Notes: generated from the letters alone by a model not told the origin. A stretch of DNA of 64,000 nt from an uncultured bacterium (GCA_963695095.1 CAVOFT010000001.1:3040001-3104000); one strand, 5' to 3'. Counted from the first letter of the stretch, positions 1-64,000 are shown. Program-made: numbers and translations.

Positions 1-2957
1 TCGCCCGCCGTATCGTCGTCCACGCTCATGGCCAGGGCGAGGTCGGCCGCGGCCGGGGTCACCGTCAGGCGCGTCGTGTCGTTGGCCGCCACCGGGTCGC
101 CCTGATCGGCGCCGACCCGCCAGGCCAGGTGCTCCAGCTCGCCCTCGGCCTGCAGCTGCACGGCCAGCTCGAGGGTGGCCCAGGCGCCGGCCGCGAGGGA
201 GCCGACCTGCCAGAGCCCGCCGAGGTCATCGAAGCTGCCCTGACTCGGCGTCGCGCTCTGCAAGGCGAGGCCGGCGGCCAGGGAGTCGCGCAGGACGACG
301 GCCGTGGCCGCATCCGGGCCCAGGTTGTCCACGCGCAGCTCGTAGTTGATCAGCGCACCCGGCAGCGGATTGGGCTCATCGACCGCGAGGGAGAGGGCGA
401 GATCGGCGGCCCGTACGCGCAGGCTGATCGCCGCGGCGTTGTCCCCGGGATCGGGGTCGGCCTGGGCGCAGTTCGCCACGCTGAGGCTGTCGACCAGGGT
501 GAGGCCGGCGCTGCCTGGAGGGACGTCGGCATCCAGGAGCAGGGTGGCGCTGGCGCCCTGGGCCAGCCGGCCCAGGATCCAGAGCCCGCGGGCGGCGTCG
601 TAGGCGCCGGCGCTGGGGGCGGCGGCGGCGAACTCCAGACCCACGGGCAGGGCCGCGCGCAGCGCGAGGCCGTCCGCGGCGCGAGGGCCCGTGTTCTGCA
701 CCGTGGCCGTGAAGCGCAGGCGCTGGCCCACGTCGGGCTCGGCGTCATCGACGCCCAGGGCGACGGCTAGGTCGGCGAGCCCCGAGGTGTACACGAGCAG
801 GCGGGGACGGCGACTCGAGTTGGCCTCCTCCTTCGTGTAGTACTTGGACTCCCTGTCCCACGAGCTGGCGAGGAAGGCGAGGCCCTGATTGGGCGAGGTG
901 CCCGCCACCCAGTCGGCGGCCAGCCCGCCGATCTCGATGCTGTACATCTGCTGGATGAGCGGCAGGAAGCTGGCGGCCGGCTCGGGATCGACGGCCTCCC
1001 CGAAGCCGTTCCAGTTGATGGTGGTTTCGTTCCAGGCCCTTGTCGCCCGATGGATGTTCACGGGCAAGCCGCTGTCGTCCTTCGACTGCACGGTCACCTG
1101 CAGCAGTGCGGACTGCACGCGGCTCGCCGGCGGAACGCTCGTCAGATCGAAGCCGAGGAGCGTCCAGCGGTCGGCGCCCGACCGGCGCCGGACCTTCATT
1201 TCAATCTCATCGCCGTGTTCGTCGTAGGGATGGTCTTCCTCGATCCAGGTGTCGCCCAGCGCGGAGAGCGTGAACAGCTCGAAGGCGGTGACGGCGATGT
1301 CGACGGCAGCGGCCGCGTCGGCCGGCGTGGGATCGGGGGGCAGCGCTTCCGTGACCGCGGCCGTCGCGGTGTAGAGCCCGCCCTCGCTGCCGGGCAGGGC
1401 CCAGACCTGGATGCGCAGCGTCGCGGTGGCGCCGGCCGCGAAGGTGGCGAGCTGCCACTTGCTCGAGGCGGGATTGTAGCTGCCGGCGCTCGCCTGATGG
1501 GCCAGGTAGCCCAGCCCGGCCGGCAGCGCGAACAGCACCTGGACGTTGGTGGCGGCGTCCGGACCGCCATTGTGCAGATCGATGGCCAGCCACAGGGAAT
1601 CGCCCTCTTCCACCACGGAGGGCAGGGCGCTGAGGGCCAGGCTCAGGTCCGCGCCGGGCAACTGCAGCAGGAGCGTGGCGCTGTCATCCGCGGGGTGGAG
1701 ATCCGGCAGGGCCGCCGCCGCAATGCTTGCCGTGACGGCGATCGTGCCGACCACCGACTCGGCACCCGCGCGCTGATCGCGCACGCTCGTCGCCTGCCCG
1801 CCGGCAGCGGAGCGATGGCCCAGGCGCCGGCGCCGGCGTCCCCGGCTACGCCTTCCACCTGACGGACTGAAGACGAGGCCCTCCGGCTCCGGCACGGCAA
1901 GCTCGACGCCCTGGGCCGTGCGCGGACCAGCGTTGGCGAGCCTCAGGGTGAGGAGGACCGTCTGCCCCGGCTGGGGCGTGAGATCATCGGCTTCGAGCGC
2001 GAGGCTCAGTTCGGCGTGGTCCGCCCCGCGCGCAGCCAGCCAGAAGAAGGCCTGGCCGTTCTGGTTGACCGCGGCGCTGGAGCCCCGCTCGATGCCCGTG
2101 GCCGTGAGGGCCTGGATGGCGTTGGCGTAGTTGGCCAGCGCATCGAAGCTCTGCGTGGCGTCGCCGGCCAGGGCGGAGGGGCGCTGGGCGCCGCTGGTGG
2201 AGCCGCCGGACTTCACCAGGACGTAGTCGGGCTGGAAGCCGCCCAGCTCCACGGCGCTGTTGTCCAGGCCATTGCCCCAGTAGCGGCCTGCGGCCAGGTG
2301 ACCCGGCGACTGGCTCCAGGCGATGTAGTGGTAGCGCGTGAAGGCGGCATTCACGTCCGATGAGGTGCCGACCTGGAAGCCGTCGGCGACGAGATCGATG
2401 ATGCGATTCGTGGTCGCCGTCTCGGTGCTGAAGGGCAGGCTGTAGCCCGCCGTCATCTCCCGGTTGCGGTGCCAGGCGCGGGTGGCGCCCTCGCCCATCA
2501 CGAGCACGAGGTCCGGATCGATGCCCAGGCCGGTGACGGTCTGGTTGGCGATGCTCCAGCCGGTGTAGCTGCCCACGCGGATCTCGTCGCCGGCGCTGAA
2601 GGCCACCCAGTAGTAGTTGCTGCCGGAGGCGTTCACATCGGCATCGGAACCGATGCTGAAGCCATCCGGATCCAGGCTGAGCAGGCGATTCGCCTGCAGG
2701 TCCCAGGCGCCGGAGAGGTGCTTGCAGTAGCCCACGGGCATGTCGGTGCTGCGGCAGACGGCGCCATCGTTGCGGTTGCCCTTGACGATGACGACGACGG
2801 GCTGGAAGCCCAGACCCGTGATCGCGCGCGCATTGCCGCCGTCGCCGACGTAGCTGCCGCTGGCGACGTAGCAGGGCGCTGCGAGGGCGCCGCCGCCCCG
2901 GCGAGCAGCGCGGCGAGGGCGAGTCAGCAGACTGAGCCGGCGCGGCCTCTGAACCAT
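1..2957 (-). CDS. Large secreted/surface protein with three N-terminal 'GSYxG..GLGFQPxxVxVK' repeats, several DUF11-like Ig domains and a DNRLRE/CBM96-like domain; 3' end lies outside the window; apparent indels
   Basis: Translated by hand from ATG 2957; absent from the ORF track because it runs off the window. Motifs: ASGSYVGDGGNARAITGLGFQPVVVIVKG, AELSLALEADDLTPQPGQTVLLTLRLANAGP (DUF11-like), DTWIEEDHPYDEHG..RWTLLGFDL..WNETTINWN (DNRLRE-like). Frame slips near the signal peptide and near 1780-1880. Confidence 0.75.
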   Translation of the reverse strand, partial: MVQRPRRLSLLTRPRRAARRGGGALAAPCYVASGSYVGDGGNARAITGLGFQPVVVIVKGNRNDGAVCRSTDMPVGYCKHLSGAWDLQANRLLSLDPDGFSIGSDADVNASGSNYYWVAFSAGDEIRVGSYTGWSIANQTVTGLGIDPDLVLVMGEGATRAWHRNREMTAGYSLPFSTETATTNRIIDLVADGFQVGTSSDVNAAFTRYHYIAWSQSPGHLAAGRYWGNGLDNSAVELGGFQPDYVLVKSGGSTSGAQRPSALAGDATQSFDALANYANAIQALTATGIERGSSAAVNQNGQAFFWLAARGADHAELSLALEADDLTPQPGQTVLLTLRLANAGPRTAQGVELAVPEPEGLVFSPSGGRRSRGRRRRRLGHRSAAGGQATSVRDQRAGAESVVGTIAVTASIAAAALPDLHPADDSATLLLQLPGADLSLALSALPSVVEEGDSLWLAIDLHNGGPDAATNVQVLFALPAGLGYLAHQASAGSYNPASSKWQLATFAAGATATLRIQVWALPGSEGGLYTATAAVTEALPPDPTPADAAAAVDIAVTAFELFTLSALGDTWIEEDHPYDEHGDEIEMKVRRRSGADRWTLLGFDLTSVPPASRVQSALLQVTVQSKDDSGLPVNIHRATRAWNETTINWNGFGEAVDPEPAASFLPLIQQMYSIEIGGLAADWVAGTSPNQGLAFLASSWDRESKYYTKEEANSSRRPRLLVYTSGLADLAVALGVDDAEPDVGQRLRFTATVQNTGPRAADGLALRAALPVGLEFAAAAPSAGAYDAARGLWILGRLAQGASATLLLDADVPPGSAGLTLVDSLSVANCAQADPDPGDNAAAISLRVRAADLALSLAVDEPNPLPGALINYELRVDNLGPDAATAVVLRDSLAAGLALQSATPSQGSFDDLGGLWQVGSLAAGAWATLELAVQLQAEGELEHLAWRVGADQGDPVAANDTTRLTVTPAAADLALAMSVDDDTAG

Positions 2958-2972
2958 GGTCTCCCCATCCCG

Positions 2973-3052
2973 GACCTTGATTGCCATCGGCGAACCCGAG
3001 CGGTCAGGGCGAGACCTTGATTGCCATCGGCGAACCCGAGCGGTCAGGGCGA
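2973..3052. repeat. Perfect tandem duplication, 2 x 40 bp (GACCTTGATTGCCATCGGCGAACCCGAGCGGTCAGGGCGA)
   Basis: Identical copies at 2973-3012 and 3013-3052 with no spacer. Confidence 0.95.
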
Positions 3053-3270
3053 AGGCGGACGCTCGCGGTCGGGCGAGCGCCCCCTGCCCGCTAGGGGAAT
3101 CGGCTCTCCGGGGCAGCTTCTTGACCGGAATCGGGGTTCAGGCGGTGCCGAGTAAGGGCGCATCCTGCCCTCGCCTGCCGCCGGGCGGGTGCCCTCGCCT
3201 GCCCCGGCGGCCGGCGGCAGGCATTTCGGCAGCAAGGTCGCGGGGGACCGGCCGCGGGCGGGGGCGAGGG

Positions 3271-3779
3271 CTAGGCGAGAGCGGCCAGGGCGGCGTCGTA
3301 GTCGGGCTCGCTCGACGGTCTCCGGCACGAGCTGGCTGTGGAGCACCTTGCCGGCGGCGTCCAGCACGACGACCGAGCGGGCGAGCAGGCCGGCCAGGGG
3401 GCCGTCGGCGATGCGGACGCCGTAGGCCCGGCCGAAGGCGCCGTCGCGGAAGTCGCGAGGCGGAGACCACGTGCGTCCAGGCCCTCGGCTGGTGCAGAAG
3501 CGCTTGTGGGCGAAGGGCAGGTCCATGCGACACGCACAGGACGGCGGTGTCGTCCAGCCCGCGCGGCCTCGGCGTTGAAGCGACGCACGCTGGCGGCGCA
3601 GACGTCGGTGTCGAGGCTGGGGAAGATGTTCAGCACCACCCGCTGGCCCTTGTAGCTCGCCCAGGGTGACGGCGCTGAGGTCGGTACTTGACGAGGGTGA
3701 AGTCGGGGGCGGCGGTGCCCACGGCGGGCAGGTCGCCCACGGTGTTGAAGGGGTTGCCCTTGAGGGTGAAGTGGGCCAT
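3271..3779 (-). CDS. tpx: Thiol peroxidase (atypical 2-Cys peroxiredoxin), frameshifted
   Basis: Stitched across frames: [90 protein letters not shown]. Confidence 0.92.
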
Positions 3780-3847
3780 GCGGCACTCCTTGGGTTCGGT
3801 GGGGGATCCCCATCCATAGCACAGGCGCGTCCGCGGAGGCCAGCCCC

Positions 3848-4940
3848 TCAGTCGTGCAGGTCGCGGTGGCAGCTCATGCAGGCGGCGCCCTGCCCGTGTT
3901 CGGTGGACTCCTCGTAGTGGCACTTCACGCAGAGCGCCCGCTGGGCGGGGTGGGCGTAGGGATTCGGGCAGGGGATAGGAGCCGGAGACCTGGCCGTCCT
4001 CGTCGAGGAAGTTCACGTTGGGATCCCAGCGGGTGGCGGCCGGCGCGCTCGTGGCGTGGGCCCGGTGGCAGCTCATGCAGGTGACGCGGCAGTCCTGGAA
4101 GGCGCCGGCCGTGCCGTCCACGGCCATGCTCGCCTGCTCGAGCGGCACCTCGGGCAGGTAGGCGGTCCAGTAGTCGCCGCCCGTGGGGTTGTCCGGGCCG
4201 GCGTAGCCGTTGTAGGACTGGCGCGCCTCGCCGTCCAGCGGCCGGTCCACGGGATGCCCGAAGCCGGCGCCGGACTCATCGTGGTAGAAGCCGTGGCAGT
4301 TGGCGCACCACTCCGACCAGCCGGCCTGGTAGGCCGTGTGGTTCGCGAGCGCCTCGGGCGGTCCGTCCAGCGCCGGCCCCGCGCCCTGCGGGGCGGGATA
4401 GTGGAAGCTGTAGCCGGCCGCGTCCTGCTCCCCCGCGCCGCGCAGCAGGCGGTAGTTGGTATTGCCGTGGGGATCGTGACAGCTCGTGCAGCCGAGCGCA
4501 TCGGCGGGGTAGTCGCCGCCCGGCGCCTGCGGGTGCTCCGGATCCTCGAAGAGGCCCAGGTCGGCCGAGACCAGGCTGTGACCCGCCCGATGGCCGCCGA
4601 TCGGGTAGAGGAGCCCGTCCGGAGCGTCATTCAGGTTGGGTGCGAACAGGAAGATGAAATTGCCCGGCCCGCGCTCGGGCGGCGGGTAGGCCGGATCGCC
4701 GGCCAGCACCGCCCCGAGGGCGGTGGCGTGGCAGGACAGGCACAGGTCCGTGGAGGAGGCGAAGCGCAGCAGGCCGCTGACGCCCCCGGGCACGCCCGGA
4801 TCGGCGGGCAGGCCGTCCTCGCTACCGTGCAGGATGTGGCAGGCGCCACAGGCCGCCACGCCGCCCTCGTGGAAGGCGAGGGCGGGCTGGGCGCCGAGCA
4901 GCAGGAGGGCGAGCAGGCAGGCGGTCGACAGGATGCGCAC
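3848..4940 (-). CDS. OmcS-like multiheme c-type cytochrome, 7 CxxCH motifs, Sec signal peptide; one apparent indel near 3967
   Basis: GTG start; signal [38 protein letters not shown]. Heme motifs: CGACH, CLSCH, CTSCH, CANCH, CMSCH and, after removing one base, QRALCVKCH and CMSCH, ending RDLHD*. Confidence 0.9.
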
Positions 4941-5220
4941 GGGCGGACTCCCCGGATGGGATCGATGCGGACGGGCGCCGCGGGAGGACGCGAAGCAAGC
5001 TTCCGGCCAGTATACGCGATGGCGGGGAATCGACGCCAGCGGCCGATCGCCGCATGCCTCCGCTTGCAGGCCGCTCCCCGGAGGGAATAGAATTGCTGCG
5101 CACATCGACCCGGCATCCGGGGCCCCACCCAGCGGGCGGGGCCCCACGCAGGTTGGTCTTGGTTTTCGCCTGACATCCAGCATGGCCACAGTCCATCACC
5201 TGTTCGAGGGGAGATCACCG

Positions 5221-8200
5221 ATGAAGAAGTTCGCGATCGGTCTGCTCGTGCTCCTCTGGTTGCTGCCTGCAGCGGCCATGGGCGCGGATCCACTCAACGC
5301 CTTCGATGCCGACGCCGCGCGCACGCTCGCGCCGCGCCCCTTCGCTCCCGCCCAGTCCGGATTCGCTACCAAGCCGGACCCGGCGGCCCATGCTGCCCTG
5401 CGCGCAGGATCGCCTGCTCGTGCAGTTCACCACCGACGCCATGGAACGGGCGCAGCTCGACCTCTCCTTCAGGTGCGGCCACGCCGAACGCCGCCACCGG
5501 CCTGCCCTCCGTCGACGCGCTGACCGCGTCCGCTGGCGTGCGCTCGGTGGAGCGTCCCTACGCCCAACCGCGCGACGAGGCCCGGGCCATCGCCCTGGGC
5601 GTGGACCGCTGGTACCTCCTGCGCTTCGACACCGGGCGCGACCTGGCCGACGTGGCCGCCTCCCTGAGCGCGTTGCCCGACGTCGCGGCCGTCTCGCTGG
5701 ACTGGGTCGCCTTCCCGGCGGCGGTGCCCACCGATCCGCTGTACGCCGATCACTGGGGACACAACAACACCGCCCAGCTGCCCGGCTAGACTGGGGCGGC
5801 ACCTATGACCACACGCTGGCCCAACACGGTGGGCACCCCCGGCTTCGACGCCAACGCCCAGGCCGCGTGGGACGGCAGCCAGGGCTACGGCACCGCCGAG
5901 CGTCGTCATCGCCATCCTCGACAGCGGCGTCGACATCGACCACCCCGACCTGCGCCTGGTCGCCGGCTACGACTTCGGCGACAACGACAGCAACCCCGAC
6001 GACAACTCAGCGGCAGCGCGGGCCACGGCACCTGCTGTGCCGGTGTGGCGGCGTTCGGTGCAACAACAGCCTCGGCGCCGCCGGCATCGCCGCCGGCTGC
6101 AGCATCATGCCCTGCAAGGTGGCCAACAGCGCCGGTTCGATGTACTTCAGCTCCATCCAGAACGCCCTCTACTGGGCGGCCGACAACGGCGCCGACATCA
6201 TCAGCATGAGCCTCGGCGCCGCGATCAGCAGCGACCCGGCCACCGACACGGCGATCAACTACGCCTACAACGCCGGCTGCGTGATCCTGGCCGCGACGGG
6301 CAACGAGAACACGAGCACCATCAGCTACCCGGCCATCCACGCCAACGTGATCGGCGTCGGCGCCGCCTCGCCCTGCGGCGACCGCAAGCGGCTCGAGCAG
6401 CAGCGGCCGAGTGCAACCCCGGCGTCAGCACCGACCCCAACGGCTACACCTGCGACGGCGAGCGCTGGTGGGGCTCCAACTACGGCGTCACACCGCCGGA
6501 CGCGGCCGGCGCCGTGGACGTCATCGCCCCGACCATCCTGCCGACGACGGACATCGGCGGCAGCGGCGGCTATCGCCGCGGCGACTACGAGCCGTTCTTC
6601 AACGGCACGTCCTGCGCCACGCCGTACGCGGCCGGTGTCTGCGCGCTGATCAAGTCGAAGAATCCCGACCTGGACGCCGGCGCAGATCCGCAACCAGCTC
6701 GTCAACACGGCCAGCGACATCGTCAACGTCGAGTCGGGCACCGGCTGGGACCGCTACAGCGGCTACGGCATGGTCGACGCCGCAGCGGCGGTGGGCGGCG
6801 GCGGCGGCCCGTGCCGCCGACGGCGGCGTTCGTCGGCTCGCCGACGAGCGGCAACGCCCCGCTGCCGGTCAGCTTCACCGACCAGTCGAGCGGCGCGCCC
6901 ACGTCGCTGGAGCTGGAACTTCGGCGACGGCGGCACGCTCGACGGCCCAGAACCCCGGCCACACCTACACCAACGCCGGCACCTACACGGTGACCCTGAC
7001 CGCGAGCAACGCCGACGGCTCCGACGCCGAGGTCAAGACCAACTACATCACGGTGACCGAGCCGGCCGGCACCTACGCCAACCTGCCCTACGCCACGGGC
7101 TTCGAGACCGGCGGGCTGGACCAGTACTGGACGACGGCTCGACCACCGACAGGGCCGCATCCAGATCACCACGGCCAACACGCCCGCACGGCGGCACGCT
7201 ACCACCTGCGATGGACGACAGCTCGAACGGCGGCACCTACAGCCCAGAACGAGGCGTGGCTGCACCTGAACCTGGCCGGGCTGGCGCAGGTGGACCTGAG
7301 CTTCTGGTGGAAGGATTTCGGCGACGAGACCCACACCCAGGACGGCGTCTTCTTCTCCGACAACGGCGGCAGCAGCTTCGTCAAGGTCCTCGACCTCAAC
7401 GGGCGCGAGCTACACCAACAACGTCTGGAACAACTTCACCCTCGACGTCGACGCGCTCGGCGCGGCCGACGGGCTCAGCCTGAACAGCACGTTCGTGGTC
7501 AAGTTCCAGCAGTACGACAACTACCCGATCACCACCGACGGCTTCGCCTTCGACGACATCAGCGTCACGGCAGCGCCGCGCCGCCGCCGGTGGCGGCGTT
7601 CAGCGGCACCCCACCTCCGGCGTACGCCCCGCTGGCGGTGCAGTTCACCGACGCGTCGACGGACGCGCCGACGTCCTGGAGCTGGACCTTCGGCGACGGC
7701 GGCACGTCGTACCGCGCAGAATCCGTCCACACCTACACGACGGCCGGCACCTACACGGTCAGCCTGACGGCGACCAACGCCGTCCGGTTCGGACGTCGAG
7801 ACCAAGACGGCTACATCACGGTGAGCGAGCCCGACGGGCGGCACTGGACGACCATCACCTACGACGACTTCGAGGGCGGCTTCGGCAGCTACACCGACGG
7901 CGGCGGCGACTGCGCGCGCTACACCGGCGGCACCTACGCCCACCAGGGCAGCGCGCGCGCCGATATCCAGGACAACAGCGGCATGGCGTCGTCGTTCTAC
8001 CACACGGCCAGCTACAACGTGACCGGCTACACCGAGCTCGAGGTCGACTTCTGGTTTTATGCCGTACAGCATGGACAACTCGAGCGAGGACTTCTGGGTC
8101 CAGTACTACGACGGCACCACCTGGCGGACGGTGGCGACGTTCGCCCGCGGGATCGACTTCGACAACAACACCTTCTACTGGCACCGTGCCGATTCCGCGG

Positions 8201-8614
8201 GCAGTACAACTTCCCGACCAACGCCAAGCTGCGCTTCATGTGCGACGCTAGCGGCAACCGGACGACGTGTACATCGACGAGATCGAGTTCCGCGGCCTGA
8301 CCGCGGGCGGCGCGGGAGCGGGGCCCGGGTCACGCAGACGCGGCGATCGCTGCCGGCCCAGTTCGCCCTGGACCAGAACCACCCGAATCCGTTCAACCCG
8401 GAGACGACGATCACGTTCGCACTGCCGGAGACGAGCGTGCGGCTGCAGGTGTTCGACGTCCCGGGCCGGTCGTGGCGACCCTGGTGGACGAGGTGCGCGG
8501 CGCGGTCTGCACCAGCTGCACTGGGACGCCCGCGGCGAGGCCTCGGGCGTCTACTTCTACCGGATCAGCGCCGGCGAGCTGCAGGAGACGCGCCGGATGA
8601 TCCTTCTCAAATGA
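5221..8614 (+). CDS. Secreted S8 subtilisin-like serine protease with two PKD domains and a C-terminal FlgD-Ig/T9SS-CTD-like domain, multiply frameshifted
   Basis: Signal MKKFAIGLLVLLWLLPAAAMG; catalytic triad IAILDSGVD, GHGTCCAG, FNGTSCATP; PKD motifs WxFGDG..HTYTxAGTYTV twice; tail QNHPNPFNPETTI..ASGVYFYRI..RRMILLK*. Confidence 0.88.
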
Positions 8615-8680
8615 GCCCCCTCGCCTCCACCCGCGCGCGACAAACGTGCTCGGGCTGGAGGCGACTCGCTCACCGGGCAA

Positions 8681-8717
8681 AGAAGGACCCGGCACGGATC
8701 TCGCGCCGGGTTCTTTA
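8681..8717 (+). terminator. Probable intrinsic terminator between convergent genes
   Basis: Imperfect GACCCGGCAC..GCGCCGGGTTC hairpin, A-rich on the left and T-rich on the right. Confidence 0.5.
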
Positions 8718-8781
8718 TGGGGTGTGTTCGATTGGCGCTCGCCTCGCAGCTCTGTCGCGCGCGGGTGGAGGCGGGGGAAGT

Positions 8782-10686
8782 TCATTTGAGGAGCGTGGCG
8801 CGGCCCACGAGCACCCGCCCGGCGGCGGTGAGGCGGTCAGGTGATCCCTGATGCCAGCCCCTCCGGACGCCAGCTCACGCGGTGCTCGCCGGCGGGCAGC
8901 GCACCGTCGACAAGGCCGGCGACCTCGCGTCCGGCCAGGTCGTACACGGTCAGCCGCGCCTGCCGGCCGCCGCCAGGCTGAAGGCGATCTCGGTGGCCGG
9001 GTTGAAGGGATTGGGGTGGTTCTGCGCCAGCCGTGCCGAGACGGCAGCTCCGGCGCGGCGGTCGGATCCGCGAACTCGCCGATGGCGATGCTCCGCGGCA
9101 GGTAGCTGCCGCCGTCCACCTCGCAGTGGTAGCCGCCGTAGTCCGCCGCAGACACCCGCCAGCGTGAGCTGGGCGGCCGTCTCGCCGGCCAGCGGCTGGC
9201 CGTCCTTGAACCACTGGTAGCTGCCGCCGTTCAGTCCGGATTCGAGCACGAACTCGGGTGCGGCGATGCCGGGGCCGGCGCCGATCACCTGATCGGCATT
9301 GCCGGCCACCACCACGCGCACGTTGTCGATGGCGCCGTTGTTCTGCAGGTCGCCCAGGATGCGCAGATCGATGGGCACCTGCGCGCTGTCCCGGATGAGC
9401 CCGTCGTTGACCAGCAGATCGCTCGCGCTCACGACGGCCGTGCCCCAGCCGGTCGCCCAGCCCTGCAGCGTGTCCGCGATGGTCGTGCCGCCGGTGAAGG
9501 CCGCCTCGTTGCTGACCTGCACGCGCCCGCGGAGCTTCGCCTGGTCGATGCTGACGCCGATCAGCGCGCTCATGCTGTGCATGTCGATCGTGTTGCCATT
9601 CGCGTAGACGGTGCCGCCGCCAGCGAACCCCAGCCGAGCAGGGTGAGATCAGCGCCGGGCGCCAGCGTCAGGTCGCCTTCGGACAGACCCAGACCGTCGC
9701 GCAGGAGCAGGGGCGTGTCGGCGACGATGCTGCCGCCCTGGAACTCGGGCAGGAACATGCTCACGTCGAAGACGCCGGCGGGTCCCATGCTCAGGTGATG
9801 CACGCTGGCGCCATCGAACTGCAGCGAGCTGCAGCTGATCTCGCCGTTGTTCACGAGGTCGCCGGCCATGTTGATGCTGAGGCCATAACTCGTATTCGTG
9901 ATGACGCCCTCGTTGATCAGCCCGCCCGCCACGGTCATGTGCCCGCCCCCGGTCAGCGACGAGGGCAAGAGGCCGTCCTTGATGGTGGCTCCGCCCGTGA
10001 AGTGGGCGGTGCCGGCGATCTCCGCCTCGCCGAAGACCACGGCCGCGTCGAGGGTGGCGTTTTGCAGGTAGGTCCAGGACACCACGTAGAGCGGGTTGCC
10101 GTTCATGCGCAACTCGCCGCTGATCCGCCCGGCGTCCACGGTAAGCGGGCAGTTGGCGCCGAGCAGCAAGCGCCCACCGGTGACGACGAGGTCCCCGGAC
10201 TTGACCCAGGGCGTCTCGACGATCAGGTCGCCCGCGGCGCCCGTCGCGAAGACGAGATTGCTGGCGAAGACGGCGGCGGCATCCTGGCTGAGGCTGCGAT
10301 CGGCGCTGCCGGTGATGCGGGTCAGGTTGTTGAGCCAGTTGCCGTCGTTGGTGAGATCGCCGCCCAGCTCGAGCGTGAAGAAATAGGAGCCGTTCTCGAT
10401 GAGGCCATCGTTCGTGACCGCCCCCGCCACGCTCAGGGTCGCCGGTCCGCTGCTGGCGGCGTGCAGCTGCCCGGCCGGCTCGACGAGCAGGCTGGCGCAG
10501 CTCTGGGTACCGGTCACGTGCACCGGCCCGGCAATGATGACCTCATCCCCGGGTCCGGGGACCACGCCCCCGACCCAGGTGCTCCCCACGGCCCAGAAGC
10601 CGCCCGCCGCGGTGGAGCTGATCAGGCTGGCCAGGGCCGGCCCCGGAGAAAGGCTAACGCATGCAAGTATAGACGATACGATTCAT
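8782..10686 (-). CDS. Secreted beta-strand-rich (G8-like N-terminus/beta-helix) protein with Ig domain and FlgD-Ig/T9SS-CTD-like C-terminus, frameshifted
   Basis: LISSTAAGGFW..STWVGGVVPGPGDEVIIAG; Ig segment SYQWFKDGQPLAGETAAQLTL; LAQNHPNPFNPATEIAF; ends TLLK* at 8782. Joins ORFs 9570-10589, 8950-9582 and 8837-9214. Confidence 0.75.
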
Positions 10687-10906
10687 GGGGACCTCCCGGC
10701 CATCTCTCCGCCTAGCGGGGATTTCAGTCACGGGAAAATCTACCATATCTGCGAATGTCTCCGATATCGAATTCCCACTTCAACAAGCCCCCTCTTGTCA
10801 GCCCACCCCGATGTCGGTTACCGATGGGCAGCCCAAGGAGCGCCTTGATCCCCTACCTCGCCATCGCCCTGGCGCTCGGCGCTGGACTCATCTGAGGGAG
10901 GCCGGC

Positions 10907-12103
10907 ATGCGCGACCGCGGCATTCTCTACACCACCGCCTTTCTGCGCGCCCTGAGCACGGGCTTCATCGGCGTGACCCTGGGGCTCTACCTCGCGCGCA
11001 TGGGACACGACGCGGCGGCAATCGGCCGCATCGTCTCGGCCGGCCTCGCCGGCGCCGCGCTGGCCGCCATCCTCGCCACCGCCTTCGCGGATCGCCTGGG
11101 TCGGCGGCGCTTCCTGGCGGGCACGGCCGCCATCGGCGCGCTCGGCACGGTGGCCTTCGCGCTCAGCGACAGTCCCCTGGCGCTCGCCCTCACGGCCTTC
11201 GTGGCCATGCTCAACGGCATGGGCCGCGACCGCGGCGCGGCGCTCATCCTCGAGCAGGCGGCCCTGCCCGCCACGACCACGGACGCCGGCCGCACGCGCA
11301 CCATCGCCGTCTACACGATGCTGCAGGACATCGGCCACGGGCTGGGCGCCCTGCTCGCCGGACTGCCCTCGGTGCTGCGTTCCGGGGACGCCACCGGCGC
11401 CGGCGGCTACCGCGTCGCGCTGTTCCTCTGCGCCGGACTCGGCCTGGCAATGGCGCTGCTCTACCTGCGCCTGCGCGCCGGCATCGAGCCGGGCGCGGGC
11501 GCCCGCCGCCAGCGCCTGTCGCCGCGCAGCCGCGGCCTGCTCCTGCGCCTCTCGGCGCTCTTCGGCATCGACAGCCTGGCCGGCGGCTTCCTGACCACCA
11601 CCCTGCTCTCCTACTTCTTCTTCGCGCGCTTCGCCGCGCCGGAGATGGCGATCGGCCTGCTCTTCTTCTTCTCGCGCCTGATGAACGCGGGTTCGCACCT
11701 GGCCGCCGCCTGGTTGGCCGGCCGCATCGGCCTCGTCAACACGATGGTCTTCACGCACATCCCCTCCAGCCTGCTCCTGGTCACCGTCGCCTTCGCGCCC
11801 AGCTTCCCGGTGGCGGCTGCGCTCTTCCTGCTGCGCGAGGGGCTCGTCGAGATGGACGTCCCCACCCGCAGTTCCTACGTGCTCGCCGTGGTCCAGCCGG
11901 AGGAGCGGACGGTCGCCTCGGGCATCACCAATCTCGTCCGCCTGGGCGGCTGGGCCGTGGCGCCCGCCCTGGCCGGCAGCCTGATGGACCCCGGGTCGCT
12001 CTACCTGCCGCTCGTCATCGGCGCCGGCATGAAGATCGCCTACGACCTGCTGCTCTGGCGCGCATTTCGCGCGATCAAGCCACCGGAAGAGTCGCAGACG
12101 TAA
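10907..12103 (+). CDS. MFS transporter
   Basis: About 12 hydrophobic segments; MFS motif A-like ADRLGRRR and AGRIGL; GGGAGG before ATG 10907. Confidence 0.9.
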   Translation: MRDRGILYTTAFLRALSTGFIGVTLGLYLARMGHDAAAIGRIVSAGLAGAALAAILATAFADRLGRRRFLAGTAAIGALGTVAFALSDSPLALALTAFVAMLNGMGRDRGAALILEQAALPATTTDAGRTRTIAVYTMLQDIGHGLGALLAGLPSVLRSGDATGAGGYRVALFLCAGLGLAMALLYLRLRAGIEPGAGARRQRLSPRSRGLLLRLSALFGIDSLAGGFLTTTLLSYFFFARFAAPEMAIGLLFFFSRLMNAGSHLAAAWLAGRIGLVNTMVFTHIPSSLLLVTVAFAPSFPVAAALFLLREGLVEMDVPTRSSYVLAVVQPEERTVASGITNLVRLGGWAVAPALAGSLMDPGSLYLPLVIGAGMKIAYDLLLWRAFRAIKPPEESQT

Positions 12104-12189
12104 CTATTTAGCGTCACCTTTGCGATTCCGATAAAGTCCTGGCGGCAGCACCCGATGAATTGTTGAGCGATTCACCGGGAAAGGTCGCC

Positions 12190-14396
12190 ATGCAAACTGA
12201 GCTGGAGCTGAGGGAAGCGCTGGCGCGTGACATCGACAGCCTCGCCGATCAGCTCTCCCAGGCCGCCGACGGCAACTTCGACTTCCGTGTACATACGGAC
12301 TCCGCCGATGCGCGCGTGCAGAAGCTCGGGACGCTGGTCAACATCGTGGTCGAGAGCGCGCGCCGGGCCATCGCCGAGCTCAAGCAGGAGCATCGCAGGC
12401 TGCAGGAAAGCGAGCAGCGGCACCGCGACTACATCGCGAACACGCCCCTCGGCGTGTTCGTCACCGATGAGCGGGGCCGCTACGTCCAGGTCAACCCGGC
12501 GGCCTGCCGCATGACCGGCTACGCGGAGCACGAGCTGCTGGCCATGAGGATCCCCGATCTCCTGGGCCGAGAGGGCATCGCCGCCGGGATGCGCTACTCC
12601 AGGCTGTCGCCGAGGCAGGCGAGGCGCATGACGAGTTCCGTTTCCGCACCAAGAGCGGCGAGCTGCGCTGGTGGTCCGTCTCCGCCGTGAAGCTGTCGGA
12701 GTCCCGTTTCATCGGCTTCTGCAGCGACATCAGCGAGCGCAAGCGCGCCGAGGAGGCGCTACGGGAATCGCGCGAAGTGCTGCAGGGTGTTCTCGATGCC
12801 ATCCCGGTGCGGGTCTTCTGGAAAGACAGAGAACCTGGTCTACCTCGGCTGCAATGCGGCCTTCGCGGGGGATGCGGGGGTCGCGGGGCCCGAGGCGGTC
12901 ATCGGCAAGGACGACTTCGCGATGGGCTGGCGGGACCAGGCGGAGCTTTATCGAGCCGACGATCGCGCCGTGATCGAAGGCGGGCAAGCCAGACTCCTCA
13001 TCGAGGAGCCGCAGACGACGCCCGACGGCGGGCAGATCCACCTGCTGACGAGCAAGCTCCCCCTCCGCGCCGCCGACGGCGCCATCGTCGGCGTGCTCGG
13101 CACCTACTACGACATCACCCCCCTCCGCCGCGCGGAGCAGGACTACCGCACGCTGTTCCGCGAGATGCTGGACGGCTTCGCCTTGCACGAGATCATCTGC
13201 GACGCCGCCGGGCGGCCGGTGGATTACCGCTTCCTCGCCGCCAATCCGGCCTTCGAGCGCATGACCGGCCTCGAGGCGGCGGCGATCCTGGGGCGGACGG
13301 TCCTCGAGGTCCTGCCGGACCTCGACCGCTCCTGGATCGACACCTACGGCAAGGTGGCGCTGAGCGGCGAGCCGGCTCACTTCGAGGACGAGGTCGCGTC
13401 CATGGGCAAGCGCTTCGCGGTGTCGGCCTTCCGGCCCGCGCCGGGCCAGTTCGCCTGCTTCATCGCCGACGTCACCGCCCAGCGGCTGGCGGAGGCGGAG
13501 CAGCGCCGCCTCGAGGAGCAGCTCGGCCAGTCGCAGAAGCTGCAGGCGGTCGGCCAGCTCGCCGCCGGCATCGCCCATGAGATCAACACGCCCGCGCAGT
13601 TCGTGGGCGACAGCATCCAGTTCCTCGGCGACAGCATCGCGCCGATCGAGTCCCTCCTCGCGAAGTCCGGCGGCGGCTGGCCGACCTGCCGGCCACTGCC
13701 GAGCACGAGGAGCTGCGCGCGCAGATCGCGGCGGTCGAGGCCGCCGTCGACATCAACTTCGTGCTCGAGAACTTCCCCGGCGCCGTGGCCGACGCCAAGG
13801 ACGGCGTCTCGCGGATCTCCACCATCGTGCGCGCGATGAAGGAATTCGCGCATCCGGACCAGAACGAGAAGGCCGCGGCAGATCTCAATCGCGCCCTCGA
13901 ATCCACGCTGACCATCGCGCGCAGCGAGTACAAGTACGTGGCCGAGCTGGTCACCGAATTCGGCGAGATGCCGCCGGTGATCTGCCACCTCGGCGACCTG
14001 AACCAGGTCTTCCTCAACCTGCTGGTGAACGCCGCCCATGCGATCGGCGATGTCGTCGGCACGAGCGGCGCGCTGGGGACCATCCGCGTGCGCACGGCCC
14101 GCGAGGGCGACTGCGCGCGCATCGACATCGAAGACACGGGTGGCGGCATTCCCGAGGCCGTCCGCGATCGCGTCTTCGAGCCCTTCTTCACGACCAAGGC
14201 GGTCGGCAAGGGCACCGGACAGGGCCTGGCCATCGCCCATGCGATCGTCGTCGGGAAGCACGGCGGCACGCTGCGCTTCACTTCCGAACTCGGCAAGGGC
14301 ACCTGCTTCACGATTCGCCTGCCGCTCGTCCCCGTCGTCCCCGCGGCGACGCCGCTCCCCTCCCACCAGTCACCGACTGGAGAAGGATCGACATGA
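12190..14396 (+). CDS. Cytoplasmic multi-PAS sensor histidine kinase (NtrB-like), frameshifted
   Basis: PAS motifs VNPAACRMTGY, VFWKD..GCNAAFA, ANPAFERMTG; H-box GQLAAGIAHEINTP; N/G boxes QVFLNLLVNAAHA, DTGGGIP, FEPFFTTK, GTGQGL. Indels near 12600, 12830 and 13670. Confidence 0.9.
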
Positions 14397-14992
14397 ACCA
14401 GACTTCCGTGACCGCGGACGCCCAGACGCCGCCGGCAAGCGACACCCTCAGCACGGTGCTCTTCGTGGACGACGAGCCGAAGATCCTCACCGGATTGCGC
14501 GTGGCGCTGCGCAAGTTTCCCTTCCGGATCCTCACGGCGAATTCGGCCGCCGAGGCCCTGGCCGCGCTCGCTGAGCAGCATGTGGACGTGGTGGTCTCCG
14601 ACGAGCAGATGCCGCTGATGTCGGGCTCGCAACTGCTGAGCGTGGTGCGCAAGCAGCATCCGGAGACGATTCGGATCATCCTCACGGGCCAGGCGAGCCT
14701 CGAAGCCGCAGTGCGCGCCATCAACGAGGGAGAGGTCTATCGCTTCCTGGCCAAGCCCTGCAATCCGATGGATCTCGCGAACACCATTCTCGGCGGTCTG
14801 CAGCTGCGCGATCTCGCCAGGCAGAGCTCGCGCCTGCTGTCCCGGACGCGCCAGCAGCAGGCCGTCCTGCGCAAGCTCGAGAGCCAGCATCCCGGCATCA
14901 GCGAGGTCAAGGTGGACGCGGGCGGCGCCATCCAGCTCGAGGCCGGCGATCTGCAGAGCCTGATCCGGGAACTCGAGCAGGAAAACCGCTAG
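14393..14992 (+). CDS. Response regulator (receiver domain plus C-terminal helical extension)
   Basis: VLFVDDE, VVVSDEQMPLMSG, ILTG, RFLAKP; ATGA overlap with the kinase stop. Confidence 0.9.
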   Translation: MNQTSVTADAQTPPASDTLSTVLFVDDEPKILTGLRVALRKFPFRILTANSAAEALAALAEQHVDVVVSDEQMPLMSGSQLLSVVRKQHPETIRIILTGQASLEAAVRAINEGEVYRFLAKPCNPMDLANTILGGLQLRDLARQSSRLLSRTRQQQAVLRKLESQHPGISEVKVDAGGAIQLEAGDLQSLIRELEQENR

Positions 14993-15105
14993 CGCCGGGT
15001 TGCCGGGCGGCGGCGTTCCCCCTCGGCGCTGCCAGCCCCCCAACCCCTGTCCTTGACAGCCGGCAGCCTGCCATGCCCACCTGCGGCAACTCAGGAGGTG
15101 CCGCC

Positions 15106-15549
15106 ATGGCCGAGACTGGCCTGTTCGCGAAGTGGATCCGCTCGGGTCCCGCCCTGCATAGCCTGCTGCGCATCGTGGCCGCGCTCATGTTCCTGCAGGC
15201 CGGCACGATGAAGCTCTTCGCCTGGCCGATGGGCATGCCGCCGGACGGCAGCACCGCGAAGCTCCTCACGCAGATCGGCATCGGCGGCCTGCTCGAGGTG
15301 GGCGGCGGCCTGCTCATGTTCGTGGGCCTCTTCACGCGGCCCGTCGCCTTCCTGCTCGCCGGCGAGATGGCCGTGGCCTACTTCCAGTTCCACCAGCCGC
15401 AAGGCCTCTGGCCCGTGCAGAACGGCGGCGTGGCGGCCGCGCTCTACTGCTTCGTCTGGCTCTACTTCTCCGCTGCCGGGGCAGGACCCTGGAGCCTCGA
15501 CGCGCGCCGGAGCGCCCCTCGCCGATATCGGAGCGATAAGGCTGATTAG
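15106..15549 (+). CDS. DoxX family membrane protein
   Basis: LLRIVAALMFLQAGTMKLF..GLFTRPVAFLLAGEMAVAYF..GAGPWSLD; AGGAGG RBS. Confidence 0.9.
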   Translation: MAETGLFAKWIRSGPALHSLLRIVAALMFLQAGTMKLFAWPMGMPPDGSTAKLLTQIGIGGLLEVGGGLLMFVGLFTRPVAFLLAGEMAVAYFQFHQPQGLWPVQNGGVAAALYCFVWLYFSAAGAGPWSLDARRSAPRRYRSDKAD

Positions 15550-15662
15550 CACTTGTTGCCCGCCAGGCTTGCGCGGGAGAGCGCGCTGCGGGATAATGAA
15601 GCTGTGAGTGCTGCCGGCCCCGCGCGAGCGCTGCGCCGAATAACCTGAACAGGGAGGGCGAG

Positions 15663-16185
15663 ATGGCCGCAACTCCAGGCCGGAGCGCCCAGGCGGCCGC
15701 GAGCGAGTTGCGGCTCACTCGCGAGCTTGCCGCGCCGCCGAGCCTCGTCTTCCGCGCCTGGACGGAGACCGCGCGCCTGCGCCAGTGGTGGGGGCCGCGC
15801 GGCTTCACGGTGATCGGGATGGCCAACGACCCGCGCCCGGGCGGCATCTGCCACTACGGCCTCGCCGCCCCGGATGGCCGGGTGCTCTGGGAGCGCTGGG
15901 TCTACCGTGAGATCCAGCCGCCCGACCGGCTCGTCCTCGTCGCTTCCTTCGCGGACGCCGAGGGTCGCGTCATCCGCCACCCGGTCGCCACCGACTGGCC
16001 CATGGAGACGCAGATCAGCCTCGACTTCGCGGCCTTCGGGAGCGACACACGGCTGACCCTCTGCAGCGCCCCCGACGGCGCAGGCCGCCGAGCAGCAGGC
16101 CTTCCGCGACGGCCACGCCTCCATGCAAGCGGGCTGGGAAGGCACCCTGGCCGCACTCGCTGCCCATCTGTCCAGAAATCCCTAG
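15663..16185 (+). CDS. SRPBCC/AHSA1-like domain protein (one indel near 16080)
   Basis: ELRLTRELAAPPSLVFRAWT..QWWGPRGF..YREIQPPDRLV; C-terminus in a shifted frame, GHASMQAGWEGTLAALAAHL. Confidence 0.85.
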
Positions 16186-16224
16186 GCGGTCAGCGGCCGG
16201 CGGGGCCAGATCCGGCAGCGACGC

Positions 16225-16614
16225 TCAGTCGCCCTCGCCGCGACCGTGACCATGACCATGGAGGCCGCAGGTGGCATCGGGGTCCACTTCGACGAGGGCT
16301 TCGCGCTCCAGATCGGCAAGCGTGGCGGCGACCGTGGGCTGGCCCGCAAGGTAGATCCGGAGGCCCGCGGCCTGCAGCTTGCCGAGCGCTCCTGCTGCCG
16401 ATACCGCCAACGGCGATCGCGTCCATGGCCTCACCGGCCAGGACGGCCAGCGGCTGGCACATCCCGTGCGCATGGTGCTGGTCTGTTGATTGGCGATGCT
16501 GCGGCAGTCGCCGCTCTCGGTGTCGACGACGAGAAAGAGCGGCGCTGAGCCGAAGTGCGCGCAGACGGGGCTCTTCAGGCCGGCGTCCTTGGTGACGGGA
16601 ATGCAGAGTTTCAT
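16225..16614 (-). CDS. NifB/NifX-family (dinitrogenase FeMo-cofactor-like) metal-cluster-binding protein
   Basis: [33 protein letters not shown] and AVGGIG in a shifted frame; His-rich tail CGLHGHGHG. Confidence 0.85.
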
Positions 16615-16639
16615 GGATCCTCTCCTTGTTCGGGTGCCT

Positions 16640-16830
16640 CCCAGCCCGCCCGGCAGCGGCCGCCGCGATGCGGCTGAAGGTAGAACGCGACACGCCCATG
16701 CGTGCGGCGGCCTCCTCTTGATAGAGCCCCTCCAGATCGGCCAGGCGGAGGGCTTCCAGTTCGTCGAGGGTCATGGCGATGGACTCCAGCGCGCGCAGCG
16801 GGCCGAGCTGCACCCAGGCGATCTCGCCCC
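16640..16830 (-). pseudogene. DUF134-family HTH fragment, truncated at both ends
   Basis: [45 protein letters not shown]. The usual MPRP..C N-terminus and ARxKVAxAL C-terminus are missing. DUF134 commonly sits next to NifB/NifX genes. Confidence 0.7.
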
Positions 16831-16851
16831 GCTCGCCACTACAGGCTTGCC

Positions 16852-19169
16852 TCAGTCCGCGAGGCCCATTCTAGCCAGGAAGGCCGCCCAGCGCGGATCG
16901 GCGTGCAGCAACGCAAAGGAAGGCTCGCGCTTGACCTCGCTGAGACCCGCGTCGCGCTGGGCATAGGAGCGCTCAAGCCAGGCGAAGGCCGGCTCGACTT
17001 CCCCGCGCAGAGCGAAGGCAGCCGCGATCTGGTAGGCACCGTCATCCGGATAGTCCGCGACGAGCGTGGCGAGCGCACGGTCAGATTCTTCCTGGCGACC
17101 GAGGACATGATAGGCGACGGCGAGGGACATGAGTCGCGCCCACTCCTCGGGCTCGCGCTCGGCTTCAGCCAGCGCCTCCTCGTTCCGACCCTGGCCAAGG
17201 AGAACCGAACCCAGCATCATCCGCGTCCCGACTCGCTGCGGCGAGATCTCCAGTACCCGCCGATAGGCGGCCTCCGCCTCCGCCAGCATCCCGGCTGCCC
17301 GATAGCTCATGCCGAGCCCTGCGTAACCGCCGGCGCTCAGGGGATCCTGCTCAACAGCCCGCTGCCCCAACACGATGGCCTCATCCACGCGGCCCAGATC
17401 GCGCGCCAGCGTGGCGGCTCCGCGCAGGACATCGGCGCGGCCGGGGGCGATCGCGAGGGCCCGGCGATGCGAGGCATCGGCGGCCTGCCAGTCCCAGTCG
17501 TAGGATGTCTGGAGCGTGGCCAAGGCCAGGTGACCCTCGATCAACTCGGGCTCGAGCGCCAGCGCCCGCTCGGCCGCCTCCCGCGCAAGCCCGTGGCCCT
17601 TCGCCAGGGGAGTCCAGCTATAGCCCGCCTCGTGCCAGTGGGCGCGCGAGAGACAGGCCCAGGCCAGCGCGTGGCCCGGATCGATGGCAAGCGCCTGGCG
17701 CAGGTACTCGATGCCCTTGGCGATGTCCTCGCGCCCGAGGCGATCGACGAGGAAGCGTCCCTGCAGGAAGAGCCGGTGGGCCTCGCTGCTCTCGCCGCGG
17801 CCCCTGGCCGCCGCGGCAACCTCGGCCCGCGCCTCGCCGCTCGCCTTCGAGTGGGCGGCCTCGCCGAGCAGGGTCGTGCGCAGCTCCTTCACCACCGACT
17901 GCGCGATGTCGTCCTGCACCGCGAAGATGTCCTCCAGCGTGCGGTCGTAGGTCTCCGACCAGAGCTGGTAGCCGTCGGCCACCTTCACGAGCTGCACGGC
18001 GATGCGCACGCGGTTGCCCACCTTGCGCACGCTGCCCTCGAGAACGCTGGCCACGTTGAGCGGCATGCCCTACGTCCGAGACCGTTGCATCCTTGCCCTT
18101 GAAGCTGAAGGCCGAGGATCGCGCCGCCACGCGCAGGCCGCTGATCTTTGCCAGCGTGCCCAGCAGCTCGTCGGCGAGGCCGTCGGCGAAGTACTCGTCT
18201 TCCTCGTCGCGGCTGCGGTTGACGAAGGGCAGCACGGCGATCGAAGGGACTTTCTGCGCAGCCGCTGCGGCGGCGCCCGAGTCGAGACGTGGCGCCGGCG
18301 GGCGCGACTCCATGCTGCTGCGCAGCAGCTTCCAGCTCGTTGCGCACGTCCTTCGCGGTCTGGAACCGTCGCTCGGGATCCTTCACCAGGCAACGGCCGA
18401 TGATGCGCTCGAGGTCGGCGGGCAGCTCCGCGCGCAGGCTCGCGAGCGGCGCCGGCGGGTCGCGCAGGATCGCCGAGCTGACATCGGCAGCGTCGCGCCG
18501 GCGAACGGGCGCCGGCCCGTTGCGAGTTCGTAGAGCATGATGCCCAGCGCGAAGAGGTCCGTGCGCGCATCGACCGCCTCGCCGCGGAGCTGCTCGGGCG
18601 CCATGTACGGGCACGGTGCCCAGCACCTGGCCCGGCGACGGAGATGCGGTTCGACGGCGGCGAGCGTGCGCGTCTCGGCCAGGGCCGCATTCACCCGGCC
18701 AGCTTGGCGAGGCCGAAGTCGAGCACCTTCACGCGGCCCTCGCGCGTGAGCATGACGTTGGCGGGCTTGAGGTCGCGGTGGACGACGCCCTTCTCGTGCG
18801 CGGCGGCGAGGGCGTCGGCCAGGCGGGATCGCCAGCTCGAGCAGGCGGGCCAGCGGCAGGCCGCCGGGGCGACCAGCTGTCGAGCGCCCTGCCCGTCGAC
18901 CAGCTCCATGGTCAGGAAGTGGCGTCCCTCGGCCTCCTCGATCGAGTGGAGCGTGACGATGTTGGGGTGGTTGAGCGCGGCGACCGCGCGGGCCTCGCGC
19001 TCGAAGCGGGCCAGGCGCTCGGCGCGCGGCCACGCCGCGGGCAGCACCTTGAGCGCGACCTCGCGGCCGAGCCGGCGTCGCGGGCGCGGTAGACCTCGCC
19101 CATGCCGCCCGCGCCGAGGGGCAGCGAGGATCTCGTAGCCGCCGGGCGCGTGCCGGGTGCAAGGAACAT
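16852..19169 (-). CDS. Ser/Thr protein kinase with TolB-like N domain and TPR repeats, multiply frameshifted
   Basis: [63 protein letters not shown], TPRs ending [13 protein letters not shown]. Confidence 0.9.
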
Positions 19170-19262
19170 GGGGTTTCAGGTTCCGGCCGCGGAGCCCCGC
19201 TGTCAAAGCGCGCTACCCGCCCTGCCGCGGCCGGCGATCCTGCGTTGCCGGCCAGATCCGCC

Positions 19263-19907
19263 TCATTGCCGCCAGCGGACGATTATGTCCTGCTCGGGCA
19301 GGAAATCCGTGGCTTCGTAGGTCCAGACCGTCTCCTCGCCCTCGCGCCGTGTGAACGGGAAACTGAACTCGAGCGGTTCGGCGCCGGCGGGCAAGCGGAT
19401 CTCGAAGGCGGCTCGCGCAGCGGGCTGCCCCAGGCCTTGGTGGTCGTCACGATGTAGCGCGCGTATTCGGTGCGGGAGCTGCTGGCGATAGATCGCCTCG
19501 ACGACGAGCGTATCGCTCGGGCAAGGCGGCAGCCACCAGCGCACGACCCACTGGCCCGGCACTGCCTCCCAGCGCGCCGGCAGCGCGGGGCCGCTGGCGC
19601 CGGCCCGCACCGCGAGCGAGACGAAGCGCCAGCCGCCGAGCAGCGAGTCGCGCGGGAAGGGATAGAAGAGCGGGAAGCGCCTCGCTCTCCCCCCCGCAAG
19701 CAGCAGGTAGCTGCCGCGCACCTCGAGGCTGTCGCCGACGATGCTCAGGCAGATGCGCTCGGAGTCGAAGACGAGCGGGCAGGCTGCGCGCGAAGGCGTC
19801 GCGCGGCCGGGTGGCACCCGGCGCTTCCCCGTCGCGCAGGCCAGCGCTTGCGCGAGCAGGCCGAGCGTCAAGGCGGCGGCAAGCGCGGCAGCACGCGCAA
19901 CCGTCAC
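19263..19907 (-). CDS. Hypothetical exported protein (DUF4424-like beta-rich), probable indels
   Basis: Signal-like [56 protein letters not shown] in a shifted frame. Confidence 0.6.
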
Positions 19908-19934
19908 CCCAGCTTGCGCGACTCGAGCCGCCCA

Positions 19935-20901
19935 TCAGGGTAGAGCGTCTTGATCGCGCCCCAGCTCGGCGACGCCGTCGGCGTCGTCCTCGCCGACGAT
20001 GAAGGTGACCGGCAGGCAGCGCCCCATAGGGCTGGCCGCGCGCACCCAGGCTGGCGTCGGTCGCCGACGGCGAGGCCGCTCGCGTCGGCGGTGACAGCCA
20101 GCCGGTGATGGTTGAAGCCGATGGTAGTCGTCGAGGTGCTCGAGCCAGTCCGCCAGCGGCGTCACCGCACCCAGCGAGCACAGATGCCCGCCCAGATCTC
20201 CGTCTCCGCCCACGGCCTGCCGCCGGGTGCGGCGCTGAGCTCAGCACTGGATGGGCGAAGTCGATCACGCAGTTGCGGTCCGTAGCCGCAGGGGATGTGC
20301 GTGTACTCGCAAGGCAAGCCGACCTCGGCGCCGCAGCCCTCGGCATAGCTCGGGAAGGGATTCCCGCAGTCGAGCGTGACGGTGCTTGCCCCAGGTGCTG
20401 GCGAAGCCGAAGCGCCCCGGCTCCGCTCACGTCGAAGACGAAGCGGGCGATCAGGAACACCTCGTGGAAGCTGATGGGCAGGTCGGGGGATCGAGTGACC
20501 CAGTAGTTCAGTCGCAGTGGAAGCGCGTAGGGCGGGAGGAGATTCCAGATCGCCCCCCAGACGCCGCACACGGTCGCCGTCGACGAACTGCCAAGCCCTC
20601 CGGCCAGACCAGATCGCAGTCGACCGCCCGGATGTCCATCGGCTGGCCCGCCTGCTGCCAGTGGATCGGCTGAAGAAGAGCAGGAATTCCCAGGTGCCCA
20701 GCGCCGATGCGTCGTTGACGACTTGCTCGCAGTCGACGATGTCCGTCTCGCAGGGCCGGCGAACTCCTGCACGTGGCATGAGCAGCGCCGACTCGGGGGG
20801 GACGTTGGCCGCGCTCGGGCAGGACCGAGGCCAGGAGAAAGGTGGCAACGCCGCCCAGCCCAGGCCAGCCGGAGCCACAAGCCGCGCGCGAAACCCTGCA
20901 T
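19935..20901 (-). CDS. Hypothetical Cys-rich secreted protein ending in SWGAIKTLY, frameshifted
   Basis: GGAGG RBS before ATG 20901; hydrophobic N-terminus; CETDIVDCEQV..GTWEFLLFF; CGAEVGLPCEYTHIPC; terminal ASPSWGAIKTLY. Confidence 0.6.
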
Positions 20902-20997
20902 GCCCCCGCCTCCTGCCCGCACACCGCAAAGGCTGACTCGATGCGGTCCCAGTGTAGCACCGCGTCGGGACGCCGTCGAGGTGCCGGCCGGCGACGC

Positions 20998-21025
20998 TTG
21001 ACGCCGGCGCCGCGGCCGCTATCCT
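20998..21025 (+). promoter_or_regulatory. Candidate sigma70 promoter upstream of rsgA
   Basis: TTGACG-16 bp-TATCCT. Confidence 0.45.
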
Positions 21026-21259
21026 TGAGGCTTCACCCGCGGGCTATCCCGGAAAGGGCTGATGTCGACCGTTGCTCTCCATGAGGGACAGGCCTAGGGC
21101 GAAGCGGCAAGGCCACGCGGCCAAAGGGCCGTGCGCCGCTGCTTCGTCTCTCGCCTGCTCCCCTGCCAGCGCAGACCGCGCCGGGCGATACGCGCACCGG
21201 CGGCCGGGTTCTGCGCCGTTCGTGCACACCCCAACCGCACGCAAATGGAGAGCACCGCA

Positions 21260-22343
21260 ATGAGCGATCTGAAGGCCCTGGGTTTCGGCCCCTATTTCCA
21301 AGCACAATTCGAGGCGTGGGCCGAGCCCGCGCTGATTCCCGCCCGCGTCGCCGCCGAGCACCACGGCGCCTATGAAGTGTGGACGGCGAGCGACCGCCGG
21401 CCAGGCCAAGCTCGCCGGGCGCCTGCGCCGCGAGCTTGCGGAGAGCGAAGCGCCCACGGCCGGCGACTGGGTCGCCCTGCGCGAGGCGCCGGGCCCGGAC
21501 AGCATCGCATTGATCGAGCGCGTCTTCGCGCGGCGCACGGTCTTCACCCGCGGCGCCGCGGGGCGCGAAGGCGGGTGCAGGTGGTGGCGGCCAATGTCGA
21601 TCTCGTCTACGTGGTGAGCAGCATGGACGCCGACTTCAACCTGCACCGCATCCAGCGCTACCTGGCCCGCATCCACGCCGGCGGCGCCACGCCCGGCGTC
21701 ATCTTGAACAAGGCGGATCTCTGCGCGGACGTGGCCGACCGTGTGCTCGACGTGGAGCTGGCCTGCCCCGGCGTGCCCGTCCACGCGGTGAGCGCGCTGC
21801 GCGGCGAGGGCGTCGCGGCCATCCGCGCGGCGGTCGGCCCGGGGATGACCGCGGCCTTCCTCGGCTCCTCGGGGACGGGGAAGTCCACCCTGATCAATGC
21901 CCTCCTCGGCGAGGCGCGATGGCCACCGGCGCCGTGCGCGCCTACGACGGCAAGCGGCCGCCACACCACCAGCCACCGGCAGCTCCTGCGCCTGCCCGGC
22001 GGCGGGCTGCTGCTCGACACGCCCGGCATGCGCGAGCTGCAGCTCGCTCGACGAGCGACGGGCTGGACGCGGTCTTCCCGGAGATCGCCGCGCTGGCCGC
22101 CGCAGTGCCGCTTCCCGGACTGCCGGCACGAGGGCGAGCCGGGCTGCGCCGTGCAGGCGGCGATGGCGGCGGGCGCGATCGGCGCCGAGGCGCTCGCGCA
22201 CTGGCGCAAGCTCGAGAAGGAGGCCCACGCCTACGCGCTGCGGCAGGACGTGCGCCTGCGGCGCGAGGCAGGAACGCGCCTGGGGACGCCGCTACGCGCA
22301 GGCGATCAAGGAGCTGAAGCCGAAGCGCCGCGAAGCGCGCTAG
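21260..22343 (+). CDS. rsgA: Ribosome small subunit-dependent GTPase A, frameshifted
   Basis: VAANVD, LNKADL, GSSGTGKST, GRHTT, DTPGMRE, zinc finger CRFPDCRHEGEPGC. Confidence 0.93.
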
Positions 22344-22395
22344 CCTTGGGTCCTTGAGAGGCATGCGCACAAACGGCGCCTCCGCGCGCCGGCTT

Positions 22396-22462
22396 GCGGC
22401 CCTGGCCGAGGCGGAGTGTACACGTGTACAAAACAAGCCGCCCTGCCGGGTCGTGATCTGCC
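22396..22462 (+). repeat. Degenerate ~67-bp copy of an internal segment of the HNH gene (43230-43296) containing palindrome TGTACACGTGTACA
   Basis: Manual alignment gives 59/67 identity; translates AALAEAECTRVQNKPPCRVVI versus AALAESECTRVQNEPPYQVVI. Confidence 0.85.
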
Positions 22463-22484
22463 CGGCGGGGACGCTGCGCGCCGA

Positions 22485-23918
22485 TCAGGGCAGCAGTTGA
22501 TCGGCCAGCGCGTTGATGTACTCCTCGATGGCCGTGTAGCCCGAGGGCATCAGCGTGGCGTGATCGCTGCCGTCCGTGGGATCAAGGCCGTGGCTTCGCT
22601 CCCAGGCGTCGGCCATGCCGTCGTCATCGCCGTCGGGCGGCGGCGTGCCGGGCGTCAGGCCCGCCATGAGGTCGGCGGGAATGCGCGCGCCCCACTCGCC
22701 GGTGCGCTGCTCGGTCTCCGCGACGGCCGTGAGGGTGACGATGTCGCGCGGCCAGGCGCCGGCCTGCTCGAGCACTGCCGCGTAGGCGGCCTGGGGCGTT
22801 TGCGTGGTGATCGGAATGTAGTCGGGATAGGCAGCCGCGAAGTCGTGCTCGCGCGTCGCGCGGTACTCCTCGCCCTTGCCCAGGCTGCCGTAGACGTCGA
22901 GGAAGAGCGCGTCGGCCCAGGGATCGGCGACGATGCCGAGATAGTCGCCGGGGTCGTCCACGAAGTTGTCGGCGATGGCGTAGGCCAGTCCCTCGCCCGG
23001 CGTGTCGTCGAGCGCGAAGGGCTTGGCGCTGCCGTCGGGCCCCTGCTTGTAGGTGTTGCCGACGATGTTGAACTGCCCGGAGGGCGGGTTGTGGTGCGTG
23101 AACCCGCGGTGGAAGTTGTAGACGACGTTGTTCTTCACCTCCACCGGTCCCCGCGCGCAGGCGGGATTGCGCGTGCTGTGATGGGCGAAGAGGTTGTGAT
23201 GCAGGCTCACGCGCGGCCGGTTCGACAGCAGCCCGTAGTTGTGCTGGCCTTCGGGATGCCCCTCGATCGCGGACATGGAGAGCGTCGACCACTGCACGGT
23301 GATGTCCGTCACGGTGAAGATGCCCATCGTCTCGTCCACGGCGAAGGCGGCCGAAACGTGGTCGAAGATCGCCAGGCCGCTTTCGACGAGCTGGATGCCG
23401 TCATAGGAGCCGCCGCCCTCGCCCGCGAAGGCAGGGCGGATGCGCAGGTGGCGGACGATGAGGTTGTTCGCCGCGTCGGCGCCGTAGAGCCGACCCCTGA
23501 TCGTGATGCCGGCGCCCGGCGCGGTCTGGCCGGCGATCGTCAGGTCGCCGTGCCGGATCCGGATCGGGTCCGCCTCGATCACGCCCGACACCGCGAACAC
23601 GACGATGCGCGGCTCGCCCTGGTCCAGCGCCTCCTGCAGGCTGCCGGGGCCGGAGGCAGCCAGGGTCGTCACCTTGATCACCCGGCCGCCGCGGCCGCCG
23701 GTGGCCTGGGCGCCGAAGCCCTCGGCGCCGGGAAAGGCCAGCACGGGCTGCGGGTCCTCGTCGCCCGGGTCGGAGGGGCCGACGGGATCGCGGGTGTCCC
23801 GGTCGCAGCCGGCGCCGAAGCCGAGCAGCGCAAGCAGGCCGAGGCGGACGAGCAGCGCGGCAAGACTGCCGGCAAGAGGGCCCGGCGATGGCGTGGCGGC
23901 GAGATGGCGTGGACGCAT
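22485..23918 (-). CDS. Pectate lyase-like (PL1-type) lipoprotein
   Basis: Lipobox LLGFGAGC; AFPGAEGFGAQATGGRGGRVIKVT, TIAGQTAPG, FDHVS, HHNLFAH, DGDDDGMADAWE..GYTAIEEYIN. Confidence 0.9.
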   Translation of the reverse strand: MRPRHLAATPSPGPLAGSLAALLVRLGLLALLGFGAGCDRDTRDPVGPSDPGDEDPQPVLAFPGAEGFGAQATGGRGGRVIKVTTLAASGPGSLQEALDQGEPRIVVFAVSGVIEADPIRIRHGDLTIAGQTAPGAGITIRGRLYGADAANNLIVRHLRIRPAFAGEGGGSYDGIQLVESGLAIFDHVSAAFAVDETMGIFTVTDITVQWSTLSMSAIEGHPEGQHNYGLLSNRPRVSLHHNLFAHHSTRNPACARGPVEVKNNVVYNFHRGFTHHNPPSGQFNIVGNTYKQGPDGSAKPFALDDTPGEGLAYAIADNFVDDPGDYLGIVADPWADALFLDVYGSLGKGEEYRATREHDFAAAYPDYIPITTQTPQAAYAAVLEQAGAWPRDIVTLTAVAETEQRTGEWGARIPADLMAGLTPGTPPPDGDDDGMADAWERSHGLDPTDGSDHATLMPSGYTAIEEYINALADQLLP

Positions 23919-24061
23919 GGGGCACCTCGGGCTTGCGCGGACTTCCTCAGGCGATCGGGGGCATGCCGAGTGTGCAACGGGCGTGCCGGGGCGGCAAGCA
24001 TTGCCTGTCCTCCCCCGTCAAAGGCGTTGTCGGACGGCGGACTTTGCCGCAGTATCGGCGC

Positions 24062-25493
24062 ATGGAATTAGGCGCGCAAACCGCAATCCGCGAGCTGTAC
24101 CGGCGCCGCTTCGGCGCTGCCGTCGAGGGATCGACGCCCCTGCACGGCGACGCCTCCGGCCGGCGCCTCCTGCGCCTTCGCGGCGCGGCCGGCACGGCCA
24201 TCGGCGTTCATGGCCCGGATCCCCTCGAGAACCGGGCCTTCCTCTCCTTCTCGCGGAGCTTCCGCGCCGCCGGCCTGCCCGTGCCCGAGATCTACGGCGA
24301 GGACGAAGCAGCCGGCGTCTACCTGGAAGAGGACCTCGGCGACGCCACGCTCTTCGAGGTCCTCAGCGCCGGGCGCCAGGGCTCCGCGCCGGATGCCCAG
24401 GCGGTCGCCGTCTATCGCGAGGCGCTGCGTCTGTTGCCGCGCTTCCAGATCGAGGCGGGGCGCAGCATCGACTACGCCGTCTGCTACCCGCGGGCCAGCT
24501 TCGATCGCCAGTCGATGCACTGGGATCTCAACTACTTCAAGTACTACTTCCTGCGCCTGGCCGGCATCCCCTTCAGCGAACAGGCCCTGGAGGACGACTT
24601 CGCCCGCTTCGCCGAGCTGCTGCTCAGCGCGCCGCGCGAGCACTTCCTCTACCGCGACTTCCAGTCGCGCAACATCATGGTCCGCGACGGCAAGCCCTGG
24701 TTCATCGACTACCAGGGCGGCCGGCGCGGAGCGCTCCAGTACGACGTGGCCTCGATCCTCTACGACGCCAAGGCCGACCTGCCCTTCGACCTGCGCGACG
24801 CGCTGCTCGCGGAGTACCTGGCGGCCGCCGCTGCGCTGGCGCCGCTCGACCGCGGCGCCTTCCTCGCGCTCTACCCGCTCTTCGCCTACGTGCGCATCTT
24901 CCAGGCGCTGGGCGCCTACGGCCTGCGCGGCTACTACGAGCGCAAGACGCGCTTCCTGCAGAGCATCCCCTACGCGATCCGCAATCTCGAGCGGCTCTCG
25001 CTCGAGTCACCGCTGCCGGCCGAGCTGCCCGCCCTGGGCGAGGTCGTGCGCCGGCTCGTCGGCTCCTCGGCGCTGCGGCAGATCGGAGGCGCCTCGCTGG
25101 AGCTGACCGTGCGCGTGGCGAGCTTCGCCTACCGCGACGGCCTGCCCGAGGATCTCGCCGGCCACGGCGGCGGCTGGGTCTTCGACTGCCGCTTCCTGCC
25201 GAACCCCGGACGCGAGTCGCGCTTCGCCGCCCTCACCGGGCGCGACGCGGCCGTCGCCGCCTTCCTCGACGCCGAGCCGGCCGCGCAGACCTTCCTGGCC
25301 CGGGTCTGCGCGCTGGTCGACGACGCGGTGGACAACTACCGCGGCCGCAACTTCACGGACCTCAGCGTCGCCTTCGGCTGCACCGGCGGCCAGCACCGCT
25401 CGGTGTACTGCGCGGAGCGCCTGGCCGCGCATCTGCGAGGCGCGGGGCGTGGCGGTGGCGCTCAGCCATCGCGAGCTCGGGGAGACCTCGTGA
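24062..25493 (+). CDS. AmgK-like (APH-fold) MurNAc/GlcNAc kinase fused to a RapZ C-terminal-like domain
   Basis: GDASGRR, EEDLGD, FLYRDFQSRNIM, IDYQG; C-domain FDCRFLPNPG..GCTGGQHRS. One indel near 25440; TGA 25491-25493 overlaps the next GTG. Confidence 0.88.
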
Positions 25494-26227
25494 AGGCGAT
25501 GGTCTTCGCGGCCGGCCTCGGCACGCGGCTGCGGCCGCTCACCGATAGCGTTCCAAAGGCCTTGATCGAGGTCGGCGGGCGGCCGCTGCATCGAGATCGT
25601 CCTCGCGCGGCTCGATCGCGCGGGCGTCGACGCGGCGGTGGTCAACGTCCACCATCTGCCGGAGCAGATCGAGGCCTGGCTCGCGGGCGCGCGCCTCGGC
25701 CTGCCGGTCGCGCTCTCGCGCGAGACGGAGCTGCTCGACACGGGCGGCGGGCTCAAGCACGCGGCGCCCCTGCTCGCGGGCGGCGGAGCCCTTCTTCATC
25801 CACAACGTGGATGTGCTGAGCGCGATCGACCTCGGCGCGCTGATGGCGCAGCACCGTGCGAGCGGCGCCCTGGCGACGCTGGCCGTGCAGCCGCGCACGA
25901 GCGGCCGCGGCCTGCTCTTCGACGCCGAGGGGCGCCTGGTCGGCTGGGAGGAATCACCCGGCGGCCGGCGCAAATGGGCCGGACGCGCCGTGCCGGGCGC
26001 CGAGCGCCTCGCCTTCTGCGGCATCCACGCGGCGGGCCCCGCGCTCCTGGGTCGCCTGAGCGAGACGGGCGCCTTCCCCATCGTGGACGCCTACCTGCGC
26101 CTGGCCGGCGAGGGCGCGGACATTCGCGCCTTCCGCGCCGACGGCGTCTTCTGGGCCGATGTCGGCAACGCCGAGAAGCTCGGCGGCCGTGCGCAAGCTG
26201 GCCGCGGAGGGGCGACTGCCGGACTAG
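25490..26227 (+). CDS. MurU-like sugar-phosphate nucleotidyltransferase, frameshifted
   Basis: KAMVFAAGLGTRLRPLTDSVPKAL, VNVHHL, ELLDTGGG, HNVDVLS, AFCGIH, FWADVG. Confidence 0.88.
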
Positions 26228-26292
26228 CGCCCGCTCCGAACCCTTGTCAGCCAATCGCAGCCGTGATAGGGTTGCCGACAAGGCGCTGATCA

Positions 26293-27285
26293 ATCGAGGA
26301 CGCCCGCCGGCGGGCCTACCTAGCCGTCAACACCGAGCTCGTCGGGCTGTACTGACAGCTCGGCGAGACCATCAGTAGGAAGATCGCGGCGGCCCAATGG
26401 GGAGAGGGCGTCGTCGATGCGCTCGCGGCGGCGATCGGTCGCCAGTACCCCGGGCTGCGGGGCTTCACGCGGCGTAACCTGTTCCGGATGCGGCAGTTCT
26501 ACGAGGCTTATCGGGGCGACAAGAAAGTGTCAGCACTGCTGACACAATTGCCGTGGACCCATCATTTGCTGATCCTCGGCCGGACAACGCACCGGGAGGA
26601 GCGGCTTTTCTACCTTCTCGCCTCCATCAAGAACCATTGGTCGTCCCGGGAGCTCGAGCGACAGATCCGCAGCGGCGCCGCAGTCCGCAGTGAGCTGGGC
26701 CCCGAAACAGTCTCACCAGCGATGGCGCAATCGCACCCGGCGGCGGCCGAGGAGTTCAAGAACGCCTACAGCCTCGAATTCCTCGGCCTCCGGGATGGCC
26801 ACTCCGAGGCCGACCTGCACAGCGCGCTGCTGAAGAACCTCGGGCGTTTCATCACCGAGCTCGGCCGCGACTTCTGCTTCGTCGGCTCGGAGTACCCCAT
26901 CCAGGTGGGAAACCGGGACTTCGCCATCGACCTCGTCTTCTTTCACCGCGCCCTCGCCTGCCTCGTGGCCTGCGAACTCAAGACCCGCGAGTTCCAGCCC
27001 GAGGATCTCGGCAAGCTCGGCTTCCACCTGGAAGCGCTCGATCGGAACGTGAAGAAGTCGCACGAGCGGCCCTCGATCGGCATTCTGCTGTGTGCGAGCA
27101 AGGACAGCCAGGTCGTCGAATACGCCCTCGCTCGCAGCGCATCGCCAGCACTCGTGGCCGAGTACAAGGCAGTTCTGCCGCCCAAAGAGGTCCTGCGCAG
27201 CAAGCTGCAGGAGCTCTACGCCCAGCTGGCGCCAATGCAATCGCCAAAGAAGCGGGTGCCCCGCCTCAGGCGAAGCGGAAGATGA
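26293..27285 (+). pseudogene. YhcG/DUF1016 PD-(D/E)XK nuclease-family gene, 5'-truncated with an in-frame TGA at 26353-26355
   Basis: IEDARRRAYLAVNTELVGLY*QLG..WGEGVV..GFTRRNLFRMRQFY, LPWTHH, WSSRELERQI, YSLEFL, IDLVFFH, ELK. An intact ORF exists only from 26488. Confidence 0.8.
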
Positions 27286-28630
27286 GCGGGAACACCACCA
27301 CCACGATGAGCGCCCAGAGAGCGAAGACGGGCAGGTAGCCTGTCTGCCAGCGCTCGAGCGCGCCGAAGGGCACCCGCCCGCGCAGGAAGCGCGCGTAGAG
27401 CCAGGCCGACCAGCCCAGGTTGACGAGCAGGATTAGATTCTCGCCCAGCGCCGCCGTGCGATTCGGCGTGAAGCCGAAGTCCGAGATCCGGGCCGCGATG
27501 GCCGCCAGGGCCACGAGGTCGACGACGAGCGCGCTCAGGACGAGGGTGAGCTGGAGGAGATCGAAGGGGCCGGGCGGCGCGTGCGGATCGCGCGCGGAAG
27601 CCGAGTAGAGCAGGAGGCCGAGCACGACCACGAGCAGCAGGTCGAAGCCGATCAGCACCTCGCGCTGGACGTCGATGCCGCGATTGGTCCAGATCATCGT
27701 CGCCAGGATACACCACGAGGAACAGCGTGAAGAGCGGCGTGAAGATCCGCGTGAGCACGGGCGCCATGTTCTCGATCACGCCCTGCTTCACCTCGACGAG
27801 CCAGGCGGCGACGAGCACGGCGCCCGTCGCGCCGCAGGGCACCAGCCACTGCGAGATGAAGCGCTTCCGCGTCGAGGCCGATGGCCTGGAACATCGCCGC
27901 CGTGAAGGCCGCCAGCACGCCGCCGCCGAGCGCGATGAGCACGTAGTAGATGAACAGCTCGCCCGAGAAGCGGATGAAGTGCATCCGCTCGTCATGGTCG
28001 CGCCAGCGCAGGCCGACGTAGGCCAGGCCCACCACCAGCCAGAGCGCGATGGGCAGGTGGATCGCCGCCAGGGCGAAGGTGTGGTCCGTCTCCTGAAATG
28101 GATAGAGGTTCACCACCAGGGCGGTCGCGGCGAAGGGAACGAGCAGGCGCAGGAAGCTCGCGGCGCCCAGGCCCCGCTTCCAGGCCAGATAGGCGGCCAG
28201 AAACGGCAGCACGAAGAAGGCCAGGTTGCGGATGTAGAAGACCGGCGCCTCGCTCGCGATGGAGACGCCGAAGAGCTCCGGGACCTTGATCGCCGCAGCG
28301 GCCGCCGCGGCCAGCGCCAGGACGACGGGCCGCTTCGCTGCGCAGCGGCTTCGCGCCGGAGCCGTCCCCACCGAGCACGAGCTGCCGCCACAGCCGATCC
28401 GAGTGCTCCCGGGCGAATTCGCGGGACAGGGCGTTCAGGCTGCCGATCCGCTTCACCGCGACCAGGAAGGCTTCGTCGCCGTCCAGGCCCGCGGCGCTGA
28501 GCGCCTCGATCTGATCGCGCAGATGGCCCTCGAGCTCCTCGACGTCGGGGCCCGCGATCGCCTTGCCTCGCGCCACGAAGGCCCGCCACTCGGCGATCTG
28601 GCCTTCGAGCCGCTCAGTGTCCATGGTCAT
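27266..28630 (-). CDS. Permease prefix domain 1-containing membrane protein (DUF4153-like), frameshifted
   Basis: DVEELEGHLRDQI..GLDGDEAFLVAVKRIG; many TM segments; ENMAPVLTRIFTPLF, GFTPNRTAALGEN; ATGA overlap with the PadR stop. Confidence 0.85.
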
Positions 28631-29004
28631 TCGCTCAGCATCCTTGGGGCGAGGGGTGGGAGCGCGATCCGCAGGGTCAGGAGCGACCAGACCTTGCGCA
28701 GCGCGTCGTCGACGGCCTGCCACTGCTGGCGCTCCCTGGCGAGCTGCGCTCTGCCCTGGGGGGTGATGCGGTAGACCTTGCGCTTCCGCCCGGTCTCCGA
28801 CTGCTGCCACTTCCCGGCGATGTAGCCCAGCCGTTCGAGCCGGTGCAGCACCGGGTAGAGCATGCCGTCGCTCCAGGCCAGCTGCCCGCCCGAGAGTTCG
28901 CTGACGCGCTTCAGGATGGCATAGCCGTAGCTGTCATGCTCGGCGAGGATCGCGAGCACGAGGGGAGTGGCCGAAGCGGCGACGAGGTCCTTGTTGATGT
29001 CCAT
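28627..29004 (-). CDS. PadR family transcriptional regulator
   Basis: MDINKDLVAASATPLVLAIL..SYGYAI..GMLYPVLHRLE..RKVYRIT. Confidence 0.93.
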   Translation of the reverse strand: MDINKDLVAASATPLVLAILAEHDSYGYAILKRVSELSGGQLAWSDGMLYPVLHRLERLGYIAGKWQQSETGRKRKVYRITPQGRAQLARERQQWQAVDDALRKVWSLLTLRIALPPLAPRMLSE

Positions 29005-29014
29005 ACCTTGCGGC

Positions 29015-29043
29015 ATTATACATAGCGCTGCTAGGTATGTCCA
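29015..29043 (-). promoter_or_regulatory. padR promoter with overlapping inverted repeat (candidate autoregulatory operator)
   Basis: Minus strand TGGACA-17 bp-TATAAT; inverted repeat ATACATAG-N5-CTAGGTAT at 29018-29038. Confidence 0.65.
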
Positions 29044-29208
29044 GGGGAATTGTCGGAGTTCGGGAAGGGGAAGGCTGTCCGCACCAGCGCGCAAGCAAAG
29101 ACCTCCGCCGCCGGCTGGCGAAGGAGGCCTTCATCGCGTGATCGTAGCGCCGCCGAAGGCCAGCCTTCGCGACCGAACCGCGCGGCGATCGAATCCAAGG
29201 ATAATCGG

Positions 29209-29281
29209 CTCCCCGGGAAGGACTTGAACCTTCAACCCTGCGGTTAACAGCCGCATGCTCTGCCAATTGAGCTACCGAGGA
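29209..29281 (-). tRNA. tRNA-Asn (GTT); CCA end not encoded
   Basis: TCCTCGGTAGCTCAATTGGCAGAGCATGCGGCTGTTAACCGCAGGGTTGAAGGTTCAAGTCCTTCCCGGGGAG folds as a cloverleaf with anticodon GTT; followed by CCG. Confidence 0.97.
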
Positions 29282-29293
29282 AAATCGCCACCC

Positions 29294-29322
29294 AGGATAG
29301 GGCCGGCGGCGGCGCCTGTCAA
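29294..29322 (-). promoter_or_regulatory. sigma70-type promoter of tRNA-Asn
   Basis: TTGACA-17 bp-TATCCT on the minus strand, 12 nt before the tRNA. Confidence 0.75.
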
Positions 29323-29459
29323 GACGGCCGCCCGGGTCGCATCCCCGACCGCTGCGCGCCGCGCCCGCCCGGAATCGCTCGGCAGTCGCCGGGATCTTCG
29401 CTATACTTGCAGCATGGATTCCGGGGGCGGGATGCTCGGGTCCCGAGGCGAAGGGGGCG

Positions 29460-31271
29460 ATGATGGGAAGCGAATCCTGGCTGCGGCGGATCACCTGGAC
29501 AGTTGCCTTGCTGCTCCTTTCCCTGCCGCTCCTTGGCAGCGACTGCGACGAAACCTCGACATCCGGCCCCGAGATCGTCGGCGATCCCGTGTCGATCGCG
29601 CCCTTCGATGTCCTGCGCCATGCGTCCAGCCTCTACGGCCTCTGGCACGGGGAGGCGTTCAGCTTGGCGGTGGGCAGCCAGGGCCGGGCGTTCATCCTCA
29701 CCGAGGGCCGCCGCTTCCGTCTGCCGACGGGCAGCACCTCCTGGCTGCGCGGCGCGCACTACTTCGGCGATCTGCACGGCGCCCTGCTCGTGGGCGAGAG
29801 CGTCGGCGCGGACCCCGCGCCCGTCATCCTGCACTACCGCTGGGGCGTGCGGAATCGTGTGCAGGCCGCCTGGACCGGCGATGCCCGCTGCATCCTCGGC
29901 TACGCCAATACCGTGGCGGAGGTGGGCATCGGCGACACGACCTGGGACTACGACGGCTTCGACTGGACACCGGGCCCGCTCAGCTACGGAGTGGATATCT
30001 ACGACCTCGGGCCCTTCGACCTCCGCGCCTGTGCGGACGGCATCTACAAGGCCGACTGCCCGAACGCCCCCTGCTACGTCCATGCGACGACGGTGCCCGT
30101 CACCGGAATGAGCGGTCTGGACGACGATCGCGTGATGGCCGTCGCTGGGGAGGAGATCCTGCGCACGGACGACGGCCTGCACTTCGCAACCGCGTTCAGC
30201 CCCGGCTTTCACCTCAACGACATCAGCTGGGCCGCCACGGACTGGGCCGTGGCCGTGGGCAACGAGGGGATCACCTGCGTCTACAACGGCGACAGCTGGC
30301 AGATCCTCCAGGCCGACACCGACGCGGATCTGAAGGCGGTCTGCGCCTGGCAGGAGAACGGCGCCCCGCGTGCGCTCGCCGTGGGCGGCCACGGCGCCGA
30401 GTATCGCTTTGAAAACGGCGGCTGGACCGGCGAGCAGTACGCTGCCGAGAGCTGGAGCGACGTGATGGGCGATCCGCAGTCCACGCTGTTCGGCATCCTC
30501 GGCGGCCGGCTGATGCGCTACGACGGGGACTGGCACGCCGAGCCGGCCACGGGCGCGATCGAGCTGACGCAGCTCTGCTGCCTTGCGGCGGACTCCGTCT
30601 GGGCCATCGGCAGGCAGGGCATGGACAGCTTCCTCGCGCGCTTCAACGGCGCGGCCTGGCAGACACAGTGGCTCGCCTCGATGGAAACGGCTCGCGATCT
30701 CTGGGTGGCGGATGTCGGCAACATCTTCGTCGCCTGTGACTACGGCACCGTCTTCAGCAGCGCGGGCCACTGGGTGCCGGAAATCGCCGTCCAGCCCCCG
30801 CAGCACCTGCGCGGGATCTGGGGCGCCTCGGCCCAGTCGGTCTACGTGGTTGGAGAGAACGGGACCATCGCCCACTACGACGGCCTCGACTGGTCGCCCA
30901 TGGCCAGCGGGACCGGCGTCCATCTGAACGCGATCTGCGGCAGCGGCGACGAGCACATCGTCGCCGTGGGCGACGACGCCACGGTCCTGCGCTTCGACGG
31001 CGAGGACTGGTTGCCGATGGCCGTGAGCGCCACGGGCGATCTCACCCTGGTCTGGACGGACGGACCCGACAACATCTGGCTCGGCTCGGCCGCGGACGAG
31101 CTGCATCACTACAATGGCGCAGTCTGGCAGCACCTGACGACGGGCTTCCCCGAGAACGCGAGCATGGGGCTCTGGGGACGAGACGAGGACCTGTGGATCG
31201 TGGGCCAGGGGGATCTCGTGCTCGAGTACCTTTCGCCTGAGGAGTTGCCGAGCGCGCTCGACAGGTTCTAG
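29460..31271 (+). CDS. Putative lipoprotein with WD40/YVTN-like beta-propeller repeats
   Basis: Hydrophobic N-terminus ending LLGSDC; repeats such as LRGIWGASAQSVYVVGENGTIAHYDGLDW and LNAICGSGDEHIVAVGDDATVLRFDGEDW. Confidence 0.8.
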   Translation: MMGSESWLRRITWTVALLLLSLPLLGSDCDETSTSGPEIVGDPVSIAPFDVLRHASSLYGLWHGEAFSLAVGSQGRAFILTEGRRFRLPTGSTSWLRGAHYFGDLHGALLVGESVGADPAPVILHYRWGVRNRVQAAWTGDARCILGYANTVAEVGIGDTTWDYDGFDWTPGPLSYGVDIYDLGPFDLRACADGIYKADCPNAPCYVHATTVPVTGMSGLDDDRVMAVAGEEILRTDDGLHFATAFSPGFHLNDISWAATDWAVAVGNEGITCVYNGDSWQILQADTDADLKAVCAWQENGAPRALAVGGHGAEYRFENGGWTGEQYAAESWSDVMGDPQSTLFGILGGRLMRYDGDWHAEPATGAIELTQLCCLAADSVWAIGRQGMDSFLARFNGAAWQTQWLASMETARDLWVADVGNIFVACDYGTVFSSAGHWVPEIAVQPPQHLRGIWGASAQSVYVVGENGTIAHYDGLDWSPMASGTGVHLNAICGSGDEHIVAVGDDATVLRFDGEDWLPMAVSATGDLTLVWTDGPDNIWLGSAADELHHYNGAVWQHLTTGFPENASMGLWGRDEDLWIVGQGDLVLEYLSPEELPSALDRF

Positions 31272-31381
31272 CTCGAGGCTCTTGCCAGCCGGCCGAATCC
31301 GAGTACACTGCCTCCGTTGCGCTCGCCTGGCCGACCGCGCCTCCCGCGCGCGGCGCCATCACACGAGGGAAAGGAACACCG

Positions 31382-33193
31382 ATGGCCACAGCCCGCTCCG
31401 CCAAGACAAGCAAGACCGCCGCCAAGCAGCCGCTCTGGGACCTTCGCGAACTCTACGCCAGCCGCAAGGACCCGAAGCTCGAGCGGGACTTCAGAAGCTT
31501 GGAGCGCGCCTGCGCCGCCTTCGCCAAGGCGTACCGCGGCAAGGTGGCCCGTCTCGCCGCGCCCTCGCTGGCCCGCGCCCTCGGCGAGCTGGAGAAGATC
31601 GAGAACATCTCCTACCGGCTCTTCATCTACGCCCAGCTCGAGTTCTCGACCAAGAGCAACGACCCGAGCTGGGGCGCCTTCCTGCAGTCCGTGCAGGAGC
31701 GCCACACCAAGGCTGCCGCGCAGCTCGAGTTCTTCCGCGTCGAGTGGGTGGGCGTCGCCGAGACCAAGGCCCGCGGGCTCATCCGCGACCTCCGCCTGGC
31801 GCGCTACCGCCACTTCCTCGAGCATGCCCGCGCCTACAAGAAGCACACGCTCAGCGAGCCCGAGGAAGTGCTGGCCGCCAAGCTGAGCCAGGTGAGCACC
31901 GGCGCCTGGGTGCGCTACTACGGCAGCGTGCTGGCCGACATCAAGTACCAGCTCAAGGGCAAGACCCTCACCGAGTCCGAGCTGGCCGCCAAGTTCCGCG
32001 ACCCCAAGCGCGAGACGCGCCGCCTGGCCAGCGAGGCCCGCGCCAAGGGCCTGCTCGCAGCCCAGAAGCCGCTCACCTTCGCCTTCAACATGGTGCTGGC
32101 CGGCAGCAAGGTGGGCGACGAGGTGCGCAACTACGAGCACTGGGTGCAGCGCCGCAACCTGGCCAACGAGATCCCGGATCCGGTGGTCGACGCGCTGGTC
32201 ACGGCCTGCCTCGAGCGCAGCGACATCCTGCGCCGCTACCTGCGCCTGAAGCAAAAGGTCATGCGCCTGCCCGCGCTCATGTCCTACGACGTCTGGGCGC
32301 CCCTGCCCGGCGCTCGCCAGCGCAAGGTGCCCTACAGCGAGGCGATGGCCATGGTCGGCGAGCTCTTCGCCGAGACCCGCCCCAGCTTCGGCCGCATCGC
32401 CCGCGACCTCTTCGCCAAGCAGCACGTCGACGTGCCCCCCTACCCGGGCAAGCGCGGCGGCGCCTTCTGCATGCCCAACATGCAGGGCCTGCCCTATGTC
32501 ATGCTCAACTGGACGGGCAAGGCCCGCGACGTGGCCACGCTCGCCCACGAGTTCGGCCACGCCGTCCACATGGAGCTCAGCCGCAAGCAGGGCCCCCTGG
32601 GCTCTGTCGAAAGCCTGGTCATGGCCGAGGTGGCCTCGGTCTTCATGGAGACGCTGCTCTACGGCAAGCTGCTTGCGCGCACGAAGAGCCCCCGCGAGCG
32701 GCTCTACATGCTGCAGGAGATCATCGAGGACGGCTTCGCCACCACCTTCCGCCAGATGCAGTTCAACCGCTTCGAGAACGCGGTGCACAACCACCGCCGC
32801 GAGCAGGGCGAGCTGAGCGCGGCGGACATCGCGAGCCACTATGCCGAGGCCGAGCGCGCCTACTTCGGCAAGACGATGACCCCGGCCAAGGACTCCGACA
32901 GCTTCTGGATGTACGTGAGCCACTTCGTCAACGTGCCGGGCTACGTCTACGCCTACTGCGCGAGCTACCTGGTGGTGCTCTCGCTCTATCGCCGCTATCA
33001 GCAGCAGGGCGCGCGCTTCCTGACGGGCTACGAGGAGATGCTGGCCGCCGGCGGCAGCCAGTCGCCCGCCAAGCTGCTGGCGGCCCTCGGCGTCGACTGG
33101 AGCGACCCCGCCTTCTGGCAGGGCGGCCTGGATGTGCTGGGCGAGTACGTCGACCAGTTTGCGGCCACCGCAAAAGAACTGAAGCTCGTGTAA
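31382..33193 (+). CDS. pepF: Oligoendopeptidase F (M3B)
   Basis: WDLRELY, GKRGGAFC, TLAHEFGHAVH, AEVAS, FRQ, HF..YVYAY. Confidence 0.9.
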   Translation: MATARSAKTSKTAAKQPLWDLRELYASRKDPKLERDFRSLERACAAFAKAYRGKVARLAAPSLARALGELEKIENISYRLFIYAQLEFSTKSNDPSWGAFLQSVQERHTKAAAQLEFFRVEWVGVAETKARGLIRDLRLARYRHFLEHARAYKKHTLSEPEEVLAAKLSQVSTGAWVRYYGSVLADIKYQLKGKTLTESELAAKFRDPKRETRRLASEARAKGLLAAQKPLTFAFNMVLAGSKVGDEVRNYEHWVQRRNLANEIPDPVVDALVTACLERSDILRRYLRLKQKVMRLPALMSYDVWAPLPGARQRKVPYSEAMAMVGELFAETRPSFGRIARDLFAKQHVDVPPYPGKRGGAFCMPNMQGLPYVMLNWTGKARDVATLAHEFGHAVHMELSRKQGPLGSVESLVMAEVASVFMETLLYGKLLARTKSPRERLYMLQEIIEDGFATTFRQMQFNRFENAVHNHRREQGELSAADIASHYAEAERAYFGKTMTPAKDSDSFWMYVSHFVNVPGYVYAYCASYLVVLSLYRRYQQQGARFLTGYEEMLAAGGSQSPAKLLAALGVDWSDPAFWQGGLDVLGEYVDQFAATAKELKLV

Positions 33194-33320
33194 CAAGACT
33201 GACAAATTGCTGATCTGGTCGCTTTCCTTTCCGCTATCGATTCGCTAGAATCGGATTAGCGTGGCCCGTGGCTGTGCTCCAGCGGGGCAAGTCGGGCATC
33301 GGTGGTCTGGGAGGCACGAC

Positions 33321-35879
33321 GTGCGACCGGGGACCGTCATTTCGCATTACGTCATCGAGGCGCTGCTGGGCAGCGGCGCCATGGGTGAGGTCTACCGCGT
33401 CTGCGATACGCGGCTGCAGTGCACGCGAGCCCTCAAGCTGCTCCGCCAGCCCTGCGCCGGCGACCCCTCCGAACGCGCGCGCTTCCTGCGCGAGGCGCAG
33501 GCGGCGGCGGCTCTCAACCATCCCGGCATCTGCACCGTGCACGAGATCGACGAGGCCGAAGGCCGCGCTTTCATCGTCATGGAGTACGTGCCGGGCCAGG
33601 ACCTCGCGACGCGCATCGCCGCCGGAGCCCTGCCCCCGGCCGAGGCCCTGCGCATCGCCCGCGAGATCGCCGAGGCCCTGCGGGCCGCGCACGCTGCCGG
33701 CATCGTCCACCGCGACATCAAGCCGCGCAACATCCGGCTCACCCCCGAAGGCCGCGTCAAGGTGGTGGACTTCGGGCTCGCCAAGCTGGCGGGTGCCGAG
33801 GAGCTGACCCGCTCGGGCGCGGTGGCGGGCACGCCGGCCTACATGGCACCGGAGCAAGCGCGCGGCTCCCCGGTGGACGGGCGCTGCGATCTCTGGGCGC
33901 TCGGCATCGTCCTCTACGAGATGCTCAGCGGCCAGTCGCCCTTCGCCGGCCGACCCCCGCTGGCCGCTCTCTACGCAGTCTGCAACGAAGACCCGCCGCC
34001 CCTGCCTGCGCTCGTCGCAGCCCCCCCTGGCCTCGCCGCCGTGATCGACCGCTGCCTGAGCAGGGATCCCCAGCGCCGCTACCCCGATGCCGGTGCCCTG
34101 CTCGCGGACCTCGCGGCGCTGTCGGCGCCGCGGGCGCCGCCGCTTCGTTCCCGCTACCGCCTGCCGCGCCCCCTGCTACTGCTGGCCGCGGCGCTGCTCG
34201 CCGCCGCGCTGGTGCTGGCCACCCAGCGCGGTTGCCGCCAGAGCGGTCTGCCCTCGCACATCTACCTGGCGCTGCTGCCGATGGAGGTGATCGGCGGCAG
34301 CGAACGCGATCACGCCCTCGCCGACGGCCTCGTGCAGCATCTGAACACGCAGCTCACGCGGCTGGAGCGCTTGCAGCGGAGCTTCTCGGTGATCCCTGTC
34401 TGCGACATCGAGGACAGCGAGGTGGCCAGCTCCCGCGACGCCCAGCGCATCCTCGGTGCCAATCTCGTGGTGGCCGGCAGCATGACCCCCTTCGGCGAGG
34501 CCCTCGCGCTCACGCTCACCCTCATCGACCCGCGGGGACCGCTCCAGCTCGCTGCGGCCGAGTTCTCGGTACCCCGGGACGATGCCCTGCGCCTGCGCAC
34601 CGAGGCCCTGGCTCAGCTCGTGGGACTGCTCCAGCTGAAGCTGGGCAAGGCCGATCCAGGCGCCGTGCGGGCGAGCGAGGAATCGACCGCCCAGCCCTTC
34701 GCGGACTATCTGACCGGGCTCGGCTACCTGCAGAACCTCGAGTTCTTCGGCGACCCCGAGCGTCTGGCCCGCGTGGACAGCGCTCTGGCCGCCTTCGGCC
34801 AGGCCGTCGCCGGGGATCCCCGCTTCGCCGCGGCCCTGGCCGGACAGGCGGAGGCCGGCTGGCAGCGTTACCAGCTGACGCGCGAGCAGTCCTGGTCCGA
34901 GGCGGCGCTCAGCTCTTGCACCGCCGCCCTGGCCATCGATCCCGGCCTGCCTGAGGGCCTGCTCGCGCGAGCGGGCATCCACGCCGGCCGCGGCGAGTAC
35001 GAGCGCGCACTCGCGGACTTCCGGACCGTGCTGGCGCGCGACTCGCTGGACCTGCGCGCGCAGCGCGGCCTGGCCGCCGCCTACGCGGCGCTCGGCGACA
35101 CGGCGCAGGCCGAGGCGAGCTACCTCGCCCTGCTGGCGGCGCGACCCGGCGACTACACGACGCGCAAGGAACTGGGCATCTACTACTACCATCAAGGCCG
35201 CTTCGCCGATGCCGTCGGCCAGTTCGAGGCGCTCATCGCCGCCGCCCCCGAGAACTACTTCCTCGGCTACAACCAGCTCGGGGGCATCTACTTCCAGGAG
35301 GGCAAGCTGGAGCAGGCTCGGGCGGCCTTCCAGCGCTCCTTGGCGATCAAGCCCAACTACCGCGCCCTGACGAATCTCGCCGCCGTGGAGTACCGAGACG
35401 GCGACTACGAGCAGGCCGTCGCGCACATCGAAGAGGCGCTGGCCATCCACGCTCACGACTATCGGGTCTGGGGCAACCTGGGCGACACGCTGATGCGCCT
35501 CCCCGAGCGACGGGGGGAGGCCGAGTCGGCCTACCGCCGGGCGGCGGGGCTGGCGGAGGCAAGGCTGCAGGTGAACCCCCGCGACGCGCGCGTGATGAGC
35601 ATTCTGGCCGGCTACTGCCTCGCGCTCGGCGATCGCGAGCGCGCGCTGCAGCTGCTCGGCAATGCTCGGCGAACGGAAGCGCTCGACGTCGAGTCCCTCT
35701 ATCAAGTCGGTCACAGCTACGAGCGCCTGGGCCAGCGGGACGAGGCGCTCAGTTGCTTCGCCGAGGCCTTGCGGCGAGGTCTATCCGCGCGCCGAATCGA
35801 GCAGGCGCCCACCCTGAGCGCGCTGCGGGCGGATCCCCGCTGGGTGGCCCTGGCGGCAGCGGCCGGCGAGAAATGGTGA
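33321..35879 (+). CDS. Ser/Thr protein kinase with TM segment, TolB-like domain and TPR array
   Basis: LGSGAMGEVY, HRDIKPRN, DFGLAK, GTPAYMAPEQ; TM LLLLAAALLAAALVLA; many TPRs; ends LRADPRW. GTG start after GGAGG. Confidence 0.92.
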   Translation: MRPGTVISHYVIEALLGSGAMGEVYRVCDTRLQCTRALKLLRQPCAGDPSERARFLREAQAAAALNHPGICTVHEIDEAEGRAFIVMEYVPGQDLATRIAAGALPPAEALRIAREIAEALRAAHAAGIVHRDIKPRNIRLTPEGRVKVVDFGLAKLAGAEELTRSGAVAGTPAYMAPEQARGSPVDGRCDLWALGIVLYEMLSGQSPFAGRPPLAALYAVCNEDPPPLPALVAAPPGLAAVIDRCLSRDPQRRYPDAGALLADLAALSAPRAPPLRSRYRLPRPLLLLAAALLAAALVLATQRGCRQSGLPSHIYLALLPMEVIGGSERDHALADGLVQHLNTQLTRLERLQRSFSVIPVCDIEDSEVASSRDAQRILGANLVVAGSMTPFGEALALTLTLIDPRGPLQLAAAEFSVPRDDALRLRTEALAQLVGLLQLKLGKADPGAVRASEESTAQPFADYLTGLGYLQNLEFFGDPERLARVDSALAAFGQAVAGDPRFAAALAGQAEAGWQRYQLTREQSWSEAALSSCTAALAIDPGLPEGLLARAGIHAGRGEYERALADFRTVLARDSLDLRAQRGLAAAYAALGDTAQAEASYLALLAARPGDYTTRKELGIYYYHQGRFADAVGQFEALIAAAPENYFLGYNQLGGIYFQEGKLEQARAAFQRSLAIKPNYRALTNLAAVEYRDGDYEQAVAHIEEALAIHAHDYRVWGNLGDTLMRLPERRGEAESAYRRAAGLAEARLQVNPRDARVMSILAGYCLALGDRERALQLLGNARRTEALDVESLYQVGHSYERLGQRDEALSCFAEALRRGLSARRIEQAPTLSALRADPRWVALAAAAGEKW

Positions 35880-35915
35880 TGAGCAAGCAAGTGTACCTGA
35901 GTTAAGGAGAGAGCC

Positions 35916-36347
35916 ATGCCCAAGTCAGCGACGACGATGAAGGCGGCGGAGACCGGGACCACGGCGCTAGCCGGCGTCAAGGACCCCCTCGCGGAGTTCC
36001 TGGTCTATCTGCACGTGATCCTGCCGCTCGGAGCCATCCACACGGTGACGATTCGCCGGCACTACGACCCGGCGCGGAAGGACGCCTGGCTGATCTCGCC
36101 GGGCCACTTCCACGTGCGCCGGGGCGACCTCATCTACTGGAGCATGGGGGACAACGAGGCGCAGATCGAGTTCAGCGATCCGGCGATCATCGGCGTGCCG
36201 ACCCTGAGCGTGCCCCGCCACGGGACCAGCATGGGCACCGTTCAGTCCGAAGCGCCGCTGGGCGCGCAGATCTACAAGGTGGTGCTGGAGACGGGCAGCG
36301 CCGTCCCCGACGACGGCGGCGATCCGACCATCATCATCGACGACTAG
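35916..36347 (+). CDS. Small hypothetical beta-sandwich (cupredoxin-like) protein ending DPTIIIDD
   Basis: AAGGAG RBS; ISPGHFHVRRGDLIYW..IEF..IYKVV..DPTIII. Its TAG shares the CTAG (36344-36347) with the convergent gene's stop. Confidence 0.7.
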   Translation: MPKSATTMKAAETGTTALAGVKDPLAEFLVYLHVILPLGAIHTVTIRRHYDPARKDAWLISPGHFHVRRGDLIYWSMGDNEAQIEFSDPAIIGVPTLSVPRHGTSMGTVQSEAPLGAQIYKVVLETGSAVPDDGGDPTIIIDD

Positions 36348-37696
36348 GCGAGCGTCTCGACCCGTTCGCTGAACTCCAGGCCGTCGGCGGCGAGGTCCGC
36401 CATGATCGGCGTGTAGATCGACGGGTGGGTGGGGATCTGGCTGCCGCGCAGGTGCAGCTCGCCGCAGAGGACCAGCCGCGCCGCGAGCGCCGCCGGCAGG
36501 CCCACCGTCTTGGCCATAGCCGTGAAGCCGCCGGCCTCGCCCTCGGCCACCAGGGTCGAGCTGATGCGCTCGGCCGGCCGCGCCTGATCGGGATACTCCA
36601 CCTCCAGCTCGTGGAGGAGCACCACGAGATCCCGCATCGTGGGCGTCAGCGGCAGCTTCGCCTCGAGCAGCTCGGCCAGCAGGAAAGCCGCCGTGTCGCC
36701 CTTGCAACCCGAGGGCTCCTCGTTGAAGAGCCCCAGCCAGCGCATGTTCTCGATGATGCGCCCGGTCGGGCTGATGCCCAGGAAGCGGGCGATGCGCGCC
36801 TCGATCTTGGGCCCGGAGACGTTCAGGGGCAGGAACATCTCCACCACCTCGCGCGGGCTGCGCGCGGCGAGCTGCGGAATGCGCGCGCTCTCGTTGGGCA
36901 GGCCCAGCTTGACGATCTGCGCCCAGGTCTCGCTCCAGCCGGGCCAGCGCAGGGTGCCGCGAATCATCGTGCGCACGTGCTCGAGGCCGAAGGCCTGCAG
37001 GTAGGAGAGCGAATCGCGGTTCGGATAGGCCTCGAGCGTGCCCACGCCCGGCACCTCGACCCGCCAGGTGTGGTGGAAGACGTGGTGCCAGGGCACGATC
37101 TTGATGCGCCCGTCCTCCATGTACTGCGCGCCGCGCTCGCCGGCCATCGCCACGTTGCGCGGGTTCCAGGTGACCACGTAGCGCAGGGGGTAGTCGTTGG
37201 CGTTCGCGGGCGAGGGAATGCCGCTGCCGTAGGAGCAGAAGCTGGTGATGCGCCCGCCCTCGCCCCGGATGCGGTGGATCAGGCGCATCGCCGACATGTG
37301 GTCGATGCCGGGATCCAGCCCCAGCTCGCAGAGCAGGAGCACGCCCGCGCGCTGGGCGTCGGCATCGAGTTCGCGCAGGGCCTGGTCGCGGTAGGACACG
37401 GAGACCATGTGCTTGCCGTGCTGCACGCAGTCCCAGGCGATCAGGTCCAGGAAGCGCGGCGCCAGCATGTTCACCACGAGGTCCGCGCTCTTGATCTGGG
37501 CGTCGCGGAGCAGGGCGTCGTTGATGTCGAAGCGCACCGCCGCGCCGCGGGAGTGCCCGTTCACGCGCGAGGCCGCCAGCTCCTGGTCCAGGTCCCCCAC
37601 GGTGACGAACCAGTCGCAGTCGGCGGCCATCTCGAGCAGCTTGGCGATGAGATAGGGCGAGCTCTTGCCCGCGCCGAGCACGGTGACCTGCTTCAT
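36344..37696 (-). CDS. Saccharopine dehydrogenase (Lys9/AASS SDH-like)
   Basis: VTVLGAGKS, ELGLDPGIDHMSA, SYGSGIP, TWNPRNV, YPNRDS, RGTLR, AMAKTVGLP. Confidence 0.92.
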   Translation of the reverse strand: MKQVTVLGAGKSSPYLIAKLLEMAADCDWFVTVGDLDQELAASRVNGHSRGAAVRFDINDALLRDAQIKSADLVVNMLAPRFLDLIAWDCVQHGKHMVSVSYRDQALRELDADAQRAGVLLLCELGLDPGIDHMSAMRLIHRIRGEGGRITSFCSYGSGIPSPANANDYPLRYVVTWNPRNVAMAGERGAQYMEDGRIKIVPWHHVFHHTWRVEVPGVGTLEAYPNRDSLSYLQAFGLEHVRTMIRGTLRWPGWSETWAQIVKLGLPNESARIPQLAARSPREVVEMFLPLNVSGPKIEARIARFLGISPTGRIIENMRWLGLFNEEPSGCKGDTAAFLLAELLEAKLPLTPTMRDLVVLLHELEVEYPDQARPAERISSTLVAEGEAGGFTAMAKTVGLPAALAARLVLCGELHLRGSQIPTHPSIYTPIMADLAADGLEFSERVETLA

Positions 37697-37793
37697 GGCG
37701 GCTTCCTTGGCCTCGAGGTGCTGGGCCCCGCCCGGCGGCAAGGCACCCGCTCAAGGTAGCCAAAGCGGCGGGCGGCGCCAGGGCCCGGCAGCC

Positions 37794-38303
37794 CTACTCG
37801 GCCGCCTGCGGGTAGCTCTTGATCAGGGACGGCACGCCCAGGGCCCCCTGCGGCTGGGCGTAGAGATCCAGGGTCCAGCTCTTGTAGAAACCTTCCTCCC
37901 AGACGCGGGTCTGATCCGAGCGGGACCTGAGGAATGCCAGTTCCTTGAGCGTGGCGCCGAGGAAGTAGTGCATGCCCGCCGTTACCTCGAGCTCCAGTTC
38001 CAGGGTCGGCCGGCGGCTGTCCGGGTCGGCGGAGAGCTCCTCGGGCGGCGCATCGGCCGCGGCGATGTTGGGCGGGCCGGCCAGGCGCAGGCGGTAGCTG
38101 CCCGGCTTCAGGTAGACGTAGTTCTTGGGGCAGGCCTGCTCGTCCACGGCGAGCAATTCCACCGTGGTGCCCTTACGGTAGCACTCCACGCGGGCCAGGT
38201 CCTGCACGGACAGGGCCGGTCCCGGGTAGAGGTGATGGCCCTCGCCCCGACAACCCGCGCTGAGCAGGGCGGCGAGCGAGAACAGGGCGAGTCGATTCCG
38301 CAT
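37794..38303 (-). CDS. Hypothetical lipoprotein
   Basis: GGAGG RBS; MRNRLALFSLAALLSAGC lipobox; LYPGPAL..YLKPGSYRL. Confidence 0.75.
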   Translation of the reverse strand: MRNRLALFSLAALLSAGCRGEGHHLYPGPALSVQDLARVECYRKGTTVELLAVDEQACPKNYVYLKPGSYRLRLAGPPNIAAADAPPEELSADPDSRRPTLELELEVTAGMHYFLGATLKELAFLRSRSDQTRVWEEGFYKSWTLDLYAQPQGALGVPSLIKSYPQAAE

Positions 38304-38444
38304 GGCTGCACCTCCCGGCACCGCAGGCAGTGTAACGAACCAGCGCCGTGCGTCAATCGCGCTCCTGCTGGACGCGCGGGCAGCCCCGCGCTAGAGTGGC
38401 GAAGCTATGCCCCCGTGCACTCGCCCCTTGCCAAGGAGACCGGG

Positions 38445-40572
38445 ATGCGCTCCTGCCCGCGCCTGCTCGCGCTTTCCGCGCTGATCGCCTTCGCCCTCCC
38501 TGCTACCGCGCTCGAGCCGCCTCTGCCGCTGGCCCCCGCCGAGGCCGCGGCCCTGCTCGCCGCCGAGGCGCCGGCCGCTCTCGTCGGCGACGCCGATCAG
38601 CTCGTGCTCTTCGATCGCGAACGCGTGATCGTCGAGGACAGCGGGCTCGGTCACCGCTACCGGCACCGCTTCGTCAAGGTGCTGGAGCCAGCGGGCGCCC
38701 TGGCGCTGGCGCGCCCTGCGCTTCGACTACGACCCCGCGAGCAACCTGCTCGACCTGCGGCTGGTGCGCGTGCACCGCGCCGATTCGAGCTGCGTGGACA
38801 TCGACCCGGCGGCCGCCCGCGACGTGCCCCAGCCCACGGACCTCATCAACTGGGGCGCGCGGATGAAGGTGCTCGGCCTGCCGCCGCTGGCTGTTGGCGA
38901 CGGCGTAGAGACGCTCACCTACAGCAAGGGCTTCCTGATCGCCTACCTCGCCGCCGATGCGCAAGCCCCGGCGCCCGAGCAGCCGCGCCAGCTGGAGCCG
39001 CCCACTCCCCTGTCCCGCGCCGAGGCCATGGGCCTTCACGACAGCACGGCGTCGCGGCTCGCCGCCGGCGCCGCGGGCGACGAGCGCTACATCCCGCCCA
39101 TGCGCGGGCACTTCTACGACGTGCAGCTCTTCCAGGGCGAGCTGCCCCAGCGCGAGCGGCGCTACGAGGTGAGCCTGCCGGCCGCCAAGCCGCTGCAGTA
39201 CAGCGTCTACAATGGAGAAGTGATGAGCAGCCTGCGCTTCGCCGGCGATCGCCATGACTACAGCTTCTGGAAGGAGGACGTGCCGGCGATGAAGCACGAG
39301 CCGCGCATGCCCGACGCCGGCGACGTGGTGCCCAAGGTGGTGATGGCCACCACCGAGGACTGGGAGGCCAAGAGCCGCTGGTTCGCCGAGACCAACGAGT
39401 ACACCTTCGCCAGCAACCCGGCCATCGCCGCCAAGGTGGCCGAGATCACCCGCGGCCTGGCCGACGACGAGGAGAAGGTGGCCGCCCTGCTGCACTGGGT
39501 GGCGCAGAACATCCGCTACTTCGGCCTCACGATGGGCAAGGGCGAGGGCTACACCTTGCACCCGGGCGCGATGACCTTCCGCGACCGCGCCGGCGTGTGC
39601 AAGGACATCGCCGGCATGCTGGTGACGATGCTGCGCGCGGCGGGCTACGAGGCCTACGGCGCGATGACGATGGCCGGCGCCCGCGTGGAGGAGATCCCCG
39701 CCGACCAGTTCAACCACTGCGTGGTCGCGCTGAAGAAGCCCGACGGCAGCTTCCAGATGCTCGACCCCACCTGGGCGCCCTGGAACAACCCCACCTGGAG
39801 CCGCTGGGAAGGCGAGCAGGACTACGTGATCGGCACTTTCGAGGGCGAGGACCTGATGCAGATCCCCTCCTTCAGTGCCGAGGACAACCTGCTCAGCGTG
39901 ACGAGCACCGCCCGTCTTGCGGCCGACGGCGCGCTCGAGGGCACGCTCGAGTTCCTCGGCCGCGGCGTGAGTGACGGCCGCCTGCGCAGCGCCGTCGCCG
40001 ACCGCGCGGCCCGCGACCTGCGTCCCTATCTCGAGAACTGGCTGGGCGCGCTCTCGCCACGCGCCGAACTCGTCGACTTCGCCTTCAGCGACCACCGCGA
40101 CTTCACCCGCGACACCAGCCTGCGCCTGCGCTATCGCCTGCCCGGCTGGGCCGAGAACCTCGGCGACAGCCTGGCCCTGCGCTCGCCGGGCCTGGCCCTG
40201 CTCGCGGGCAACGGCGGCCTCTGGCGCCTCGCGGGCCTGCCCGCCGGCGAGGAGCGGCAGCACCCCTACTTCATCTGGGCCGGCCAGCGCGTGGAACTCA
40301 GCGAGACGCTCGAGTTGCCACGTGGCAACGAGTGGGCGAAGCCGGCCGCGATCGACTTGAAGGAGACGCAGGCCTCGTTCCACTGCGAGTGGACACCCCA
40401 GCGCGGCAAGCTCGGCCTGAAGGCCGTGCTGCAAGTGGACCGCCGCCTGATCCCAGCGGCCGGCTGGCCGGGCCTCCGGGCCGTGGCCGATGCCATCCAG
40501 GAGCGGGCCGACGCGGGCCTCCACGCCAGTTCGCCCGGCAAGCGGGCCAGCCGCCAGGGAGGTGCCCGATGA
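38445..40572 (+). CDS. DUF3857 plus transglutaminase-like domain exported protein (one indel near 38710)
   Basis: Signal peptide; putative triad GVCKD, FNHCVV, LDPT; WVAQNIRY. Confidence 0.88.
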
Positions 40573-42431
40573 AGCGCCACCTCACGCTCGCGTTGCTCGC
40601 CGCCCTCTGCCTCGCCGCCGCGCTGCCGGCGGCCGCCGCGCCCCTCGACGAAGGCGCCGTCGCCGCGCGCGCAATCGGGGCGCCCGCCCCGACAGTCGGC
40701 GAGGATGGCCTCGTCCTCTTCGAGGGCCACTACTATCACCACGCCGATGGCCTGATGAGCCATCGCCACCAGCGCCTGCTGCGCGTCACGAGCGAGTGGG
40801 CCTTGGAGCGCCTCGCCGATCCGCGCCTGCGCTTCGACAGCGCGCGGCAGAAGATCGACGTGCACGCCGCGCGCACCTACTTCGCGAACGGGGAGTACAT
40901 CGACTCGCCGGCCAATGCCTTCAACACGGTCACGCCGGGCGAGCTGGCCCAGGCGCCGGACTTCCTGGACATCCAGGAGCTGGTGATCACGCACGTCGGC
41001 CTGGAGCCGGGCTGCGCGCTCTGGCTCGATACCGAGATCGTGGACACGGCGCCGGCCGGCCTGCCCGAGGGCGCGCTGCTCTTCCCCCAGGGTGACTTCC
41101 CCGTGCTCGAGATGGAAGTGACCGCCGAGGGGCTGTACGCCGAGCTGGTCAACCCCGAGGGTGGGCTGATCGCGCTGCCCGCTGGCACGAGCGAGGGTCT
41201 GCGCCACGCGTGGCACTTCGAGAACCTGCCGGCTGCGCCGGGGCAGGCGACCTATCGCCTTGGCGATCAGCTGCCGCACCTGGACTTTTCCCCCCTGGAG
41301 AGCTGGCAGTCCGTTGTCGAAGCCATTGAGGCGAGCCTCGAGGCTGCTGTCGCCGATACGATGGGTCTCGGCGGCTGGCTCGCTGTGGTCGAGCGCGAGC
41401 TGGAGCGCCCCTTCCTCGATGACCGCGACGCGATCGTCGCGATTCTCGCCGCCCTCGGCGAGCGCACGACCCTGCTCGAGGGTCCGGACTGGGCTTGGCG
41501 CGCGCCGCGCAGCGTGGCCCGGACCCTCGAAACCTCGATGGCCACGCCGCTCGAGCGCGCCGCACTCATGATCGCCGTCGGTCGGACGCGCGGGCTAGAA
41601 GCAAGCTTGTGTCTGACTGCCAGGTGGCAGCAGACAGGCGAGCAGGTCCTGCCCCTGGCGGCCCTCGACGCGCCCTGGCTGCAGACCGACGCCGGGATCG
41701 GGTACCTCGCTCCCGCGGAGGGGAGGCTGCGCAGGCACAACGAGGAGTTCGGCTCCTGCTACTATTTCCATGGTCGGAGGCAGCGGGGTCAGGTCGCCAA
41801 CCGGACCTTCGAGGCCAAGCTCAACTACTACTGGAATCTCGCGGAAGCGACTTTCGCCTTGAGAGGCTCCTTCGCTCCCGTGGATCTCTGGGCCGGCATG
41901 CAGGCCCCGGAAACCGGGCTGCGCGACTGGTGCGCGAGCTGGACTGACAGCTGCCGCGTCGACGCGCTCAGCCTGCAGGGCGGCGTCGGTGACCTGAGGG
42001 TACCTGTGGAGATGGCCGGCCGGGCCCCCATGCCCGCAGCGAACGAACCCGGCAGTGTGCGCCTGGCGCTGCCAATGACCCCCGTGCCCTTGACGGCGCT
42101 CCTCCCAGCTGGAATGCAGCGCTCGCAGAGCGTCTGCCGCGCTCTGCTCTTCCCGCCGCGGCCCGCGGTGCAGCTCCACCTGAGCTGGATCCTCGATCTG
42201 CCTGCGGGCTTCGAGCCCGTGGCGCAGGCATCCATCGGCGCCGATTGCCCCGGCGGTCGTTTCGTGGCCCGGCGCGAGCAGGTCGGCCGGCGGCTCACGG
42301 TGCACTACGACCTCGAATGGAGCGGCGTCCGTGTTCCGCCCGCCGACTACCCTGCATTCTGCGCACTGGTGAACGCGGCGCTCGACCCGAAGACGACCGA
42401 AGTCCTGCTGGTCCCGCGCGCCAGGGATTGA
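40569..42431 (+). CDS. DUF3857-domain exported protein with degenerate transglutaminase-like region
   Basis: ATGA overlap; signal peptide; NAFNTVTP..AP..QELVITHVGLEPG; ATPLERA where GxC would be expected. Confidence 0.8.
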   Translation: MKRHLTLALLAALCLAAALPAAAAPLDEGAVAARAIGAPAPTVGEDGLVLFEGHYYHHADGLMSHRHQRLLRVTSEWALERLADPRLRFDSARQKIDVHAARTYFANGEYIDSPANAFNTVTPGELAQAPDFLDIQELVITHVGLEPGCALWLDTEIVDTAPAGLPEGALLFPQGDFPVLEMEVTAEGLYAELVNPEGGLIALPAGTSEGLRHAWHFENLPAAPGQATYRLGDQLPHLDFSPLESWQSVVEAIEASLEAAVADTMGLGGWLAVVERELERPFLDDRDAIVAILAALGERTTLLEGPDWAWRAPRSVARTLETSMATPLERAALMIAVGRTRGLEASLCLTARWQQTGEQVLPLAALDAPWLQTDAGIGYLAPAEGRLRRHNEEFGSCYYFHGRRQRGQVANRTFEAKLNYYWNLAEATFALRGSFAPVDLWAGMQAPETGLRDWCASWTDSCRVDALSLQGGVGDLRVPVEMAGRAPMPAANEPGSVRLALPMTPVPLTALLPAGMQRSQSVCRALLFPPRPAVQLHLSWILDLPAGFEPVAQASIGADCPGGRFVARREQVGRRLTVHYDLEWSGVRVPPADYPAFCALVNAALDPKTTEVLLVPRARD

Positions 42432-42620
42432 CCTTGGTCCGTCAAACGGATCAAGGAGGGGGGACGGGACGCTTGCCGCAACTGAGCCCGTGCCGGTGCC
42501 CGTGAGCACGCCGGCCTGCGGCGATGGTATTTATTGGCGATGCACTTGCCCGTCGCGATCTCTCATAGTATATTGTGAGCCTCCCCGCCTCCTGCGTCCT
42601 CGATCTCGCGAGGGCTCTCC

Positions 42621-43652
42621 ATGTCCGAGTTCGTGCCGAATCTCCCCGCCGCCGCGGTGGATGCCCACCTGCGCGCGGCCGTCGCTAAGTTGCGCCGCGC
42701 CGAGCAGAATGCCGTTCTCTGGTTCGCCGAGCTGATACGCAGGCGCCTCTACCGCGACTGCGGCTACTCCAGCATTCATGCCTACGCCGAGGCCGTGCTG
42801 GGCTTCGGGCAGGCGAAGACCTATCAGTTCATCCGGCTGGCGGAGTCGCTCGATGGCCTGCCCCGGCTGCGAGCCTCGGTCGAGGCCGGCGAGATGCCCT
42901 GGACCAAGGCCCGCAGCGTGGCAGCGGTCGCCACGCCGCGCTCCGAGGTCCAGTGGATCGCGCTCGCGAAGGCGAGCAGCGCGCGCCAGCTCGAGTCGAA
43001 GATTCGCGAGAGCCGCCGCGAGGCGCAACGCCTGCCCGGCCAGGGCGACCTGCTGGCGCCAGCCGCCGAGCTGCCGACCGCGCCCGCGCCGATCCCCGTA
43101 CCGGCGCCGAAGGTGCAGGTTAGCTTCACGCTCGAGCCGGAGCAGTACGCCCGCTGGCTGGCCATCGTCGAGCGGCTGCGCAAGCAAGGGCACGCCGAGG
43201 AGAAGGCCGAGCTGCTGCTGGCTGCCTTCGCCGCGCTGGCCGAGTCCGAGTGTACACGTGTACAAAACGAGCCGCCCTACCAGGTCGTGATCTACCGCTG
43301 CAAGGACTGCGGCGCGACGCGCCTGCCCGACGGGCGCCCCCTGGCGCCGGCAGTGGCCGCGCAGGCAACCTGCGACTGCCGAACGCAGCGAGAAGGCCAG
43401 CCTAATCGCGCATCGATCCCGCCCGCTCTGCGCCGGCAGGTACTCGCGCGCGACGGCCACCGCTGCCAGGCCCCGGGCTGCCGCTCCACGCGTTTCCTCG
43501 AGGTGCATCACCGCGAGCCGCGCCGGCGGGGCGGCCGCAACAGCACGGCGAACCTGATCACCCTCTGCGCGGCCTGCCACCGACTTCTGCACGAGAGCGG
43601 CGCGGGGCTTGCCGCCGCACTGCCGGTAGCGAACTTGCCGAACACCGGCTGA
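42621..43652 (+). CDS. HNH endonuclease with DUF222-like N-terminal region
   Basis: GYSSIHAYAE, GEMPWTKAR, IPPALRRQVLARDGHRCQAPGC..LEVHH..GGRNSTANLITLCAACHRLLH. Confidence 0.92.
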   Translation: MSEFVPNLPAAAVDAHLRAAVAKLRRAEQNAVLWFAELIRRRLYRDCGYSSIHAYAEAVLGFGQAKTYQFIRLAESLDGLPRLRASVEAGEMPWTKARSVAAVATPRSEVQWIALAKASSARQLESKIRESRREAQRLPGQGDLLAPAAELPTAPAPIPVPAPKVQVSFTLEPEQYARWLAIVERLRKQGHAEEKAELLLAAFAALAESECTRVQNEPPYQVVIYRCKDCGATRLPDGRPLAPAVAAQATCDCRTQREGQPNRASIPPALRRQVLARDGHRCQAPGCRSTRFLEVHHREPRRRGGRNSTANLITLCAACHRLLHESGAGLAAALPVANLPNTG

Positions 43653-43912
43653 TTGACGCCAACCTGGATCCGTCGATCTCCCGCCCCGGCGAACGCCGCC
43701 CCCGGCAATGGACCTGGGTCGAGCCTCCGTCTGGCTGCCTTCGTCGTGCCGCCCCCGGGAGCCGCCGGGGCTGGCCCCACAGCGGCCCCTAGCCTCGCCA
43801 GGGCCGCGCTCCCAGCCCATCCCAAAGCCGCGCAAGCACTTGCCCACCCGCCCCCGGGGGCGAGTTTACGGCTAATCATGTCTTGAAAGCCTGATAACCT
43901 TGGCTATATTGA

Positions 43913-43930
43913 GCGTGAAAATTTTCCCAA
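43913..43930. promoter_or_regulatory. Rex-like operator upstream of the OFA transporter
   Basis: GCGTGAAAATTTTCCCAA matches 15/18 positions of TTGTGAAWWWWTTCACAA and lies just downstream of TTGAAA-16 bp-TATATT. Confidence 0.5.
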
Positions 43931-43959
43931 AGCACGGCCGGCCGGGCCGGGAGGACAGC

Positions 43960-45273
43960 ATGGAGAAGGAAGCCAAGGTCATGAACCGCTGGCTGGTGGC
44001 GCTGGGTGCGCTGATCATTCAGCTCTGCCTGGGCGCCATCTACGCCTGGAGCGTCTTCACGCCCCACCTGAAGAAGGCCCCCTTCAACTTCAGCGCCACG
44101 CAGACCCAGGTGGTCTTCTCCGTCGGCCTGGCCACCTTCGCCATCGTGATGGTGCTCGCCGGCCGCTGGCAGGCGAAGATCGGCCCCCGCCGCGTGGCCC
44201 TGTCCGGCGGCCTGCTGCTCGGCCTCGGCTACATCCTGGCCAAGTTCATCGGCGGCAGCTTCTTCGGCCAGGTCGTCTCGATCGGCCTCATCGGCGGCGC
44301 CGGCATCGGCCTCGCCTACGTCTGCCCCATCGCCGTCGGCATGAAGTGGTTCCCCGACAAGAAGGGCCTCATCACGGGCCTCGCCGTGGCCGGCTTCGGC
44401 TTCGGCGCCCTCATCTGGATCAAGCTGGCCGGCGCCTGGGGCCACCTGATCGAGAAGATCGGCGTGCAGGACGTGTTCGGTCTCTACGGGATCATCTTCC
44501 TCGCCGCCGTCAGCCTCGGCAGCATCGTGATGATCAACCCGCCCGCCGGCTGGAAGCCCAAGGGCTGGTCGCCGCCCGAGCCCCAGACGGTCGGCAACAA
44601 GATCACCGGCCAGCTCAACATGCTGCCCGACCAGATGCTCAAGACGCGCCAGTTCTACATGCTCTGGTCCATCTTCATCTTCAGCGGCATGGCCGGCTTG
44701 ATGACCATCGGCATCATCCAGCTCTTCGGCATCGACGCCCTCAAGGGCAGCGGCCACAGCGAGGTCGAGGCCGCCGCCATCGCCGGCACGGCGATGGCCG
44801 TCTTCTACTCCCTGGCCAACGGCATCGGCCGCATCGTCTGGGGCGCGCTCAGCGACCGCCTCGGCCGCAAGCGCTCGATCACGATCATGACCGCGAGCCA
44901 GGGCGTCATGATGCTGCTCTTCTTCTGGATGGGCGGCACGCCGGCCCTGCTCTTCCTGGGCGCCACGATCATCGGCTTCAACTTCGGCGGCAACTTCGCC
45001 CTCTTCCCCACCGCCACCGCCGACTTCTTCGGCACCGCGCACGTGGGCCAGAACTACGGCTGGATGTTCACCGCCTACGGCGTCGGCGGCATCGTCGGGC
45101 CGATCATGGCCGGAGCCTTCCGCGACAGCGGCAGCTGGCTGCCGGCCTTCTTGATCAGCGGCGTGCTCTGCCTGGTCGCGGCCGGCATCGCGCTCAGCCT
45201 GAAGCCGCCCAAGCCCGCCTCCGTGACGATGCCGGTGCTTGAGCCCGAGCACGAACCCGCCGGCAGTCGCTAG
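43960..45273 (+). CDS. OFA-family MFS transporter (oxalate:formate antiporter/L-lactate transporter-like)
   Basis: NRWLVALG..LGAIYAWSVF, MKWFPDKKGLITGLAVAGFGFG, GRIVWGALSDRLGR, FFG..NYG. Confidence 0.92.
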   Translation: MEKEAKVMNRWLVALGALIIQLCLGAIYAWSVFTPHLKKAPFNFSATQTQVVFSVGLATFAIVMVLAGRWQAKIGPRRVALSGGLLLGLGYILAKFIGGSFFGQVVSIGLIGGAGIGLAYVCPIAVGMKWFPDKKGLITGLAVAGFGFGALIWIKLAGAWGHLIEKIGVQDVFGLYGIIFLAAVSLGSIVMINPPAGWKPKGWSPPEPQTVGNKITGQLNMLPDQMLKTRQFYMLWSIFIFSGMAGLMTIGIIQLFGIDALKGSGHSEVEAAAIAGTAMAVFYSLANGIGRIVWGALSDRLGRKRSITIMTASQGVMMLLFFWMGGTPALLFLGATIIGFNFGGNFALFPTATADFFGTAHVGQNYGWMFTAYGVGGIVGPIMAGAFRDSGSWLPAFLISGVLCLVAAGIALSLKPPKPASVTMPVLEPEHEPAGSR

Positions 45274-45301
45274 GATTCCTTCCCCGAATGGACGAATCCG
45301 T

Positions 45302-45326
45302 GGGGGGAGCCGAGAGGCTCCCCCTT
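45302..45326. terminator. Hairpin terminator between convergent genes
   Basis: GGGGGAGCC-GAGA-GGCTCCCCC perfect stem with a GNRA loop. Confidence 0.7.
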
Positions 45327-45337
45327 CGCATTGCGGG

Positions 45338-46086
45338 CTAAGGGGCCGGCGTGAACTGCGAGAACTCCGTCCGCGTGCGGATGTGCTTGTGCACGATGAT
45401 GGGGATCTTCACCTCGAGGTCCATGGCGATCCAGCGCGGCAGGTCGCGGCCCGCCGACGCTCCGCCAGCTCGGCCGCTGAGGTCCAGGCGCTTGACGCCG
45501 AAGCTGCCCTTGGCCGGCTTCAGCTCCGCGCGCGACCAGCGCCCCGGTGCCGGATCGCCAGCCAGAGCTGCCCGTCCACAGCCCCTTGCGCTTCTTCTGC
45601 GCGGCCTCAGGCTCACGCGGCGCCAGCTCGCCGGTCGCCGCGCGCGCCTCGAGACTCGCCGGGCTCGAAGCGGTACTCGCCGCGGCGCGCCGCCGTGAAG
45701 AAGTCGAAGCTGAGGTCGAGCTTGCGCTCGTCCCCGTCGTCCTCGTCGCCGTCCTTTGCCTTTGCTTCCGGCTCCTCGCCGGGCTTGGCCTTGCGGTCGT
45801 AGACCAGCTCGCCGCCCTCGGCCAGCACCTCGGTGGAATCCGGCCCCCACTGGATGCCGTCCAGCCAGGCGCGCTCCTCGTGCTCCAGCACATCGTCGCC
45901 GTTGCTGACTCGCGTGCGCGTCTCCTCGTGGAAGCGGAAGGGCGCGAAGCGGGCGGCCGCCGAGTCGGCGCGGGCGAAGGCCAGCTCGAGGAGGGCCTCG
46001 CCGGTGGCCGCCCCGGCGGGCAGCGCTCCCAGGAGCGTGCAGAGGGCAAGCAGGGCGAGGCCGAGCGGGCGCAGGCGAAGGGGCAC
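45338..46086 (-). CDS. Hypothetical exported protein (one indel near 45640)
   Basis: GTG after GGAGG; signal LGLALLALCTLLGALPAGA; joins ORFs 45613-46161 and 45338-46174. Confidence 0.65.
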
Positions 46087-46203
46087 GGGAAACCTCCGGG
46101 CTGAGGACCGGCCAGTATAGGCCCGGCGATGGCCGGCTTGGCAAGACGCGGGATGCGCCATGCGCTATACTCAAGGCCGTTCCGCCAACCGGGGAGGTCG
46201 CAG

Positions 46204-47793
46204 ATGAAGTGTCGCCTGATCCTTGCCGTCGCCTTGCTCACCCTCGTCGCCAGCGGCGCCGCCGCCGATGCCGGCCGCCGCTTCGTCGTCCACAGCGAGG
46301 ACGGCGCTTTCTTCCAAGAAGAGCGCGGCGCCGACGCCGGCCTGCCCGCGCCGCCGCTCACGCCGCGCGACGCGCTGCTCTGGCAGCGCAGCATCCCCGG
46401 CAACATCTACACGAGCTGCGCGATGCTGAATGCCGCCGTCTTCGCGGGCACGAACAACGGCGCCTCCTGCGTGGCCGAGTTCTTCGCGGACGATCTCAAC
46501 GGCACCCCCGACTGGACCTTCGCGGGCGGCGAGAACTACGTCACCGCGGGCGCTGGCTACCTCGCCCTCGTCGAGGCCGTGCCGGCCATCGCGGGGGTGA
46601 GGCTGCACATGTGGACGGTGGGCGTCCCGCCCACCCCGCTCTGGGAGAAGGAGATCCCCAACTGCAGCGCGCCACTGGGCTGCCTGCGCATCGCCTCCGT
46701 CGGCAACCTGCTGGCCCTGGCCGTGAATACGGCCGCCAGCAGCACCACCTATGCCCTCGATCCCCTCACGGGCGCGTTGCTCTCCAGCTTCGTCGCCCCC
46801 GCCGGCGAATTCGCCCGCGCCCTGCGCGTCAGCGAGGACGGCACGCGCATCGCCCTGCGCAACGGCGCCACCCTGCACGTGCTCGATCCCAGCACCGGCC
46901 TGCCACTCTTCACGGGCAACGTGAACGCCAGCTCGGACGCCCTCGCCTTCTCGCCGGACGGCCACTGGCTCGCGGCAGGCTGGACGCTCCTCTATGTCTG
47001 GGAGTGGAACGGCAGCGCCTATCAGTACCGCTGGTCGAACAACGGCGGCGGGGCCAACTGGTACCTCGGCACCTGCGCCCTGGACAACAACGGCCAGCTC
47101 ATCGCCGGCTGGTATACCACCAGCTACAACCGGAACAAGGTGATGTGGTTCGACGCCGCCATCAGCACGCCGGCCTGGACCTATCTCTTCCCCCCCTCCA
47201 GCGGCACCTACCAGGATCTGCCCGTGGCCAGCGCGATGACGGAGGGCGCCGGCATCATCGGCAGCTGGGGCGATGCCGAAGGGCTCAACCCCGAGCTCAG
47301 CGCCTTCCTGCCCACGCAGGCCGAGCCCTTCTTCACGGTCAACACCACGGGCTCGATCTACGATGTCGACGCCGAGGCCTACGACATCGTCGGCGGCCGC
47401 TATCCGGCCTACTTCGCGGGCTGCGGCAAGCACGTCCATGCGAATCAGTTCGGCAGTGGCGGCGATCTCTACCTCGCGGATGTGAGCCCGCCCACGGCGG
47501 CGCCGGCGCTGCCGGCGTCCGGTCTCGACCTGGTCGCCTATCCCAACCCCTGCCGAGCGACGAGCACCCTGCGCCTGAGCCTGCCCCGCGCGGAGGGCCT
47601 GCGGGTGGACATCCATGGCGTCGATGGCCGGCACCTGCGCCGGCTCTGGGCTGGGCCCAGCAGCGCCGGCGAGCTGAGCCTCGTCTGGGACGGCCGCGAC
47701 GAGGCCGGCCGGGACCTGGCCAGCGGCGTCTATCTGGCGCGGGCCGAAGCCGCCGAGCTCGCGACGACGCTGCGCCTGGTCCTCCTCCGGTAG
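46204..47793 (+). CDS. Secreted WD40-like beta-propeller protein with FlgD-Ig/T9SS-CTD-like C-terminus
   Basis: Signal peptide; ALAFSPDGHWLAAG; tail AYPNP..WDGRDEAGRDLASGVY..LVLLR*. Confidence 0.85.
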   Translation: MKCRLILAVALLTLVASGAAADAGRRFVVHSEDGAFFQEERGADAGLPAPPLTPRDALLWQRSIPGNIYTSCAMLNAAVFAGTNNGASCVAEFFADDLNGTPDWTFAGGENYVTAGAGYLALVEAVPAIAGVRLHMWTVGVPPTPLWEKEIPNCSAPLGCLRIASVGNLLALAVNTAASSTTYALDPLTGALLSSFVAPAGEFARALRVSEDGTRIALRNGATLHVLDPSTGLPLFTGNVNASSDALAFSPDGHWLAAGWTLLYVWEWNGSAYQYRWSNNGGGANWYLGTCALDNNGQLIAGWYTTSYNRNKVMWFDAAISTPAWTYLFPPSSGTYQDLPVASAMTEGAGIIGSWGDAEGLNPELSAFLPTQAEPFFTVNTTGSIYDVDAEAYDIVGGRYPAYFAGCGKHVHANQFGSGGDLYLADVSPPTAAPALPASGLDLVAYPNPCRATSTLRLSLPRAEGLRVDIHGVDGRHLRRLWAGPSSAGELSLVWDGRDEAGRDLASGVYLARAEAAELATTLRLVLLR

Positions 47794-47852
47794 GCGGCTT
47801 GCCGCCGCCGGCGCCGCGCCCTAGACTTCAGGCAGCCCAATCGGGAGGACCC

Positions 47853-48815
47853 GTGCGCCACGCCCTGGCTCGCCTGCTTGCCCACGCAGCGCTCGCGGCG
47901 CTCTGCCTGAGCGCTGCGCCCGCCGGGGCCACGCTCTTCCGGCAGGTGGCGGCCAGCCCCGAGCCCGACGGCGCTCCCAGCTTCTCCCCCGACGGCCAGC
48001 TGGTGGCCTTCTCCTCACCCTTCAGCGGTGACTGGGAGATCTACACGGTGAATGCCTGGGGAGGCCGGCTGGCCAACTTCACCGAGAGCCCCGGCGTGGA
48101 CATCTACGCGAACTGGAGTCCGGCCGGCCCCTGGATCGTCTTCACCTCCCGCCGCGACAACGGCCACGGCAGCGACGACATGGACCTCTGGCTCAAGAGC
48201 AGCGCAGACGGCAGCGAGATCAATCTCACCACCTGGGCCGGCTACGACAACTTCGGCGCGCTGGACCCGACCGGTGAGCGCGTGGCCTTCTCCAGCGATC
48301 GCGGCAACCAGGGCCTCACCGAGATCTGGGTGCTCGAGCTCGCCGACCCCGGTCAGGCCCAGCGGCTCTGCACGGGTCCGGTGGAGTGCTTCCATCCCTG
48401 CTGGAGCCCCGATGGCCAGTGGGTGGCCTTCGATGGCCGCGAGCCGGGCGACTTCCTCAACACGCGGCTCTACCGGGTGCCGGCGACAGGCGGCAGCGCC
48501 GAGGAGCTCCCCATCGGCATGCTGGTAGGCAGCGACCCGAGCTGGTCGCCCGATGGCCGCTATCTGGCCTTCGCCGGCGGCGATGACCCGGTGGACTGGG
48601 ATCTCTGGGTCTGGGACTTCACGGCCGGCGCCCTGATCCAGCTCACGGACACGCGCTACATCGAGCAATCGCCGGCCTGGAACGCCGCCGGCAGCGAGAT
48701 CGTCTACGCCGGCTTCCCGATGGGCAACAAGGACATCTGGGTGGCCTACGCGCTGCCCTTCCCGACCGGCGTCGCCCGCCAGTCCGTGAGCGGACTCAAG
48801 GCCCTCTTCCGCTGA
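47853..48815 (+). CDS. Secreted TolB/PD40-repeat protein ending SVSGLKALFR
   Basis: GTG after GGAGG; repeats PSFSPDG, PCWSPDG, PSWSPDG. Confidence 0.85.
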   Translation: MRHALARLLAHAALAALCLSAAPAGATLFRQVAASPEPDGAPSFSPDGQLVAFSSPFSGDWEIYTVNAWGGRLANFTESPGVDIYANWSPAGPWIVFTSRRDNGHGSDDMDLWLKSSADGSEINLTTWAGYDNFGALDPTGERVAFSSDRGNQGLTEIWVLELADPGQAQRLCTGPVECFHPCWSPDGQWVAFDGREPGDFLNTRLYRVPATGGSAEELPIGMLVGSDPSWSPDGRYLAFAGGDDPVDWDLWVWDFTAGALIQLTDTRYIEQSPAWNAAGSEIVYAGFPMGNKDIWVAYALPFPTGVARQSVSGLKALFR

Positions 48816-48832
48816 AATCCCCGGCTTCTCCC

Positions 48833-48890
48833 TTGACAGCTTCCTCGTTCGCAAGTATTGTCCATCCGGTTAATTAAAACGTTTGGACAA
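48833..48890 (+). promoter_or_regulatory. sigma70 promoter and overlapping TetR-type operator
   Basis: TTGACA (48833)-17 bp-TATTGT (48856); inverted repeat TTGTCCA..TTAATTAA..TGGACAA at 48858-48890. Confidence 0.75.
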
Positions 48891-48904
48891 AGCCGAATCA
48901 GGGC

Positions 48905-49486
48905 ATGACCGAAGCGACGCGCCGCCGACTCCTGGACGCCGGCCGCCGGGCCTTTGCCCGGCAGGGCCTGGACGGCGCGCGGGTGGAGGCCATCGCCCGG
49001 GAGGCCGGCGTCAACAAGGCCCTGATCAACTACCACTTCCGGGGCAAGCTGGGGCTCTACCGCGAGGTCCTGGCCGAGGAGCTGGCAGCGGCCTCCCGGG
49101 ACCTGGCCGCAGCCCTGAGCAGCGAGCGGGATCCGGTCCGGCGACTCGGTGCCTGGCCACAGGCCCTGTCCGCGCTGCTCGCCGCGCGCCCCGAGCTGGC
49201 GCCGCTGCTGCTCGGTGAACGGCTGCGCGGGGGTGAAGCGCTGTCCGGAGGCGAGCGGGGACCGGGCGCCGATCTGCTCGCGGCGACGATCACCGCCGGC
49301 GCCGAAGCGGGCCGCCTGCGCGCGGTCGACGCCGCCGCCTTGCAGGAACTGCTGCTGGGGGCCCTGCTGCTCGCCGGCCTGGGAGAGGAGCGCGAGCGGA
49401 CGGCCGCCCTGCTCACGGCCCTCATCCAGGGCGGACTGACGGCGCCGGGGCCGCAGAATTCGGGGATCGCTGACGCAGGAGGGTGA
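48905..49486 (+). CDS. TetR/AcrR family transcriptional regulator
   Basis: TRRRLLDAGRRAFARQGLDGARVEAIAREAGVNKALINYHFRGK. Confidence 0.93.
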   Translation: MTEATRRRLLDAGRRAFARQGLDGARVEAIAREAGVNKALINYHFRGKLGLYREVLAEELAAASRDLAAALSSERDPVRRLGAWPQALSALLAARPELAPLLLGERLRGGEALSGGERGPGADLLAATITAGAEAGRLRAVDAAALQELLLGALLLAGLGEERERTAALLTALIQGGLTAPGPQNSGIADAGG

Positions 49487-49661
49487 GAGCGAATCGCGGC
49501 GATCCCACACTGCGGGGCCGGCGTCTCGGGACGCCGGCCCCGCGGCCGACACGGCTTGACCTGCGCCAGACCCGATGTATCATACACTTCGGCCTGCCTG
49601 CTCCCGCCCCGTGCGGGGCCCTCCAGCCGCCGGCAATCTCCTCTCGCTTCCGGAGCTTCAC

Positions 49662-50972
49662 ATGAGCCAGGTCATCGGGATCCGCCGGGAGGACAAGAAC
49701 CGCTGGGAGCGGCGTGCGCCCCTCGTGCCCGCCGATCTCGGCCGGCTCATCCGCGAGCAGGGGCTCAGCTTCATCGTTCAGCCTTCGCCCATCCGCACCT
49801 ACAAGGACGAGCAGTACGCGGAGGCCGGCTGCGAACTGGACCAGGATCTCAGCCGGGCCGGGGTCATCTTCGCCATCAAGGAGATCCCCCTGGACTTGCT
49901 CGAAGCGGAGAAGGCCTACGTCTTCTTCGCCCATGTCATCAAGGGCCAGGAGCACAACATGCCGCTGCTGCAGCGGATCCTGGACCTGGATTGCACGCTG
50001 ATCGACTACGAGCGCATCGTGGATGCGAAGAACCGGCGGCTCGTCTTCTTCGGTCGTCAGGCCGGGCAGGCCGGCATGATCGAGACGCTCTACGCTCTCG
50101 ATCGGCGCCTGCGCTGGGAGGGCTTCGACTCGCCCTTCCAGGGCGTCAAGCCGGCCTACGCCTACCCCGATCTCGCCCACGCCAAGGAAGTCCTGCTCGA
50201 GATGGGGCTCTCCGTGCGCGCCGGCCTGGATCCGGACCTCTGCCCCTTCGTGATCGGCTTCGCCGGCTACGGCAACGTCAGCCAGGGGGCGCAGGAGGTC
50301 TTCGATCTCTTCCCCCACGAGGAGATCGCGCCCGCGGATCTCGGCCAGCTCAGCACCCGCAAGCCGGTGCGGGATCGGCTCTTCAAGGTGGTGTTCAAGG
50401 AGGAGGACCTGGTCTTGCCCGCCGCGGCCGGCGAGGACTTCGTGCTCGCCGACTACTACGAGAACCCGGAGCGCTATCGCAGCCGCTTCGCGGATTACCT
50501 GCCCCGGCTCACGGCCCTCGTGAACTGCATCTACTGGACGCCGCGCTACCCGCGCCTGGTCACGCGCGCCGCCGCTCGCCGACTCTGGAGCGCCGGCGAG
50601 CGCAGCCTGCGCGTCATCGGGGATATCAGCTGCGACATCGGCGGCAGCATCGAGTTCACCTACAAGGCCACGGAGCCGGACCAGGCCAGCTTCGTCTACG
50701 ACCCCATCGCCGATACCTACAAGGACGGCGTCGAGGGGCGCGGCATCGCCGTGATGGCCGTCGACAATCTGCCCTGCGAGCTGCCGCGGGACGCCTCGGA
50801 TGCCTTCAGCGCCACGCTCGCGCGGCTCGCACCGAGCCTGGCCGCGGCCGACTTCAGCCGGCCCTTCGCCGAGCTGGGGCTGCCGCCCGAACTCACGCGC
50901 GCGGTGATCGCCCACCGCGGCGCGCTCACTCCGGAGTACCGCTACCTGGAGGAATTTCTCCTGGACGCCTAG
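49662..50972 (+). CDS. Lysine-ketoglutarate reductase (LKR; AASS N-terminal-like, AlaDh/PNT fold)
   Basis: IGIRREDKNRWERRAPL, FFAHVIKGQ, LIDYE, GNVSQGAQE, VNCIYW..YPRL, DISCDIGGSIEF, AVDNLPCELP. Confidence 0.9.
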   Translation: MSQVIGIRREDKNRWERRAPLVPADLGRLIREQGLSFIVQPSPIRTYKDEQYAEAGCELDQDLSRAGVIFAIKEIPLDLLEAEKAYVFFAHVIKGQEHNMPLLQRILDLDCTLIDYERIVDAKNRRLVFFGRQAGQAGMIETLYALDRRLRWEGFDSPFQGVKPAYAYPDLAHAKEVLLEMGLSVRAGLDPDLCPFVIGFAGYGNVSQGAQEVFDLFPHEEIAPADLGQLSTRKPVRDRLFKVVFKEEDLVLPAAAGEDFVLADYYENPERYRSRFADYLPRLTALVNCIYWTPRYPRLVTRAAARRLWSAGERSLRVIGDISCDIGGSIEFTYKATEPDQASFVYDPIADTYKDGVEGRGIAVMAVDNLPCELPRDASDAFSATLARLAPSLAAADFSRPFAELGLPPELTRAVIAHRGALTPEYRYLEEFLLDA

Positions 50973-51010
50973 CGCACTCCAATCCGACACCGTGATGTGG
51001 GGAGGACACG

Positions 51011-52339
51011 ATGACTACCAGCAAGCGCGTACTCGTACTGGGTGCCGGTCTCGTCACGCGGCCCATGGTCAGCTATCTGCTCGAGCGGCCGGACATCAGC
51101 CTGACCGTCGCCACGCGCACCGTCGACAAGGCCCAGCGCATGATCGCCGGCCACGCCCGCGGCCGCGCGGTGGCCCTGGACGTGGCCGACGGGGCGGCGC
51201 TGCGCGCCATCGTCGCCGAACACGATCTCATCGTCAGCCTGCTGCCCTACATCCATCACGTCATGGTCGCCAAGCTCTGCATCGAGCTCGGCCGCCACCT
51301 GGTGACGACCTCCTACGTCAGCCCCGAGATGCGCGCCCTCGACACGGCGGCGCGCGAGGCCGGCGTGCTCCTGCTCAACGAGATCGGGCTGGACCCCGGC
51401 ATCGACCACATGTCGGCCATGCGCATCATCAACGGCGTCGCCCAGCGCGGCGGCTGGGTGCAGGGCTTCATCTCCAACTGCGGCGGCCTGCCGGCGCCGG
51501 AGGCGAACACGAACCCCTGGGGCTACAAGTTCAGCTGGAGCCCGCGGGGAGTGGTGCTGGCCGGCCGCAATGCGGCTCGCTACCTGTGGGAAGGCGACCT
51601 GCGCGAGGTGCCGGGGCCGGACCTCTTCGGCGACGTCCACCATCTCACGGTCGAGGGGCTCGGCCAGCTCGAGGTCTATCCCAATCGCGACAGCATGGGC
51701 TACCGCGAGATCTACGGCCTGACGCGGGCGCAGACGATCTTCCGCGGCACCTTCCGCAACCCCGGTCATTGCGCGGCCTGGAAGGCCCTGGCCGACTGCG
51801 GCTGGCTGGATATCCACCCGCACGCGGTGGAGGGCTATACCTACGCCAAGCTCTTCTGCACCCTCGTCGGCTGCGAAGGCCGCAAGCCGCGCGAGGCGGC
51901 CGTGCGCTTCCTCGGCGTCGGTCCCGAGGCGAACCTGCTCGATCGCTTCGAATGGCTGGGCCTCTTCGCCGACGAGGCGATTCCCGGTCCGGCCGAGCAA
52001 AGCCCGCTCGACGTGCTCGCCGATCGCCTGCTGCTCAAGCTGCCCTATGCGGCGGGAGAGCGGGACATGATCGTGCTCCAGCATCAGGTGACGGCGCAGT
52101 ATCCGGAGGGCGGGACCGAGCGCATCGTCTCCTCGCTCGTGGACTTCGGGCAGCCCGGAGCCGACTCGGCGATGTCGCGGACGGTCAGCCTGCCGGCGGC
52201 CATTGCCGTGCGCCACATCCTGGACGGCACGATCCGCGAGCTCGGCGTGCAGGTGCCGGTGCTGCCGGGCATCTACGACCCGGTCCTCGATGAGCTGGAG
52301 ACGCTGGGGATTGCTTTCCAGGAGACGGTGACGCGCTAG
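51011..52339 (+). CDS. Saccharopine dehydrogenase (AASS C-terminal/Lys9-like)
   Basis: VLVLGAG, SLLP, TSYVS, EIGLDPGIDH, CGGLPAPE, YKFSWSP, YPNRDS, SAMSRTVSLP. Confidence 0.93.
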   Translation: MTTSKRVLVLGAGLVTRPMVSYLLERPDISLTVATRTVDKAQRMIAGHARGRAVALDVADGAALRAIVAEHDLIVSLLPYIHHVMVAKLCIELGRHLVTTSYVSPEMRALDTAAREAGVLLLNEIGLDPGIDHMSAMRIINGVAQRGGWVQGFISNCGGLPAPEANTNPWGYKFSWSPRGVVLAGRNAARYLWEGDLREVPGPDLFGDVHHLTVEGLGQLEVYPNRDSMGYREIYGLTRAQTIFRGTFRNPGHCAAWKALADCGWLDIHPHAVEGYTYAKLFCTLVGCEGRKPREAAVRFLGVGPEANLLDRFEWLGLFADEAIPGPAEQSPLDVLADRLLLKLPYAAGERDMIVLQHQVTAQYPEGGTERIVSSLVDFGQPGADSAMSRTVSLPAAIAVRHILDGTIRELGVQVPVLPGIYDPVLDELETLGIAFQETVTR

Positions 52340-52348
52340 GTCCGCGGT

Positions 52349-53176
52349 CTACTTGAGGAGCATCAGCTTCTGGCTGCCGACCAGGCCCTGGTCACCGATG
52401 AGGCGCGCCAGGTAGAGGCCGGAGGGCAGGCGCTCGCCGGCATCGTCGCGGCCATCCCATTCCACGCTGTGATGACCGGCCGGGAAGGTCCCCGCCGCCA
52501 GTTCGCGCAGCGCGCGTCCGGCAGCATCGACCACGACCAGGCGCAGGGTCCCCTGGGCCTCGCTTTCGAAGCGAAGGGTGGTGCTGGGATTGAACGGATT
52601 GGGGTAGGCCGGCGCCAGCCGGTTGCCCGCCGCCAGAGGCGAGCTGTCCGTATTCTGCACGAAGCGGATGACCGGCGCGCTCACGTCCCAGCCGTGGACG
52701 GGGAACTCCTCGCCCGTGCTGAGCAGGGCGAACCAGCCGTCGGAACTGGCCTGGAAGGCGGCCACGCGCGTGGCGCGGATGGTGAAGTCGATGGAGATGC
52801 GGTCCCCCGGCCCCAGCACGGCCCGGCCGCCCGGAGCGCTGGGACTATCGATCACCCAGCGGTGGGCGCGGCGGCCCACGATGAGCACGTCGCCGTACTC
52901 GTAGCTGCAGGTGGTCACCTGGCCGTTCAGGCGCACCGTCCCGGCCTGGACGCTCAGCCAATCCGGGAATTGCTCTGAATAGAAGAGACCACTGAGGGGC
53001 CCGCTCGTGTTGTTCACGAACTCCACGTGCACCGCAGCCGGAACCCCCATGGGGATGTAGGCCGTCGGGAACTGGCGCGAGTAGCTGATCGCGGTGCCGG
53101 CGGGATAGATCGCCGCGCTCGCTGATGCGGCGGCGAGGGCGATCAGGGCGGTGAGCAGGAGCAGGTGTCGGCGCAT
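52349..53176 (-). CDS. Secreted protein with FlgD-Ig/T9SS-CTD-like C-terminus
   Basis: Signal MRRHLLLLTALIALAAASASA; AYPNPFNP..WDGRDDAG..SGLY..KLMLLK*. Confidence 0.85.
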   Translation of the reverse strand: MRRHLLLLTALIALAAASASAAIYPAGTAISYSRQFPTAYIPMGVPAAVHVEFVNNTSGPLSGLFYSEQFPDWLSVQAGTVRLNGQVTTCSYEYGDVLIVGRRAHRWVIDSPSAPGGRAVLGPGDRISIDFTIRATRVAAFQASSDGWFALLSTGEEFPVHGWDVSAPVIRFVQNTDSSPLAAGNRLAPAYPNPFNPSTTLRFESEAQGTLRLVVVDAAGRALRELAAGTFPAGHHSVEWDGRDDAGERLPSGLYLARLIGDQGLVGSQKLMLLK

Positions 53177-53391
53177 GCAGAGGTCCCGTTGCAGCAAACT
53201 GGTGTCGATAAAAAACCCGGGCTCGTTGAGCAGGCTCGGCGCCAGCCGCCCCGGATAGGAGTTCCCGGCCTCCGGTCAGCGGCCGAACGGAGACAGTATA
53301 GCATGCTGGTTGGTAATTCCCCATACTTTCCAAGGAATTTTCCGGGGGATGACGGCACGCAACTGGAGCGACAGGTCTGCTTAACGCCTCG

Positions 53392-55527
53392 CTAGTCGCC
53401 TGAACGCTGCAGGGCCCCCGCCGCAGGCTGGTAGCACTGCAGCAGATAGTCCCGGACCATGCGGTTGGCGCTGAAGCGCCAGGCCAGCGTGGCGATGCTG
53501 TTCTTCATCATCTCCACCCAGCCGAGGGGAATGCCCTCCGCATTGCGGTCGAAATAGATGGGCAGCACCGTCTCCTCGAGGAGCTGAAAGAGGGCTTCCC
53601 GGTCCTGGGCGTCCTGCAGCTCGGGATTGCCGTGGTGGCGATTGGCGCCGATGGCGAAGCCGTTGGAGCCGTCGTAGGCCTCCGCCCACCAGCCGTCCAG
53701 GATCGAGCAGTTGAGCCCGCCGTTGATGACCACTTTCATGCCGCTCGTGCCGCTGGCCTCCATGGGGCGCCGCGGCGTGTTGAGCCAGAGGTCCACGCCC
53801 TGGACCATGTGGCGGGCGACGTTGATGTCGTAGTCCTCGAGCAGGATCAAGCGCCCCTTGAAGCGCGGATCGCGGCTGAGCTGGAAAAGCCGCTGCAATT
53901 TGGACTTGCCCGGCTCATCCGCCGGGTGCGCCTTGCCGGCGAAGATGAACTGCACGGGCCGGGCCTCGTCGTCCATCAGGCGCAGGAGCCGCTCCTCGTC
54001 GTCCAGCAGCAGATCGGCGCGCTTGTAGGTGGCGAAGCGCCGCGCGAAACCGATGGTCAGCGCCCGTGACGAGAGCGAGCGCGAAGCGTCGGCCACGGCC
54101 TCCTTGCCCTCGCGCCGGCGGGTCACCTGGGCCACCAGCCGGCGGCGGGCGAAGCCGAGCAGGCGCGAACTGAGGAGCTGGTGGGCCTCCCACAGCTCGC
54201 CGGGGTCCAGCGTGTAGATGCGCCGCCAGGTTTCGGGCTCGTGAATGCGCTCCTGCCAGTCGCTGCCGATGCGCTGCTCGTAGAGCTTGGCCATGGCGGG
54301 TGCGATCCAGGTGGGCACGTGCACGCCGTTGGTGATGTGCCCGATGGGCACCTCGCGCTCCGGCCGATCGGGCCAGAGCCGATGCCACATGCGCCGGCTG
54401 ACGCGGCCGTGCAGGGCCGAGACGCCGTTCGTGCGGTCGGCCGAGCGCAGCGCCAGGGTCGTCATGCAGAAGGGCGATGCGTGGTCGCCCGGATTGATCC
54501 GGCCGAGGCCGACGACCTCGTCGATGGACTTGCCCATGCGCGCCGCCAGCGGCGAGAGCGCCTCGTCCACCAGCTCGGGCGCGAAGCGGTCGTGGCCGGC
54601 CTCCACGGGCGTGTGCGTGGTGAAGACCGTCATCCGCGACACCTCGGCGCGCGCGTCCTCCCAGCTCATGCCGTCGCGTTCCATGAAGCGCCGCGCCTGC
54701 TCGAGCACGACGAAGGCGCTGTGGCCTTCGTTGAGATGCAGCACCCCGGGCTCGATGCCCAGCGCGCCGAGCGCGCGCAGGCCGCCGACGCCGAGCAGCA
54801 GCTCCTGGCGGATGCGCGTGCGGCGGTCGCCGCCGTAGAGCGTGCTCGTGAGCTGGCGGTTGAAGTCGTCGTTGGCGTCCACGTTGCTGTCGAGCAGCAG
54901 CAGGGTGCAGCGGCCCACCGCCGCCTTCCAGACCCGCGCGTGGATGACGCTGTCGCGCGTTTCGACGGCGATCGTCAGGGGTTCGCCCTTCTTGGTCATG
55001 GCCGGCGCCATGGCGAGGGTTTCCAGATCCGCCCCGCCGTAGGCCTCCTGCTGGCGGCCCTCGGCGTCCAGATGCTGGCGGAAGTAGCCGTGGAAGTAGA
55101 AGAGCCCGACGCCCACCAGGGGCAGACCCAGGTCCGAAGCGCTCTTGATGTGGTCGCCGGCCAGGATGCCGAGACCGCCCGAGTAGATGGGCAGGGACTC
55201 GTGCAGGCCGAACTCGGCGCTGAAGTAGGCCACGGGCTGCGCGGGCAGGGAGCCGGGCCCGCCGATGTCGCCGAGACCGGGCGAGGCCAGGTAGTCCTCC
55301 AGCCGGTGGAAGGCGTAGTTGATCCGGCTGTCGATGGCCATTTCCTCGGCCCGCGGCAGCAGCTCCCACTCTTCGAAGTGCTCGAGGAAAGCGAGGGGAT
55401 TGTGGTGGGTGCCCCGCCAGCGCGCCGGGTTGAGATCGCGGTAGATGGCGATCACTTCCGGATGCCAGGTCCACCAGAGGTTGCGCGAGAGCTTGCGCAG
55501 CTTGTCGAGGTAGCTCGTCATGGCCAT
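53392..55527 (-). CDS. glgP: Alpha-glucan family phosphorylase (GT35)
   Basis: VAYFSAEFG, YSGGLG, LYGG, HLNEGH, TTHTP, ARRFATYKR, EASGTSGMK. Confidence 0.95.
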   Translation of the reverse strand: MAMTSYLDKLRKLSRNLWWTWHPEVIAIYRDLNPARWRGTHHNPLAFLEHFEEWELLPRAEEMAIDSRINYAFHRLEDYLASPGLGDIGGPGSLPAQPVAYFSAEFGLHESLPIYSGGLGILAGDHIKSASDLGLPLVGVGLFYFHGYFRQHLDAEGRQQEAYGGADLETLAMAPAMTKKGEPLTIAVETRDSVIHARVWKAAVGRCTLLLLDSNVDANDDFNRQLTSTLYGGDRRTRIRQELLLGVGGLRALGALGIEPGVLHLNEGHSAFVVLEQARRFMERDGMSWEDARAEVSRMTVFTTHTPVEAGHDRFAPELVDEALSPLAARMGKSIDEVVGLGRINPGDHASPFCMTTLALRSADRTNGVSALHGRVSRRMWHRLWPDRPEREVPIGHITNGVHVPTWIAPAMAKLYEQRIGSDWQERIHEPETWRRIYTLDPGELWEAHQLLSSRLLGFARRRLVAQVTRRREGKEAVADASRSLSSRALTIGFARRFATYKRADLLLDDEERLLRLMDDEARPVQFIFAGKAHPADEPGKSKLQRLFQLSRDPRFKGRLILLEDYDINVARHMVQGVDLWLNTPRRPMEASGTSGMKVVINGGLNCSILDGWWAEAYDGSNGFAIGANRHHGNPELQDAQDREALFQLLEETVLPIYFDRNAEGIPLGWVEMMKNSIATLAWRFSANRMVRDYLLQCYQPAAGALQRSGD

Positions 55528-55532
55528 GCCGC

Positions 55533-55561
55533 CGAATAGCACGCCCCCGGGGGGCTGTCAA
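55533..55561 (-). promoter_or_regulatory. glgP promoter, likely giving a leaderless mRNA
   Basis: TTGACA-17 bp-TATTCG with an extended TG; ATG 55527 begins 6 nt after the -10 box. Confidence 0.55.
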
Positions 55562-55629
55562 GAAGGCTCCCGCAGGGGCAAGTCTTGCCGCACCGGGAAT
55601 TCCGGCGGCAGCCGCAGGGTGGGCGAACC

Positions 55630-57939
55630 CTAGCGAATCAGCACGATGCGCGCCGCCCGCGAGCGTTCACCCCGATTCATCTCCAAGCGAGCAAAGTAGA
55701 TGCCGCTTGCGGCGGCTTCGCCCGCATCGTCGCGGCCGTCCCAGCTGCGCTCGCTCACGCCCGCCAGGAAATGCTCCCGGACAGCGAGGCTGCGCACGCG
55801 GCGGCCGGCGACATCGTAGATGAAGAGGCTGGCGCGCTGATCCGCGCGCAGCTCGAAGCGCAGGGTGACGTCGGCGCGGGCCGCGCCGGGCCGAAATGGA
55901 CTGGGGTAGCTGCCGGCGAGAGCGAGGAAGGCGGGATTCTCGCTGTAGGTGAAGACCTCGGCGCCGAGGTCCCCGTTGACGGCCAGGCCGTAGCCCTGGG
56001 GCCCCAGGGGCACGCGGCGGCCGCGCAGGCGGATCTCCCAGGGGCCCGCCTCGGGAGCGATGATCAGCACCCGCTCCACCGTGTTGAGCGCATCGGCTTC
56101 GCCACCCGGCACCGATTCGCCCAGCTCCGCGTCGAAGCCGTTGCCGAGGTAGAGCTGTCCCGAGGGCGAGCGCAGTTCCAGGTCCAGGTCGTTGACCACG
56201 GGCTCGGCGACGAAGGGTTCCGCGGGCGGGTCCGTGAAGGCCAGCGTGACGGCCAACGGCTCGGCGGCGGACTCGACCTCGAGCCGGTAGATGAGGAGGT
56301 CCCCCGTCTCCAGCCCCTCGGCATTGCGCTTCTCGGCCAGCCACAGCTCGCGGCTGTCGCCCGCGAAGTAGAGCGCCTCGTCGAGCACGAGGTGCCCCCA
56401 GCCCTCGCTGTCATTGGGATAGCCCGCCGGCAGGCTGTCCATGGGCAGGGTGCTGTTGATGAGCAGCGCCCTGAGCAGGGCGCCGCTGGGCACGAGCGAG
56501 TCGGCGGCCACGGGCGCGCCGCTCGGCCACCAACCCTCCACCAGGTACTGGCGCGCCAGCGCCGCCGCCCCGGCCACGGCGGGACAGGCCATCGAGGTGC
56601 CGCTGCTGGTCGTCCAGCCGCAGGGCAGGGCCCGGTTCGCGGAATCGATCGCGTAGCCGGGCGCATAGAGCTCCGGCTTGCGGCGGCCATCGGCCGTGGG
56701 GCCCATGCCGCCGCTGTAGTGCTCGTCGCAGCCATGGTAGCCGCCGCCGAAGCTGTCATTGGTGTAGCTCGCGCCCACGGCAAGGGTGCTCTTGGCGTTC
56801 TCGGGCGTATAGAGCAAGCCGGCATTGGTGACGGCCCAGATCAGCAGCGCCTCTTCCTGGTCGTGGCTGAAGGCATCGATGTCCACGCAGAGCTCGGTGT
56901 AGCTGGTGATCCCATCCGCGCCCCAGCTATTGGTGTGCACGCGGGCGCCGGCAGCGTGGTGCAGGGCGAAGTCCGCATAGACGTCGTAGACGCCGGTGGG
57001 CACGTAGTTGGAATGCGCCAGCCGTGCCGCCCAGGCGCCGCCCCGCTTCTGCGCGCCCATCTGATCGTCAATCGGCAGCGCATCGCCCGCCACCGTGCCC
57101 GCCGTGTGGGTGCCGTGATTGCTGCCCCAGCCGGCGTACTCGCCGATGAAGACCACCTTGCGGTGCGCGGGCCCGATGGGCTCGCCGTCCGGATCGGCGA
57201 AGAAGCAGCTGGCCGGAGCGAAGTTGGAGTCGATGTGGCCGACGATCTGCCCCTCGCCATGGAGGCCCCGATCCCAGATCGGCCGCTGATCCGCTGCCGC
57301 GCTCTGGACGCTCCAGCTGCTGTCATCGTTGCGGTCGGTGAGCGGCAGCGTGGGCGAAGCCCAGAGCAGACCGGGCAGGGCGGCTAGCGCCGGCAGCAGC
57401 GCGGACGGCGCGCTCAGCCAGAGCCGCGGCCGTGCCGAGCGTGCGCTGCTGCCCAGCAGTTCGGCGCCGAGGGCCAGGGCCATGTCGGCGCGAAGGGCGA
57501 TGGGCGTGCCCGGCGCGAAGCTCAAGGTGATCGCCACCGACTTGCCGCCCGCGCGCGCCGCCAGCGCGGCCAGCTCGGGCGCCAGGCGCCACTCCGGGCG
57601 ACAGTCCGTGAGCAAAGCGACGCCGGCGAGGGCGGACAGGCGCACCCCGGCGGCGGCGTCCGCGCGGAGCAGATAGGCGTCATCGGGCAGATAGGCCAGG
57701 ATCTCGGCGCCGGCGGCGGCGAGCGCATCGCGATCCGCACGGCCAGGTGCGTGGTCGAACCGCAAGATGCGCAGATCGTCGCTCGCCTCGCTGCCGCGGG
57801 CGCTCAGGGCAGGGTCGCCGGCGCGCAGGGTGCCGGCGCGCAGGCGCAGGGCGCCGCTCTCGCCTGCGGCTGCCGCCTGGGCAAGTACGCCACCAAAGAT
57901 GAGCAGGACCGCGAGGAGGGGCGGGCGGCGAGCGGGCAT
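55630..57939 (-). CDS. Secreted S8 serine protease (KP-43-like) with FlgD-Ig/T9SS-CTD-like C-terminus
   Basis: GHIDS, HGTHTAGT, SGTSMACP, PSGALLRALL, EGWG, VNDLDL; tail SYPSPF..WDGRD..SGIY. Confidence 0.9.
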   Translation of the reverse strand: MPARRPPLLAVLLIFGGVLAQAAAAGESGALRLRAGTLRAGDPALSARGSEASDDLRILRFDHAPGRADRDALAAAGAEILAYLPDDAYLLRADAAAGVRLSALAGVALLTDCRPEWRLAPELAALAARAGGKSVAITLSFAPGTPIALRADMALALGAELLGSSARSARPRLWLSAPSALLPALAALPGLLWASPTLPLTDRNDDSSWSVQSAAADQRPIWDRGLHGEGQIVGHIDSNFAPASCFFADPDGEPIGPAHRKVVFIGEYAGWGSNHGTHTAGTVAGDALPIDDQMGAQKRGGAWAARLAHSNYVPTGVYDVYADFALHHAAGARVHTNSWGADGITSYTELCVDIDAFSHDQEEALLIWAVTNAGLLYTPENAKSTLAVGASYTNDSFGGGYHGCDEHYSGGMGPTADGRRKPELYAPGYAIDSANRALPCGWTTSSGTSMACPAVAGAAALARQYLVEGWWPSGAPVAADSLVPSGALLRALLINSTLPMDSLPAGYPNDSEGWGHLVLDEALYFAGDSRELWLAEKRNAEGLETGDLLIYRLEVESAAEPLAVTLAFTDPPAEPFVAEPVVNDLDLELRSPSGQLYLGNGFDAELGESVPGGEADALNTVERVLIIAPEAGPWEIRLRGRRVPLGPQGYGLAVNGDLGAEVFTYSENPAFLALAGSYPSPFRPGAARADVTLRFELRADQRASLFIYDVAGRRVRSLAVREHFLAGVSERSWDGRDDAGEAAASGIYFARLEMNRGERSRAARIVLIR

Positions 57940-57950
57940 GGCGACGGTCC

Positions 57951-58301
57951 TCAATGGCTGGTGGGCTTGAAGAAGCTGATCAGGTTGCCCTCCGGATCCC
58001 GCACATGGAGGAAGAGCGCCGAGTCGGTCAGCTCCTCCTTGAAGATCTCCACGCCCCGCACCGCCAGCACCGAGCGCAGGGTGATGGGATCGTCGATCTC
58101 GACGTCGAGGAAGGTCGAGTCGCCGGTGGGCGCGTCCCAGCCGCCGGGCTCGGCCGACACCAAGCCCAGCGTCAGCCCGCCCGTGTCCAGGTAGCAGAAG
58201 TTCGGGCCCTCGTCGCTCACGTCCCAGCCCAGCACGCGGGTGTAGAAGCGCTTCATCTTGCGCAGGTTCTTGCAGCGATAGGTGACGCTCACGGCACGCA
58301 T
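57951..58301 (-). CDS. VOC/glyoxalase family protein
   Basis: RFYTRVLGW..RDPEGNLI. Confidence 0.85.
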   Translation of the reverse strand: MRAVSVTYRCKNLRKMKRFYTRVLGWDVSDEGPNFCYLDTGGLTLGLVSAEPGGWDAPTGDSTFLDVEIDDPITLRSVLAVRGVEIFKEELTDSALFLHVRDPEGNLISFFKPTSH

Positions 58302-58396
58302 GGGCACCTCGGAGGGCGGTGGCGGGCCCGGAGGGCGCCATGCCGCCCGGGCTGGAAGCAGTCAAGCGGGCGCACGCGCCAAAGTCAAGCTCGGGC

Positions 58397-60385
58397 CTAC
58401 TTGAGCAGGATCGCGCGCAGCCTCCGGCTCTGGGCGCCGGCCTTGAGCTCGAGCAGATAGAGCCCCGCCGGCAGGGGACGGCCTGCGGCGTCGACGGCCT
58501 CCCAGTCCAGGCGTTGCTCTCCCGCAGGCAAGTCCCGGGCCGGATGGCTCGCCAGGCGGCGGCCGCTGAGGTCATAGACCGCCAGGCTCACGGTGGCCGG
58601 CTCCGCCAGCTCGAAGTAGAGCGCCGTGCGCGGATTGAAGGGATTGGGCGCCAGGGCGGCGGCCAGCAGGGGCCCGCCTGCGGGGGCGAGGCCGGGTGTC
58701 AGGCTCAGCAGCAGGAACTCCTTGCCCTCCGCGTCGAGACCGTAGAGCTCGTAGCGCCAGGCGCCCGCAGGAGCGGCGTCGCTCAGGCGATAGCGCCAGT
58801 CGCCGCTCGCCTCCACCGGCAGGAGCGGCGCGGCATTCAGACAGAGGGGCAGCGCGAGCGGCTGCTCGCCGATGGCCGCCAGGACCTCGCGGCGCGACAG
58901 CGCGCCGGCCGCGAAGGCCTCGGCCTGGGCCAGGCGCTCGGCCCGATCCGCGGCGTCGCCCGCGGGCAGGCGGTACACGTTGAAGGGCAGGGGCTCGCTG
59001 CAGCGCCAGTCTAGCTCGACGCGGCCGGAGCCCGCGCGCAGCGCGCGCCCGCTGGCGGTGGCCAGCGCGGGAGCCGCCGTGAGATCGGCGCCGCCTTCGA
59101 TGGCATAGGCCCAGCCGCCGCTGCTCAGGTACTGCGTGCCGGCCAGCACGTCGGGGCTGCCCGTGCCGGAGAGATCCGCCGTGCCGCGCACGCTGTAGAG
59201 CCGCGCGCCCGTGTTGAACATCCACAGGGTGTCGCCCGTGGCGCCGTTGAAGAGGTAGGTCTTGGTGTCGAAGGAGCCGCCGACGACCTCGTCGATGCCG
59301 TCGCCGGTGAGATCGTCCACGCGGTCCACGGCCCAGAAGTCGCCGCCGTTGAGGGTGCCGGCCCAGGCCTGCCAGATCAGCGTGCCGTCCTGGCCGTCGA
59401 TGACGCGCAGGGCGCGCTCCCAGGAGCCGATGGCGATGTCCCGCCAGCCGTTGCCGTTGACGTCGCTCAGGGTGACCAGGCGCATGATGTAGTTGTAGCT
59501 GCCGTTGTCGAAGGTCCAGCGCAGGGCGCCTGTCGCGCCGTCGAGGCAGCGCACCTGGCCGGAAGCGCTCCAGGAGCCGACGACGAGTTCGGCCACGCCG
59601 TCGCCGCCGATGTCGTCGATCAGCGCCGTGGCCCAGTTGCTCGCGCCCATGTTGCGCTGCCAGATGAGCTGGCCGACGCCGCCCAGGCTGCCGCCGCTCA
59701 CGCAGTAGACGTAGTGGTCGTTGTCGCCCGCGCAGAAGAGCACATCCTGCTTGCCGTCGCCGTTGACGTCGGGCAGGGCAAGGGCGCGATAGAGCGCGTC
59801 GGCCGCCGGGAAGCGCCAGAGGACGCTGCCGTCGGCGCCGCTGAGCAGGTAGCCGCAGTTGGCGTCGCTGCCCAGTGCACAGGCCACCTCGGGCAGGCCG
59901 TCGCCGTTGAGGTCGGCCAGCCAGCTCACGTCGTAGACCCAGCCGGAATCGATCGTGAGATAGGAGTCGAAGGTCCACAGCAGCTCGCCCGTGCGGCCGT
60001 CCACGGCGTGCACGCTGCGATTGCCCCAGGCCGTGCCCAGCAGGACGTCGGGAAAGCCGTCGCCCGACAGGTCGGGGCAGATCTCGAGGCACTCGTCGCC
60101 GTCGCCGCCGCCGTCGCTCACACCGCTCGAAGGGCGGATCGACCAGAGCACCGGCGGCGGGTCGCCCTGGCCGCCGGAAACCAGGTAGAGGTGATCGCCC
60201 GCGGCGCCGGCGTCATAGGTCTCGATGACGATGTCGCTGACGCCGTCGCCGTCGACATCCGGGAGCGTGGCCATGGCATTGATGTCCTCGATGCCCTGGA
60301 AGCGCCAGAGCTGATCGCCGCCATCGGCGAGGGCGGCGCCGGGCAGGCAAGCGAGGAGCAGACAAGCGGTCAGGCGGGTCGACAT
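58397..60385 (-). CDS. Secreted FG-GAP/PQQ-like beta-propeller protein with FlgD-Ig/T9SS-CTD-like C-terminus
   Basis: Repeated D-[VL]-[NDST]-GDG..D[VI] calcium-binding loops and DGxTGxxLW; tail APNPFNP..AGLY..ILLK*. Confidence 0.88.
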   Translation of the reverse strand: MSTRLTACLLLACLPGAALADGGDQLWRFQGIEDINAMATLPDVDGDGVSDIVIETYDAGAAGDHLYLVSGGQGDPPPVLWSIRPSSGVSDGGGDGDECLEICPDLSGDGFPDVLLGTAWGNRSVHAVDGRTGELLWTFDSYLTIDSGWVYDVSWLADLNGDGLPEVACALGSDANCGYLLSGADGSVLWRFPAADALYRALALPDVNGDGKQDVLFCAGDNDHYVYCVSGGSLGGVGQLIWQRNMGASNWATALIDDIGGDGVAELVVGSWSASGQVRCLDGATGALRWTFDNGSYNYIMRLVTLSDVNGNGWRDIAIGSWERALRVIDGQDGTLIWQAWAGTLNGGDFWAVDRVDDLTGDGIDEVVGGSFDTKTYLFNGATGDTLWMFNTGARLYSVRGTADLSGTGSPDVLAGTQYLSSGGWAYAIEGGADLTAAPALATASGRALRAGSGRVELDWRCSEPLPFNVYRLPAGDAADRAERLAQAEAFAAGALSRREVLAAIGEQPLALPLCLNAAPLLPVEASGDWRYRLSDAAPAGAWRYELYGLDAEGKEFLLLSLTPGLAPAGGPLLAAALAPNPFNPRTALYFELAEPATVSLAVYDLSGRRLASHPARDLPAGEQRLDWEAVDAAGRPLPAGLYLLELKAGAQSRRLRAILLK

Positions 60386-60525
60386 GAAAGACCTCCGGGG
60401 GCTGGAGCGGCTTAAGTATAGCGCCGCGGCGCGCGCGGAACAACGCAGTAGGCCGCCCTGGGGTTGTCCTATCCGGCCAGTCGGGCTATACTCTTGTCGT
60501 GCCTGCAATCACTGATGGGGAGGGA

Positions 60526-61623
60526 ATGATGCGGAGGCTGCTGTTGCTGGCCTGTGCCCTGTGCTGCCTGCCCGCCGCTCGCTGGAGCGCCGCCGCCACC
60601 TGGACCGTGGCCCAGAACGGCAGCGGCGACTTCACCACGATCACCGCCGCGCTCGCGGCCGCTGCGAACCAGGATTCCATTCTCGTCGGGCCCGGCACCT
60701 ATAGCGAGCCCTTGCTCGTCGACAAGCAGCTGACCCTCGTCAGCAGCCAAGGCGCGGCGGCCACCGTCCTGGATGCCAACTACGCCTTCGAGCTCCTGCG
60801 CTACGTGAGCGGAGGCGGCGGCCAGTTCTCGGGCTTCTCGCTCAGGCGGGCGGACGTCGGTCCCGCTGGAGAGGGCGGCGCCATCCGTGTGAACTACTGC
60901 AACAGTCTGCTGATCAGCGACTGCGTGTTCGAGGACAACTGGGCCGACTACCAGGGCGGCGGCCTCGCCATCGGCCATGCCAGCATCGTCGAGGTCGTCG
61001 ATTGCAGCTTCATCGAGAACTACGCCCCCACCCATAGCGGCGCTGCCGTGGCCATCCAGAGCAGCCATCTCAGCTTCGAGCGCTGCTCGTTCATCGAGAA
61101 CCGCACGGGGGTCTTTTCGGGCGCCATCGCCGCCCATAGCAGCGTCCTGGATGTCCAGGACTGCCTCTTCCTGCGCAATCGCAGCTACGACGTCGCCGGC
61201 GCCATCTACCTCTACTTGTCGGGGGGTCTGATCCGGAACAACACTTTCCACGACAACCGCTCGCCCGGACGGGCAACGGTGGTGATCCACCAGAGCGACG
61301 CCGCCATCGTCGAGCGCAACATCTTCTCTGCCGATCAGGCCGGCTACGGGCTGCAGTTCTACCAGGGCGGCGGCGGCCACGCCTGCAACCTCTACTGGGA
61401 CAACGCGGCGGGCGCGCTCTCCGGTGCCGCCCTCGCCGCCGATGAGTTGATCGCCGATCCTCTCTTCTGCAACGCCGCCGCGGAGCACTTCGAGCTCTAT
61501 GACATGTCGCCGGCCGCCGCCGACCACAGTGCCTGCGGGCAGCTCATCGGCGCTTTCCCGGTGGCCTGCTCGACGACAGGGGTCGAGCGCTCCTCCTTCA
61601 GCGCGATCAAGGCGCTCTACTAG
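60526..61623 (+). CDS. Secreted right-handed beta-helix protein ending SFSAIKALY
   Basis: WTVAQNGSGDFTTITAAL..VGPGTY; repeated CxFxxN..GGA[IL]; ADPLFC. Confidence 0.88.
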   Translation: MMRRLLLLACALCCLPAARWSAAATWTVAQNGSGDFTTITAALAAAANQDSILVGPGTYSEPLLVDKQLTLVSSQGAAATVLDANYAFELLRYVSGGGGQFSGFSLRRADVGPAGEGGAIRVNYCNSLLISDCVFEDNWADYQGGGLAIGHASIVEVVDCSFIENYAPTHSGAAVAIQSSHLSFERCSFIENRTGVFSGAIAAHSSVLDVQDCLFLRNRSYDVAGAIYLYLSGGLIRNNTFHDNRSPGRATVVIHQSDAAIVERNIFSADQAGYGLQFYQGGGGHACNLYWDNAAGALSGAALAADELIADPLFCNAAAEHFELYDMSPAAADHSACGQLIGAFPVACSTTGVERSSFSAIKALY

Positions 61624-61774
61624 CGCCCAGGGGATCCTGGCCGACCCGCCCCCGGGGGCGGGCCGCCCCAGCAGGATATCCGCTAAATCACAGTTTGCCA
61701 CTTATCATTCAAGCATCGAAAAGCTGCTTTGGCCGCTGGCGCGCCTGCAAAGCCCTCAGTAAATTGGACCCTGA

Positions 61775-64000
<2,226 letters not shown>

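Follow-up and report, generated by a model that had tools for sequence, protein, structure and literature searches.

A predicted seven-heme branch of the OmcS cytochrome family in an uncultured FCB-type bacterium

A gene on the minus strand of a 64,000-nucleotide stretch of DNA from an uncultured bacterium (GCA_963695095.1, CAVOFT010000001.1:3040001–3104000; hereafter the window) is predicted, from its sequence and modelled fold, to encode an exported protein of the OmcS fold that carries seven sites for heme attachment and has been conserved by selection. The seventh site sits in a short C-terminal tail that OmcS lacks and that is shared by a large set of homologs. This seven-heme branch is apparently undescribed, with no printed name that we could find, yet widespread. 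A single extra base breaks the reading frame ahead of the last two sites; taken jointly, the identity of the protein, its seventh heme and the origin of the break in an assembly artefact are, in our judgement, probable.

Gene layout and the frame break

The features of the gene and of its flanks are as follows (window coordinates).

4940–3848, minus strand: cytochrome gene, coding for a signal peptide followed by an OmcS-like protein that has seven CxxCH
4875–4940, minus strand: GTG start and 22-residue Sec-type signal peptide ending A-L-A (by translation; homologs are laid out alike)
3966–4874, minus strand: mature residues 1–303 with heme sites 1–5, first frame (by translation)
4850–4836, 4742–4728, 4490–4476, 4307–4293 and 4079–4065, minus strand: CxxCH sites 1–5, first frame
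4871–4869 and 4829–4827, minus strand: codons of His2 and His16
3965, minus strand: a single additional base, read as G on the gene strand, that falls between the codons of Pro303 and Asn304 and shifts the frame
3848–3964, minus strand: mature residues 304–341 and stop, +1 frame (by translation)
3931–3917, 3898–3896, 3880–3866 and 3850–3848, minus strand: heme site 6, His326 codon, heme site 7 and TGA stop, +1 frame
3271–3779, minus strand: downstream neighbour, a Tpx/Redoxin-type peroxiredoxin (by domain scan), with eight insertions relative to the 166-aa copy on contig C2
5182–8614, plus strand: divergent upstream neighbour, an S8 subtilase carrying both PKD domains and a type IX sorting tail, lying in several frames here

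A Shine–Dalgarno-like stretch, GGGGAG, lies 7 bases 5′ of the GTG at 4940, and the mature N-terminus begins F-H-E-G-G. The Pro303 codon (3968–3966) is the last before the extra base; without frame correction, the first frame continues as a low-complexity stretch into the next gene. The whole mature protein, as read from the C2 copy described below, has 341 residues and seven CxxCH, and was the query for our homolog searches. A first-pass annotation of this DNA had listed a signal peptide ending in A-L-A, a series of sequence blocks and a seventh CxxCH at 3880–3866; all are present in the translation of 4940–3848, the seventh site in the +1 frame before the stop. It had also placed a single-base indel near 3967: the indel is there, and alignment with the C2 copy and a short-read contig fix its exact position at 3965.

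The extra base at 3965 is very probably an artefact of the assembly, and the population would then encode the whole protein. The genome assembly consists of two contigs, C1 and a small one, C2 (28.9 kb), and C2:12682–28947 is a variant copy of C1:3039191–3055513 (window 1–15513). The two cytochrome genes, at C1:3043848–3044940 and C2:23270–24361, are identical at 1055 of 1092 aligned bases (96.6%), with two single-base gaps: the extra base at window 3965, missing from the C2 copy, and an insertion of C2's own at the signal-peptide junction, missing from the window copy. Both assembled copies are broken as they stand, and since each lacks the other's insertion, neither break is ancestral. The two copies differ in 34 codons, 25 synonymously and 9 non-synonymously (the latter conservative); five changes fall 3′ of the break, four of them silent in the +1 frame, and the tail is therefore under selection in that frame. 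A 70% identical copy in a same-genus genome (G002) reads through the junction in one frame. Read placement left most of the gene uncovered, and the only contig spanning the break, a 272-base contig of a relative from a short-read aquatic metagenome (depth 2, single contig), has no base at 3965. Whether the indel is real had been left to the reads by the first-pass annotation; with the base missing from the C2 copy, from G002 and from the short-read contig, it probably is not. A word search of sequencing runs returned shares of 0.05–0.11 in four DNA runs of two studies, and listed no RNA runs with words of the gene.

It is improbable that the window copy is instead a real pseudogene in a decaying duplicate region, with only the C2 copy, or neither, functional. 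Against C2, the C1 sequence does show numerous indels (64 of one base each over the 16.3 kb compared) and is rich in them from window 3000 to 9000, where two genes that are whole in C2 are broken: tpx, by its eight single-base insertions (166 aa in C2), and the S8 protease gene (1144 aa in C2). However, the broken C1 tpx pieces each still read as conserved Tpx, whatever the frame, which argues for consensus errors rather than decay, and the cytochrome itself has one indel in 1.1 kb and mostly silent changes. Moreover, rpoB (C1:3153811–3157572), which is essential and far off, is broken three times in the same assembly: it lies in four pieces over three frames where relatives encode single proteins of ~1264 residues, pointing to frequent single-base indel errors in the assembly. 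A programmed +1 ribosomal frameshift would account for the open frames on both sides of the break and for the conserved downstream frame, but was rejected as vanishingly improbable, as the junction lies in a single frame in every relative examined, the 96.6% identical C2 copy among them.

The identity between C1 and C2 is mosaic, at 99.2% for a DUF11 block, 83% for tpx, 96.6% for the cytochrome and 84% for the S8 protease, so that the cytochrome is far better conserved than the genes on either side of it. The C2 copy may be a strain haplotype or a second locus.

OmcS family membership and the seventh-heme clade

Judged by sequence and by predicted fold, the window protein is a member of the OmcS family. 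Among 177,635 distinct PDB sequences, phmmer found OmcS (6EF8) as the only strong match of the first-frame product (E 5.8e-26; alignment spanning OmcS 1–351), and HMMER pairs the mature N-terminal 16 residues with OmcS residues 1–16. A profile of 116 family members extends this similarity to the full length of OmcS (E 2.1e-64 over residues 1–407, at profile positions 25–344 of 362), and no solved relative other than OmcS was strong in that PDB profile search. Pfam and NCBIfam returned no match to an OmcS-specific model and only generic multiheme ones (Paired_CXXCH_1, with decaheme and NrfB models below threshold), and the ESM Atlas gave automatic 'Doubled CXXCH' cluster names, one of these clusters being commonest in Krumholzibacteriota (a lead only). 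The AF2 model (pLDDT 90.9, pTM 0.88) is least confident in its first ~30 residues. With it, Foldseek retrieved 6ef8_A alone (E 2.9e-15, TM 0.72/0.61), and VIA-align superposed model residues 1–323 on OmcS chain residues 1–407 with a Z of 28.1 (rmsd 3.7, 310 residues); the next rows were far below (MtrA, Z 5.7; OmcE, Z 3.6). The first-pass annotation had called the protein an OmcS homolog with the same ordered blocks and with His2 and His16 at their OmcS mature positions. These claims hold: phmmer, profile and predicted fold all single out OmcS among solved structures, the two sequence alignments recover the blocks, the pairing with OmcS 1–16 places both histidines, and the monomer that was to be compared with OmcS is predicted to have the same fold.

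The protein has the six ordered CxxCH of the family, which are 98–100% conserved in 186 sequences, together with six non-motif histidines (His2, 16, 99, 136, 207 and 273) that are 92–100% conserved in those with and without the tail alike. Six is the number needed for six bis-His hemes, and we infer that these residues are the distal ligands of the six core hemes. Where it departs from OmcS is in not having exactly six hemes and an end soon after site 6: it has seven CxxCH, and 18 model residues lie beyond the end of OmcS. OmcS ends three residues past its sixth site (...QRALCNKCHAKD at 407), a C-terminus that corresponds to model residue 323; the last 18 residues of the model, with the seventh site, are the add-on, and this tail has no OmcS counterpart in the profile alignment either, which stops at position 344 of 362. 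The boundaries given by VIA-align and by the profile thus agree with the earlier statement that OmcS stops soon after its sixth motif and the protein here continues.

The tail follows a consensus of C-x-K-C-H, then H-G after six to eight residues and CxxCH after another three to four. Sites 6 and 7 lie twelve residues apart, in two short helices of the model (316–323 and 332–336), and the successive ten-residue blocks of the tail have AF2 confidences of 96, 91 and 80. All 85 tailed sequences have Cys332, Cys335 and His336, and 80 (94%) have His326, whereas His340 is found in 6%; of the 'two spare His' previously noted in the tail, therefore, the first is a conserved feature and the second is not. 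Two further histidines are also conserved in the tailed clade, His179 (84/85, or 99%, versus 51/101 untailed) and His198 (80/85, or 94%, versus 60/101 untailed), so sequence alone does not single out the axial ligand of heme 7. The last 28 residues, comprising site 6, the conserved histidine and site 7, resemble the end of the Pfam family Cytochrome_C7 (PF14522; positions 39–67 of 67). Membership of that family was rejected, the tail alone scoring 17.9 bits (E 0.0027) against a gathering cut-off of 24.8 bits.

A word-indexed search found 1247 homologous proteins at E ≤ 1e-5; CxxCH counts in the best 120 of these were seven in 78, six in 38, five in 2 and eight in 2. When 50%-identity representatives were searched exhaustively, 526 passed E ≤ 0.001 (33 passed E ≤ 1e-30), with six sites counted in 80 and seven in 4 of the 150 matches listed. 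We built a FastTree phylogeny of 186 rows, consisting of 184 of the 268 hits P0005–P0272 and two proteins of this genome; the 84 hits left out had fewer than 330 residues, no M/V start or fewer than six sites. The tree carries local support values only and a midpoint root, and gives no direction of change. In it, the query falls within starred sets made up entirely of tailed proteins, one of 44 rows (support 99) and one of 78 (support 97), and the genome's own six-heme paralog lies in the other half, among 75 rows of which 74 are untailed; the tail label requires five changes on the tree. The window protein thus combines H-G-x(3-4)-CxxCH after site 6 with a place in the tailed clade, and the sequences indicate that the tail marks a whole clade, not a single variant. 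The description of a heptaheme OmcS-family variant was accordingly right as to the family and the add-on seventh CxxCH, but not as a one-off, the tail being conserved across a large clade.

Two other variations in heme sites were seen among the homologs. In five clade members (P0052, P0073, P0074, P0077 and P0079), C-G-C-H replaces the first CxxCH of all other members and may be an unusual CXCH heme site. Two others, P0012 and P0076, carry an eighth CxxCH past the seventh, and from these sequences heme sites seem to have been added stepwise at the C-terminus in the OmcS family.

Host organism and gene neighbourhood

Over its C-terminal 672 residues, RpoB shares 95% identity with a record named Candidatus Latescibacteria, and 80% and 71% with records named Candidatus Krumholzibacteria; there are no Desulfuromonadia names among the best 120 RpoB matches listed. 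By RpoB, the host would be an uncultured Krumholzibacteria/Latescibacteria-type bacterium, not a member of the Desulfuromonadia. The genome has a GC content of 70.5%, and the neighbouring S8 protease carries a Por_Secre_tail (type IX) sorting domain; RpoB matches and Por_Secre_tail domains agree with the FCB-type, non-Geobacter candidate phylum proposed before. The finding of an OmcS homolog outside Geobacter stands as to the host but not as a novelty: the available text of PMC10954620 places OmcS homologs in diverse bacteria, and that of PMC7914226 puts OmcS in Krumholzibacteria already in print. No description of the seven-heme tail, or of a seven-heme branch of OmcS in FCB phyla, was found in the literature searched.

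Source names of the seven-heme homologs include Eisenbacteria, KSB1 and Calditrichaeota (FCB-type candidate phyla), and record titles for the whole family include Zixibacteria, Krumholzibacteria, Gemmatimonadales and Thermoanaerobaculia, although several of these binning labels look doubtful. Within the class, 8 of 30 other genomes have a family match at E ≤ 1e-20, and the family is therefore patchy; a metagenome scan yielded no relative closer than 55%. Genes for cytochrome c maturation and paralogs, for which a search of the genome had been proposed, are both present: ResB and CcsA (System II) at C1:1733622–1736815, and a six-heme OmcS-like paralog described below. About 23–24 further open frames with at least three CxxCH occur in the genome, among them frame pairs with 24+18 and 20+16 CxxCH, each of which is probably one very large cytochrome.

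Past tpx, window 1–2987 encodes a DUF11 protein that exceeds 1266 aa and combines six DUF11 repeats with CARDB and CBM96. Like the S8 protein on the other flank, it is a large secreted protein of FCB type.

Assembly-type neighbours (NHL-repeat, PPIase, large cytochromes, barrel proteins) do not accompany the window gene. At nine other seven-heme loci, no adjacent open reading frame has any CxxCH, and the neighbours scanned include NHL or PPIase domains at none of the nine, nor at the window or C2. Four of the nine (L005, L007, L008 and L071), all Calditrichota-type loci with the match at 6001–7011 or 7001–7996, have in common the order hemA, hemB, hemL, histidine kinase, OmpR-type regulator, cytochrome, ccsA and resB; L007 was scanned in full, and in the other three the regulator, CcsA and ResB were scanned and the upstream frames matched in size only. 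This order links the seven-heme cytochrome to the biogenesis of heme and of cytochrome c. For the window's own lineage, synteny could be compared in one same-genus genome, G002, where the copy lies among Suf-type and anti-sigma-type frames (identified by eye); thus even close relatives do not have common neighbours.

Untailed loci have a different setting. Of five such loci, four have NHL-repeat neighbours (L012, L013, L039 and L041) and four have cytochromes with 26–42 CxxCH (L013, L017, L039 and L041). The six-heme paralog of this genome (C1:1498594–1499697; 367 aa, 40–42% identical to the seven-heme protein) stands at the end of a cluster (L062, C1:1492503–1499697) of a PPIase, the cytochrome with 24+18 CxxCH over two frames and NHL frames, followed by the hexaheme gene. 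NHL and PPIase genes also belong to the block beside the OmcS-like gene GSU2501 of Geobacter. Judged by its neighbours, the six-heme paralog makes the stronger nanowire candidate of this genome. The accessible part of PMC12977616 links the eight-gene block beside GSU2501 to nanowire maturation.

Mode of action and comparison with known systems

We propose that the protein would be a c-type cytochrome with the OmcS fold, exported through Sec and ~341 residues long when mature, whose hemes would be attached through the genome's System II (ResB/CcsA). The conserved add-on, H-G-x4-CxxCH after site 6, would bind a seventh heme beside heme 6, because the two sites are only 12 residues apart in a confident part of the model, and the chain of tightly packed hemes would be one station longer at the C-terminal end. 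The protein would carry electrons outside the cytoplasm of a bacterium that has many multiheme cytochromes. In OmcS, heme 6 presumably meets heme 1 of the next subunit; the add-on therefore falls where the subunit contact would be, and could remodel or block it. We lean, with a little better than even confidence, to a free-standing electron carrier or surface cytochrome, because no OmcS-type assembly cluster lies nearby and because the heme count is odd. A complex prediction with two copies and four hemes scored 0.00 and speaks neither for nor against an oligomer.

Less probable, and held here only tentatively, is an OmcS-like conductive homopolymer with seven hemes per subunit, in which His16 would ligate a heme of the next subunit, as we take it to do in OmcS, and heme 7 would lie in the chain or on a side branch. 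Several observations agree with such a polymer: the OmcS fold extends over the entire OmcS chain, His2 and His16 are at OmcS positions and kept in 78 and 83 of the 85 tailed sequences, the universally conserved non-motif histidines number exactly six, matching the six core hemes, the monomer model gives its N-terminal arm low confidence, and the host is rich in multiheme cytochromes. The conservation of His16 and the low-confidence arm fit a polymer as well as a monomer. In OmcS, one heme is ligated by a histidine of the adjacent subunit, according to the available part of PMC9473688. Against a polymer, the NHL, PPIase and multiheme neighbours that accompany the six-heme paralog are found at none of the nine seven-heme loci, the window or C2. 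Furthermore, the wires described in the accessible text of PMC13712944 have four, six or eight hemes per subunit in alternating parallel and T-shaped pairs, an alternation that an odd number of hemes would be unable to keep across identical subunits, and among the Geobacter paralogs OmcS alone is known to make a wire, as far as the available text of PMC12977616 goes. That the tailed clade as a whole represents a new kind of wire subunit, polymerising in the OmcS fold and bearing an odd seventh heme that breaks the alternation or forms an exposed side branch, is doubtful.

Highly improbable is a role as cap, base or adaptor on a filament of the six-heme paralog, docking through the common interface while heme 7, at the opposite side, acts as entry or exit. 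Both genes occur in one genome, the two proteins have a common fold family and N-terminal F-H...CxxCHxxH block, and the tail is at the end that OmcS lacks. Yet the proteins are only 40–42% identical, their genes are 1.5 Mb apart, and among the 8 of 30 class relatives with a match, some show a match of tailed length alone and others a shorter match alone.

For electron transport over micrometre distances in biology, OmcS serves as the model, and which of its many homologs form wires is treated as an open question in the available text of PMC12977616. The seven-heme branch, large and conserved in uncultured aquatic and sediment phyla, provides a clean natural experiment: it keeps the fold, adds a heme where the chain ends and lacks an assembly cluster close by. 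Should the protein polymerise, the rules drawn from four-, six- and eight-heme wires would change, and FCB-group bacteria would, if an odd-heme wire proved true, own a 'leaky' OmcS-type nanowire for lateral electron hand-off. Should it act as the free-standing carrier that we favour, the OmcS fold would also serve carriers of that kind, a warning against equating metagenome 'OmcS' hits (as in FeGenie-type surveys) with nanowires or iron reduction.

The closest known system is OmcS of Geobacter sulfurreducens (PDB 6EF8 / 6NEF), a hexaheme filament-forming cytochrome whose fold is common to the window protein. Both have six CxxCH in the same order, conserved blocks, a Sec signal peptide and the N-terminus F-H-x-G-G-V-A-x-C-x-x-C-H-x-x-H. 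They differ in sequence (~26–33% identity), in the core loops, which are ~66 residues shorter in the window protein, and in its 18 to 22 extra C-terminal residues with a seventh CxxCH and a conserved histidine. The window protein also has an FCB-type host and no adjoining assembly-type cluster, and polymerisation has been seen for OmcS, whereas here the likeness is one of predicted fold.

Other members of the family compare as follows. In the portion of PMC12977616 available, OmcT, OmcJ and GSU2501 ('OmcS-like') of Geobacter are hexaheme proteins of unknown function and wire-forming ability, in which last respect the window protein is like them; all three have six hemes rather than seven, and GSU2501 is tied to an eight-gene block (GSU2500–2493) that the window gene lacks. 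The FeGenie OmcS hits in Krumholzibacteria MAGs (Dalcin Martins et al. 2021, PMC7914226) come from the same phylum-level group and have the same family call; the accessible text does not give whether they are of the six- or the seven-heme kind. Outside the family, the di-heme arrangement of cytochromes c7/c3 (PF14522, PF14537) is a partial parallel, in that the tail resembles the C-terminal end of c7, at a score below the cut-off. The fold of OmcZ, the octaheme wire of Geobacter, is unrelated (no OmcZ match in the Foldseek listing), but its one branched, solvent-exposed heme, as described in the available parts of PMC13712944 and PMC9473688, provides an analogy for the extra heme of the seven-heme branch.
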